A DNA stretch of 64,000 bases from a virus (lineage: Duplodnaviria > Caudoviricetes), in IMG/VR virus record IMGVR_UViG_3300044630_004720. One strand, given 5' to 3'. The position numbers and the translations under genes are program-made. Below, in pieces: positions 1 to 64,000 of this stretch. Below the pieces are notes generated by a model that was not told the origin of the DNA, searched no databases, and was given only the letters and a program-made list of their open reading frames with translations. The first letter of the stretch is position 1, and each line of letters begins with the position of its first letter.

Positions 1-405
1 AACGAATTAATTTCTCGTGACGAAGGAATGCACTGTGATTATGCTTGTCATTTGTATAACAACCACATTGAAAATAAACTTAGTGAAACTAAAATAAGAG
101 AGATTATTTGTGGAGCGTTAGAAATTGAAAAGGAATTTATTACCGAAGCATTACCTGTTAGGTTAATTGGTATGAACTCAGATTTAATGCGTCAATACCT
201 TGAATTCGTAACGGATAGATTATTAGTGTCATTAGGTTGTTCAAAAGTTTACAATTCAACTAACCCATTTGATTTTATGGAAAACATCGCAATTCAAGGA
301 AAAACAAATTTCTTTGAGAAAAGAGTTGCCGAATATCAAAAAGCGGGTGTACATAATAAATCTGAAGAAGAACTGTCAAGTGCGTTTTCAGATATGGATT
401 TCTAA
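1..405 (+). CDS. nrdB: Ribonucleotide reductase class Ia beta (R2) subunit, C-terminal part (truncated by window start)
   Basis: Frame is open from base 1 ([11 protein letters not shown], iron-ligand DExxH motif). Also NPFDFME and [14 protein letters not shown] (conserved R2 tail). Lies next to nrdA. Confidence 0.96.
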
Positions 406-426
406 AATTAAAATTTTTTTGGTAAA

Positions 427-2856
427 ATGAAAGTAAAGAAGAGAAACGGTGAATTAGAAGAGATGAGGTATGATAAAATCACTAAACGTATTAGTGCACT
501 ATGTGAAGACCTCAATATGGAGTATGTGGACCCAACATATATAACACTTAAGGTTACACAAGGAATTTATGATGGGATATCAACAATAGAATTAGATAGA
601 TTAGCGGCTGAAACTGCGGCATCAATGACTACAACTCATCCTGATTATGCAAAATTAGCAGGTAGGATTGCAGTATCTAATTTACACAAATCAACACCAA
701 GAAAATTCTCACAATGTATTAAGGAATTATATTCTTTTATTGAACCAAAAACAGGTAAAGAATCTACTTTAATTTCTGACGAAGTATACGAGTTCGTAAT
801 GGAAAATAAAGAAGTTATCGATGGAGCCATTGATATGAATAGAGATATGGATTTCGATTATTTCGGGTTCAAGACTTTAGAACGTTCATACCTATTAAAA
901 ATTGGTAATAGAATTGTGGAAAGACCACAATATATGTATATGAGAGTTGCCGTGGGTATTTGTAAAGGAGATGTAGAAATGGCTTTGAGAATCTATGATG
1001 ATTTATCACAACACTTTTACACACACGCTACCCCTACATTATTCAATGCGGGAACACGTAGAGCACAAATGTCATCTTGTTTCTTAATTGGAAATAAAGG
1101 TGATGACATCGATGGATTGTTTGACACAATTAAAGACGTTGCAAAGATTTCTAAGTGGGCTGGCGGTATTGGATTACACGTACACGATGTTCGTGCTAAA
1201 GGTTCTTATATTAAAGGAACTGGCGGAGAATCTGATGGTTTAATCCCAATGATGAAAACATATAATGAAGTCGCTCGTTGGATTAACCAAGGTGGTAAAC
1301 GTAAAGGTTCGTTTGCAATTTATCTAGAACCTTGGCACTCAGATGTATTTGATTTTATTGATTTAAGAAAGAATCACGGTAAGGAAGAAATGAGAGCAAG
1401 AGATTTGTTCTTAGCTATGTGGACTCCTGATTTATTTATGAAACGTGTTGAAGAAGACGGTGATTGGTCTTTATTCTCACCTGACGAAGCACCAGGTTTA
1501 TCAGATGCTTATGATAGTCCCGAAGACAAAGCTTTCACTCGTTTATATGAACAATATGAACAAGATGGTAAAGCGAGAAAAGTTGTTAAGGCGAGAAAGT
1601 TAATGGATGCAATATTAACAGCTCAAATTGAAACAGGAACACCATATATGTTATATAAGGACCCTGCAAACTATAAATCAAATCAAAAGAACTTAGGTAC
1701 GATTAAGTCATCAAACTTATGTACCGAAATTATTGAGTATAGTTCACCAACTGAACAAGCGGTTTGTAATCTAGCATCAATTGCATTACCAAAATATATT
1801 ATTGATGGTGAATTCAATCATCAATTATTGTATGAATACACATACCAAGTTGTTAAAAATTTAAACAATGTAATTGATTTGAATTTCTACCCAACAGAAG
1901 AAACAAAACGTTCTAACTTTAGACATAGACCGGTTGGTTTGGGTATCCAAGGATTGGCGGATGTATTTTGTATGTTAGGTTTACCATTCGAAAGTGAAGG
2001 TGCTGATAAATTACAAACAGAGATTTTTGAAACCATTTATTTTGCTGCCTTAACATCGTCCAAAGATTTATCCAAAACTTTTGGTCCATACGAGAGTATA
2101 GTGGGTTCCCCAATAGAAAAGGGAATATTCCAATATCAGGTATGGGACAAAACTGATAAAGATTTATCAGGTCGTTGGGATTGGAAATCATTAAGAAAAG
2201 AGGTCGTTAATTACGGAGTTAGAAACTCATTATTAGTTGCACCGATGCCGACAGCATCAACCGCACAGATTTTAGGTAACAACGAAGCGTTTGAACCATT
2301 CACCACTAATCTTTATCTTAGAAGAACATTAGGTGGAGAGTTTGTTGTAATTAACAAACACTTGGTTAATGACTTATTGAAAATAGGTATGTGGAGTGAT
2401 AGTATCAAAAACAAATTAATTTTTGAAAATGGTTCAGTTCAAAATATCCCTGAAATACCAACTGAGTTAAAAGAGATATATAAAACTGTTTGGGAAATGT
2501 CACAAAAGAGAATTCTCCAAATGGCGGCAAATAGGTCAGTTTTCATTGACCAATCCCAATCTTTGAATTTATTCATTGATAATGTGACCAAACCAAAATT
2601 ATTGGCAGCACATATCTACGGATGGAAATTAGGATTGAAAACAGGTATGTATTATTTAAGAACAAGAGCGGCGGTAGACGCAATCAAAACTTTAGGTGTT
2701 GATATTAGTGCCACACAAAAAATAGAAGGTTCGATTACCCAAACAACCCAAGCTCCGACCGCACCAACTAATTCAATTCATTTTGAACAAAATGAAACAG
2801 CGTTGAGTATGAAACCATCAGACTCACCGTTTGAATGTGAAGGTTGTGGTTCATAA
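427..2856 (+). CDS. nrdA: Ribonucleotide reductase class Ia alpha (R1) subunit with N-terminal ATP cone
   Basis: ATP cone (VKKRNG...DKITKRI), ATPTLFNAG, SSCFL, NLCTEI (thiyl Cys), VCNLAS, APMPTAST, GLKTGMYYLR and C-terminal CEGCGS. No intein or intron apparent. Confidence 0.98.
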   Translation: MKVKKRNGELEEMRYDKITKRISALCEDLNMEYVDPTYITLKVTQGIYDGISTIELDRLAAETAASMTTTHPDYAKLAGRIAVSNLHKSTPRKFSQCIKELYSFIEPKTGKESTLISDEVYEFVMENKEVIDGAIDMNRDMDFDYFGFKTLERSYLLKIGNRIVERPQYMYMRVAVGICKGDVEMALRIYDDLSQHFYTHATPTLFNAGTRRAQMSSCFLIGNKGDDIDGLFDTIKDVAKISKWAGGIGLHVHDVRAKGSYIKGTGGESDGLIPMMKTYNEVARWINQGGKRKGSFAIYLEPWHSDVFDFIDLRKNHGKEEMRARDLFLAMWTPDLFMKRVEEDGDWSLFSPDEAPGLSDAYDSPEDKAFTRLYEQYEQDGKARKVVKARKLMDAILTAQIETGTPYMLYKDPANYKSNQKNLGTIKSSNLCTEIIEYSSPTEQAVCNLASIALPKYIIDGEFNHQLLYEYTYQVVKNLNNVIDLNFYPTEETKRSNFRHRPVGLGIQGLADVFCMLGLPFESEGADKLQTEIFETIYFAALTSSKDLSKTFGPYESIVGSPIEKGIFQYQVWDKTDKDLSGRWDWKSLRKEVVNYGVRNSLLVAPMPTASTAQILGNNEAFEPFTTNLYLRRTLGGEFVVINKHLVNDLLKIGMWSDSIKNKLIFENGSVQNIPEIPTELKEIYKTVWEMSQKRILQMAANRSVFIDQSQSLNLFIDNVTKPKLLAAHIYGWKLGLKTGMYYLRTRAAVDAIKTLGVDISATQKIEGSITQTTQAPTAPTNSIHFEQNETALSMKPSDSPFECEGCGS

Positions 2857-2871
2857 GAGAAACCCCCCACT

Positions 2872-2901
2872 AAAACCCAACTTCGGTTGGGTTTTTTATT
2901 T
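2872..2901 (+). terminator. Intrinsic terminator after nrdA with a cUUCGg tetraloop
   Basis: Perfect 10-bp stem AAAACCCAAC-TTCG-GTTGGGTTTT followed by TTATTT. Confidence 0.9.
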
Positions 2902-2934
2902 ATTACCATTTTGGTATTGTTTATATTTATTGAT

Positions 2935-3390
2935 ATGGCGTTAACATCATATGGAATTGATTTTCCATTTAGAGATAGTAGATACGGTGAATATTTAAAA
3001 ACAACCGAATCCCCTCAAAGAGAGGTAAGAGCGAATATTATACACCTTCTTTTAACGAGAAAGGGGTCAAGATATTTTTTACCTGACTTTGGTACCAGAA
3101 TTTACGAGTATATTTTTGAACAAAATGATGTAGTGTCATTTGGACAAATCGAAGAAGAAATTAGGGAAGGGATTAGAAAATTTATACCAAACGTCGAAGT
3201 AAAATCATTGGAAATTATGTCAGCGGAGGATGACCCCGACCAAACAAAAACATATTCCCAAGATGAAGATGAAAGATTATTCAGGGTTTCAGATTATTCA
3301 AGTAAACCTTATACCGCTAAAGTGAAACTTGATTATACCGTAAATAACGGAGCATTTTCAGTTTCAGACTTTATAATTATTAACATATAA
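2935..3390 (+). CDS. Baseplate wedge protein, T4 gp25/GPW-like
   Basis: GIDFPF...NIIHLLLTRKGSRYFLPDFGTRIYEYIFE is a typical gp25 motif. Start moved to ATG 2935 because the ORF-track start at 2887 lies inside the terminator. Confidence 0.9.
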   Translation: MALTSYGIDFPFRDSRYGEYLKTTESPQREVRANIIHLLLTRKGSRYFLPDFGTRIYEYIFEQNDVVSFGQIEEEIREGIRKFIPNVEVKSLEIMSAEDDPDQTKTYSQDEDERLFRVSDYSSKPYTAKVKLDYTVNNGAFSVSDFIIINI

Positions 3391-3391
3391 G

Positions 3392-5221
3392 ATGGCAAAA
3401 GAAATATCATACGCAACCAGAGACTTTGCAGGATTAAGAGAAGAGTTGGTAACACTAACCAAAAAATATTATCCTGACCTAATAAGTAACTTTAACGACG
3501 CATCAATTTATTCTGTATTATTAGACTTAAATGCTGCGGTTGCTGATAACCTTCATTTTCATATAGATAGAGTTTGGCAAGAAACAATGTTGGACTTTGC
3601 TCAACAAAGACAATCATTATATCATATTGCTAAAACATATGGATTAAGAATACCTGGTTTAAGACCTTCAGTTGCGTTATGTGACTTTTCAATAAACGTA
3701 CCGGTTAGAGGTGATAAGGATGATGAAAGATATGAAGGTATTTTAAAATCGGGAGCTCAGGTTTCGGGAGGAGGACAAGTTTTTGAAACAATAGATGATA
3801 TTGATTTTTCAAGTCCATTTAATAGTAAAGGAGAACCAAATAGATTAAAGATTCCAAATTTTGATAATAACAACAAATTAGTTTCATATACCATAACAAA
3901 AAGAGAAGCTGTGGTAAACGGAACAACAAAAATATACAGAAGGGTAATTAATGAAATTGACCAAAAACCATTTTTAAAAATATTTTTACCTGAAAGAAAT
4001 GTGTTGGGTGTTGTCGGAATGATTCACAAATCAGGTACCAACTTCATATCGAACCCTACATACGATGAATTTAATGGTGACAATAAATGGTACGAAGTGA
4101 AGTCATTAATGGAAGATAGAGTTTTTATTGAAGACCCAACAACAGTATCAGATAGAGACAATTTTACGTCGGGAGATTATGTTAGAGTTGATAATAAATT
4201 TATATCAGAATACACACCCGAAGGATATTTTCATATAACTTTTGGTTCAGGTAATGTAGACCCAATGGATAATTTGGACAACTATATGAACGGAACAATG
4301 AAGGTTAACATATCAACTTTCTTGAATAACGTATCATTAGGAACAATTCCAAAACCTGGTACCACCCTGTTCATCAAATACAGAGTTGGTGGAGGTAAAG
4401 ACACCAATTTAGGGGTAAACGTGATTTCATCGATAGATACGATTGATTTTGCATTAAACGGACCTAATAGTTCAATTAACGACCAAGTATCACAATCCTT
4501 AAGTGTAACAAACATTACACCTGCGGTTGGTGGAGCTGATTCCCCAACAATCGAAGAAATTAGAGGAATGATAGCATATAACTTTGCAGCACAAAACAGA
4601 GCGGTTACACTCAATGACTATAAATCGTTAATTGAGACAATGCCATCAACTTATGGTGCACCGGCCAAGGTTAGTGTTATGGAAGAAGACAATAAAGTAA
4701 AAATAAAATTATTGTCTTATGATGATGAAGGTAATTTGACTGATATAGTATCCAATACTTTGAAACAGAATGTATTAAATTACCTATCTAAATTCAGAAT
4801 GTTAAATGATTATTTGGATATTGAAAGTGGTGAGGTTATTGACTTAGGTTTAGAAATTGATTTGGTTGTTAATAAAAATGAAAGTCAAAGTGACGTTCTT
4901 AAAGAAACAGTAAAAACCATAACAGGTTTCTTCGCAATAGACAAAAGAAAAATGGGAGACCCATTATTTGTTGGTGATTTGAAAAAAGAAATAGGTAATG
5001 TTAGTGGTGTGATAAACGTCGTTGATGTTAGAATTTTTAACAAAATCGGAGGAAAATATTCTTCAGCTGAAGTATCACAAACATACAAAGACAACATCAG
5101 TAAAGAGATTCTACAGTCAGACTCAACCATATATATGAAGTCAAATCAAATCTGTCAAATCAGATTCCCTCAAACGGATATTAAAGTGAGGGTAAAAACT
5201 CCAACTTCGACTACATACTAA
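3392..5221 (+). CDS. Baseplate wedge protein, T4 gp6 / baseplate-J-like
   Basis: YATRDFAGLREEL, DFAQQRQSLYHIAKTYG, YRVGGG, GGADSPTIEEIR, AQNRAVTLNDY. Follows gp25. Confidence 0.9.
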   Translation: MAKEISYATRDFAGLREELVTLTKKYYPDLISNFNDASIYSVLLDLNAAVADNLHFHIDRVWQETMLDFAQQRQSLYHIAKTYGLRIPGLRPSVALCDFSINVPVRGDKDDERYEGILKSGAQVSGGGQVFETIDDIDFSSPFNSKGEPNRLKIPNFDNNNKLVSYTITKREAVVNGTTKIYRRVINEIDQKPFLKIFLPERNVLGVVGMIHKSGTNFISNPTYDEFNGDNKWYEVKSLMEDRVFIEDPTTVSDRDNFTSGDYVRVDNKFISEYTPEGYFHITFGSGNVDPMDNLDNYMNGTMKVNISTFLNNVSLGTIPKPGTTLFIKYRVGGGKDTNLGVNVISSIDTIDFALNGPNSSINDQVSQSLSVTNITPAVGGADSPTIEEIRGMIAYNFAAQNRAVTLNDYKSLIETMPSTYGAPAKVSVMEEDNKVKIKLLSYDDEGNLTDIVSNTLKQNVLNYLSKFRMLNDYLDIESGEVIDLGLEIDLVVNKNESQSDVLKETVKTITGFFAIDKRKMGDPLFVGDLKKEIGNVSGVINVVDVRIFNKIGGKYSSAEVSQTYKDNISKEILQSDSTIYMKSNQICQIRFPQTDIKVRVKTPTSTTY

Positions 5222-5274
5222 ATTGTTTTTTAGTTATCTTATAAGAAATTGATAGAGTTTCTATTTATTATAAG

Positions 5275-8200
5275 ATGATACAAAAGCATAGAATTTATAC
5301 AAACATAGGTGAAGACCAGTATATCAAATTTGAAATAAAACAAGACTTTGATTTACTTGAGGTCTTATCTTTAAAAATGTCTCAAAGAGACGTTTATACA
5401 TCCCTTTGTGCCGATTATGGTGTTGTTTGCGGTAGACTAACAGTAAATAATGGATTCGGTGTCCCAAATGCAAGAGTATCTATATTCATTCCATTGGATG
5501 ATGACGATTCCGACGACCCTATAATTTCTGCATTATACCCTTACACAGACCTAACCGAAAAAGACGAAGATGGTTTTAGATATAATCTATTACCTGCCAG
5601 AAGACAACATAGTGGACACGCAGCCACAGGTACATTTCCGGACCAATCAGATATTCTTAATAGAGAAGAAGTTTTAGAGGTATTTGAAAAATATTATAAG
5701 TACACCGTAAGAACTAACGATGCGGGAGATTTTATGATTTGGGGGGTACCGTTAGGACAACAGACAATTGTTTGTGATGTTGACTTATCAGATATCGGGT
5801 GTTTTTCTTTAAGACCCGATGATTTTTTAAGACTTGGTTTTGGTGTTGATGATTTTAAAAACAAATATGAGTTTAAAGCATCAATGGATTTAGACTCATT
5901 ACCACAAATTAAAACATTTAGTAAAACAATTGAGGTATACCCATTTTGGGGTAATGAAGATTTATGTGAAATTGGGATTACAAGAACCGACTTTGATTTA
6001 TCAGACCAAGGAGTTAAGATAGAGCCGAAAGCTTACGTGATTGGTGGAACATATACTGAAGAAGGTAAAAAAGTAATCAATAGAAACTGTAGCGTCCCTA
6101 AAAATATGGGGAGAAAATGTGACCTTAAAACAAAAAAAGGTAAGATTGAGGCGATTAGATTTAAGGCGGAATATGATGCAAATGACAGACCAATCTTAGA
6201 ATTGTACGAAACAAACGAAGACATTCCTGAAGACGGTTCATTTATCATCTCAATTCCTATGAATATGGATTTTCTTTACACAAATGAGTTTGGTGAGAAT
6301 GAATATACAAATGACCCAAACAAAGGAATCCCAACATCCGCTTGTTATCGTTTTAGATTTTCATTATTAGATACGCCAACGGCAAGTTACTTAGCACCAA
6401 ACATTAGAGAATATCCAAATTACCTTAACCAACCACAAAGCCAATCATATGCTTGGTCATTAAATTATAAAGACTATCCATCACTTGCTCATAGTTTAAT
6501 ATTAAATAAAGTTGATGGATTTTATGTCCCACAAGATTATTTTTATCGTTTTAGTTATAATAAAGTTTATACTGTATCATCATTTCATAGTGCACAATAT
6601 AGAACAACGGGTCTATCAAGTAATAGAATTGTAGGGAGTAAGTTCGTTGGAATTAAAGATTTAGTTCCAAATGAACAAAATGAGTGCAATGATATTGCAG
6701 TTACTCCGCCTGTAAATTATGGATTTAGAAATTTTACATTCACATTATTAATTGCGGATGTTCTATTGTTTCTTGAACAGCTAGGTGTTAGTACGGGTTT
6801 GATTTTTAGTAATACCGTGGCTAAAATTTTTCACAGATTTGCAGATGCGGTTGATTTCTCTCCAATCAAAAAATTAAGTAAATCAATACGAAAATTTGCC
6901 TATGGTATACAAGATGGTGGACAAAGAGATTTATACTTGATTGAATATCCGTCTTGTCTTGAATGTAATAGAGACAATGAATATGGTACGTCCGGTGGTA
7001 GAGCGGGAGATGTTTCGGACTATTGCGTTGTTGGTACTGCACAAGTCGTAGGCTCAAGTAACGAAATGTCAAGAACATTAACTGTTAATAGTATTTCATT
7101 TGCAGTTGCAGACCCAATTATATGTTCAGGAGCAACGGCACCAACAGCTGTGTATTTTTATAATAATCAAACAGAATATTATATTAGTCACGGTGTTGAA
7201 GGTTATACTTTGGATGCAAGTACAAAGTTTGTTTCAGGAGCAACAATTACCTTTTTAGACCCCAACTCAATATTTCCCGATTCACAAACATATACTGTTG
7301 AAATTAGACAGAAAAGTGCATATGTCGGAACTGAGGAAGCTTTAGAAGAATTGGAAGAGGGATGTGAACTTTTTGATGTACCATATGATGAATCGGTAGT
7401 ACAATTATATTACACAAATACAGGAAGAACACCAACATCCCCGTCAATTAATGGAACTCCAACATATACTCCAGGTATGAATGTTCAGGCAACATTAATT
7501 TCTGATATCGCCCCCCGTAACTATCCATTATTATTAAATTATGAAGGGGACTCTTTTGTTCCGTTAACACCATCTGGTCAATCTGAATTTAAAAATGGAA
7601 TATTCACGATAATACCTGGTACATTAACGACAGGAAGAATTGTAAGAATAATGAGAGAATATAGAAAAAGAAGAAAGGTTGCTAAGATGTTTTGTGGAGG
7701 CGCTGTAAATTACTCTTTTGTTGATAATTGGTTATCTGGTTCATTATACTTTCCTCCATTTGAAATTAAAAGAAGAAAATATTGTGGTAATGTTGTTACA
7801 AAGGTAACTCAAACCAATATAAAAACGGGAGCACAAGAAGATATTTTCTATTATAAATCCGCCGCGTATAATGATGTTACTGGCGTGTGGGGTTCTACAA
7901 CATACAATACAAATAGAAGATTAAATAGACCAACAACTTTTGTCGATTTAGGACCAAGAGATGAGTTTATTAAAGAGATTTGTGTTGACCCTAATTTAGA
8001 CCCTAACTGTTCTGTTTCAAGAAACATCGGACCTACAACGTATAAAGATTTTGGTGAATTGTTAGGATTGGCAATTAATTATAGATTAGATGTTGGTCCA
8101 TATACTTTTGACTTTAACAATTTTTTTGATAACAATGGATACCCTTATTCAGGAGTAGGACATAAAGTTTTAGATGGTGATATTTTACAACTAATATCAA

Positions 8201-9042
8201 TTAATAATGAAGTAGGTATTGAAGGATTTGATTTACAAAACCCAAAATATATTGGTTACAGTTATCAGATATTAGACCCTGAAATCTATCCTGACATTTT
8301 CAAAAAAGGTAGTGTGTGGGGACCTTTACCCATTACTTTAGATTTAGATGAGGACGGTGAAAGAATTAGATTGTGTTTAAATGAACCATCACACCTTGCA
8401 AATGACGGTATTACACAAGTTCAAGGTAGATTAACTGAATCATCACAACCGGTACCATTCTTTTTATGGGATAAAAAAGGAACAGGATTTGGAGCATATA
8501 ATACATCGACACTCGATGACCAATCTTTTTCTTATACGGGGGTTACAGTACAACCTTTACAGGGAATGACATATGCGTACAACTTAACAGGTACCACTGA
8601 CGATTCATCAGACAAGTATCTATTGTTACCAATCACATATGATGGTGACGGGTTGGCGATATCAAACTTAAATGTGGTTGATGATGAAGGTGAAATGTTT
8701 GACTCAATAGTTTCAGGTGTCACAGGAAACGAATATCAACAATATAACACAGAATATCCGGGATACACGGTTCTTGTTGTTACGAGTGGAACACTTGAAA
8801 ATCCTTTGACAGGTACACTGTGGACACGTTATAGTTCGGCGGGTACTTGGCATAGTTTAGCTTGGACAAGCGGCACTGATTTTATTATTAGAAAAACAAG
8901 AGACTATTATAGTGGTACAAAACAAATATTATCAACACCATTCTTATTCTATTTTGGATTGAAACCTGGTGCAACAGGATTAGATAAGTTCATTGAAAGA
9001 TTTGGACCTAAAGATGCATTTAAAACAACAGATGATTTCTAA
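5275..9042 (+). CDS. Large baseplate/tail-associated structural protein with an N-terminal carboxypeptidase-regulatory-like (prealbumin-fold) domain
   Basis: GVVCGRL...GVPNARVSIF...TNDAGDFMIWGVPLG. Cys-rich middle. Located in the baseplate operon. Confidence 0.6.
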   Translation: MIQKHRIYTNIGEDQYIKFEIKQDFDLLEVLSLKMSQRDVYTSLCADYGVVCGRLTVNNGFGVPNARVSIFIPLDDDDSDDPIISALYPYTDLTEKDEDGFRYNLLPARRQHSGHAATGTFPDQSDILNREEVLEVFEKYYKYTVRTNDAGDFMIWGVPLGQQTIVCDVDLSDIGCFSLRPDDFLRLGFGVDDFKNKYEFKASMDLDSLPQIKTFSKTIEVYPFWGNEDLCEIGITRTDFDLSDQGVKIEPKAYVIGGTYTEEGKKVINRNCSVPKNMGRKCDLKTKKGKIEAIRFKAEYDANDRPILELYETNEDIPEDGSFIISIPMNMDFLYTNEFGENEYTNDPNKGIPTSACYRFRFSLLDTPTASYLAPNIREYPNYLNQPQSQSYAWSLNYKDYPSLAHSLILNKVDGFYVPQDYFYRFSYNKVYTVSSFHSAQYRTTGLSSNRIVGSKFVGIKDLVPNEQNECNDIAVTPPVNYGFRNFTFTLLIADVLLFLEQLGVSTGLIFSNTVAKIFHRFADAVDFSPIKKLSKSIRKFAYGIQDGGQRDLYLIEYPSCLECNRDNEYGTSGGRAGDVSDYCVVGTAQVVGSSNEMSRTLTVNSISFAVADPIICSGATAPTAVYFYNNQTEYYISHGVEGYTLDASTKFVSGATITFLDPNSIFPDSQTYTVEIRQKSAYVGTEEALEELEEGCELFDVPYDESVVQLYYTNTGRTPTSPSINGTPTYTPGMNVQATLISDIAPRNYPLLLNYEGDSFVPLTPSGQSEFKNGIFTIIPGTLTTGRIVRIMREYRKRRKVAKMFCGGAVNYSFVDNWLSGSLYFPPFEIKRRKYCGNVVTKVTQTNIKTGAQEDIFYYKSAAYNDVTGVWGSTTYNTNRRLNRPTTFVDLGPRDEFIKEICVDPNLDPNCSVSRNIGPTTYKDFGELLGLAINYRLDVGPYTFDFNNFFDNNGYPYSGVGHKVLDGDILQLISINNEVGIEGFDLQNPKYIGYSYQILDPEIYPDIFKKGSVWGPLPITLDLDEDGERIRLCLNEPSHLANDGITQVQGRLTESSQPVPFFLWDKKGTGFGAYNTSTLDDQSFSYTGVTVQPLQGMTYAYNLTGTTDDSSDKYLLLPITYDGDGLAISNLNVVDDEGEMFDSIVSGVTGNEYQQYNTEYPGYTVLVVTSGTLENPLTGTLWTRYSSAGTWHSLAWTSGTDFIIRKTRDYYSGTKQILSTPFLFYFGLKPGATGLDKFIERFGPKDAFKTTDDF

Positions 9043-10829
9043 TGGAAAAAAGAAAAGTCATATTACCAGAAAAAAGATTTGCTAAGGCATCCTCCGAAGA
9101 TTTAAATTTATCAATTAAATTATCTGAAGAAAAAAGTTTGTTAACAAACGACGAGAGAGAATATATTTTAGATATAAATGAGTTGTTTAGTGCCGAAAGA
9201 AATGATTGTAAGAGATATAAAATATTTGGTAAAATAAGACCAATATTTAGAAATATGTACAGTGGTACCACATCATATGGACCACTAAGTGAACAATTGG
9301 CGTTGGTCGGTGATGGAACAGGAACTTATGTTGGTTATTTACCATATAACGAATTCGCATTTCTAAGAAATGATGTTTATAGAGAATCTATTCCTGACAT
9401 TGACGTATCATCACTATCAACATTTACAGGTTTTACACTAAGTAAAACAGGAACAACATCACATCAAACAATAACACCAATGGAGGCTCCATATCACAAT
9501 TGGAATCTTTATGTAAGTTATGTCTATACAGGTGATACAAATTACCCAATGAAGTATACTCTTTCAGGTAATACTGTGCAATCATTTGTAAGTGGTGACG
9601 GAATACCTTTTAGAGTAAGTGATAACGGGGTTTCATATAGACTAACGAGTCCAATGGACCACGGTCTAGGTGAAGGTGAGTTTATAATATTGGATGATTA
9701 TCCATATTATGTAAATTCAATTGGTAATGAATATTACAACTCAGAATTATTTGTTGTTGATATTTTAAAATCACAAATACCGTCAGGAACAACTACATTT
9801 AATAATGCAATTGTCATTGGTAAGAGGTGTATAGATTCAAAAAATATAAACGAAACTACATCTCAATATTATGTTCATAAATTAAAAACACTTACCAATA
9901 GTGAGGATTATATTTTAGATAAAGCAGGATTTGAAAATCAAATTTTTGAACACGAAAGAAAATTATTATTTGAGAATGCCGCACAACAAAATGATGTATT
10001 GGTAGAAAGAAATAGACCGGAAACACTTCTTTTTGATTTCAAAGAACCATTTGTTTTAACTGGTTTAACAAATAATTTAAATTACGAACCAACAGAATTA
10101 TACCTATCAATCTTATTTAGAAATGGAAATGGGTACTTCCAATATCCACCAAAAGTTGGATGGAAAATGAATCTTCATAACGAATGGATTGACACTCATT
10201 TCAGTGGTACAACTAAAACATTACCACCATTTGAAAGTGGTATGGGGTCCGGCTATACATTTACAAATAGTGGAATCACTTTTACAAGTGGAACCACACT
10301 CCCAATAGGAACGATTTTAACAGGTGCATTCGTTGAATATAATCCATATGAAATGAAAGAAAGAATAATTTCAGAATCATATCATAGAATTGCAAACCCA
10401 ACAACAATATTTAATTACGACCAAGACGATACTCAACCAGGATTTAGTGGTGCAACAGCTAGTAATATGTTTGGTGTAATTTATCAACCACATCATCGAG
10501 TAAAAGTAAGAGAGTTATCACCTTATACTGAAACATCCACATCTCCCGATGTGGATAACATTCCACAGAACGCTAGATATTTTCCGAACGAGAATTTATG
10601 GAAGTGGAGAGACGTGTACGATTATGGATATATTGATGATTTAGGATATGGTGTGGATTTTCCATTTATGAACAATGTACATTACGTAAGAAACGATATT
10701 AATTTTTATATGAGAAATGAAAAATCATATAAACACAAGGCTGATGGTTTATTTGATTTTGATTCTTTCTTTAATAAGAACAGTAACAAGAATAAGAAAT
10801 TAAACAGAAATAGAAATAAAAAGTGTTAA
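9042..10829 (+). CDS. Hypothetical virion/baseplate protein
   Basis: 595-aa ORF coupled by TAATG overlaps on both sides. Beta-rich with many S/T-G-x-T motifs. Confidence 0.6.
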   Translation: MEKRKVILPEKRFAKASSEDLNLSIKLSEEKSLLTNDEREYILDINELFSAERNDCKRYKIFGKIRPIFRNMYSGTTSYGPLSEQLALVGDGTGTYVGYLPYNEFAFLRNDVYRESIPDIDVSSLSTFTGFTLSKTGTTSHQTITPMEAPYHNWNLYVSYVYTGDTNYPMKYTLSGNTVQSFVSGDGIPFRVSDNGVSYRLTSPMDHGLGEGEFIILDDYPYYVNSIGNEYYNSELFVVDILKSQIPSGTTTFNNAIVIGKRCIDSKNINETTSQYYVHKLKTLTNSEDYILDKAGFENQIFEHERKLLFENAAQQNDVLVERNRPETLLFDFKEPFVLTGLTNNLNYEPTELYLSILFRNGNGYFQYPPKVGWKMNLHNEWIDTHFSGTTKTLPPFESGMGSGYTFTNSGITFTSGTTLPIGTILTGAFVEYNPYEMKERIISESYHRIANPTTIFNYDQDDTQPGFSGATASNMFGVIYQPHHRVKVRELSPYTETSTSPDVDNIPQNARYFPNENLWKWRDVYDYGYIDDLGYGVDFPFMNNVHYVRNDINFYMRNEKSYKHKADGLFDFDSFFNKNSNKNKKLNRNRNKKC

Positions 10830-11632
10830 TGGAAATAAGAAAAGACGATATCGGTAGCGTGTTTTTAAATATGGAAACAAACTTCAAACCCGATTTAGGG
10901 AGAGAAGAGAGTTTACAGTTATTTGAGTCTGAGACTATCAGAAGTATAATAAACCCTATTGACAATTATGAAACTGTCAGATTCATACACAATCCATATT
11001 CTGGTATCACTTCAAACTCAACTGACACGCAATCTGACATTTGGTTTCAATTTTATTTTTATAACGGTTCAACACACACAGGAGGTTTAGACTATTCTTT
11101 AGTTGGTATTGATAATATGACCAACGCAAAACAATTAAGACAAACAACAAGCACGTTTTTCAAATTAGAATTTTTTATAGTACCTGATGGACAACAACCT
11201 GAAAGAGGAAATAGAAAATTAGTTTTTTCTAAAACACTAACGATGCCTTTGGGTGAAAAAGTTTTCTTCACACCATTCGGTGATTATATACACGTACCTA
11301 TTTTCAGTGGTTCAAATTATAGAAATAAAGAAAATATGTATCTTTTTTGGTTTCAGGAAATTGATTCTTTTGAAGGAACATATCTAACAGGAACTACTTT
11401 TTATATGACTGCCAGATTTTTTAATGGAAATGATGGTAGTATTCTTAATTTTTCTAACACATCAAAATCTAAAACAACTTCAATAAATGAGTCAAATGAT
11501 TTATATTATAAGGTAATTATAGATAGGTCTAATTATTCGTATGAGGTTTTCAGATATACGGGAACCACAGGTTCAAGAATAGGTAAATCAGGAGACCCAA
11601 TAAAATTTTATGAAGTAGAATCTGGTGGTTAA
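10829..11632 (+). CDS. Hypothetical virion/baseplate protein
   Basis: ATG 10829 overlaps the upstream TAA (TAATG). The stop overlaps the next start. Confidence 0.6.
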   Translation: MEIRKDDIGSVFLNMETNFKPDLGREESLQLFESETIRSIINPIDNYETVRFIHNPYSGITSNSTDTQSDIWFQFYFYNGSTHTGGLDYSLVGIDNMTNAKQLRQTTSTFFKLEFFIVPDGQQPERGNRKLVFSKTLTMPLGEKVFFTPFGDYIHVPIFSGSNYRNKENMYLFWFQEIDSFEGTYLTGTTFYMTARFFNGNDGSILNFSNTSKSKTTSINESNDLYYKVIIDRSNYSYEVFRYTGTTGSRIGKSGDPIKFYEVESGG

Positions 11633-12576
11633 TGGAAAAATTAGAATACAAAATATTAAAAACAACTACCGGTTTAACTTATAATCTACCTATTTTTTTA
11701 GGTCAGGGTATTAAGGATTTGGGACAAATGATTGGTTTTGACGGAGAAATAAGTCAAATAGAGCAGAAATGTAATTTTACTTATAGCGGGAGTTCAAACA
11801 ACATCAAAATTTACAACACCGTAAACACAACAAAATACCCAACGTTATTTGATGCTAACTTTACCATTAATTGGGGAGACGGGACTACAAGTTCAATATC
11901 AACATCCAATATTAATGAATCAAATGAAGTTGCATTGAAAACTGCAAACCACACTTATTCAACTTCAGGAACGTATATAATTAAAATTACATTAAACTCA
12001 CCTTGGATTGTAACCGAAGTGAAGAAAAGTGTTAAAGTACCATTTGTCCAATCTTTTGGATACCCTACCAATTTAGGAGAATTAACATTTACAATACCAT
12101 ATTCAAATCCACCAATTACTGGTGTAACACAAGATTACCTACTTGATTACCGAACGACCACAGGAACTACGAATCACACGACCATTTCCTTTTTGGGTTT
12201 AGGTAAAAGTAGAATCGATGAGAAAAAACTTTATGGTGCAACAACATCATACACAGGTGTAACCACAACAAGTGAATACAAAGAATATAATATTGACGGA
12301 TTAACATATAGAGATTATAATGACGGTTACACCTACATATCAGGTTCAACTTCAGGAAGTACAAGTACTTTCTTTACTGACGAGGTATATAACGGAATGA
12401 TAACGAGAAATGAACATTTTTTGGGATTTATCGACGAACCACAAATTTTCTCAGACATTTTTGTGGATAGAGGTAAACAAGGAATTATGGAAAAAAATTT
12501 CAGATTAACGGAAATCGACAATACCGGTGAATTGAGTGTGTACGGTAATGGATATTTTATAGTAAGAAAACAATAA
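11632..12576 (+). CDS. Virion protein with a PKD (Ig-like) domain
   Basis: FTINWGDG...ANHTYSTSGTYIIKITLNSPW is the PKD signature. Confidence 0.7.
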   Translation: MEKLEYKILKTTTGLTYNLPIFLGQGIKDLGQMIGFDGEISQIEQKCNFTYSGSSNNIKIYNTVNTTKYPTLFDANFTINWGDGTTSSISTSNINESNEVALKTANHTYSTSGTYIIKITLNSPWIVTEVKKSVKVPFVQSFGYPTNLGELTFTIPYSNPPITGVTQDYLLDYRTTTGTTNHTTISFLGLGKSRIDEKKLYGATTSYTGVTTTSEYKEYNIDGLTYRDYNDGYTYISGSTSGSTSTFFTDEVYNGMITRNEHFLGFIDEPQIFSDIFVDRGKQGIMEKNFRLTEIDNTGELSVYGNGYFIVRKQ

Positions 12577-12600
12577 AAATTATATTTATAGATAAAAAGT

Positions 12601-13512
12601 ATGGCAGTAGGTAGTTACGGAACAATAAGACCAGCAGATGTATCCCCAGCGGACGTTGATATTTTCTATCATTACGTTTCGGGAAGAACTGCCAGTGCTG
12701 AAGTTCAGTTCGAAAAATTAGATAATTCACAAGATATTTTGACCCCTGTATTCCATAATGCAAATACAGGAGGTAATGCCGATACTGAAATATTAGGTGG
12801 TTTGTATAACTTGAAATTAGAATCTTCACGATTCTCTGAATTAGGAATATATACACTTTACCTAAGACCAAAACAAATTAGAACCACGGTTTCGGATTGT
12901 GGTGTCTTATCGTCACTTCCTTCTGTTAGAGGTTTGGTAATTGATTTAAGTGTAATAGACCCCGCAGATAGAAATAAATTTACACCACAAGGATTGGTAG
13001 GGTATAGAATAGAATATTTGGACGCCGATTCGGGTGCAAAAATTCCTAATTTCTTTAGAATAGTTACATCATCCTTTTATTGTGAACCAATTACCTCAAA
13101 CTTAAGTAATTCATCACAAAAAGCAATTAGATACCGTTATTCCGATATTGCAACCAATTTAATGTTTTTAACATTAACACCAAGTTCATCACCAACTAGT
13201 AGACCCAACACCATTCCGTTTATTGGTCAACCGAACCAAAGTATCATTTTATCGAACACCTTTTTCAATCCTGTTATGTTAGAGATTGATATGGTAGAAC
13301 ACGACGCAACAACATTGGCACACGCACTTTACGGTAACCAAAGTAAGTCGGTTGAGGATGGTATTTACACGATTTATGACCAAAATAATAATATCTATAA
13401 GCAATTTAACTTATATGAAATCAAAGATGATGTTAATGAAACGTTATACGAAATTAGAGAAAAACGTGATAACATTGACGAATCATTAAATTTTGATGTT
13501 ATAACTGAATAA
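12601..13512 (+). CDS. Hypothetical virion/baseplate protein
   Basis: 303-aa ORF preceded by TATTTATA and coupled to the 2446-aa gene. Confidence 0.6.
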
Positions 13513-16500
13513 TGGCAACAAGGAAAGTCCCTAGTCAGGCGGCAAGTGGTGGTGAAACTTTTAATGACAAGCTGATTGGTCTACAGATTACAGACGGTAG
13601 TTCTCAGCTGGCTAACACCGCGTTCCTTATAGATAGAGTAATTCCAGAAAAAGACAGTAAGAATTTTTTAACCCAACCCTTTTCTGATTTTCTAACATTA
13701 GATACATTACAAGAAGAGACAAGTCAGATTTACGAAAATAACTCAACAAGTACTTCATTTGAAAGAAGTAAAAAGATTAAGTTTCACAATTCAAAATCTG
13801 ATGCGACAAAATCATTGTTTGGTTCTTTAAGTGTTAGGTTAAGTGTTGCAGTTTCAAATGTTATAGAAAAATATCCGGCAGCGATGTTAGTCGATGTTGA
13901 CTCTCCGGTGTCAACAACAAGTATCAGTGCTGAAGACATTTCATATGACGGTATTGCCAATACCACACAATTTAAATTTAAGAAGTCTTTAATTTACAAT
14001 CCGTTCGACATTGTTATACAACAACCAGAATCAGTTGTAATTTTAAATTCTAAAAACACATATAGAGATTTTTATTCTTCATATACAAAATATGTAATTG
14101 ATAATTTAAGCGGCTCAACCTATGAAATCTTATCTTATGATGAACCAGATAATAATGGTTACATTAATTTAAGAGTTTCAGGTAAGTGTTTTGCAAATAC
14201 AACGGGGTATACCGAAAATTATTTGATAAGACCAAATAATGGTGTTACTGAAGAATTTTTTAATAGTTTAGACGAACTAGAAACATCATTAGTCGATAGA
14301 GAATCATATCCAAAATACACCGCGTCATTTAGAATTCCAATGGATTTATATGACGGGGCGGTTAGTGAATTACAAACAGAAACCGCAACTTGGCCAATAT
14401 CTAGAGATGGATGGAACTTACAAATTATCGGTTTAGATTATGAATCTTACATTACAAGATTAAGTAACATTGGTAATATCGTTGATGATTACAAATCAAA
14501 TTTAATTATTAGATTTTTATCATCACCACAACTTTTCGAATTTGATACCGAAGAAAAAAAGGCGGAAGCAATTTTCCAACTTTATGGTCAAAGTTTTGAC
14601 AAGGTAAAAAAATTCATAGACAATATTGCTTATATGAGGAATGTTAGTTATGACAAAACTAACAATGTTCCTGATGTATTGTTAAAAAACCTATCCGAAA
14701 CTTTAGGATTATCAACAGTAAATTTATACGATGAGAAATCGTTACAGGATACCTTATACACAAGACATACACAACAATATGATGGTGTATTAACAGGATT
14801 AAACTTGTTAGAAGGTGAATATGAGTTTTATAGAAGATTAATTGTAAACTTAGCACATTTATATAAAACGAAAGGTACAAGGTTAGCCATTGAATTTTTC
14901 TTAAAGTTCATAGGTGCTCCTGAACCAATGATTAGGTTGGACGAATACATCTATAAAGTAGATGGATTATTACCAAAATCAACGTATGAGAATGACATCA
15001 GAGAAGTAATTTTAGGTGTTAAAGAATTCCATACGATGGAATTTGTTCCAACAACCACAACGATAAATGGTACAACATATTCAGCATACACATATCGATT
15101 AGTTACCACATCGGGTTCCACAACATTAACAAGAGACGAATATCCTGTTTATAGTGATGGAACACCAAAAGCAAAAAATAGTTTAGATGGTAGTCATTAT
15201 TTCGCTAAAGGTGCTGGTTGGTATAGAAAAACATTAGACCATAGGTCAATTGATATATTAGATACTGAAAATTCAGTTTTAACAGGAAATACTAAAGTAT
15301 TAAAAACCAAATCAAAACCGTTCACATATGGTGAAGATTATTTTAATGTTTATAGAAAATTACCCGGTTTAGATTATGGATACGATTTAAATGGAGAAAT
15401 CAATAATGATAAAACAGAAATTATTGATGATAGTGAAGTTGAACATATTTTAAATAGAAAAAATGTAAACATTTTCTTAGACGGTTCAAGAGCGATTGAC
15501 TATGACATCTACACAAAAAGTAGAAACTTAAGTTTAACATTTGGTACATTACCACCACAAGAAAAACCTTCTTTTGCTGAGTTTTTAAAGGAGGCAATTA
15601 GTAACGTTATTCGAAATTCTAATACTATTAAGTATAGAAAAGAGTATCGTTTATTAAAGAAGGTTTATGAAGACTATGCAAATAGTAATGGATTCACTCC
15701 ATACAACTATATTAAAATAAATGAATTCATTCAAAGAATGAGTCCATATTGGGTTAATATAATTGACCAATTTGTTCCTGCAACAACTCAATGGTTGGGA
15801 GGTAATTTAATTGAAAACGGAACATTCGGAAGGTCTAAATTTCAATACAAACAACCTTGTACACCAAAAGAATTTGTTGAAGTTCTATATCCTGATTTTG
15901 AAACTGTAATTGAAGAAGATTTAGAAACAATATTAGGAGGGGGTACAACAACATATGAAGCATCAAATTATGATAGTTTAAGGGGATTATCAATATTAAC
16001 TGGTTTAACATACACAATTTATTTAAGAATAAATGATGTTGAATTTAATCAGAGTACATCAGTTTTAAATGATGAGATATTTGGAACCGGTTTCACTTCA
16101 ACAGCATCTTGTCTTCCTTTAGTATATACGGGTTCAACATCAGGTATACCACTTATTTGTGGATATAAGGGTGACTATAGTAATAGTGATAGTACCGTAA
16201 ATGGAATTAATAATTGGCAGGGAATTAACTTAGATTTACCAACAATAAAAACTATTTGGAAAAATAGTTTAACAAGTTTGGTACAAAAAATTAACGATGG
16301 TTTAACGGGTTTAACTGAAAACAATACAATTACAAAAATCACATTTGATGATTATGGTTGTATTGATGAATATGCACCATATACCGCTCAAACAAATACT
16401 TCTAGTTGTAGGCAAGTCACAAAGAATTCATTATCCGTAAACTTTTTTATTGATACTGATGGTGTTGAGAAAGCTAAATTCATATTGGACACAACAGATT

Positions 16501-19500
16501 GTAGAAACGGTGAAGATATTGATTTTTACTTTGAACCAATCTATGGAATAAAAGAAGAAGAATGTGGTTTAAAGGTTGTTGCCGCAGGTCCTTGTATACC
16601 ATATAGTGGAGATATAGAAAACTGTCAATTAGTTGAAGATGTTTATATTTTCGTATCAGGTTTTACAGGTATTGAAGCGGACACTATATGGGATGTTAAT
16701 TTTTATATTACAAGTGGAACCACCTGTGATACTGGTGTATGCACCAATTGTGAGTTTATTGAAATAAATGACCCAAAACCAATACAAAGAGGGGTTAACC
16801 CATCTACATTAGCAGTACAAAATTGTGTAACTACAGGTGATGTTACAGGTAAAGTTTACGTTATACCGGCAGTTAAAGAAACCGATGTGTATGATATTAT
16901 AGTATCAGACGCATCAAACTGTGAACAGAAAATTAGAATAGAAGGATTACAAAGAAAAATTGTACAATTATCTGACGAAGTTAGTGGATACACAATTAAT
17001 CCTAAAGTACAATATAAAACATCATTTGATTATGGTTTAAAGAAAGGTAGTAAAGTATACAAATATGTAAGCAACGGAATACCAACAACTTGGAATGATT
17101 TACAAACACATATTCTTTCTGGTTACACGGTTGAAGTGTTAATAGACGACATTCAAATCGGTGATGTAATATTATCGATAGAACAAAAAGATTGTGGAGA
17201 ACTGCCATCAAACCTATTTAATTTTATTGATGACCAAGGATATCAATTTACGTTTGACTATAAATGGGTTACGGTTAATAGAAAAGAATGTTTCTCTTCT
17301 ATTAAGAAAGATATCATAAATGATGAATTTGAAATTTTACCAACTAGTAAAGTTTTAGTATACACTAATATTGATGAAAATTTACAACCAATTCCGTATC
17401 AATTTAAATTCAAACATCCTGAAGATTTATTTGTAAGACCCGAACAACCTGAAGAACCTTGTTGTGAATATCCTGAAAATTATTTTCAAAGTGGTGATTT
17501 CTTAATCAACCAATTTGGTTTTCCAATAGAAGTAACAAGTGTAGATTTAAATTATTGTGATAGAGGAATTTATTATACGTTGGTAACAACAAATGATGAA
17601 TTATCTACAAATAGCAATAACATTATTGTAAATGGTAAGTCAGGGGAGACAGACAGATTAATAGTTTCTTTCATTAATAATTCAAAACAAGACGGAACAT
17701 CAAGTTCATTTAAATTCGAATGTTTAGATATTGACATTGAGGAGTGGTACTATGGTTACATTTGTGATACGGGTAAAACAATAACAAGAGACATAGATTG
17801 TACTGATAGTGTTTGTTCACAATCACCAGTAAGTAGTAGTACCTGTGAGGCGTTTGTTGGTGAAATAACAACTCCTACACCTACCCCAACCCCAAGTCCT
17901 ACTCCAACACCGACCGCAACACCTACACCAACTGCAACTGCAACGCCGACTGTAACGCCAACGCCGACTGCTACGCCAACACCAACCGCAACGGGTACAC
18001 CAACACCTACACCAACTGCAACACCTACACCAACATCAACTCCTACCCCAACACCAACTGCAACAGGTACACCAACACCTACTCCAACCCCTACCTCAAC
18101 ACCAATATGTGATTTTGATATTGATGTGGTTGTAACATACACAACAGCGACACCAACTCCTACTCCTACGGCAACCCCTACACCTACCGCAACACCGGTT
18201 TGTGATTTTGATATTGATATTGTTGTGGCAACATCAACCCCAACCCCAACACCTACGCCAACACCAACACCAACTGCAACACCAATATGTGATTTTGATA
18301 TTGACATTGTTGTAGTAACAGCAACCGCAACCCCTACACCAACACCTACGGCAACAGGCACTCCAACTCCAACTCCGACCGCAACACCAGTTTGTGAGTT
18401 TGACATTGATGTTGTGGTAGTATTAGCAACTGCAACTCCTACACCAACACCGACAGCAACGTCTACACCAACACCGACACCTACTTCAACCCCAATATGT
18501 GATTTTGATATCGACGTGGATATATTAACATCTACGCCAACACCAACCCCAACCGCAACACCTACACCTACACCAACAGAGACTGGAACACCGACACCTA
18601 CACCAACATCTACTCCAATTTGTGAGTTTGATATTGATGTTGTAGTGGTAACATCGACTGTAACTCCCACACCAACAGCAACAAGTACACCAACCCCTAC
18701 ACCGACTCCAACGGTTGACCCTTGTATAGATTGTCCTGAAGGTTATGTATGGACATATGTTGGAGATGGAATTTGCACCTCAACTGATGTTGTATCTGCA
18801 ACTCCACCAACGTCATCATATACTGCGTTTGAAAGAAAGTACTTTGAGTACAGTATGAGTGGTACAACGGTTTATCAATCAGGTTGGAATATAAATGGTA
18901 CAGGTACATCACAAGTACAATTAAACACTGCAAATCTTTGGAAGAATACAACTGGAACGTCTCCAAGTAATCCAGGTAACGGACCATTAAACAGAACAGG
19001 GCTATGGGCAAATCTTGACACTGCGGACCCAATTGATTATCCATTACAAACGTGGTTAGGATTTAATGCTTGTATCACAGGATTTACAGGTGGATTATAT
19101 TATGTAGGTATTGGTGCCGATAACGAATTCAGATTAGAAGTTGATGGTGTTGTTGTGTTAGACACATTTGCCAATTCAGGTCTTAATGAGCTAGCTAAAT
19201 TTAGAACTTGGCACGTTTACCCTGTAACATTAAGTGCGGGAGACCACATCATTGGATTGTATGGTTATAACTTATTAGGAAATCAAACGAATCCAGCAGG
19301 ATTTGGTTGTGAAATATATGATAACACATTAGCAGAATTAACAGGAGCAACATCAGTAAACGATTTGAATATCGTGTTCACCTCAACAGACTTTATTGGT
19401 GATATTATCCCTGTTGTTAAAGATGTAAATGGTGTTTATTTAGCGTCAGGATATACTTGTCCAACAGGATATGAATACGCACAATGTACAGGAAATTGTT

Positions 19501-20852
19501 GGAAGACAATATATTGTCCTGATAATACTACACCAACTCCTACACCAACCGTAACACCAACTCCTACAGAGACCGGAACACCAACACCTACGCCGACACC
19601 AACTGATACGGGTACACCAACACCAACGCCAACGGCAACTCCTACTCCAACTCCTACACCAACTGCAACACCGGTTTGTGAATTCGGAATTGAGGTAATT
19701 GTTATACCGGCGACACCAACCCCTACACCTACCGCAACACCAACCCCTACACCTACTGAAACAGGTACCCCAACTCCAACCCCAACGTCGACTCCAATAT
19801 GTGAGTTCGATATTGATGTCGTTGTGGTACAACCAACAAGTACACCTACACCGACCGCAACTCCGACTTCAACGCCAACACCTACACCAACCGATACCGC
19901 AACACCAACACCTACCCCTACATCTACAATAGATTGTACGTTTGAAGCGTCATTCACAGAATATTTCGAATCAACACCAACACCAACACCTACCCCAACA
20001 CCAACAATCACACCGATATGTTGTGTATCAGGAGTTACATTAAATGTAACAGACCCAGGATGGATTAAATTTAAACTATGTGACGGAACGGATGAATATC
20101 GTGAATACACTACTACAGGTACTAAAGTTATCACCGAATGTATTCAACAAAATAGTGTTGCGGTTGGTGTACCATACGCTGACTTAGCCGCGTTCACAGT
20201 TAGTGGAGGAGGTACAAATTGTGGAGGAGATTGTCCTCCGGCAATTGTGATTGATGAGAACACAAAAATTAACATATTCTTTGATAGTTCGGGTTCTATG
20301 AACGACACGTTACCACCATTACAAACAATGAGAAATTCAACATTGAAGAATTGTTTATTACCATTCTATAATAACAATAGTGCAAAATATGATAGTTTAG
20401 TAACAATTACATCATATCCGAATGAAAGAACATTTTTTTGGTTAACAACAACTAGTGGAACCACTACAAATGTTTCAAAAGTTATAAACCTTGTGTTTAC
20501 TGATGAAAACTCACCATACGGAGCTGGTCAAGAACACACAACTCAATGGAATACAAGAACATCAGACTATAACACAGATATGTCTCTGTTAAGAAGTGTT
20601 TTAAATCGTACACCTAATTCAGAATATTATAGAGCAATAATTTTTAGAGTACAGGGATATAACGTATTCAGTAATTTCTTAACAGCAGTATTCAATGGTA
20701 CGGGTTCATACTCAGGAACGAATGGATTGTCTGATAAAACTAATATGGTAAGTTTTATTCCAAATGTAACAGCGGCATCGACAGCTCAATATTACACAAA
20801 CCAAATAATAAGTGCAATTAATACTTTAGGATATAACTTAAGTCCGTGTTGA
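13512..20852 (+). CDS. Giant baseplate/tail protein: P2 gpI-like wedge domain, degenerate Hint-fold segment, Pro-Thr stalks, PA14-like domain, C-terminal vWA-like domain
   Basis: [15 protein letters not shown]...[24 protein letters not shown] (gpI-like, ~14660-14905). [16 protein letters not shown]...[10 protein letters not shown] (PA14-like). [11 protein letters not shown] (vWA MIDAS DxSxS, from ~20265). Long (PT)n tracts. Confidence 0.7.
17871..18716 (+). repeat. Pro-Thr low-complexity array with six P[IV]C[DE]FDID[VI] nodes
   Basis: Degenerate (ACN CCN)n codon repeats interrupted about every 35-45 aa by the conserved Cys-containing strand. Confidence 0.95.
19530..20012 (+). repeat. Second Pro-Thr array with C[ET]F nodes
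   Basis: [24 protein letters not shown] and IDCTFEASF separated by (PT)n. Confidence 0.9.
19629..19711 (+). repeat. 83-bp direct repeat, copy 1 (1 mismatch versus 21202-21284)
   Basis: ccaacggcaactcctac[t/a]ccaactcctacaccaactgcaacaccggtttgtgaattcggaattgaggtaattgttataccggc, aligned by eye. Confidence 0.9.
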
Positions 20853-20871
20853 TAGATAATTAAAATAATAG

Positions 20872-22356
20872 ATGGCAAGATATTTTTACATATTAATTAC
20901 AGGAGGAACATCATCAGGACCTTACTCTGCGTATTATGATACTGTGAGTTCTTCTAACTATGCCACAAAAATCAGCACAAATTTACCCGCAACTGGTATG
21001 ACATATAATGATTTGACAACAGGTCAAGGAGTTAATGTATCGATACCAGACGGAAGTACTTCAATTATTTTATATAATGAATTATGTAATAGTGATATTA
21101 CTTTAATATTCCCAACACCAACCCCAACCCCTACACCTACGGCAACAGGTACACCGACCCCTACACCGACAGTAACACCAACTGAAACTCCAGAACCTAC
21201 ACCAACGGCAACTCCTACACCAACTCCTACACCAACTGCAACACCGGTTTGTGAATTCGGAATTGAGGTAATTGTTATACCGGCAACTCCAACCCCAACA
21301 CCAACACCTACTAACACATCAACCCCAACTCCAACCCCAACACCAACGGATACAGCCACTCCAACCCCAACTCCTACTAACACCCCTACGCCTACACCAA
21401 CTAACACCCCAACTCCTACACCGACCGCAACACCAATATGTGAGTTTGGAATTGACGTTGTGGTAATACCTGCAACTGCTACACCAACACCTACACCAAC
21501 TGCAACACCTACGAATACACCAACCGCAACACCAACACCTACACCTACGGCGACACCAACTGATACACCAACACCTACGCCGACACCGACCGCAACACCT
21601 ACTAACACTCCTACGCCAACACCAACTAACACCCCAACTCCTACACCAACTGCAACACCAATATGTGAATTTGGAATTTATGTTACTGTAATACCAGCAA
21701 CTGCAACTCCTACGCCAACACCTACGAATACACCAACACCAACACCTACTAACACTCCTACACCTACACCTACGGCGACTCCAACAGATACGCCTACACC
21801 GACACCTACGGCGACTCCAACAGATACGCCTACACCAACACCAACTAACACTCCAACTCCTACACCTACGGCCACTCCGACATCAACACCAACACCATTA
21901 CCTTGTGTGGCTGAAATTACAAATGTAAGTAATCCAACAAGTTGTGGTAACAATATTGATGGTTCATTCACATTAACATCTTCAGGTGGTGTTTGGAATA
22001 GAACTTATGAACTATTTAAAGATAGTTCGTTCCCATATGAAACAACTGGAGGTATCTCAATTCAAACTTGGACTGACGTAACAGAATTTGGTAAAAATAT
22101 TTCAGTTACAGGATTAGAACCAGGTGGATACTATTTGAAAATTACAGATGTTGGTGGATGTGTTGATTACAGTGAAGTTGTGGTATTACCATTCGATGAT
22201 ACACCTTGCGTCACACCAACACCTACGCCATCAGTACAATACTGTTATACGGACGGAAATGGTATAGTACAAGGACCATTCTCGACATTACAAGAATGTA
22301 CAGCGAATTCTGGCGCTAGAGTATGTGAACAATGTGTTGGTGAACCAATAACTTAA
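20872..22356 (+). CDS. Pro-Thr-rich virion appendage protein with an SprB-like repeat and a Cys-rich C-terminal module
   Basis: (PT)n with PxCEFGI nodes. [18 protein letters not shown]...[18 protein letters not shown] resembles an SprB repeat. Ends YCY...GPFSTLQEC...CEQCVGEP. Confidence 0.65.
21112..21897 (+). repeat. Pro-Thr array with three P[IV]CEFGI nodes
   Basis: Same architecture as the arrays in the upstream gene. Confidence 0.95.
21202..21284 (+). repeat. 83-bp direct repeat, copy 2
   Basis: Same codon phase as copy 1 (both begin with CCA, Pro). Confidence 0.9.
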
Positions 22357-22457
22357 AAGTATATGTCGAAGAGCTCAGATTGTTTGTACACAATTTGAAG
22401 TTTAAGACTTTAGAATAATAATAAAAAATAAGATATTTATATAGAAACCAAACAGAA

Positions 22458-22919
22458 ATGAAAAATCAAAAAGGAGGATGTTTAATCCAAGGAACTTTAA
22501 TTACATTATCCGATGATACCACCAAGTCAATAGAAAACATTGAAGTGGGTGATATTGTAAAATCAATGGTATATGACAGTGAAACAAGTGGATTCACAGA
22601 AACAACAGGAACAGTTGTTGAATTACAACAAGTTGAAGCCACTGTAGTGTTTTCATTGAACGAAGGTTTAATAACTGTGTCAGAAGACCATAAAAATATT
22701 GTAAAGCAATCAGAATCAGGAAATATTGTTGTAACAGAAACTGAATTTGTTTCTGTAGGTGACAAATTATTTGACATAAACGGAGCAGAAGTTGAAATTA
22801 CAAGTAAAGATGAAATTGAAACACCTCAAACTGTTTATAACATCGTTGTAGATAATACACATAGTTTCTTTGCCAATAATATTTTAACACATAATCAAAT
22901 TCTACCAACAGAAGAATAA
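22458..22919 (+). CDS. Stand-alone Hint (bacterial intein-like, BIL-type) domain protein
   Basis: Block A CLIQGTLITLSD...IENIEVGDIV, block B ITVSEDH, block F/G VYNIVVDNTHSFFANNILTHN. Only 7 aa of flank on each side (MKNQKGG / QILPTEE). Confidence 0.88.
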   Translation: MKNQKGGCLIQGTLITLSDDTTKSIENIEVGDIVKSMVYDSETSGFTETTGTVVELQQVEATVVFSLNEGLITVSEDHKNIVKQSESGNIVVTETEFVSVGDKLFDINGAEVEITSKDEIETPQTVYNIVVDNTHSFFANNILTHNQILPTEE

Positions 22920-22932
22920 ATTTTAAAACAAT

Positions 22933-23619
22933 ATGTTAGTAACATTTTATTTATCAGGACCATATTCATCAACAACAGTATCAAGTAAATTTACGATTGT
23001 TGGTAACCCGGGTGCGGAAACATTTACGGGAGTAACTAAAACACAATTGTTAACGGGACATTCGTTAACTTTCTCAGAATCGGTAACGGGTGGTACAGTA
23101 ACAACAACCGAACCTGAAACTTGCGTTGGTACAGTTGTTAACTGGTTTGTTGAACCACAAACAACCCCAACCCCAACCCCAACTCCAACACAAACACAAG
23201 GAGATGGATATTGTTACAGCTATGAAGTTAGTGATACTGTAAATCAAAATAATTATGGTGTAAGATATACTGACCCTAACGTTGGTACAAGTCAAGATGT
23301 TAAATTTGATATGTTAATGGGAATTGATGATAATGGTTTCACAACATTTAACATATGTAGTACTGTTGACCCAACATTGTTAGATTACACAATAGCACCA
23401 CCTAACCCTACTGGCGTTGGTTCAGTACCTGGCGTGGCACGTTTTGGTGGTCTTACTCCTTGTACATCATCTCTTGGTTGTACATCATCATCAGGACCTG
23501 AATACTGTTATGTGAATGGACAATCTGTAGTAGTGGGACCATTCTCTACATTACAAGAATGTCAGGACGCTGCAGGTTCGTTTATATGTAGCCAATGTTT
23601 TGGTGAACCAGAACCTTAA
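22933..23619 (+). CDS. Cys-rich virion appendage protein with a short PT linker
   Basis: Shares the C-terminal YCY...GPFSTLQEC...C.QC.GEP module with 20872-22356. Confidence 0.6.
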   Translation: MLVTFYLSGPYSSTTVSSKFTIVGNPGAETFTGVTKTQLLTGHSLTFSESVTGGTVTTTEPETCVGTVVNWFVEPQTTPTPTPTPTQTQGDGYCYSYEVSDTVNQNNYGVRYTDPNVGTSQDVKFDMLMGIDDNGFTTFNICSTVDPTLLDYTIAPPNPTGVGSVPGVARFGGLTPCTSSLGCTSSSGPEYCYVNGQSVVVGPFSTLQECQDAAGSFICSQCFGEPEP

Positions 23620-23643
23620 AAGTATAATTAAAATCATAAAATT

Positions 23644-23671
23644 AAACCCCTTTATTTTAAGGGGTTTTTTT
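23644..23671 (+). terminator. Intrinsic terminator
   Basis: AAACCCCTT-tatttt-AAGGGGTTT followed by TTTT. Confidence 0.85.
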
Positions 23672-23715
23672 ATGGTTTATTTTTAATAAAAAAAAGGATA
23701 TACTATTTATGTATT

Positions 23716-25263
23716 ATGGGATTGGTAATCAAATTAAATAACATTATTTCACCAAATGCATTTACGGTTTCATATAAAACGGGACCAAATCCTTATCCGT
23801 TGGATTCAGGATTTACTCCGTATGGTGGAACGTATGGTGCAGGAACAACATTGGTTGTTGTTAGTGGTATAACTATTAATTTTAATAGTTCGTATTGGTT
23901 TAAAATTACCGATAATGTTACGAATAGATATATTATTGAAAATGTTGAGACAAACGACCCAATAGCATATATGAGTTGTTGTCCGATACCGGTGGACCCA
24001 ACCGCAACTTGTTATCACGAATGTTATCCACCGTCAAATGTGGATGCAGATTGTACTGGAATATTATCAACCCCTACACCAACAGCAACACCTACACCAA
24101 CAGCAACTCCTACACCAACTCCTACACCAACCCCTACACCAACAGCAACCGTGGAGGGACCAACACCAACACCTACCGTAACACCAACTCCTACACCAAC
24201 TGCAACTGCAACACCTACTCCGACCCCTACCCCTACATTGAATATTGTTGACCCTGAAGACCCTACTGTTTATTACTACTATGCAATGGGTGATTGTAAT
24301 GATATGAGATACGCGGGTACCGAAACAACTGTTTTTGGTTTCGGAGCACCAATGGTGGTTCCTGTTTGTATGACCTCCGCACAAATTACTCAATGGTACT
24401 CTACAGCTAATTTTGCACAACAAACGTTAAGTATTGATTACGATGACCCTTGTGCTTTTGGTGAAGGTTATTCAGGTGTAACAGTTGGTAGAAGTACAAC
24501 ACAATTAACAGAAGGAACCGTTTATCTTGTTGATAACCAATGTTTATCTGTTATTTCTGTTAATGAACAATACGTTGGACAATGGGGTGTTGATTTAGAT
24601 AATAGAACCCCAATAGGTGGTAGTAATCCTTGTGGGGCTTGTGACCCACCATTCACTGGTTATACATTAACAGGATATAGTGGTGTGACTTGCGATACAG
24701 GTGAAAATATCCTTGCGGTATCAATACTTGGTAGTTTAGTGGTGGGTAATGAATATGGAATACAATTGTATAGTGGAAATACCCCTATGGGTGATGCTAG
24801 ATGTATGACCATCAACGCCAATCTCGGTCCTCAACTTACTCTTACAGACCCAATAAATAATCCATATTCAGGATATCATATCACAGATGGAGGACCATTT
24901 GAATTAGGACAACCAATGTTCCAAGGATATACAGATTGTGGAACCTGTAATGCCGTACCTAAAAAATATAAAATAGATGGAGTAAGGTGTGACAACTCTC
25001 AATATAGTGTAACTGTATGGTCAGATACATTACCAACAATTGGAATTAATGATACGTTTAGAGTTAATGATTCATTCTTAAACACATTCTGTTGGAAGGT
25101 AACTGCAAAAGATAATTATAAAACAGTAGTATATGGATATCCTGAATATAACATTTTGGATACAGGATGTTCACCTTGTGATGGGTCGGCACCGATAACA
25201 CCGACTCCTATCCCAACTGATGATGGAGGTAGTGGAGGAAGCTCAGGAGGATACGGCGGTTAA
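23716..25263 (+). CDS. Cys-rich virion appendage protein with a PT linker and repeated modules ending in CxxC
   Basis: Modules end in CGAC, CGTC and CSPC. (PT)n linker and Gly-rich tail. Confidence 0.6.
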
Positions 25264-25276
25264 AAAAATTAAATAT

Positions 25277-25921
25277 ATGGGAACATTTAATAGAGAAGCT
25301 AATTTAAACGATAGTATTTTTTTTCAAAGAGGAGTTGTTAAATCAACAAATCATTGGACAAGACCATCGTATCAAAAAGTCTATGATTTTTTATTTAATT
25401 TATATCTTAAATCGACAATCATTAAAGATTATGATGTTTATTTAATGGGAGGAGTTTTATTTGATTTCAATAACACTTGGGATTTAGATATGTGTCTTGT
25501 TGGTGGTAACCACACTGATGAAAAAATAGAAAAAGATTTAAATTTTATGATGGATATGGGATTAAATCAATTTAATCTATTATTAGATGTCACTTGGTAT
25601 GAACAAAGACCATCCAATTTAAGATATGACCAAATGGTTGAAAACGAGTTTAAACCAGACAATATTATTCACAAAAAAATAGGATATACCAAAAAACAAA
25701 TTAATAATGAATTTGAAGAAAAAGATTTAAGAAATGACCCAAACTTTATTTTATTGAGTGACTATTTGGTTCAAGGAAATTATGGAGTAAATGGTAGACA
25801 TACCGAAAAAATGATAAATAAAGTTCAAAATAACACGAAACCGGAAACAATAACAACATTTAGTGTTATGGATTTTTTAAAAGAAAATGAAAGTTATTTC
25901 CATTCTAACACAAATAGATAA
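25277..25921 (+). CDS. Putative nucleotidyltransferase (Pol-beta superfamily, minimal type)
   Basis: YLMGG-x9-DLDMCL matches hG[GS]-x9-13-DhD. A third Asp occurs in LLLDVTW. Start set to ATG 25277, just after the upstream stop. Confidence 0.6.
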   Translation: MGTFNREANLNDSIFFQRGVVKSTNHWTRPSYQKVYDFLFNLYLKSTIIKDYDVYLMGGVLFDFNNTWDLDMCLVGGNHTDEKIEKDLNFMMDMGLNQFNLLLDVTWYEQRPSNLRYDQMVENEFKPDNIIHKKIGYTKKQINNEFEEKDLRNDPNFILLSDYLVQGNYGVNGRHTEKMINKVQNNTKPETITTFSVMDFLKENESYFHSNTNR

Positions 25922-25946
25922 AATAAAAAAAACGTATTTATAATAA

Positions 25947-27074
25947 ATGGCAAATTTAACAATATCTTGGACGGCACCAACACCTTGTGTTGGATGTACT
26001 TACGAATATAGATATAAATTATCTACTGATACGACTTATATAACAGGAGCAACATCAAATACTTCTGTGTCGATTTCATCATTAACAGACGCGGCGACAT
26101 ATTATTATGGTGTAAGAACTGTTTGTGGTAGTATAAGAAGTGCTTGGTCAAACACATCCAATCCATCTGCTTTTACTGTTACTTGTGATAGTGAACCACC
26201 ATTAACTGCTACACCTACACCAACACCTACATCGACACCTACAATTGGACCAACTGCAACACCAACCGCAACACCAACCGCAACACCAACACCAACTGCG
26301 ACAGCAACCCCAACACCTACACCTACGGCAACTTTAACATCATATTGTGTTAGATTAACAATAGGTACTGTACAAAATGGTGGCGTTTGTTCATATGACA
26401 AATACAGAACTGCGACAGTAACATTGTACGATGCAACAGGCACTAACGTTGTTAATGCACCATCTGATATTGAAATAGTATTAGAAGTCTATACTGATGG
26501 AATATTTTCACCTGTAACAATAACAATACCTAGTGGACAACCTTCAGGTTCAGATGACATATATGTTTTAGTTTGGGATGATTGCGGTGAAAGAAATGAA
26601 TCATTCGCAAGCACAATAGATGGTATATGGAGCACTCCTGCAAATATTACCGAATGTGTGACTCCTACACCGACACCTACATCACCACCAGTCTACCTTT
26701 ATTATAGAGCAAATGAAATACTTTGGGATAACGTAGGAACAACATATTGTACTTTACCAGGGTATACTATGACGGGTCCATTATATTCTCTTAGTGCAAC
26801 GTTTACACCGGGTTCAACAGTATTATATACTGATTACGGATTACAAGATACATATGTGGGTCAATGGACCAATAGTTCAAACTATCGATTTGCATATATT
26901 TCACAAGCACAACACGAAGCATATTTAAATTATCCAAGCTACCCTAACACATATGACCCAGACGGTGATGGAAATATGGGAGGAATATTTAAGTGGGCAG
27001 GAGTAGACGCGTCAGGTGTGGTACAAACAACAGGAACTTATAGTTGTTCCGGTGGCGGCGGCGGAACCGAATAA
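25947..27074 (+). CDS. Virion protein with an N-terminal fibronectin type III domain and a PT linker
   Basis: LTISWTAP...YEYRYK...SISSLTDAATYYYGVRTVC is the FN3 signature. Confidence 0.7.
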   Translation: MANLTISWTAPTPCVGCTYEYRYKLSTDTTYITGATSNTSVSISSLTDAATYYYGVRTVCGSIRSAWSNTSNPSAFTVTCDSEPPLTATPTPTPTSTPTIGPTATPTATPTATPTPTATATPTPTPTATLTSYCVRLTIGTVQNGGVCSYDKYRTATVTLYDATGTNVVNAPSDIEIVLEVYTDGIFSPVTITIPSGQPSGSDDIYVLVWDDCGERNESFASTIDGIWSTPANITECVTPTPTPTSPPVYLYYRANEILWDNVGTTYCTLPGYTMTGPLYSLSATFTPGSTVLYTDYGLQDTYVGQWTNSSNYRFAYISQAQHEAYLNYPSYPNTYDPDGDGNMGGIFKWAGVDASGVVQTTGTYSCSGGGGGTE

Positions 27075-27084
27075 TAAAAAAGAG

Positions 27085-27091
27085 TATTTAT
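27085..27091 (+). promoter_or_regulatory. TATTTAT motif, candidate late promoter (representative of ~15 copies)
   Basis: Also at 2924, 5262, 12583, 22434, 23704, 25935, 29332, 29989, 38770, 45507, 50458, 53016, 53839 and 56326. Each copy lies just upstream of a + strand gene or RNA start. Confidence 0.65.
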
Positions 27092-27096
27092 AAGAT

Positions 27097-29307
27097 ATGA
27101 GTTTTTTACACGAAAATGAATCAGAGCATATAGCGGCAAGAATTACCAATGAAGGTAGACAAAAAATTGCTGAGGGTAATTTCAATGTTGAATATTTCCA
27201 AATCGGGGATTCTGAATTTGATTACAATTTTGATGCTTACAATGGTATAACAGGAACAACAAATCCTTCACAAAAAGTTTTTACACCATTAGATAAAGAT
27301 TCAATCGTGAAATACCCATATAAAGTTTCACAATCATCAATTACGGGTACAACATACGGTACACCCGTACAAGTTTCTCAAATTGAAACAATTAGAAATG
27401 AGATGGGTCCTGCTGGTTTTGTTTCAGCGTATTTAGAATTTGACGACAGTACGAGTCCTTGTACAGGTTCAACTATTGAATGTACACACACTCAGGTATC
27501 AATATCTGCGATTTCAGGAACAACAACTTTATATATAACAGGAGGAACATTTTCAGATTGTGAATTTATAACAATCGCATTTACACAACTAATTGGAACT
27601 GACCCATCTCATCCAATCATCAGCGGCTCATCAACAAGTTTAATTTATAAAGTATTAAGTTACACATCAGATGTAACTGTAAACACATTAACATTAGATA
27701 GAAATATGCCAAATATGGCATCAATATGTTCGGGAGGATTTGCAACAGTTATTTGTAATAAGTGTAATCCATTTTTTTCAGGACAATACGATACTGATTT
27801 AACTTGTTTACCAAATACACAAAATCCTGAAGACCAACAAGACCCTTGGACGTTAAATATCGTTTGGAGTACGGAACCCGCGGGTATGGATGTTTTCGAA
27901 GCAAATCAAGATGATAGAGATGAAGAAATATCCGGATACACTTCAAACATATTTGTATCAATAAAAGAATTTTTAGGATATGGTTCATCATCAGGTCAAA
28001 CATCAAATACGGGAACAACAATCACAAACACATTTGGTGACGTTGTAATCGTAACACCTGAAGAACAACATTCATTGGCTATATTACACTATTCGGAATT
28101 GAATAGTGAGAGAGAACCTGAAAAGTTTTTTAAATACGAAGATTATATTAGTACGAATGATAGTGTTGAAGATGCTTTACTTTACGATGAAGATAATGCG
28201 GAAGTAACTGATAGGCAATACTTTGAAATTTATATACCATTTCTTTATTATGAAAGAAATACCGGTTCAACAATAGGTGCTAGATTCTTTATGGGTACGA
28301 CTGATTATTACATTAACTCAAGTGCAATTGATACTAAATTGAATAAGTTGAAGTATCGTTATTTGATTGATGAGCAAAATGTAAAAGTTGGTAAGATATT
28401 CTACAATCACAAAACGATTGTATTTGACGACCAAGAAATTGTTGCAACATTAGATTATAAATCAAATAGAAAATATACATTGCCAATTCCGAGAGTTGCA
28501 CAAGTTCCTGTTGATACAAAATGTGGTGTTGATGGTAATCCATTAGAACCATTAATGAGTGGAACAACAGGTCAGACAGTATATGTAAGTTATCTATTTA
28601 GTGGAAATACTTCACTTAACGGACTACATTGTAATCATTATTCAAAAATAACAGGAACAACATTAAACGCTGATATTTCATTTAAATTTTCCGACAATAG
28701 TTTTCAATTTATGAGAACAACAGATTGTGGAAATATATCGGGATACACAGCAACTAAAATGTATGCTTTAGTGCAGTTAGTAGATACAGGTGAGCAACCG
28801 GAACCAAGTAATTGGAGAAAAATTGATATAACGTCAGATATACCCGGTCATACTGTTGGTTCATTAATTAATCCCATTAATTTAAGAGGAACAAGATTTA
28901 TAATCACAAACAATGATTATGAATTTATTTCATTTGGCGGAAACGCAAGTCGTTATGATATTGAGGATTATCTTGGTAATTTCCCTGATAATCCCGCGGC
29001 AGACCACCCAATATATTCAGGTAGTAGTTATTTAATGACAACTCCTCAGTTCGGAGATAAACAACCATTCCCCGGTTCAATTAAATTGGTAAGAGCAAGT
29101 GATTTAGCTGTGATGAGATTCTTAGTGAATCTTCCATCAGGAACATTTGAATCAACTCAAAACCCAACATACGTTTCAGGTAAACAAAAGAAGATAACGG
29201 AGATTGCATTACTAAATGCAAACAAAGATGTTATTGTAATTGGAAAAACACCAAAACCAATCAATAGAACAGGTACACAAGTCTTCGCAGTTAAAATAGA
29301 TTTATAA
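27097..29307 (+). CDS. Tail collar/fibre-attachment-like protein (DUF3751-like N- and C-terminal halves around a large insert)
   Basis: N-term ITNEGRQKIAEGNFNVEYFQIGDSE; C-term ITEIALLNANKDVIVIGK...FAVKIDL. Confidence 0.55.
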   Translation: MSFLHENESEHIAARITNEGRQKIAEGNFNVEYFQIGDSEFDYNFDAYNGITGTTNPSQKVFTPLDKDSIVKYPYKVSQSSITGTTYGTPVQVSQIETIRNEMGPAGFVSAYLEFDDSTSPCTGSTIECTHTQVSISAISGTTTLYITGGTFSDCEFITIAFTQLIGTDPSHPIISGSSTSLIYKVLSYTSDVTVNTLTLDRNMPNMASICSGGFATVICNKCNPFFSGQYDTDLTCLPNTQNPEDQQDPWTLNIVWSTEPAGMDVFEANQDDRDEEISGYTSNIFVSIKEFLGYGSSSGQTSNTGTTITNTFGDVVIVTPEEQHSLAILHYSELNSEREPEKFFKYEDYISTNDSVEDALLYDEDNAEVTDRQYFEIYIPFLYYERNTGSTIGARFFMGTTDYYINSSAIDTKLNKLKYRYLIDEQNVKVGKIFYNHKTIVFDDQEIVATLDYKSNRKYTLPIPRVAQVPVDTKCGVDGNPLEPLMSGTTGQTVYVSYLFSGNTSLNGLHCNHYSKITGTTLNADISFKFSDNSFQFMRTTDCGNISGYTATKMYALVQLVDTGEQPEPSNWRKIDITSDIPGHTVGSLINPINLRGTRFIITNNDYEFISFGGNASRYDIEDYLGNFPDNPAADHPIYSGSSYLMTTPQFGDKQPFPGSIKLVRASDLAVMRFLVNLPSGTFESTQNPTYVSGKQKKITEIALLNANKDVIVIGKTPKPINRTGTQVFAVKIDL

Positions 29308-29348
29308 AACCATTTACAAAACAAAATATATTATTTATATATTGTTTT

Positions 29349-29960
29349 ATGGAGAATAGTCTAAAAAACAAAGCGAAGATTTTGGGTCTCGACATCTCAA
29401 CCAAAACTATTGGTTGGGCTCTTTTTGATATGAATGGTTCTAAACTTTTAGAACTTACTCATTTCTCACCCAAAATAAAACCACAGCCGGAGGAAAAGAT
29501 TGAGGAGTTGTTATTGAAAGCAGAAGCATTCAAAAAACACATCGAAGGTTATAAAAATATGGGTATCTCAAGAATCGTAATTGAAGAACCTTTACTACAA
29601 TCTAATAACGTTTATACTGTCGGTACATTATTAAGATACAATACATTGATTCTTAAGAATTGTTATGATGTGTTTGGTATCGTACCAACATTTATATCGA
29701 CCTACAATGCAAGAAAATTTGCGTTCCCTGACTTGGTTGGAGAAAATGATAAAGGTAGAAACGTACTATTTGGTGGATATCCAAAAGACATCGATAAGAA
29801 ACACGTCATTTGGGAACACGTAAATGCAGTTTGTCCTGATGTTAGTTGGTTATATGGAAAGACAGGTAGTCTGAAAAAAGAAAATTATGATATGGCGGAT
29901 GCTGCAACTGCGGTGATTGGTTTTGTCAATATGTTGAAATCAGAAAAATCCGGCAAGTAA
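29349..29960 (+). CDS. RuvC-like Holliday junction resolvase
   Basis: ILGLDISTKTIGWA, IVIEEP and YDMADAA supply the RNase H-fold acidic residues. Confidence 0.8.
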   Translation: MENSLKNKAKILGLDISTKTIGWALFDMNGSKLLELTHFSPKIKPQPEEKIEELLLKAEAFKKHIEGYKNMGISRIVIEEPLLQSNNVYTVGTLLRYNTLILKNCYDVFGIVPTFISTYNARKFAFPDLVGENDKGRNVLFGGYPKDIDKKHVIWEHVNAVCPDVSWLYGKTGSLKKENYDMADAATAVIGFVNMLKSEKSGK

Positions 29961-29963
29961 AAT

Positions 29964-29995
29964 TTTACATTAGGAAAAAACAATAATATATTTAT
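29964..29995 (+). promoter_or_regulatory. sigma70-like promoter overlapping a TATTTAT motif
   Basis: TTTACA (29964)-N17-TATATT (29987); TATTTAT at 29989. Confidence 0.6.
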
Positions 29996-30000
29996 TAATA

Positions 30001-30072
30001 GGACGGGACGTGGAGATAAAAATCCGCGTTTGGTTGGTGTTCCCCCGGAGTGGTGTCCGGGGGATTTTTTTT
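30001..30072 (+). ncRNA. Candidate small structured RNA (two hairpins, the second an intrinsic terminator)
   Basis: GC-rich island starting right after a promoter. Hairpin ACGTGGA/TCCGCGT, then a perfect 9-bp TCCCCCGGA/TCCGGGGGA stem followed by T8. Confidence 0.5.
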
Positions 30073-30101
30073 ATCCCTTTTTTTTTCTTATATTTTGTAC
30101 T

Positions 30102-31043
30102 ATGGGTACATCCGATTTTGATTACGGACCAATAGTAGACATTCTCGAAGACATTTTGGGTGATTATCGAATGCATAATGACTACAAAGGTCAGATGTCT
30201 TTTGATTGCCCTGTTTGTTCGTATGAGATAAAAGGGTTGGACCACGGAGATGGAAAAGGTAATCTTGAGGTGAATTACAAATATAACGTTTATAAATGTT
30301 GGTCTTGTGGTGAAACAAATGATACCCACGGGTCAATACATAAATTGATTAAAAAGTACGGAACCACAAAACATTTAAAAAGATACGAATTGATTATGCC
30401 TGAAGAGGCATATGAGAACACTAAAGTGAAAAAAAATTATGTAAGATTACCTAAGGAGTTCATCCCATTCACATCAGTTAGTGAAGGATTAAAGAAAACA
30501 CATTTTTATAAACAAGCACTCAATTACATACAGAAAAGAAATATAACAGATGAAATAATAAAAAGAAATAATATTGGATTCTGTTATGATGGTCATTATA
30601 TGAATAGAATTATTATACCATCATATGATGAGAATAATAATTTGAATTATTTTATTGCTAGGTCCTACGAACATAAACCAAAATTAAAATATAAAAACCC
30701 CGAAGCTCAAAAAGAAATAATCATTTGGAACGAACACTTAATTAAGTGGGACGAACCAATATACATTGTGGAAGGTGCATTTGATAGTATCTTTTTAGAA
30801 AATTCAATCCCGATGTTAGGTAAAGTGATGAGTGAAAAATTATTCTCATTACTTTATGAAAAGGCTAAAGAGATTATTGTTGTACTTGATGGAGATGCTT
30901 GGGAAAACACACAAAGAATATATAATAAACTAAATGGTGGTAGATTGTTTGGAAGTGTGTGGGCAATAAAATTACCAATCGATAAAGATGTTGCAGATTT
31001 GCAAGGAGACTTATCCCAATTTGAAAAAATACAATTAAAATAA
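30102..31043 (+). CDS. dnaG: DnaG-like DNA primase (Zn finger plus TOPRIM)
   Basis: CPVC...CWSC zinc finger, RIIIP, IVEGAFD and VLDGDA TOPRIM motifs. Start set to ATG 30102 because the earlier start falls in the RNA/terminator. Confidence 0.85.
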   Translation: MGTSDFDYGPIVDILEDILGDYRMHNDYKGQMSFDCPVCSYEIKGLDHGDGKGNLEVNYKYNVYKCWSCGETNDTHGSIHKLIKKYGTTKHLKRYELIMPEEAYENTKVKKNYVRLPKEFIPFTSVSEGLKKTHFYKQALNYIQKRNITDEIIKRNNIGFCYDGHYMNRIIIPSYDENNNLNYFIARSYEHKPKLKYKNPEAQKEIIIWNEHLIKWDEPIYIVEGAFDSIFLENSIPMLGKVMSEKLFSLLYEKAKEIIVVLDGDAWENTQRIYNKLNGGRLFGSVWAIKLPIDKDVADLQGDLSQFEKIQLK

Positions 31044-31900
31044 TGGATTTAAAATTAATATCTGAAGAGATAAATGAATTACTCGAAGTAAGACGTAAAG
31101 AATTAGAACTAACCTTTATAGAGGACCAACACACGTATTATATGAAAGATACGAATGGTGTGTTGAGAAAAACCTTTCCATCGGTATCAAAAGTAGTTAA
31201 AAAGTTTCATAAACATTTTGATGCGGAAGGTACCGCACTAAGAATGTCAAATGGTGACCCTGAAGCTGCTAGGTTATTACAAGAACAGTGGAAAGAAGCT
31301 GGTTCATATTCTACAAATATGGGAAGTAGAGTTCACTTTGAATTGGAGAGTTATACTGTCGATATGTTCGGTGGTTATAAAGATGTTAGACAACCAATAT
31401 TTGAAGTGGATGAATCTCAAATATTGAAGAGTGATAGTATGATTAGTGCAGGTAAAGAGTTCGTAGAACTAATGGTTAAAAGAGGTGCAATTCTAATTGA
31501 TACGGAAAGTGTACTTGGTGACAATGAACTTGAGTATACAGGACAACCAGATAAGTTGTGGTTAATGATGAATAAAGAACAAACCGATTTTGGATTGGTG
31601 ATTACCGATTGGAAAACAAATCAACCTAAAAACTTCGAAGTTCAACATTATACAGGAAGAATGTTTGCTCCGTTTCAAGAATATCACGACACTGCTTTAG
31701 GACATTATTATTTACAATTACCATTATATGCAAGATTGTTCTTAAAAATGTTGAAAGGAACAAAATATGAAAATATTAAATTGTTGGGTTGTGTTATTGT
31801 TTTATTAAAAGATGACGGAACATTCGTTGAATACAAAGTTCCGGCTCAAGTGAACAACACAATTTTAAATATGGATATTACAAAATACACAAAGAAATGA
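31043..31900 (+). CDS. PD-(D/E)XK exonuclease
   Basis: PSVS...GSRVH...TGQPDKL...ITDWKTN...YYLQLPLY. Confidence 0.8.
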   Translation: MDLKLISEEINELLEVRRKELELTFIEDQHTYYMKDTNGVLRKTFPSVSKVVKKFHKHFDAEGTALRMSNGDPEAARLLQEQWKEAGSYSTNMGSRVHFELESYTVDMFGGYKDVRQPIFEVDESQILKSDSMISAGKEFVELMVKRGAILIDTESVLGDNELEYTGQPDKLWLMMNKEQTDFGLVITDWKTNQPKNFEVQHYTGRMFAPFQEYHDTALGHYYLQLPLYARLFLKMLKGTKYENIKLLGCVIVLLKDDGTFVEYKVPAQVNNTILNMDITKYTKK

Positions 31901-32721
31901 TAAAGAAAATAATTCACATTGCGGACTTACACATTCGTACAATTCAACTACACGAATTGTATAAAACACAATTTGATAGATTCATTGAAGAAATTAGAGA
32001 ACACTCAGTTCAATGGACATCAGAAGGTATTAGATGGGATGAAATACGAATTGTTATCGCAGGGGACATTGCACATCAAAAGATTAATATATCCAATGAA
32101 CAATTGTTATTAACGAGTTGGTTTCTAAATCAATTAACCAGTTATGGTAAAGTGATTATCATTCCGGGTAACCACGACTTTTTGGAGAATAACACACAAC
32201 GTATTGATAGTATCACTCCTATTGTGGAATTGTTAGATAATAAAAACATCACATACCTAAAAGATAGTGGTGATTATTTAGATACCGATGGTAATGTCCA
32301 ATGGGTAGTGTATTCATTATATCAACACAATGTTAGACCTGAATTCACTAAACAAGAAGGGTTATTAACAATCGGTTTATTTCACGGACCAATACAAGGA
32401 CTATCAACTGATTTAGGGTTTGAGTTTGAAGATGCGTATGATAGATTAAACTTCGTCGATTTGGATTTATTATTATGTGGAGACATACATAAAAGACAAC
32501 AGTTTATATTACCAAATGGAGGAAAGGCGGTAATGGTTGGTAGTATGATACAACAAAATTTTGGTGAGACAGTAAAACATCACGGGTATGGAATCTATGA
32601 TGTTAAAACTGATGATTACACGTTTTATGATTTACCGAATGAATCACCGTTCTTACATTTTAAAATAACTGATATAACAGACATTGACAATGAAAAAGAA
32701 GAGCTCCTTAACGCTGGATGA
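31897..32721 (+). CDS. sbcD: SbcD/Mre11 (T4 gp47-like) metallophosphoesterase nuclease, short form
   Basis: HIADLH, AGDIAH, PGNHD, FHG and GDIH motifs. Confidence 0.88.
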   Translation: MIKKIIHIADLHIRTIQLHELYKTQFDRFIEEIREHSVQWTSEGIRWDEIRIVIAGDIAHQKINISNEQLLLTSWFLNQLTSYGKVIIIPGNHDFLENNTQRIDSITPIVELLDNKNITYLKDSGDYLDTDGNVQWVVYSLYQHNVRPEFTKQEGLLTIGLFHGPIQGLSTDLGFEFEDAYDRLNFVDLDLLLCGDIHKRQQFILPNGGKAVMVGSMIQQNFGETVKHHGYGIYDVKTDDYTFYDLPNESPFLHFKITDITDIDNEKEELLNAG

Positions 32722-33124
32722 TGAATTTTTGGAATATTGTCGATTAAATAATATTGATGATGTTGAAAAATTGGCAAAAGATACTTTTAACAGAGGTTTC
32801 ACTATACTAAAATATGGTGAGACCCCTTTTGGTTTAAAACCGACCGAAAAGATAGTAGAGAAAGAAGTGGTCAAAGAGGTTATAGTTGAAGTAGAAAAGA
32901 TAGTCAACGTTGAGGTGATTAAAGAAGTTCCTGTAAATGTTAAAGGTGAAACGGAAATCATCACAAAAGAGATAAAAGTAGTGGACACCGAAGAAATTGA
33001 TAAATTAAAAAAACAATTACAGGATAAACAAGAAGAAATTAATAAACTAAATGATGCTTTGAATAAATTTAATAAAGCAACATTTATGAAAAATAGTAAT
33101 TTAAATACGCTATATGACGAATAG
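32690..33124 (+). CDS. Hypothetical protein (RHH-like N-terminus, EV/KEV repeats, coiled coil)
   Basis: KKSSLTLDDEFLEYC start; VEKEVVKEVIVEVEK low complexity. Confidence 0.5.
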   Translation: MKKKSSLTLDDEFLEYCRLNNIDDVEKLAKDTFNRGFTILKYGETPFGLKPTEKIVEKEVVKEVIVEVEKIVNVEVIKEVPVNVKGETEIITKEIKVVDTEEIDKLKKQLQDKQEEINKLNDALNKFNKATFMKNSNLNTLYDE

Positions 33125-41719: not shown

Positions 41720-43096
41720 ATGAACAATTGGTTTAGTAAAAATTACAAAACATTAATTATCGCCGCGTTTTTGATTCCAATCATCACCGTGGCGATAGTT
41801 TCTATTTCACACGTTACCAAATGGTACGGAATATCAAATCCCGTTACTTGGTCCGTGTATCTATCCATTGGTGTTGAGATTGCGGCATTATCGGCACTTG
41901 CAGCAATATCGGCTAATATGGGTAAAAAAGTATATTTCCCATTTGCAATTGTAACACTTGTACAATTCATTGGTAACATATTTTTTGCATATTCATTTAT
42001 TGATATTAATTCACAATCATTTAAAGATTGGGTTGGTTTGGTTTCACCATTGGTGGAGTTTATGGGGGTAGAACCAACAGATTTTGTTGGTCATAAAAGA
42101 TTTTTAGCATTTTTTGCTGGTGGTATGTTACCAATCATCTCACTTTCATTCCTCCATATGTTAGTTAAGTTTACAGAAGAAGATAGATTAAAACAATCAA
42201 CTCAAGATAAACCAAAAGAAGAACCTATTGTAGACCCAAGTGAATTTGCAAGAGTTCATTTATCAGAGAATGATTTAAAAGTGTTGGAGGAAGCATTATT
42301 AAATCCACCACCCCCAAATGAAGCCTTAATTAAAGCTGCCGAAAAATATAAAGAAATGACCGATGAGGAAATTTTGAAAAAGGCGGAACAAATCAAATTA
42401 CAAAGAACTTGGGATATTGTTACAAAAGTAACCAGAGATAGAGAAGAGAAATTCGGACCAATGAATCCTGAAGATGAACCGTTTGGGCCTTTGGCAAATT
42501 CCGAACATCGAGAAAAACAAGAGTCTATCTTTCCAGAAGAGGTTGAATATTCTGACGAATATTTTAAGCCGTCATATACATTTACTGAGAACCCAACACA
42601 AGAAGAACGTAAACAAATTCTCATCGATATGATGCAACAAGACCAAGAGTTGGGATTGTATGATGAACCGTTTGATAATCCAATGGTTACGGAACCTGAT
42701 GAAGTTATTCCTGCATTATCTGATGAAGAAGTAAGAGAAATGTTTATGGATGAGTGGGAAAATAAGTACGATTTAGTTGAAGAAGATGAAGAAGAACCTA
42801 ATTATGTTCCGTCATTTGAAGAACAAAACCAAAACTTTAACTCATTCGTCGTTCCTGTTGTGAATGATGAACCCGAAACAACGCCTGAACCAATTGTCAC
42901 CCCTCAAGAAGTACAACGTATTAACTTGGATGTGGAGTTAATAAATCAAACATTGGAACAAGCCAATCAAATTATAGATACACCCGAAATAGAGGTTGAA
43001 GTGTCTAACAATTGGAACGAACCACAAGTGGAAGAGCAAGTTCAATCCCCTCAAGAAACCGAGGAGGAGTTAAAAAAAAAAGTTCAGAACAGTTAG
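41720..43096 (+). CDS. Membrane protein (N-terminal TM helices) with a long acidic tail
   Basis: Four hydrophobic segments in the first ~150 aa, then an E/D/P-rich region. Ends just after an A10 run. Confidence 0.7.
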   Translation: MNNWFSKNYKTLIIAAFLIPIITVAIVSISHVTKWYGISNPVTWSVYLSIGVEIAALSALAAISANMGKKVYFPFAIVTLVQFIGNIFFAYSFIDINSQSFKDWVGLVSPLVEFMGVEPTDFVGHKRFLAFFAGGMLPIISLSFLHMLVKFTEEDRLKQSTQDKPKEEPIVDPSEFARVHLSENDLKVLEEALLNPPPPNEALIKAAEKYKEMTDEEILKKAEQIKLQRTWDIVTKVTRDREEKFGPMNPEDEPFGPLANSEHREKQESIFPEEVEYSDEYFKPSYTFTENPTQEERKQILIDMMQQDQELGLYDEPFDNPMVTEPDEVIPALSDEEVREMFMDEWENKYDLVEEDEEEPNYVPSFEEQNQNFNSFVVPVVNDEPETTPEPIVTPQEVQRINLDVELINQTLEQANQIIDTPEIEVEVSNNWNEPQVEEQVQSPQETEEELKKKVQNS

Positions 43097-43338
43097 TAGA
43101 AGAAGAATCGGAAACTACTTTTTTGTCGACACAAACCCCTTCTGAAATTGACGAACTTTATTTAGAATCAGATGAAGAGAACCCTCTTCAGATAATTTAT
43201 GACTTAGACAACGATAGGGTTATTGTACCCACTTCCGAGGAAGATAGTTCAATTTTGGACGAACAATCACCGTCTGAACCAATAAGAAAAACCTTCAAGA
43301 GAAATGTTGGAAATTCAAGACGTAGGAATTCTCGATGA
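43072..43338 (+). CDS. Probable -1 frame extension of the preceding gene across the A10 run
   Basis: Acidic composition (SSEQLVEEESETT...) appears only after the A-run in this frame and matches the upstream tail. Confidence 0.45.
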   Translation, partial: KKKSSEQLVEEESETTFLSTQTPSEIDELYLESDEENPLQIIYDLDNDRVIVPTSEEDSSILDEQSPSEPIRKTFKRNVGNSRRRNSR

Positions 43339-43918
43339 GAATGAGTTAAACGTAGTTAAAAGAACAAGTAAAAAGACTCAAATTTTATTATACGATACTC
43401 AAAGAAGAACCGATAATTTCGTTGCGAAGTTAAAAAACAGGAAGAACGGTAAGTACGAAGACATCCCACATTACATTATAACGAAGTTAGGAGTCATTTA
43501 CAGGGTCTTTGATACCAAGTACAGTTCCAACACCTTTAACGACCCTAAAGTCGATAAAAAACAGATTAAAATTGCTTTGGAGAACCTTGGTTGGTTAAAT
43601 AAAAACACCATATCGGGGTTCTTGGTCAATTGGATTGGAGACCCATATAGGTCTGAACCGCACATTCGTAATTGGAGAGGCCATTATTTTTGGGATAAGT
43701 ACACTGATGAGCAGAAAACCTCATTGGTGAGACTTTGTACTTTTTTGTGTATGAAACACGATATCCCCTATCAAACAGTACCATCGCAGGGTTTTATAGA
43801 AAACCTATCTAAATTCAAGGGGATTGTATGCAAATCAAACTTTCTGAATATTTATACAGATATAAACCCATCATTCGATTTTAGAATATTTTATAACGAT
43901 GCAAAAGACAAAAAATAG
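43304..43918 (+). CDS. N-acetylmuramoyl-L-alanine amidase (Amidase_2) fold, apparently lacking Zn-binding His residues
   Basis: QILLYDT (canonical LHHT), PHYIITKLG, IALENLGWL, YTDEQ..SL..L, GIVCKSN, TDINP. Confidence 0.7.
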   Translation: MLEIQDVGILDENELNVVKRTSKKTQILLYDTQRRTDNFVAKLKNRKNGKYEDIPHYIITKLGVIYRVFDTKYSSNTFNDPKVDKKQIKIALENLGWLNKNTISGFLVNWIGDPYRSEPHIRNWRGHYFWDKYTDEQKTSLVRLCTFLCMKHDIPYQTVPSQGFIENLSKFKGIVCKSNFLNIYTDINPSFDFRIFYNDAKDKK

Positions 43919-44438
43919 TTACGATGAGATAAAAGGGATGTTGAAGACTATGAGAAGTTTCAACAGACCAAACTCATACGGTAGTCTCAAAGAGGAAATA
44001 CAGCCACAACAACCACAAAATCCGGTACCGGCAGGTAATGACCAACAACAATCAGGAGAGGAAAAGAAAGATTTTACCATTGTTAACAATGTTGAAGTTC
44101 GTTTTAATTCAACGGATAGTACCGATTTACAATTAAAAGACGATGAAAAAACAAAAATTTCAGGTCTAATTGACGCTTTTCGTACCGAAGTTTCTGAATT
44201 AACTGAGTTTGGTAAACTTAATGTCTATCCTGATAGTGTAAAATTAGAAGGTAGAGTTGGAAATCTAAATTTAGATTTTATGTTGTCAGCTGGTGATGAT
44301 AATGGAACTTATTTGTCAAACACATCACTTTTAAAATTGACTCCTGAAATTATGGATATGTTGAACAAACTCAAAAAATTTGAGACAAAGTTCACTGATG
44401 AGATGAATAACTTAATATTAACAAGAAGACAAAATTAA
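43899..44438 (+). CDS. Hypothetical protein
   Basis: 179-aa ORF in a coupled operon. Confidence 0.6.
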   Translation: MQKTKNSYDEIKGMLKTMRSFNRPNSYGSLKEEIQPQQPQNPVPAGNDQQQSGEEKKDFTIVNNVEVRFNSTDSTDLQLKDDEKTKISGLIDAFRTEVSELTEFGKLNVYPDSVKLEGRVGNLNLDFMLSAGDDNGTYLSNTSLLKLTPEIMDMLNKLKKFETKFTDEMNNLILTRRQN

Positions 44439-44439
44439 T

Positions 44440-44679
44440 ATGCCATTAACATCTGCAGATAAAGCCGAAGTTGAAAAGATAGCCCGTAAAGAGATTAAAG
44501 ACTTTATGGATAGTACTCAAGCTCAAAATCTTGTCGTTAAAATAATTCAAAAAGAATTAGGAACTAAAAAAATAGACGATAAAATTGTGGACTTGTCTAC
44601 TAAGGTGGTTGTGGAGTTATTCAAAACTCTTTGGCAAAGAAAGTCATTTTGGGAAACATCATTAAAAAATGTTAGATAA
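44440..44679 (+). CDS. Hypothetical protein
   Basis: 79-aa helical ORF in a coupled operon. Confidence 0.55.
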   Translation: MPLTSADKAEVEKIARKEIKDFMDSTQAQNLVVKIIQKELGTKKIDDKIVDLSTKVVVELFKTLWQRKSFWETSLKNVR

Positions 44680-45517
44680 TTTAAAATATAGAAAACCCAA
44701 CTTCAGCCGAGAATGGTTAGAAGCTAACAGATATCCTGAATTTCAAGATATAGGGAAATCAGGATGGTTAGAACTTGCACCAAATGGAAGTGTTGTAAGA
44801 TATTCAAACATTAAGGATGTTCTTGGGAATGTTAATTTAGATTTTGATTCATTAGAAAAAGATAAAAAACAGAGATTTATTGAGGACTATAAAACAGGTA
44901 TAATTGAAGTACCTATTGCCGTTAAATTTAATGATTTCGAATATGATTTATTGGGTGGTAACACCAGATTAGCGGGATTAGTTAGAATAGGTCACGACCC
45001 TAAGATTTGGGTAGTCCAAGCACCTGGTTGGGATTATGATGATTCTGAAGAATCTCTTGGTGGAGAAATGGAAACCAACGAAGTTACGGGAGCATTATCT
45101 TCAGGTGCATATGTTGGTGCGATGACTATGACAAAAGGTGATGTTGAAAAAATACACAACTCTAAATTGAATGAAGCAATTGATTCAGGAGTATCCGCGG
45201 GTGCCGCATATGATGTTCCTTTATTCGGTGCTAACCCAAGGGGAGGACGTAAGGACCCACTTAAAATAGATGGACCTGAGAGTATTGGTAAGGGAAGAGC
45301 GGTTAAAGATAAAAACTTTCCGAAATGGGGAGGACCCGGTGGTGTATTCATTAAAATCAAAGAAAAGTGTAAAAAATTCCCTTATTGTAATCAGGGAGAC
45401 ATAAATAACATTGAGATTCTTCGTGAATCAATAAATGAACTATCCAAAAAACACGGATTATCTACTCAACAAGTGGAAAATATCGTATTAAAAGGAATTA
45501 AAGATATATTTATTTAG
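44669..45517 (+). CDS. ParB/Srx-like N-terminal domain fused to a C-terminal KCKKFPYCNQG module
   Basis: VPIAVK...YDLLGGNTRLAGL...IWVV resembles the ParB-like core. Confidence 0.5.
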   Translation: MLDNLKYRKPNFSREWLEANRYPEFQDIGKSGWLELAPNGSVVRYSNIKDVLGNVNLDFDSLEKDKKQRFIEDYKTGIIEVPIAVKFNDFEYDLLGGNTRLAGLVRIGHDPKIWVVQAPGWDYDDSEESLGGEMETNEVTGALSSGAYVGAMTMTKGDVEKIHNSKLNEAIDSGVSAGAAYDVPLFGANPRGGRKDPLKIDGPESIGKGRAVKDKNFPKWGGPGGVFIKIKEKCKKFPYCNQGDINNIEILRESINELSKKHGLSTQQVENIVLKGIKDIFI

Positions 45518-45518
45518 T

Positions 45519-47057
45519 ATGAAATCTAATGAATTAAATGACATCATATCAAGAGTTCTTGAAGAAGAAGTAAAGAACGCAATACTTTCCGAATCTAAAA
45601 AAGATAAAAAGGTTGTTTATCACGTTACTTGTGAAGGTGAACCGTTAGCAACATTTAATACTTTAGATGAAGCTAAACAATGGTGTGAGGAAAACAAACA
45701 CAGTAAAGAGCTTAAGGGAAAGAAGAAGTTATTGATAGATAAGAAAACATATAACTCTTATGAAGATATGATTGAGACATTAGATGAAATGGGTAAACAA
45801 TTAGAAGAAAAAGAAAATACAGATATGAAAAACCAAGACACAAACGAAAACTTTGGATACGCAGCAATGATGGGGTGTAAAGGAGGTGAAGATGAATTTG
45901 AATTCCCTAAAGGTAGCGGTAAAAAACACAAATGCACCACAACAATGAAAGAATTAGAAGAGGAAGAAGGAATGTGCGAAGGTGCAGGTTGTTCTGGCGA
46001 TGTAATGGAAACCCAAGAAGTTTGTGAAACTTGTGGATGTAAAGAGTGTGAGTGTGGTAAAAAAGAAACCAAAGAAGGATTAAAAGGAAAACAAAAAAAC
46101 TTAGATGTTGATGGTGATGGAGATATTGAGGGTGACGATTTAGAGGATTTAAGAAAAGGTAAGAAAACTAAAAAGATAAACGAGAATTTCAGACCAGGGG
46201 TTGATTTAGGTAAATCATTTGAAAAATTCAAATTACAAATGAAAGATGATGATATGTCTGAACCACTTGATGATTTTGATACTCAAATACAACCAGAAGA
46301 AATGCCGGGTAGTTCAACACACGACGACCACGAAGATTTCTTTAATCAGGCTAAACAAGAGATTGAAGAAGGTGATAAAGGTTTGTGTGAAGAATGTGGC
46401 ACAATGTTGAATGAAGAAGGTATGTGTTTGGAATGTGGTGGAGGAAAGATGTATGAGTCTAAGAAATCTGTAAAAGTTAGACTTACAGAAGCCGAATTAA
46501 TGGAAATGATTACTAAAATTGTTAAAGAATCAGTACCCGGTTTAGAAGCAGTAAAAAGAGCTCATAGTCAAGCGGACGATAAAGATTTAAAAGATTCTGG
46601 AGAGAAAATAATAAATTATTTAAAGTTCTCAGGAAATACCAACCCTGAATTCCCACAACAAGTTGGTGAAGATAAAGAAAAGGAAGCGTATAGAAATACG
46701 AAAGATGAGAATGAATATGTAGACACTTACAGAGGTAAAGGTTTACAAGATTTAGATTACGATAACAAACCTTCAAAAGAGTTTATCGAAAGATTGAGAA
46801 TGGCTTTAGAAGGTGACCCTAAAATGGGTAATGGACAAAAAGACACCGCAAATACTATTCCAAGTAATGTTGGAAAGGATTTGTATAATTCAATAGATAA
46901 GGAAAAAGAAAAAAGGGAAGAAGAATTAGTTTCATATGTAAAGGACCCAGCACCTACCACAGATGTAAACGAATCTGAAAAGAAGTCAAAAGAAGTAGTT
47001 CTTGAAGAAATTAAGAGAATGAAAGATATGGCATCTTATAATAAGAAAACTCAGTAA
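45519..47057 (+). CDS. Acidic low-complexity protein, probable head-internal/scaffold type
   Basis: E/K-rich with repeated NE/ES sites, Cys clusters (CETCGCKECEC, CEECG...CLEC), an EF-hand-like LDVDGDGDIEGDD, and VRLTEAEL. Preceded by TATTTAT. Confidence 0.5.
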   Translation: MKSNELNDIISRVLEEEVKNAILSESKKDKKVVYHVTCEGEPLATFNTLDEAKQWCEENKHSKELKGKKKLLIDKKTYNSYEDMIETLDEMGKQLEEKENTDMKNQDTNENFGYAAMMGCKGGEDEFEFPKGSGKKHKCTTTMKELEEEEGMCEGAGCSGDVMETQEVCETCGCKECECGKKETKEGLKGKQKNLDVDGDGDIEGDDLEDLRKGKKTKKINENFRPGVDLGKSFEKFKLQMKDDDMSEPLDDFDTQIQPEEMPGSSTHDDHEDFFNQAKQEIEEGDKGLCEECGTMLNEEGMCLECGGGKMYESKKSVKVRLTEAELMEMITKIVKESVPGLEAVKRAHSQADDKDLKDSGEKIINYLKFSGNTNPEFPQQVGEDKEKEAYRNTKDENEYVDTYRGKGLQDLDYDNKPSKEFIERLRMALEGDPKMGNGQKDTANTIPSNVGKDLYNSIDKEKEKREEELVSYVKDPAPTTDVNESEKKSKEVVLEEIKRMKDMASYNKKTQ

Positions 47058-47108
47058 TCGTCTTCTTTTTGTTTTCTTTTATTCTTATATTTTAGTTATA
47101 GGATTTAT

Positions 47109-47564
47109 ATGGAAAACAGAGAAGGATATATTGAGTTTTTAACTTCGGAAAGTAATAAAAATCAAATCGACATTTGGTATAAGGCTTATAATATAACTCT
47201 TGAAAAAACAGAGTTATATTATGATTTTTTAATTGGTCTATTAGATTTAATCGAAACTACCTACTTAGGTGGAGACGTTCTTAATACACAAGAAAACATA
47301 AAGAATCATTTCGATTGGTGTTTTCAAAAAATCATCACAAATTTTACAAAAGAAGGTATTGAGTTCAAAGAAAGAGGACCTCACTATGAATATTTGTGGT
47401 TATTCTTTTATGAGGCGTTCTACATAAATGATTTAGAAGGTAATATAAATAGAATACGTGAATACTTTTATAAATTATTTACCTTTAATTATAAGAAGAC
47501 TCGCTCCGAGTTAGATATGCTGACAGAACTTTATAAATTGTTAGACCAAAACTTGAAAAAGTAA
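47109..47564 (+). CDS. Hypothetical protein
   Basis: 151-aa aromatic-rich helical ORF. Confidence 0.6.
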   Translation: MENREGYIEFLTSESNKNQIDIWYKAYNITLEKTELYYDFLIGLLDLIETTYLGGDVLNTQENIKNHFDWCFQKIITNFTKEGIEFKERGPHYEYLWLFFYEAFYINDLEGNINRIREYFYKLFTFNYKKTRSELDMLTELYKLLDQNLKK

Positions 47565-47581
47565 AATTTATTCCATATATT
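47553..47581 (+). promoter_or_regulatory. sigma70-like promoter
   Basis: TTGAAA (47553)-N17-TATATT (47576). Confidence 0.65.
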
Positions 47582-47606
47582 GGTATTAAAAACCAAATAA
47601 AATGAT

Positions 47607-47795
47607 ATGGAAACTTTAAAAAAAATCAAGGACTTGGTTGAAAAAATGTCTGTCGATACCCATAAAGTTTATGAGAAAGGAAATCGTAGTGCATCTATAC
47701 GTGCCAGAAAGTACGCTCAAGAAATAAAACAATTAATTGGAGTATATAGACGAGAAGTCTTGGAGGAAATTAAAAAATATGATACAGAAAGTTGA
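47607..47795 (+). CDS. Histone H1-like (Hc1 N-terminal family, Bacteroidota type) small protein
   Basis: YEKGNRSASIRARKYAQEIK matches the GNKAAGTRARK motif of the family. Confidence 0.75.
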   Translation: METLKKIKDLVEKMSVDTHKVYEKGNRSASIRARKYAQEIKQLIGVYRREVLEEIKKYDTES

Positions 47796-47970
47796 GTTGT
47801 TCCTTCTTGTTTTAAGTTTTGTTTATTGTTTCAAATTTATATTTGAATTCATAACAGCTTTAAAAGAAGATAACCCCGAACCGATTACAGTGTCGAATAC
47901 TGAACGTGTGTTTTTATACTTAGCGGTTGCGTATATAATAACATCACTAATAAACTTATTTATAAATTAA
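47779..47970 (+). CDS. Small two-TM membrane protein
   Basis: Two hydrophobic helices. Start set to ATG 47779. Confidence 0.55.
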   Translation: MIQKVELFLLVLSFVYCFKFIFEFITALKEDNPEPITVSNTERVFLYLAVAYIITSLINLFIN

Positions 47971-47976
47971 GAAATA

Positions 47977-48408
47977 GTGTACGAAAACATAAAAGGATTA
48001 AGACCTTACTTTTTTTCACTTCGTGAAATTGATAACAATGTCAGTCTTGACATTAAATTTCCATTGACTTGGAAATATGAGAGCATCATTTCACAATATA
48101 AATTAGTTAAGGCCAAAGTTCAAGATAAGAATGATAAGTTTCATTTGGTGTCCTTAGTATCAACAGCAACACAAGAGGGATATGATGTAGTTTTTGCTTG
48201 TGCTGGAGAAGTGATAGTAGTAAACAAAGAAGAGGAAGAAAAACAAAGACTATTTCACGCAAAAGTTAAGGAGTTACAGGCATTATTTCAAAATCAGTCA
48301 TTAGACAAATTAAAAGAAATTAGTTTTATTGATACTTATGGACAAGAAGATTCAACAGGGTCTGGAGTGGTTGGAGAAGGAGAGGACGAAGGACAAGAAA
48401 GAGATTAA
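47977..48408 (+). CDS. Hypothetical protein
   Basis: GTG-start ORF in the operon. Confidence 0.55.
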   Translation: MYENIKGLRPYFFSLREIDNNVSLDIKFPLTWKYESIISQYKLVKAKVQDKNDKFHLVSLVSTATQEGYDVVFACAGEVIVVNKEEEEKQRLFHAKVKELQALFQNQSLDKLKEISFIDTYGQEDSTGSGVVGEGEDEGQERD

Positions 48409-48541
48409 CAACCACAAAGAAAAAATGATTAAAGAAATTAAATCATTAGATAAAACAAAGATGTTTGAAAAACCCGAAAAACCAAAAATATCTTTGTTTA
48501 AAAAAATTCTACTAATATTGGGTTATGGAAAAAAAGGGTGA
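48338..48541 (+). CDS. Hypothetical basic protein
   Basis: Short ORF overlapping its neighbours. Confidence 0.45.
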   Translation: MDKKIQQGLEWLEKERTKDKKEINNHKEKMIKEIKSLDKTKMFEKPEKPKISLFKKILLILGYGKKG

Positions 48542-48758
48542 TTTTTTAAATCAGATTGCAATCATATCCGACTTATTAGAAAAAATTAATACAGAATCCG
48601 AATCAAAAACTATTATATTCGAACTAAACGATTCTGAGTTTAGTAGAATTCATAAATTGATAAACGAAAAAACAAAAGGAAATATTACAACCGTTAAAAA
48701 TAAATTTTCAATAGTGGTTGGTGAGGTCAATATTATTTTTAGTAAGAGTAGTGTCTAA
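48525..48758 (+). CDS. Hypothetical protein
   Basis: Short ORF overlapping its neighbours. Confidence 0.45.
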   Translation: MEKKGDFLNQIAIISDLLEKINTESESKTIIFELNDSEFSRIHKLINEKTKGNITTVKNKFSIVVGEVNIIFSKSSV

Positions 48759-49377
48759 ACAATTCAGTTCTTTTATATCCCTTTTCCACCAGTAAATTAT
48801 ACAATAACTTTCTTTGATGTGTGGTTATGTCTTTCACAAAGATAAAGTTACTTTTCTTCCTTTTTAATAAATCATCACGGATAATTGCAAATAATCTATC
48901 CGAATCATCCAAGTTCTTGTTACCGAACATTTTCACATTATTATCAACTTGTAAAAATATTTTATTATTTAAAGTGAAAACTTGTGCAATGTCTTTTACT
49001 GAAATAAATTGTTCAATTAGTTCGTGATATCTAATTCTTTTTTTTGCATCAAAGTCATAAACTAATTCTTCAACCCAATAAGGTATCAGTTCTTTAATTC
49101 TTTGTTTGTCATTATCAATTGTAGCCTCTAAATTTCTCCCCATATCATCTTTAATGAAGGTTTTAGTTGACCATCTAGTGTTAGGAAAAATTAATGCTAA
49201 TTCGTAATTGGTGGATTCTCTTTTTCGACCTGAATTTGTTTTGACGTATGGTGGTTTTTTCTCTGTTTTTAGTTCACGCCAAATTTCTAAAATGGTAGAC
49301 CTCTTAGCTGATTTGTGAATGATTTTTTGTTTCTTTCGGTTACAATATAGATATATAAAATATTTGTAATTAATCAT
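48739..49377 (-). CDS. Hypothetical basic protein
   Basis: 212-aa minus-strand ORF with no competing plus-strand gene. Confidence 0.7.
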   Translation of the reverse strand: MINYKYFIYLYCNRKKQKIIHKSAKRSTILEIWRELKTEKKPPYVKTNSGRKRESTNYELALIFPNTRWSTKTFIKDDMGRNLEATIDNDKQRIKELIPYWVEELVYDFDAKKRIRYHELIEQFISVKDIAQVFTLNNKIFLQVDNNVKMFGNKNLDDSDRLFAIIRDDLLKRKKSNFIFVKDITTHQRKLLYNLLVEKGYKRTELFRHYSY

Positions 49378-49526
49378 AGAAACTTACCTATTAATGTAAC
49401 CAAACCATAAATTGCCAACGTACCACCAACTAAAATACCCAACAAAACCATCTTTGTGATTCTGTCGGTTTTTTCGATGAATCTTTCTTGCTCATCTCTC
49501 GCTTTTTTACATTCTGAACACGCCAT
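49374..49526 (-). CDS. Small CxxC protein with a C-terminal TM helix (not in the ORF track)
   Basis: Translated by hand: MACSECKKARDEQERFIEKTDRITKMVLLGILVGGTLAIYGLVTLIGKFL*. ATGA overlap with the next gene. Confidence 0.7.
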   Translation of the reverse strand: MACSECKKARDEQERFIEKTDRITKMVLLGILVGGTLAIYGLVTLIGKFL

Positions 49527-49531
49527 AATAA

Positions 49532-49560
49532 AATATAACTATATTTCAATTAAAAATCAA
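49532..49560 (-). promoter_or_regulatory. sigma70-like promoter for the minus-strand pair
   Basis: On the minus strand: TTGATT-N17-TATATT, 5 nt before ATG 49526. Confidence 0.6.
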
Positions 49561-49615
49561 ACCAATTTCTTTTTCCAATTTTTTTTGTTTATATTTTTTT
49601 TATAAGCGAAAAAAT

Positions 49616-50452
49616 ATGATTTCATACATTGGAGGAAAAGCCAGAATTGGTAAGTGGATAAAAGAATATATTCCGCAGGACATCGAAACGTATGTGGAGG
49701 GATTTTCAGGTATGTTTTGGGTCTTTTTTAATATGGACTTAAAGAAATACCCAAACCTTAAGACTGTTGTATATAACGACTATAATAGGTTAAATCATAA
49801 CCTAATGAAATGGGCTAAAGACTATGATGTTTTGTGGGAAGGGTTGTCACATTACCCCTGTCAACAATTGGGTGTTGTTGATACCCCACCTCAGTATGGA
49901 CAAATGTTCAATCAATATCAACAAGAGATATTTGATGAGAACTTAGTTATTACTGATGAGAATAGTTTAGAGATTGCGTGTAAATACGTTTATGTATTAG
50001 GTCAGGTGTTTTCCGGTTCTAAACCTGAAACCGCGTCCTATATGGATTACAAGGGAAAGTACAGATGTAAGGTTTTAGTTTTTATGGATAAATTAAAAAA
50101 TCCAAAGTATCGTGAACACTTTGACAAAATAACATTTGTTGAAAATAAGGACTTTCAAGAAGTGGTTGAAAAATATGATTCACCTACAACTTACTTCTAT
50201 ATGGACCCACCATATTGGAAGACTGAAAACTATTATTCAAATCACGATTTTGATGTGAATGACCACACAAGACTTGCGGAATGTATCAAAGGTATTCAAG
50301 GTAAATTCAGTCTATCATATTATGATTTTCCACAATTATCACAATGGTTCCCTAAAGACCAATATAGATGGGAACAGAAAGATTTTAGTAAAGCCGCGTC
50401 AACTAAAAAGGAAAAGAATATGGGAACAGAACTTCTAATTATGAACTACTAA
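49616..50452 (+). CDS. N6-adenine DNA methyltransferase, Dam/D12 class
   Basis: SYIGGK, YVEGFSG (motif I variant), NDYN and YMDPPY (motif IV). Confidence 0.88.
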   Translation: MISYIGGKARIGKWIKEYIPQDIETYVEGFSGMFWVFFNMDLKKYPNLKTVVYNDYNRLNHNLMKWAKDYDVLWEGLSHYPCQQLGVVDTPPQYGQMFNQYQQEIFDENLVITDENSLEIACKYVYVLGQVFSGSKPETASYMDYKGKYRCKVLVFMDKLKNPKYREHFDKITFVENKDFQEVVEKYDSPTTYFYMDPPYWKTENYYSNHDFDVNDHTRLAECIKGIQGKFSLSYYDFPQLSQWFPKDQYRWEQKDFSKAASTKKEKNMGTELLIMNY

Positions 50453-50479
50453 GTTCATATTTATTAAAATATACAGTTT

Positions 50480-51004
50480 ATGCAGAACAATTGGTATTTG
50501 GTAAAAGTTTTACCGGGAAAAGAAAGACAACTTACAGAACAATACAATAAAGAGATATCTTTGGGTAAAATCCCTAATATTTTAAGATTTGTATGTCCAC
50601 TTGAAAAAAACCTAGTTGTGGTTAAAAATAAAAAAGTAATTAGAGAAAAAGTTTTATACAGTGGATATTTGTATTTTGAAACATCACAAAAATTAAGTGA
50701 TGACGAATTGAAAACAGTTGCATCGCAACAATCGATTATGGGTATTTTGGGAGATAGAGTACCAGTACTTTTGAGAGAGTCTGATGTAATGAGAATTTTA
50801 AAAGACGAGATGTTGGAAGAACACCAACACTCAATGAAAGGTAATTTCACGACAGGTGATAACGTTAAAATTACAGAAGGTCCATTCGTTGATTTTAATG
50901 GTGTTGTATCTGCAAACAAAGGAGACAAAATAGAAGTTGAGGTTAAAATATTTGGTAGGGGTACCATTGTAACAGTATCTCCACTACATATTGAACGAAT
51001 ATGA
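50480..51004 (+). CDS. nusG: NusG-family transcription elongation factor (NGN plus KOW)
   Basis: WYLVKVLPGKE, YSGYLY and GDNVKITEGPF..FNGVV...VKIFGR. Confidence 0.9.
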   Translation: MQNNWYLVKVLPGKERQLTEQYNKEISLGKIPNILRFVCPLEKNLVVVKNKKVIREKVLYSGYLYFETSQKLSDDELKTVASQQSIMGILGDRVPVLLRESDVMRILKDEMLEEHQHSMKGNFTTGDNVKITEGPFVDFNGVVSANKGDKIEVEVKIFGRGTIVTVSPLHIERI

Positions 51005-51270
51005 AAAAATTTGAAACTGAAGTATTAGTTTATTTAAATCAAGTCAAATCATTTTTAGAAAAAAATGAACAGGCTCGAGATTACTTCATCCAAGGAGTAA
51101 GTGTTGATGAGTTCTACGAAAAAGTAAAACTATTTTCTCAAGAAAATTTAGAAAAGAATGGTCAACCCGAATTAAGTGTTGAACAATTTGAGGAAATACG
51201 AAAGCCAAAAATCAAAAAAGAACCTCAAACTTTTATTTATACAGAATTTGGTGGATATTCACTGAATTAA
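51001..51270 (+). CDS. Hypothetical protein
   Basis: 89-aa ORF with an ATGA overlap. Confidence 0.55.
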   Translation: MKKFETEVLVYLNQVKSFLEKNEQARDYFIQGVSVDEFYEKVKLFSQENLEKNGQPELSVEQFEEIRKPKIKKEPQTFIYTEFGGYSLN

Positions 51271-51306
51271 CTTTTTTTTACCCTATATTTTTCTTATATT
51301 TCTTTT

Positions 51307-52377
51307 ATGAAAAGAATTATTCCCGCAGAGTTAAAACTATTCGATAGTGTTTACTCAAACGATTTTCCAGATAATCAATATTACATTATATTATTTGGAG
51401 ATATGCCGTCAAAGCTATCAACAAGAACAACATACAATACTGAAATATTGGAACACTTAAAAAAAATAGGGTTTGAAGAATCTTTCAGGATTGAAAACAC
51501 TAAAAAAAACTATGACATAGCGGTAGAATCACTCTATATCAACAAAGAAAAAGAAATCATAATTCGTGCCGACCTTTCAACCGAAAGAAAGACACAATTA
51601 ATTTATTTGGAGTTTTATTATAACCTAAATAATGGAGAAATAAACCAACAAATTGATTTTAACACTTTCAATGATTACGTTAAGGAAAAGAAAAAATCAA
51701 ATATTCAATTAGTTAAAAGTGATATGGGTCATTTGGATACTGAAGAATATGATTTAGCAGTTCCTGATATGGATTTAGAAATAAACTATGGTGCGGAATT
51801 TAAAAAGATTCACGACATCATAATTAAACGTCTAAACAAAGACCAAGATAAGGGTATTATTTTATTACACGGAGAACCTGGTACAGGTAAAACATCATAT
51901 TTAAAATACTTAACTAAACAAGTTAAGGATAAGGATATTTTATTCATCCCACCATCAATGGCAGAAATGTTATCTGAACCTGCAATCATTCCATTCTTAA
52001 TGGAGAAGAGAAACAGTATTTTAATTATTGAGGATGCGGAACGAGTAATTTCAGATAGAGAAGGTAATGGTTCACCTGCTGGAGTTTCAAACATTTTGAA
52101 CTTAACTGACGGTATTTTGGGAGATTGTTTGAATATCCAAATCGTGGCAACATTTAATATGAAAAGGGAAAGAATCGACCAAGCTTTACTTAGAAAGGGT
52201 AGATTAATTGCTGAACATAAATTTGAAAAATTAAGTTTAGACGAAACCAATAACCTTCTTAAATTCTTAAAAAAAGACTTTGTTTCGGATAAACCTTTAA
52301 CATTAGCAGATATATATAATATAGACTCAGACGAGGTAAGAATAACAAAAGAAAAAAAACAGATAGGATTCCAATGA
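51307..52377 (+). CDS. AAA+ ATPase (BCS1-like)
   Basis: GIILLHGEPGTGKT, LIIEDAE, LNLTDG and DQALLRKGR. Confidence 0.88.
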   Translation: MKRIIPAELKLFDSVYSNDFPDNQYYIILFGDMPSKLSTRTTYNTEILEHLKKIGFEESFRIENTKKNYDIAVESLYINKEKEIIIRADLSTERKTQLIYLEFYYNLNNGEINQQIDFNTFNDYVKEKKKSNIQLVKSDMGHLDTEEYDLAVPDMDLEINYGAEFKKIHDIIIKRLNKDQDKGIILLHGEPGTGKTSYLKYLTKQVKDKDILFIPPSMAEMLSEPAIIPFLMEKRNSILIIEDAERVISDREGNGSPAGVSNILNLTDGILGDCLNIQIVATFNMKRERIDQALLRKGRLIAEHKFEKLSLDETNNLLKFLKKDFVSDKPLTLADIYNIDSDEVRITKEKKQIGFQ

Positions 52378-52688
52378 GAGAAATTACAACAAATGAATTG
52401 ACACAAAAATTAAATGAAAATAAAAAAGTATTAGTTGACTTTTTTGCAACTTGGTGTGGACCTTGTAAAACATTAGTACCCATTTTAGAATCGATTCAAG
52501 ACGATTATGATGGTGTGGAATTCGTAAAAGTAGATGTGGACCAAAATATGGACTTAGCTCTTAGTATGGGAGTTAGAGGTGTACCGACCGTAATTCTATT
52601 TAACGGAAAAGATGAGGTGTTTAGAACATCAGGAGCAAACGGTAAGGCTTTTTATAATAAAGTTATTACAGAATCATTTAATTTATAA
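52374..52688 (+). CDS. trxA: Thioredoxin
   Basis: VDFFATWCGPCK and GVPTVILF. Confidence 0.95.
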   Translation: MREITTNELTQKLNENKKVLVDFFATWCGPCKTLVPILESIQDDYDGVEFVKVDVDQNMDLALSMGVRGVPTVILFNGKDEVFRTSGANGKAFYNKVITESFNL

Positions 52689-52975
52689 TGGCAGACACAA
52701 TAATAGTTTTTACTTTAAATGGATGTGGACATTGTAGTAGTCTAAAAAAAAGATTAGGTGAAATCTCCATTCCATTTCAGGAAGTGGAAATAAATCAGAA
52801 TAGACAGATATGGGACCAAGTCGTTAGTCAAACAGGGCATAATCTTTTACCCACAGTCTTTATAAGAACCGACGGAACCGATGTCGGACCGATTTATATT
52901 CCAAGTAGAGACTACGAAACTGAAGATGAAATAGTAGAAATTTTAAAAAAACACACTGAAGAAGGGGGATTGTAA
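52688..52975 (+). CDS. Glutaredoxin/NrdH-like redoxin
   Basis: FTLNGCGHC and LPTVFI. Confidence 0.85.
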   Translation: MADTIIVFTLNGCGHCSSLKKRLGEISIPFQEVEINQNRQIWDQVVSQTGHNLLPTVFIRTDGTDVGPIYIPSRDYETEDEIVEILKKHTEEGGL

Positions 52976-52993
52976 AAAAATCCCCTTTTTTTA
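52962..52993 (+). terminator. Intrinsic terminator
   Basis: AAGGGGGATT...AATCCCCTTT followed by a T-tract. Confidence 0.8.
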
Positions 52994-53043
52994 TGCTGGT
53001 ATCTTAAATAAAAAGTATTTATGTAAAAGACTTTACTTTCTAA

Positions 53044-53826
53044 ATGGCATTACAACAAATCAACTGGTTACAAATTGACACGACTAACGTCCCATCTGGC
53101 TCACAGATAGATTTGGGTGCGATTTCAGGTGCTCTTCACGCAGTTTATGCTGAAAATTTATATGTATCAGGACAAGACATTTTAAATTTTTTATCACTTG
53201 ATGAATTAAATGCATTTACATCGTCGGTAAATGAATCGTTAGAGTTTACGGGGTCAAATTTAACAGTTAAGGGTAATTTATTAGTAAAAGGTACAACAAC
53301 GGCTGTAGAGTCCAACGTTGTATCTATAGGTGACAATATTGTCGAACTGAATGGAACCGCAGCGGCTTACGGTGGTCTCTTAATTAAAGACCCCACAGCT
53401 CCAAATACCATATCAGGCTCACTACTTTGGGACACATTGAATGACAAATGGATTGGTGGTCCTTTGGGTGATGAAGAACCGTTTATTCAAGAAACGGAGT
53501 TTACAAACTTTTCAAGTTCAGTTTCAACAACTATTGATGAAATTGGAATTTGGAGAGAGACTGGTTCATTTTATGCAACCACACACGATTTACAGGTTAC
53601 GGGTTCAGTTTTAATCAAAGGAGATTTACTTGTTGAGGGTAAAACAACCTTAGTACAGAAATTAGACCCAAATGTGGAATCTTTGGTTGTGTCAGGTGCA
53701 ATGAATATCGTGAGAAATCAAATAAACACACAAATAGTATCAGCATCACTCAAAATACAAGGTTTAGGTGAACTTGCAGATGTTAACAAATCGGCGGTAC
53801 TTGATTGTGGAGACGGGTTTTTCTAA
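53044..53826 (+). CDS. Tail-fibre-related structural protein
   Basis: Carries the V.GN..V.G...DNI..LN...GG...D...S.LWD...D.W module shared with the two downstream fibres. Confidence 0.6.
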   Translation: MALQQINWLQIDTTNVPSGSQIDLGAISGALHAVYAENLYVSGQDILNFLSLDELNAFTSSVNESLEFTGSNLTVKGNLLVKGTTTAVESNVVSIGDNIVELNGTAAAYGGLLIKDPTAPNTISGSLLWDTLNDKWIGGPLGDEEPFIQETEFTNFSSSVSTTIDEIGIWRETGSFYATTHDLQVTGSVLIKGDLLVEGKTTLVQKLDPNVESLVVSGAMNIVRNQINTQIVSASLKIQGLGELADVNKSAVLDCGDGFF

Positions 53827-53868
53827 TTAAAAATAAAGTATTTATATAAAAAGAATTAAAATTAGAAT

Positions 53869-56250
53869 ATGGCGCAAATAATCAAACACAGAAGGGGTAG
53901 TGTCACCCAATTAAAAGACGTTACCGCAAGAGTCGGTGAATTGGTGATGGCAACCGGTTCTATCTCAGATATGAACGGTCCATTCCTATTTGTTGGTGAG
54001 ACTGAAGGAGTTGCGGGGGCATATAGACCCGTTTCAAAAATCTATCAGGGTTCATCAGCACCAACAATTTCATTAGGTTCACACGGTTCAGTAATTGACG
54101 GTACTCCTTTCTATGCGACAGGAAATAAATCCTTATACGTCTTAAGTAAAGACGGTAACAATAGACTCGATTTAACAGGTAACATTGAAGGAAATTTAAT
54201 CTCTGGTGTAACAATCAACAGTTTAACAGGTAGTAGAGCCACGTTTAACACATTTGTTAGTTCATCAGCATTAAATGTGTCTGGTAATACTCAAATGGGT
54301 GGAACATTGTTTGTTGATGGAGATACATCAATAAACGCCGACCTTTATATTACTGGTAACACAATTCAAACAGGTTCTATTGATTTAACGGGAAATGTAA
54401 CTTTAGGTGGTAACATCGTCATCGGTAATCAAACAACCGACTTGGTTGTTTTCCAAGGTGAGGTTAGTTCATCTATTTTACCCGAATTAAATAATGAATT
54501 CGATTTAGGTAGTGGAACACAAGCTTGGAGAAATCTACACGTTAGTGGTACTGCATATGTAGGAATTCTACAAGCGGAGTCCATTTCACTTAGTGGAATT
54601 ACCGTTTTTGAAGACCTTATTGTAAATGGTGATACATTTTTAGGAAACGATTCAGGAGACAATGTTTATATTAGCGGTTCAACATATGTTGGAACATTAA
54701 CAGAAAAAAGATTAACTGTTGCAGGTGCCGATGGATTGTTGACAGACTATAGTGGACTAACATTTGATAATGGTAATTTAAATTTATCAGGAGCACTTGA
54801 GGTTACAAATATCCAAGGAACGGGTTCATTATATTTGAAACCTGATTTAAATGATGGTAGAGATTTTAGAATATATAATACAGCACCTTCAGATATTCAT
54901 ATTAAAGGTAATGCGGCATATAGTTTCTTTGGTGATGATACCAATTACTTAAAAATAGATGACAATGCAGGAAAAACAACAATCGTTGGGGTAAACGGTG
55001 TAATTGTTAGTTCTTCATTAGATGTAACGGGTTCCGCACAATTCTCAACAACAATTAATGTTGATGGTGAAGCAACTTTATCATCTGCAACAATTGAAGA
55101 TTTAACACAAAATAGAATCGTAACAGTTGGTTCAGGAGGTTCTTTAATTGATAGTTCAGGATTTACATATAATGGTACCGTTTTCAAAATCGGTAATGGT
55201 CAATTTGAAGTTGATACTAACAATGGTAGTGTTAGAACATCAGGTTCGTTAGATGTTCATAATGTTTTAGAAGCTCATAGTACAACAGAATTAATGGGTG
55301 CTGTGGGAATGAATTCAACATTAGATGTTACAGGTTCCGCAACCTTTAAATCAACTATTGATGTTGTTGGTACTGCTAGTATGGGTCACGCAGTTGTAGA
55401 TGACTTAGTACAAGACGGAATAGTAACCGCAGGTGCTTTAGGTGAATTACAAAATAATTCAGGTTTCACATTTAACGGTTCCATCTTTAAAGTTGGTTCA
55501 GGTAATTTTGAAGTAGATACTGATGGAGACGTTAGAACATCCGGTTCATTGACGATTGGTAATGACTTAACAATAGTAGACGCTCTTAATGTCGGTGGAG
55601 TTTTAACAGTAACAGGTCAAACATTATTACAAAGTGATTTATATGTTTCAGGTAACTTACAAGTTTTAGGAAATGCAACTAGTGTAACAATTCAATCAAC
55701 AACAGTTGAATTGGATGATAATATAATCAGATTAAATGCATATTCACCATTTGAAAGATATGCGGGATTTGAAGTTATTGATTCAGGTTCAACTGGTGTT
55801 TCAGCATCATTTCTGTGGGACGGATTGAATGATTATTGGATGTTTGTTTCAAGTTCGGGTCAGTCAAGTAAATTACTTGGTACTACCGCTGGAACATATG
55901 GTTCAGAAAATAGTTTGACCGACACATATTTCCCAATCGCAACAGGACCAAACACAATTGGTGATAGTTTATTGAGATATAGCGGAACAACATTGTCTTT
56001 TAACACAAATAAATTTACAATTGATTCTGGAACCGGTGACACATTAGTAAGTGGTAACTTTACATTAAGTTATTCAGGTGGAACGGATAATGGTACTAAA
56101 ACGTCAGCAATTATGTTTAGAAATTCGAGTAATGTTGTTGGATTTGTTTCGACAACAGAAACAACAGATGTTCTTGATGGAGTTTTAGGTTATAAAAATT
56201 CAAATGGAGCGTTAGTATTCTCAACCGTAATTGACGGAGGAACATATTAA
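53869..56250 (+). CDS. Tail fibre protein (beta-helix-like Gly/Ser/Thr repeats)
   Basis: N-terminal MAQIIKHRRG paralogous to MAQIVKLRRS, repeated LDVTGSA.F motifs, and C-terminal IDGGTY. Confidence 0.7.
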   Translation: MAQIIKHRRGSVTQLKDVTARVGELVMATGSISDMNGPFLFVGETEGVAGAYRPVSKIYQGSSAPTISLGSHGSVIDGTPFYATGNKSLYVLSKDGNNRLDLTGNIEGNLISGVTINSLTGSRATFNTFVSSSALNVSGNTQMGGTLFVDGDTSINADLYITGNTIQTGSIDLTGNVTLGGNIVIGNQTTDLVVFQGEVSSSILPELNNEFDLGSGTQAWRNLHVSGTAYVGILQAESISLSGITVFEDLIVNGDTFLGNDSGDNVYISGSTYVGTLTEKRLTVAGADGLLTDYSGLTFDNGNLNLSGALEVTNIQGTGSLYLKPDLNDGRDFRIYNTAPSDIHIKGNAAYSFFGDDTNYLKIDDNAGKTTIVGVNGVIVSSSLDVTGSAQFSTTINVDGEATLSSATIEDLTQNRIVTVGSGGSLIDSSGFTYNGTVFKIGNGQFEVDTNNGSVRTSGSLDVHNVLEAHSTTELMGAVGMNSTLDVTGSATFKSTIDVVGTASMGHAVVDDLVQDGIVTAGALGELQNNSGFTFNGSIFKVGSGNFEVDTDGDVRTSGSLTIGNDLTIVDALNVGGVLTVTGQTLLQSDLYVSGNLQVLGNATSVTIQSTTVELDDNIIRLNAYSPFERYAGFEVIDSGSTGVSASFLWDGLNDYWMFVSSSGQSSKLLGTTAGTYGSENSLTDTYFPIATGPNTIGDSLLRYSGTTLSFNTNKFTIDSGTGDTLVSGNFTLSYSGGTDNGTKTSAIMFRNSSNVVGFVSTTETTDVLDGVLGYKNSNGALVFSTVIDGGTY

Positions 56251-56270
56251 TACTAATTCAAACACAATAT

Positions 56271-56301
56271 AAAAGGGGGGACGTAAATCCTCCCTTTTTT
56301 T
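56271..56301 (+). terminator. Intrinsic terminator
   Basis: AAAAGGGGGGA-cgtaaa-TCCTCCCTTTT followed by TTT. Confidence 0.8.
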
Positions 56302-56399
56302 ATTATTCTAATTGGAACTTTTATGTATTTATAATAAGACCTAAATAGGTTATATTAAACCGTGGTATATACCACAAATACATTGAGGAAACCATATAT

Positions 56400-59300
56400 A
56401 TGGCACAGATAGTAAAACTGCGTAGAAGTAGTGTATCAGGTCAAAAACCAACGAACACTAACTTACAATTAGGAGAATTAGCTCAGAACACCACGGACGG
56501 TAAGATTTTCTTAGCGAAGTCAGGTTCGAGTGGACCTTCAATCGAGGAAATAATTGTTACAAACACATCCAACACAGGTTCGATAAATCTGTTGGGTAGT
56601 GTAACTGCGTCAAATTTCACCGGTAGTTTTATTGGTGATGGTGCTTTACTATATAATGTGCCGGTATCTGGTGTTACAAATCTAACAACAATCTCAGGTT
56701 CATTAGACTCAAGATTAGATGCTTTAGAGGCTTATAGTGGTTCACAACAAGTACCAACGGCATCATATGCGTTTAGAACCACACAGGTAGATGTGTATTG
56801 TAAAAATATGTCAGGCACCCAAATAAATAAGGGTACTGTTGTTAGAATTACAGGTGCGGTGGGTGACAATCCTTTAATTAGTGTTGCTTCTCTTTTAACT
56901 GAAGGACAGTCTGCCAATACATTAGGTATCACAACTGAAAATATTCCAAATGATGGTTTTGGTTTAGTAATAACTGAAGGTATTTTAACAGGAGTTAATA
57001 CCAATGGTATGACTGCGGGTCAATTACTATTTTTAGGTGAGAATGGAACATTTACAACATCATATCCTGTTGCTCCAAATCACGGAGTTAGACTGGGTGA
57101 AGTATTAAGAGTTCAACAACAACAAGGTTCAATTTATGTTCGTATAGATAACGGTTCGGAATTAGGTGAATCACACGACGTTCTTGATTCAACAACAAGC
57201 TCATCATATGGTGACTTATTAGTTAAAAGTGGTAGTGTGTGGGTTAATAGTAGAAGTTTAAATGGTAATTATGCCGTTACAGGTAGTTTAACAATTACAC
57301 AGAACTTAACAGTTTTAGGTTCATCTTCACTTGTATATGTTACCTCGTCACAACTTGCGGTAAGTGCATCTTTTATAAGTGTAAACGTTTTTGAACCAGC
57401 CGAAAGATTTGGTGGGTTAAAAGTTTATGATAGTGGCAGTTCAAATGCCACAGCATCTTTAGCTTGGGATAGTTTACATAATCATTGGGTATATCAAAAC
57501 TCAACTGACGACACATACTCTGGTGGTATGTTACTATCTGGACCAAGAAACACCGGTTCTTTGGGCGACGAGCCTGGTTTAATAAGTGGTAGAATTGTAA
57601 AGTCAATTGGTGGTGACCATATTGATGTGTCTATCATATCTGAAACCGGAACAACTATTACAGTTGGTGGTGATTTGGTTGCTAATTCAATAACAGGTGC
57701 TTTTGATTTTTATGGTTTGGTAAACAGACCTACTTTAGTATCAGGTTCATCACAAATTGAAATTACAGGGACAACCGGATATTCAGATTTTAGTTCTTCT
57801 ATAAAAGATAGAATAGATGTTGTCACTGGTTCAATTACTGACCTATCATCTTCTGTTAAAGATAGAATTGACATCGTTACAGGGTCAATAACAGATTTAA
57901 GTTCGTCAGTTAAGGACCGAATTGATATTGTCACCGGTTCAATTACAGATTTAAGTTCATCAGTTAAAGATAGAATTGATGTAGTTACAGGCTCAATTAC
58001 TGACCTGTCATCTTCCGTTAAAGATAGGATTGATGTTGTTACCGGTTCAATCACTGACCTATCATCTTCTGTTAAAGATAGAATAGATACTGTCACTGGT
58101 TCAATCACCGATTTAAGCTCTTCTGTTAAAGATAGAATAGATGTTGTCACCGGTTCTGTTGATTCTTTAAATTTATTTACGAGTTCATATACCACAAATT
58201 CATTCACAGGTTCATTTATTGGTGATGGTTCAGGTTTATACAATATTCCGGCAAGTGGTGTTACAGGATTACAATTAGATAAAATTATTAATGGTAATGC
58301 AAGTGCTTCAATTAATAATAGTGGATTTTATGTAAACAGAGATGTTTTTGTTGACGGTACAATTACCGCAAAAGAAATTCATATTGATTATGTAACATCT
58401 TCAGTTCTATATCAATCAGGTTCCACAAAATTTGGTGATTCAAATGACGACACACACCAATTCACAGGTTCCGTTAAAATTTCAGGTTCATTACAATCCG
58501 ATTCTATTACAGGTTCATTCACGGGTTCATTTGCCGGAAACGCTTCAGGGTTAGTAAATGTTCCTTTTCATATTTCAGGTTCCGATGTTGATGGTGGAAC
58601 ATATGATAAACAATTTTCAAAATTACAATTTGACGATAGTACAGGATTAAATGTTAGTGAATCAGTCGCAGGAACAGCATTCATATCGATTGGGTCACAC
58701 TTTAGAGATATTTTTGTTTCAGGTTCGGATATGTTAAGAGCAACTGGTTCAGATGCTTTTGAAATTATACCTGAAGGAGGTATTGAAGTTACAACTTCAA
58801 TCACCGACACCAATTCAAATGGTTATGTAAAAGAATTAAGATTAAGTACAACAACGTTATCATCATCTCTTGATACAAGAATTGATAACTTATCAAGTAG
58901 TGTAGTTTACCAATCAGAAACATCGTCAATGACGGTGTTGAGCTCATCATACGCATTAACTGCATCATTTGCATTAAACGCAGGTGGAGGAAGTGAAGGT
59001 AGAACTTATATACATACACAATCATCAGCATCAACAACTTGGACGGTTACACATAACTTAGGTGAACAATATCCGGCAATTGTGGTATTTGATTCGTCAG
59101 ATAACGTAATTGTTCCGGGTACAATAACAGCAGTAAACGATACTAGCTTCACAGTAACTTTCCCAAGTGCACAAACAGGTAAAGTGAGTGCAACTGTTGG
59201 TGGTGGATTACCATTTGTTAGTGCAAGTTTTGTTGATTATGTTTTAGCTGTTAATAATGATATTCCATATTGGAAAGGAGGTGTTATATCAGGTTCGGCT

Positions 59301-62300
59301 CAAATCATATTAACAGGAACAACGGGATATTCTACGTTTAGTTCTTCAGTTGCAACAACAACATTAAATATAAAAAATAGGGTAGATTCTATTGAAGTAA
59401 AAACAGGTAGTTATGCAACAACAGGTTCTAATTTATTTATTGGTACACAAACACTTAGTGGTTCTATATTACCATCTGTTGATAATTTATATGATTTAGG
59501 TAGTTCAACACATCAATGGAGAGATGTTTACATTTCTTCTGGGTCTCTTTATATCGATGGAACAAAAGTTATTAGTAGCACAACGCAAGAACTACAAATC
59601 ACAACTGATTCAGGTCAATCAATTAAAATATTAGAAAACGGAACAGATTCAATTATTTTACAAACCGCTGATGGTGATGTTGAATTAAAGTCTAGCGGCG
59701 ATGGTGATATATTATTAGACCCAACTAATGGTAAGATAATGTTAAAAGGTCCTGTTGAAATATTAAACGGACAAAAAATACAATCATCAGTTGGAGGTAC
59801 ACCTGTTGTTTTTGCAAACGATATTGTAGTTTCTGGTTCTATAGAATTAACGGGTACAATTGATGGAATTGATTTAACATCATTTAGTTCATCGGCTAAT
59901 ACAAGATTAACAAATTTAGAAAGTAGCGGAGGTAGTTTAAATTCATTTACGGCGTCAGCAAACACAAGATTAGGTGCGTTAGAAACACAAAGCGGTAGTA
60001 TAAATTCATTTACCGCTTCTGCAAATACGAGATTAGGGGACTTAGAAACAGAAAGCGGTAGCGTAAGATTTGATTTAAATTCTCATATCTCAAGTGCAAA
60101 CGGAAGATTAACCTCAATTGAAACATCGACAGGTTCATTAAATTCATTTAGTTCTTCGACCTCGACAAGATTATCATCAATTGAAATATCGACTGGCTCG
60201 TTAAACTCATTTACTTCCTCAACTGCCGGAAGTTTAATTGCAATTCAAACAAGTACATCGAGTTTGAATTCATTTACTTCCTCAACTGCCGAAAGTTTAA
60301 TTGCAATTCAAACAAGTACATCAAGTTTAAATAGCTTTACTGCATCAACAAATACAAGATTGGGAGCGTTAGAAACTTCTACATCGAGCCTTAATACATT
60401 TAGTTCTTCTACAAATGGTAGATTAACATCAATTGAAACATCTACAGCTTCATTAAATTCATTTACATCTTCTACTGAGGGAAGTTTAATCGCAATTCAA
60501 ACAAGCACAGCAAGTTTAAATAGTTTTAGTTCTTCTACTAATACAAGATTAGGGGCATTAGAAACAGAAAGCGGTTCTATTAGAACGGCATTCAATAGCT
60601 ACACCTCATCTAACGATAGTACAAATACAACTCAGAATAATAGATTAACGGCGTTAGAAACTTCTACATCAAGCCTTAATACATTTAGTTCATCTACTAA
60701 TACAAGATTAGGGTCGTTAGAAACAGAAAGCGGTTCTATTAGGACTGCATTTAATAGTTATACATCATCCAATGATGGAACAAATACAACTCAGAATAAT
60801 AGGCTAACGGCATTAGAAACTTCCACATCAAGTTTAAATAGTTTTAGTTCTTCTACAAATAGTAAACTAACATCTATTGAGACAAGTACAGGTAGTTTAA
60901 ACACATTTAGTTCTTCTACTAATACAAGAGTAGGAGCATTAGAAACTGAAAGTGGAAGCATTAGAACAGCATTTAATAATTATACATCATCCAATGATGG
61001 AACAAATACAACACAAAATAGTAGATTAACATCATTAGAAGGGAAGACAGGTAGTTATGCTACAACAGGTTCCAACGTGTTCATTGGTGACCAAACAATA
61101 ACAGGGTCTTTGTATATTTCACAAAACCTTATAATTGCGGGTTCATCTTCAATACAACACATCACATCTTCTCAACTTAATATTGGTGATAACATTATCA
61201 CGGTAAATGCTCAAAACCCAAGTATTAGATTTGGTGGTCTTGCGGTTATTGATAGTGGTTCTTCACCACAAGTATCCGGTTCAATTTTATTTGATTCAAC
61301 AAATGACCAATGGATATTTGTTCATCAAAATCAAAGTACCATTACCTCTTCTGTTTTATTAATGGGTCCTGAGACCTATAACAATTTAGGTGGAGAATCT
61401 TACTTAACACAAAATAGAATTCCAAAAGGAAGTGGTATTGAACATTTAAATGATAGTAATATTAGTGACACCGGAACAAAGGTTTCAATCAATTCAAATA
61501 CAGAAATCACCGGTACATTTGTTGCAACAGGAACGGCATTAGTTTCGGGTTCTGCTCAGATTTCATTCAATGGTATAACTGATAAACCAACATTAGTTTC
61601 AGGTTCGTCTCAAATTACTTTCTTAAGTATTAGTAACATACCATCAGGACTTGTTTCAGGTTCTTCACAAGTATTAAACGGAAGTGGAGTATGGTCGGGT
61701 TCAGCACAATTACCATCAGGAACCGTGTCAGGTTCTTCACAAGTATTAAACGGAAGTGGAGTATGGTCGGGTTCAGCACAATTACCTGCGGGTGTTGTGT
61801 CTGGCTCAAGTCAAGTTTTAAATGGTAGTGGAGTATGGTCAGGCTCAGCACAATTACCATCAGGTGTTGTGTCAGGTTCAAGTCAAATTACGTATTCATC
61901 TATTAGTGGTATTCCTACAGGTATTGTTTCAGGCTCATCACAAGTATCTTTCGGTGGTATTAGTGGAGTACCTTCAGGATTAGTTTCAGGTTCATCACAA
62001 GTGGCATTTGGTTCGTTAAGTGGTTTACCTTCAGGTATCATATCAGGTTCATCACAAATATCATTTGGTAGTATTAGTGGAGTACCTTCAGGTTTAGTGT
62101 CAGGTAGTTCACAAGTGGCGTTTGGTTCATTAAGTGGATTACCGTCTGGTTTAGTATCTGGTTCTTCACAAATATCATTTGGTTCAATATCGAACATTCC
62201 TTCGGGGTTGGTATCAGGTTCATCACAAATATCATTTGGTAGTATATCAGGACTACCACCAGGATTAGTGTCAGGCTCTTCACAAATTTCAATCGCATCG

Positions 62301-63929
62301 ACAAGTGGATTCGGTACCTATATAAATCAAGCGCTTTTAACAACATCTACACCCACATTCTCAACAGTATCTGCAACAACATTTACGGGAGCATTAAGTG
62401 GTAATGCAACAACCGCAAGTTCAACTCAACGTCTTGATGATGTGAACAACTATACTTGGTCACAATCTTCACTACCACAAAGTTATTCAGAAGGGATGCA
62501 GTTAAGCTTTGTTGGACCAAGTGCAGGTGAGGGGAGTTGGCAGAATTATGGTACGGTAATAAATGCAAGAACATATTCTGGTGGAGGTGGTAGTTTGCAA
62601 ATGTATGTACCATATGGGCCAAGTAACGGCGGAGCAGCACTACAGGTTCGTTTTGGTGATTATAGTGCTCCATCTTACGGTAATCAATGGACAGCTTGGA
62701 AGACGTTGTTACAATCTGACAACTACAACTCTTACGCTCCCACCCTAACAGGTGGTGGTGCAAGTGGAACTTGGGGTATTAATATCACTGGTAATGCGGC
62801 AACGGCCACTTCGGCCACCGATTCAACAAAACTTCCACTAGCAGGTGGAACGTTAACAGGTGATTTAAGATTTAATAATGCGGGATATGGTAGAATTGCG
62901 TTTACCGATAACTATCACGGTTTAATTCTTAGAGGAAATCCAAATAACGCCGCAGGTGACATAACAGCAGGTGATGTAACTTCATTAGTACAACATAGTG
63001 GTGATTTTAGGTTTTACAGAACAAACGGAAGTATAAATGAAGTTTATTTCCAAGTTAATGCAACAGCACCATATTGGAGAGGAAATGTAATATATCACGC
63101 GGGTAACATCCCAACTTGGAATCAAAATACTAGTGGTACCGCCGGTTCAATATCGGGATTTAATAACCCCACAACATCGGCAACAGCTAACACAATCGCC
63201 TATAGAGATAGTGGTGGTGATTTATATGCGAGATATATGTTTGCCGTTCATTTTAATCAGTCTGGAGGAAATAGTGAAAATCCAACAATTGGACAAATTT
63301 GGACACAAAACACCACGGATAACTATTGTAGAAAATCAACACCTGCACACTTTATTAGTCAATTGGGATTAATAACAACATCCAATATTGGTTCACAATC
63401 TGTTAGTTACGCAAATAGTGCGGGTAGTGCACCTAACGGAACTAATCAAAATTCGGTCTACAATGTAACACCTGGTGAAGGTAATGGATTGAAATTTTGG
63501 TCTGAGGACAGTTATAAAATTAGTATGGGTGTTAGTAGTGTGTACCAATATGGGACCGTTACGGATTATTCAATTAAAACCCAAATGAATTCGGGAGACG
63601 CCGGAAGAGGATTTACTTGGGGAAGAATTGGTGTGGTTCCAATTGCATCATTAAACGCAACGTCAGGTAATATGCAACTTGCGGGGTCATTAACAACAGG
63701 TGGAAGTATATTACCATTAAGTAATAACTCTGTTAATTTAGGTTCAGCATCTTTAGGTTGGGCAAACGTTTATACAAACGACTTACATTTAAGTAATATG
63801 AATAAACCTGAAGGTAATGATATTGATGGTACAAATGGTAACTGGACAATTCAAGAAGGAGCAGAAAATCTGTATATTATCAATAATAATAACGGAAAGA
63901 AATATAAAATATCGTTAGAAGAAATATAA
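56400..63929 (+). CDS. Long tail fibre (2509 aa)
   Basis: T4 gp34-like N-terminus (VKLRRS...GELA.N..DGK), coiled-coil and beta repeats, and the C-terminal DLHLSN...DGTNGNWTIQEGAENLYIIN...GKKYK motif typical of large-myovirus fibres. Confidence 0.85.
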   Translation: MAQIVKLRRSSVSGQKPTNTNLQLGELAQNTTDGKIFLAKSGSSGPSIEEIIVTNTSNTGSINLLGSVTASNFTGSFIGDGALLYNVPVSGVTNLTTISGSLDSRLDALEAYSGSQQVPTASYAFRTTQVDVYCKNMSGTQINKGTVVRITGAVGDNPLISVASLLTEGQSANTLGITTENIPNDGFGLVITEGILTGVNTNGMTAGQLLFLGENGTFTTSYPVAPNHGVRLGEVLRVQQQQGSIYVRIDNGSELGESHDVLDSTTSSSYGDLLVKSGSVWVNSRSLNGNYAVTGSLTITQNLTVLGSSSLVYVTSSQLAVSASFISVNVFEPAERFGGLKVYDSGSSNATASLAWDSLHNHWVYQNSTDDTYSGGMLLSGPRNTGSLGDEPGLISGRIVKSIGGDHIDVSIISETGTTITVGGDLVANSITGAFDFYGLVNRPTLVSGSSQIEITGTTGYSDFSSSIKDRIDVVTGSITDLSSSVKDRIDIVTGSITDLSSSVKDRIDIVTGSITDLSSSVKDRIDVVTGSITDLSSSVKDRIDVVTGSITDLSSSVKDRIDTVTGSITDLSSSVKDRIDVVTGSVDSLNLFTSSYTTNSFTGSFIGDGSGLYNIPASGVTGLQLDKIINGNASASINNSGFYVNRDVFVDGTITAKEIHIDYVTSSVLYQSGSTKFGDSNDDTHQFTGSVKISGSLQSDSITGSFTGSFAGNASGLVNVPFHISGSDVDGGTYDKQFSKLQFDDSTGLNVSESVAGTAFISIGSHFRDIFVSGSDMLRATGSDAFEIIPEGGIEVTTSITDTNSNGYVKELRLSTTTLSSSLDTRIDNLSSSVVYQSETSSMTVLSSSYALTASFALNAGGGSEGRTYIHTQSSASTTWTVTHNLGEQYPAIVVFDSSDNVIVPGTITAVNDTSFTVTFPSAQTGKVSATVGGGLPFVSASFVDYVLAVNNDIPYWKGGVISGSAQIILTGTTGYSTFSSSVATTTLNIKNRVDSIEVKTGSYATTGSNLFIGTQTLSGSILPSVDNLYDLGSSTHQWRDVYISSGSLYIDGTKVISSTTQELQITTDSGQSIKILENGTDSIILQTADGDVELKSSGDGDILLDPTNGKIMLKGPVEILNGQKIQSSVGGTPVVFANDIVVSGSIELTGTIDGIDLTSFSSSANTRLTNLESSGGSLNSFTASANTRLGALETQSGSINSFTASANTRLGDLETESGSVRFDLNSHISSANGRLTSIETSTGSLNSFSSSTSTRLSSIEISTGSLNSFTSSTAGSLIAIQTSTSSLNSFTSSTAESLIAIQTSTSSLNSFTASTNTRLGALETSTSSLNTFSSSTNGRLTSIETSTASLNSFTSSTEGSLIAIQTSTASLNSFSSSTNTRLGALETESGSIRTAFNSYTSSNDSTNTTQNNRLTALETSTSSLNTFSSSTNTRLGSLETESGSIRTAFNSYTSSNDGTNTTQNNRLTALETSTSSLNSFSSSTNSKLTSIETSTGSLNTFSSSTNTRVGALETESGSIRTAFNNYTSSNDGTNTTQNSRLTSLEGKTGSYATTGSNVFIGDQTITGSLYISQNLIIAGSSSIQHITSSQLNIGDNIITVNAQNPSIRFGGLAVIDSGSSPQVSGSILFDSTNDQWIFVHQNQSTITSSVLLMGPETYNNLGGESYLTQNRIPKGSGIEHLNDSNISDTGTKVSINSNTEITGTFVATGTALVSGSAQISFNGITDKPTLVSGSSQITFLSISNIPSGLVSGSSQVLNGSGVWSGSAQLPSGTVSGSSQVLNGSGVWSGSAQLPAGVVSGSSQVLNGSGVWSGSAQLPSGVVSGSSQITYSSISGIPTGIVSGSSQVSFGGISGVPSGLVSGSSQVAFGSLSGLPSGIISGSSQISFGSISGVPSGLVSGSSQVAFGSLSGLPSGLVSGSSQISFGSISNIPSGLVSGSSQISFGSISGLPPGLVSGSSQISIASTSGFGTYINQALLTTSTPTFSTVSATTFTGALSGNATTASSTQRLDDVNNYTWSQSSLPQSYSEGMQLSFVGPSAGEGSWQNYGTVINARTYSGGGGSLQMYVPYGPSNGGAALQVRFGDYSAPSYGNQWTAWKTLLQSDNYNSYAPTLTGGGASGTWGINITGNAATATSATDSTKLPLAGGTLTGDLRFNNAGYGRIAFTDNYHGLILRGNPNNAAGDITAGDVTSLVQHSGDFRFYRTNGSINEVYFQVNATAPYWRGNVIYHAGNIPTWNQNTSGTAGSISGFNNPTTSATANTIAYRDSGGDLYARYMFAVHFNQSGGNSENPTIGQIWTQNTTDNYCRKSTPAHFISQLGLITTSNIGSQSVSYANSAGSAPNGTNQNSVYNVTPGEGNGLKFWSEDSYKISMGVSSVYQYGTVTDYSIKTQMNSGDAGRGFTWGRIGVVPIASLNATSGNMQLAGSLTTGGSILPLSNNSVNLGSASLGWANVYTNDLHLSNMNKPEGNDIDGTNGNWTIQEGAENLYIINNNNGKKYKISLEEI
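57792..58169 (+). repeat. Seven tandem 54-bp (18-aa SSSVKDRIDVVTGSITDL) repeats
   Basis: Units counted in the translation and checked on the DNA. Confidence 0.95.
59872..61055 (+). repeat. Degenerate 63-bp (21-aa LNSFSSSTNTRLGALETSTSS) coiled-coil repeats with insert variants
   Basis: Visible in the translation. Boundaries approximate. Confidence 0.9.
61540..62300 (+). repeat. Tandem VSGSSQ-anchored repeats of 19 and 24 aa
   Basis: VSGSSQISFGSISGVPSGL and VSGSSQVLNGSGVWSGSAQLPSGT units. Boundaries approximate. Confidence 0.9.
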
Positions 63930-63930
63930 G

Positions 63931-64000
63931 ATGCCATTAAATGTTAAAAATAATGTAATAAGTTCAAATGACATTACGAGTGCCGGCATTTTTGATACTA
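63931..64000 (+). CDS. Start of the next ORF (truncated by window end)
   Basis: ATG 63931, MPLNVKNNVISSNDITSAGIFDT, open to the end. Confidence 0.5.
   Translation, partial: MPLNVKNNVISSNDITSAGIFDT

Follow-up and report, generated by a model that had tools for sequence, protein, structure and literature searches.

A bare Hint domain beside a fibre-like phage gene: very probably an autonomous BIL kept by selection

Known Hint domains belong to larger proteins, namely inteins, Hedgehog proteins, BILs and pretoxin modules. The 64-kb stretch of phage DNA analysed here (the window, taken at its whole length) carries an ORF at 22458..22919 (+) that encodes a 153-aa protein of this fold, and the question raised by the locus is what use a bare BIL, held under long purifying selection and equipped with a putative promoter of its own and an intact thioester site, may have when there is nothing for it to process. 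Either answer would be new for phage tail modules, whether the free Hint core works in the assembly of the fibre or baseplate, or its thioester is used in trans.

The gene itself is well delimited. Judged from the sequence, the start of the 22458 ORF is sound, with an in-frame TAA at 22422-22424, 12 codons 5' of the ATG, and no start codon in between. Re-reading of the letters reproduced what an earlier note, made without database searches, had given for the ORF coordinates, the translation, Cys8, the block-B histidine, His145-Asn146 and the Gln at +1. No homing endonuclease was detected in the 22458-22919 Hint protein, as that note had also reported, and the core, of about 139 residues, leaves no room for one. 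The features of the locus are collected in the table. Some other readings of the two ends of the protein were rejected: a lipoprotein signal, since no hydrophobic stretch precedes Cys8; a double-glycine bacteriocin leader, since seven residues are too short and the consensus is absent; and an LPxTG sortase motif in ILPTEE, which is not conserved (ILPEVT in one subclade). The letters AGGAGG occur within the leader codons, directly against an out-of-frame ATG with zero spacing; the genes of the window are generally without Shine-Dalgarno sites.

Table. Features at and around the stand-alone Hint gene, in coordinates of the 64-kb window.
Feature	Position	Strand	Evidence or remark
Possible decayed Hint-like segment in the 2446-aa protein (~aa 1211-1377)	17142..17642	+	Three weak matches that agree in order
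Upstream fibre-like gene, 494 aa, independent gene	20872..22356	+	Cys-rich terminus common to the 228-aa paralogue
Conserved block AAGACTTTAGAATAATAATAAAAAATAAGATATTTATATAG carrying the promoter-like motif	22404..22445	+	Near-identical across the nine stand-alone loci compared, L001 and L002 among them
TATTTATA, late-promoter-like motif	22434..22441	+	24 nt from the first base of the motif to the ATG
Leader (N-extein) MKNQKGG, 7 residues	22458..22478	+	7 aa and Gly at -1 in every complete orthologue; sequence varies
BIL/Hint core, Cys8 to Asn146	22479..22895	+	Pfam PT-HINT; AF2 pLDDT 89.6; Foldseek and profile matches to BIL2 (6Y75/6TMM) and 2LWY
Block B, S75-E-D-H78 (family T/S-x-x-H motif)	22680..22691	+	S75 and H78 invariant in 11/11 stand-alone sequences; H78 in 54/54 embedded
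Block G, His145-Asn146	22890..22895	+	Asn invariant; His replaced by Tyr in 6/11 stand-alone sequences; His in 51/54 embedded
C-terminal stub QILPTEE (22896-22916) and stop codon	22896..22919	+	[Q/E]-I-L-P kept across the clade; no Lys at +1/+2
Downstream fibre-like gene, 228 aa	22933..23619	+	13-19 nt after the Hint gene in all loci

The assignment of the protein to the Hint fold is far above chance. PT-HINT (PF07591) is the only Pfam model above threshold (30.6 bits, cut-off 27.7), with weaker matches to the Pfam intein and Hint models besides, and the AlphaFold model, computed from an alignment of 65 sequences, reaches a pLDDT of 89.6 and a pTM of 0.84, with low confidence only at residues 1-4 and 149-153. 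In the Foldseek comparison with the PDB, the top matches are the two structures of BIL2 (6Y75/6TMM; E 5e-12, TM 0.79, 28% identity), followed by the C. thermocellum BIL (2LWY; E 5.5e-10) and then by mini-inteins and Hedgehog; the probability is 1.00 for over 50 solved structures of inteins, BILs and Hog domains. The family profile gives a similar picture, with matches to BIL2 at E 2.8e-28, to the C. thermocellum BIL at 3.9e-24 and to UmbC (8W20) at 4e-20. Since both methods rank BILs first, and since the core ends in His-Asn and is followed by no +1 nucleophile, the domain is classed as an A-type BIL. The existence of a stand-alone Hint gene with its N-terminal catalytic residues intact, first proposed from the letters, is upheld by Pfam, the fold model and the orthologues together, and the protein is very probably an autonomous BIL maintained by selection. 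PHROGs has no family for stand-alone Hints and gave only weak matches to phrog_5707, phrog_8337 and phrog_21587; tblastn and blastn against 50,697 GenBank phage records returned no orthologue, only short matches to the inteins of T4-like UvsX and helicase genes; and in BFVD there are several phage proteins of the Hint fold, 128-172 aa long and uncharacterised.

About 20 distinct stand-alone orthologues, 47-99% identical, were recovered from lake metagenomes by a word-index search, from IMG/VR and by one metagenome scan. Their leaders read MKNQKGG, MKNQNGG, MSNKKGG, MSTKKGG, MKNNQKG, MKTNQKG or METNQKG, so that the only features fixed in the clade are the length of seven residues and the Gly at -1, GG being replaced by KG in one subclade (L001, L002, P0010); one codon inserted and another deleted seem to separate the window-type from the L001-type leaders, with the length preserved. 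Cys8, Ser75, His78 and Asn146 are invariant in the 11 stand-alone sequences aligned, and position +1 is occupied by Gln or, in one subclade, by Glu. In the C-terminal tail, which is predicted to be disordered yet is conserved, I148 and P150 are invariant, L149 is present in 10 of the 11 sequences (L028 reads QILIAE), and acidic residues follow the ILP. The earlier note had singled out the KGG/C junction (the slash marks the edge of the Hint core) and the gene context as what should be conserved in related phages; the pairing with the downstream gene, the Gly at -1 and the seven-residue length are indeed conserved, but GG and the sequence of the leader are not. Likewise, the intact terminal His-Asn holds for the window, but around half of the clade has Tyr in place of His145.

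The clade is under purifying selection. For comparisons inside the window-type subclade, and for L001 against L002, dN/dS is 0.04-0.23 with dS up to ~1.2; values between the two subclades are 0.27-0.57, at a dS near saturation. No locus has a damaged reading frame, start or promoter, and L036 is a mosaic of both subclades inside the Hint gene. About 23-45% of all positions in the clade are invariant or nearly so, and therefore the conservation of three catalytic residues is modest evidence of activity only.

The origin of the gene may be sought among embedded BILs. A search of 1.84 billion representative proteins yielded 2473 relatives, and in almost all of them the Hint lies inside a larger protein, in many as tandem copies or at the extreme C-terminus. 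Among 257 aligned related domains, position 1 is Cys in 256 and the last residue Asn in 254, the penultimate residue is His in 235, a T/SxxH motif is found in 219, Lys occupies +1 in 146, and Gly occupies -1 in 104. Tandem units are joined by HN/KGG(G)C, and KGG/C is therefore an ordinary linker of the family and not a special, ubiquitin-like ending. The genes with the seven-residue leader form a single clade (SH-aLRT 99-100) nested in a well-supported group of embedded BILs, which either cap adhesin- or fibre-like proteins C-terminally or separate the body of the protein from a small Cys-rich tail. The nearest relatives are small, Cys-rich phage proteins with Pro-Thr linkers and a BIL near the end, after which there follows K, KP, KIAPPIE, KLVPPGIV, QKLPPEN or a Cys-rich peptide of 30-50 aa; P0043 adjoins a T4-type portal, a prohead protease and gp23, and the N-terminal domain of P0044 has no detectable likeness to that of the 228-aa protein downstream of the window's Hint gene. 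More distant, T4-like loci (L003-L008) encode proteins of ~750-830 aa with a BACON domain and the BIL behind a poly-glycine linker, directly upstream of a homologue of the 2446-aa protein of the window, and in two of these loci a weak Peptidase_S74-like chaperone segment follows the BIL.

Embedded and stand-alone domains differ at their C-terminal side. Lys is found at +1/+2 in 47 of 54 embedded domains (33 of 33 in the sister group) versus none of the 11 stand-alone ones, and the penultimate His in 51 of 54 versus 5 of 11; the stand-alone clade has thus kept the N-terminal catalytic side and changed the C-terminal one. From this pattern we infer that one BIL unit, with its KGG/C linker and a short tail, became a separate gene. 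The prevalence of Lys at +1 or +2 past His-Asn in the embedded relatives also suggests that phage fibre caps may resolve their thioester via that Lys. The step to a free-standing gene has been taken elsewhere, since L041 (MID/C…HN/AKTK, close to a gene whose ATP-grasp-like product bears two Hints in tandem) and L082 (MKYSH/C…HDN) represent independent stand-alone lineages, both of which keep Cys1 and the terminal Asn; the relative L023 carries an ATP-grasp-Hint-cysteine-peptide fusion. A fission partner for the Hint was not found when the passenger parts of 150 related proteins were compared by BLAST with the ORFs of the window. The possible Hint-like segment in the 2446-aa protein was indicated by hhalign (probability 52%, E 1.4e-4), by BLAST with P0100 (E 0.009) and by a profile match in the L001 orthologue (E 0.0055); its AF2 model, from a three-row alignment only, has a pLDDT of 30.6 and is uninformative.

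The surroundings of the gene point to a tail module. The window carries a ribonucleotide reductase, a primase, an exonuclease and an SbcC-like protein, its G+C content is 33.8%, and its DNA occurs in many lake-water metagenomes and has no match at the DNA level among GenBank phages. The Hint gene lies downstream of a gene for a gp6-like baseplate wedge protein (3392-5221), among very large proteins and small Cys-rich ones with Pro-Thr linkers, one of them with an Fn3-like domain. The gene sits at a conserved place in a baseplate/fibre module. A tail-appendage operon, as the setting was called before, is a reasonable reading, no annotation stating it. The syntenic position is stable in all loci. 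The downstream gene combines a conserved N-terminal domain and a Pro-Thr linker with two alternative C-terminal domains, and the upstream 494-aa gene stops 101 nt 5' of the Hint gene. The downstream 228-aa protein ends in CSQCFGEPEP and its 494-aa paralogue ends likewise, Cys-rich, which argues for a natural end of the upstream gene and against the Hint being a piece displaced from its neighbour; the place upstream is taken by a different gene, or by one in the opposite orientation, in L010 and L012. A complex prediction for the Hint with residues 1-78 of the downstream protein scored 0.01 against a mark of 0.32, a result that says nothing either way.

The gene also seems to be expressed from a signal of its own. 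The upstream block of ~40 nt is near-identical even at L001 and L002, where protein identity is down to 47%, and the TATTTATA motif of its own that had been ascribed to the gene from the letters is present within it. In total, TATTTATA is not above chance in the window (13 observed, 11.4 expected); the coding strand has 12 of the 13 copies (p 0.003), 8 of which lie 10-32 nt 5' of ORF starts (p 3e-12). The gap of 13-19 nt between the Hint gene and the downstream fibre-like gene is without TATTTATA. Contigs from four metatranscriptome libraries cover the Hint gene, and one of them, at 22452-23322, bridges it into the downstream gene; the two genes are probably co-transcribed. A second RNA-library contig starts at 22460 and a third at 22402, 5' of the motif, and no contig covers 21920-22340, a gap in cover that proves nothing. 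The ends of RNA contigs, which cannot prove transcription, give a weak hint of a transcript starting behind TATTTATA.

Taken together, these data may be read, with about even confidence, as pointing to an orphaned but selected BIL that would form a thioester, shed its leader and act with the co-transcribed fibre gene or the baseplate. BIL domains, which lack a +1 nucleophile, give mainly cleavage products (PMC7664689; PMC7765530). Given the intact N-terminal apparatus (Gly at -1, Cys8 and S-x-x-His78), the N-S acyl shift at Gly7-Cys8 would still occur and produce a thioester, and the seven-residue leader would then be shed to water or to a thiol, leaving a Hint core with an N-terminal cysteine. 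The shedding of a heptapeptide has no evident purpose, and the strictly fixed length of the leader is explained by none of the readings offered here. At the other end, the C-terminal reaction may be relaxed or lost, the Lys at +1/+2 being gone and His145 being changed to Tyr in half of the clade, and the conserved Q/E-I-L-P tail probably stays attached and may act as a docking motif. The product could then serve as an accessory or minor component while the baseplate or the co-transcribed fibre protein is assembled or matures, a role that we infer from gene order and co-transcription only. The chemistry could be unusual, conservation being the only argument for it.

The alternative that best withstands the evidence, which we nonetheless regard as rather unlikely, is that the protein has the Hint fold but no catalytic function and serves the baseplate or fibre as a structural part or adaptor, or helps the fibre protein encoded downstream as its chaperone, and that its catalytic residues are kept for folding or by history. 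Purifying selection acts across the whole fold, the conserved tail is docking-motif-like, the pairing with the fibre-like gene is maintained and the C-terminal catalytic apparatus has partly decayed, all of which would suit such a component. Nevertheless, Cys1, which is dispensable for the fold, is invariant both in the clade and in the two independent stand-alone lineages, and catalytic residues are gone from the possibly decayed Hint in the 2446-aa protein, as would be expected of an idle copy.

The thioester might instead be put to use as a donor, the earlier note having proposed the ligation of MKNQKGG to virion or host targets. The Gly7-Cys8 thioester would then be resolved in trans by an amine, so that MKNQKGG would be placed on a Lys of the virion, of the host or of the co-transcribed fibre protein, or the leader would be cyclised. 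We consider this improbable. The closest solved homologue, BIL2, has been reported to form isopeptides between a lysine epsilon-amino group and a C-terminus (K(epsilon-NH2)-C-terminus) on several substrates and free of ATP (PMC8616854); the cis Lys at +1/+2 has been lost and the thioester-forming residues kept, so that any thioester would have to be resolved by an external nucleophile; and the leader is exactly seven residues long in ~20 orthologues, with an invariant Gly at -1. On the other hand, the sequence of the leader is variable, with KG in place of GG in one subclade, KGG/C is simply the inter-domain linker of the family, the independent stand-alone Hints have unrelated leaders (MID, of 3 aa, and MKYSH, of 5 aa), and the richness of the leader codons in A may be due to nothing more than the composition of translation starts. 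The notion of MKNQKGG as a ubiquitin-like tag is thereby weakened, and what still speaks for the proposal is the BIL2 precedent together with the loss of the cis Lys. If it were nevertheless true, the gene would represent an ATP-independent, enzyme-free peptide-tagging system of phages, analogous to the ubiquitin-like conjugation by BUBL in ciliates.

A by-product of fibre-gene shuffling, in which the gene would have little function itself and be a leftover BIL cassette or a conserved recombination island aiding exchange of the variable downstream fibre gene, is very improbable. According to a passage of PMC7765530, which cites Amitai 2003, BILs in hypervariable proteins have been proposed to promote variability, and the mosaic inside the Hint gene of L036, the two alternative C-terminal domains encoded downstream and the variable upstream neighbours would agree with this; however, dN/dS values of 0.04-0.23 indicate selection on the protein itself, and the frame, start and promoter are intact in every locus. 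Hardly to be entertained, and already largely refuted, is a mis-called gene, whose longer true protein would begin at a start further 5', or would come about by frameshifting or by translational bypass out of the preceding fibre gene, for although distant relatives do have the domain as the C-terminal part of ~750-830-aa proteins behind a glycine linker, the in-frame TAA, the same ATG and seven-residue leader in every complete orthologue, the different or oppositely oriented upstream gene in L010 and L012, the natural end of the upstream gene and the promoter block between the two genes speak against it, and neither the upstream start nor the frameshifted fragment that the earlier note had held fatal to its own reading was encountered.

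If the orphaned BIL is active, it would be a very small, naturally minimal one and a possible tool for protein ligation or thioester generation. As to precedents, the literature on stand-alone, free-standing or orphan Hints, or on Hint or BIL domains in phage tail fibres, was searched and nothing relevant was found. The claim of the earlier note that no such phage system had been described agrees with this search, but has to be set beside conjugation by BIL2, outside phages, and the small stand-alone Hint-fold phage proteins present in BFVD and in metagenomes.

Among the known systems, phage mini-inteins such as gp41-1 (6QAZ) share with the protein its size, its fold and blocks A, B and G; unlike canonical inteins and mini-inteins, however, the phage gene has Gln in place of Cys, Ser or Thr at +1, does not interrupt a conserved host protein, and lacks both a homing endonuclease and an empty allele. 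In the Hog domain of Hedgehog only the N-S acyl shift takes place, after which the N-terminal part is passed to an external nucleophile. The Hint fold is common to both (1AT0, Foldseek E 5.8e-6), but the phage protein, which ends seven residues past the core, lacks the sterol-recognition region and a signalling passenger, and the identity is ~13%. Pretoxin-HINT (PF07591, for example UmbC, 8W20) is matched above the Pfam threshold and with a profile E of 4e-20; in contrast to that module, however, the phage gene has no toxin domain after the Hint (only QILPTEE), no secretion-related N-terminal region and no immunity gene.

The likeness to A-type BILs (Amitai 2003; Dassa 2004; 2LWY) is closer, and includes the Hint fold, Cys1, the T/S-x-x-H of block B, the His-Asn and the lack of a +1 nucleophile. 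The setting among hypervariable surface-type proteins is likewise shared, A-type BILs residing in hypervariable proteins (PMC7765530), and the reaction expected of them is chiefly N- and C-cleavage (PMC7664689). They differ from the protein of the window in that the latter is phage-encoded and has no host protein in which it is embedded, only seven residues on each side, although its nearest relatives are embedded, and in that half of its clade is without the penultimate His; from those nearest relatives the clade is further set apart by the loss of their typical Lys at +1/+2.

The best structural and profile match is BIL2 from BUBL1 of Tetrahymena thermophila (6Y75, 6TMM), where Gly-Gly also precedes residue 1 in the crystallised construct, and whose thioester is resolved by a lysine amine, which leads to ATP-independent conjugation of the GG-ended N-extein (PMC8616854). 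That N-extein is, however, a folded ubiquitin-like domain, with another such domain after the BIL, whereas the flanks of the phage domain are heptapeptides with no downstream lysine, so that, in place of a ubiquitin-like N-extein ending in Gly-Gly, there is a heptapeptide that ends in GG in the window and in KG in L001, L002 and P0010. The Zn-binding His125 of BIL2, aligned by eye in block F, corresponds to phage position 135, which is H, Q, Y or N and not conserved.

The uncharacterised C-terminal BIL caps and tandem arrays of phages belong to the same subfamily of the tree, have a Gly-rich or KGG linker before Cys1 and short tails such as KIAPPIE and QKLPPEN, and represent the same kind of module in T4-like aquatic phages. 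They differ from the stand-alone gene in that they have a passenger whose length runs from 100 to over 2000 aa and keep His-Asn followed by Lys, whereas the gene of the window has neither the passenger nor the Lys.

Of the BIL domains that are embedded in larger proteins, 47 of 54 have a lysine at position +1 or +2 past the terminal His-Asn, and many of these proteins stop 1–2 residues past the terminal Asn (…HN-K-stop); this pattern, drawn from the 54 embedded relatives in alignment A2 (65 sequences, the other 11 being stand-alone domains) together with the loci L038–L104 of relatives, suggests resolution of the thioester in cis by the lysine amine. A marine contig encodes a 749-aa protein whose N-terminus is ATP-grasp-like and whose C-terminus carries two tandem Hints; four genes downstream, the contig has an independent stand-alone Hint whose leader is 3 aa long (MID/C…HN/AKTK). 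In the genome of a relative (G001), the Hint of a 496-aa ATP-grasp-like protein is devoid of Cys1 and has the C-terminal end …HN/TCWCPWNYCGHWCNSWYCPSCSNTPLPKL.

In the mosaic Hint gene of a relative (L036), the N-terminal half is of a type identical to that of the window's subclade, and the C-terminal half and the tail are of the type found in the orthologous locus L001, which indicates that recombination has taken place within the gene. The giant baseplate/fibre protein of 2446 aa possibly contains a decayed Hint domain, as three weak signals are found in mutually consistent order: an hhalign match over the C-terminal 52 columns (probability 52%), a BLAST match of the related protein P0100 to the N-terminal part of the segment (E 0.009), and a profile match in the L001 orthologue (E 0.0055). 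The catalytic residues are missing from this segment. At its C-terminal end the giant protein shows a vWA-like segment with a D-S-S-G-S MIDAS-type motif, read from the translation; a Pfam search returned zero matches for this segment.

Among the fibre-like neighbours of the Hint gene, the downstream 228-aa protein has at its N-terminus a conserved domain of about 75 aa, followed by a Pro-Thr linker, and its relatives carry one or other of two unrelated C-terminal domains. A Cys-rich motif, YCY…GPFSTLQEC…CxQCxGEP, spans about 40 aa and is common to the window-type protein and the end of the upstream 494-aa protein. Further downstream, a small protein of the fibre cluster has 98.6% identity with its L001 orthologue, and the flanking fibre genes show just 55–88% identity to their L001 counterparts. 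The motif TATTTATA, the reverse complement of the T4 late-promoter TATAAATA, is present 12 times on the + (coding) strand of the window versus once on the other, and 8 of the 12 copies lie 10–32 nt upstream of gene starts, which the motif marks on the coding strand.

Location of the features in the window and in related loci
Feature	Location	Remarks
TATTTATA sites	window, + strand: 12583, 25935, 27085, 29332, 38770, 47957, 53839	examples among 12
2446-aa protein	window 13512-20852	
Possible decayed Hint domain	window 17142-17642	aa about 1211-1377 of 2446-aa protein
Cys-rich end of 494-aa protein	window 22230-22356	
228-aa fibre-like protein	window 22933-23619	
Small fibre-cluster protein	window 25220-25921	
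Mosaic Hint gene	L036:110-625	
BIL-containing proteins	L003:8213-10708; L007:8225-10705	BACON body
749-aa ATP-grasp-like protein	L041:1159-3408	marine contig
Stand-alone Hint	L041:5200-5640	marine contig
496-aa ATP-grasp-like protein	L023:583-2073	genome G001

In two BIL-containing proteins of relatives (L003 and L007), a body of about 590 aa with a BACON domain is followed by poly-Gly, the BIL and a C-terminal SDRRLKKNI segment, which resembles the intramolecular chaperone of tail spikes; its Peptidase_S74 score of 18.5 bits does not reach the cut-off of 22.
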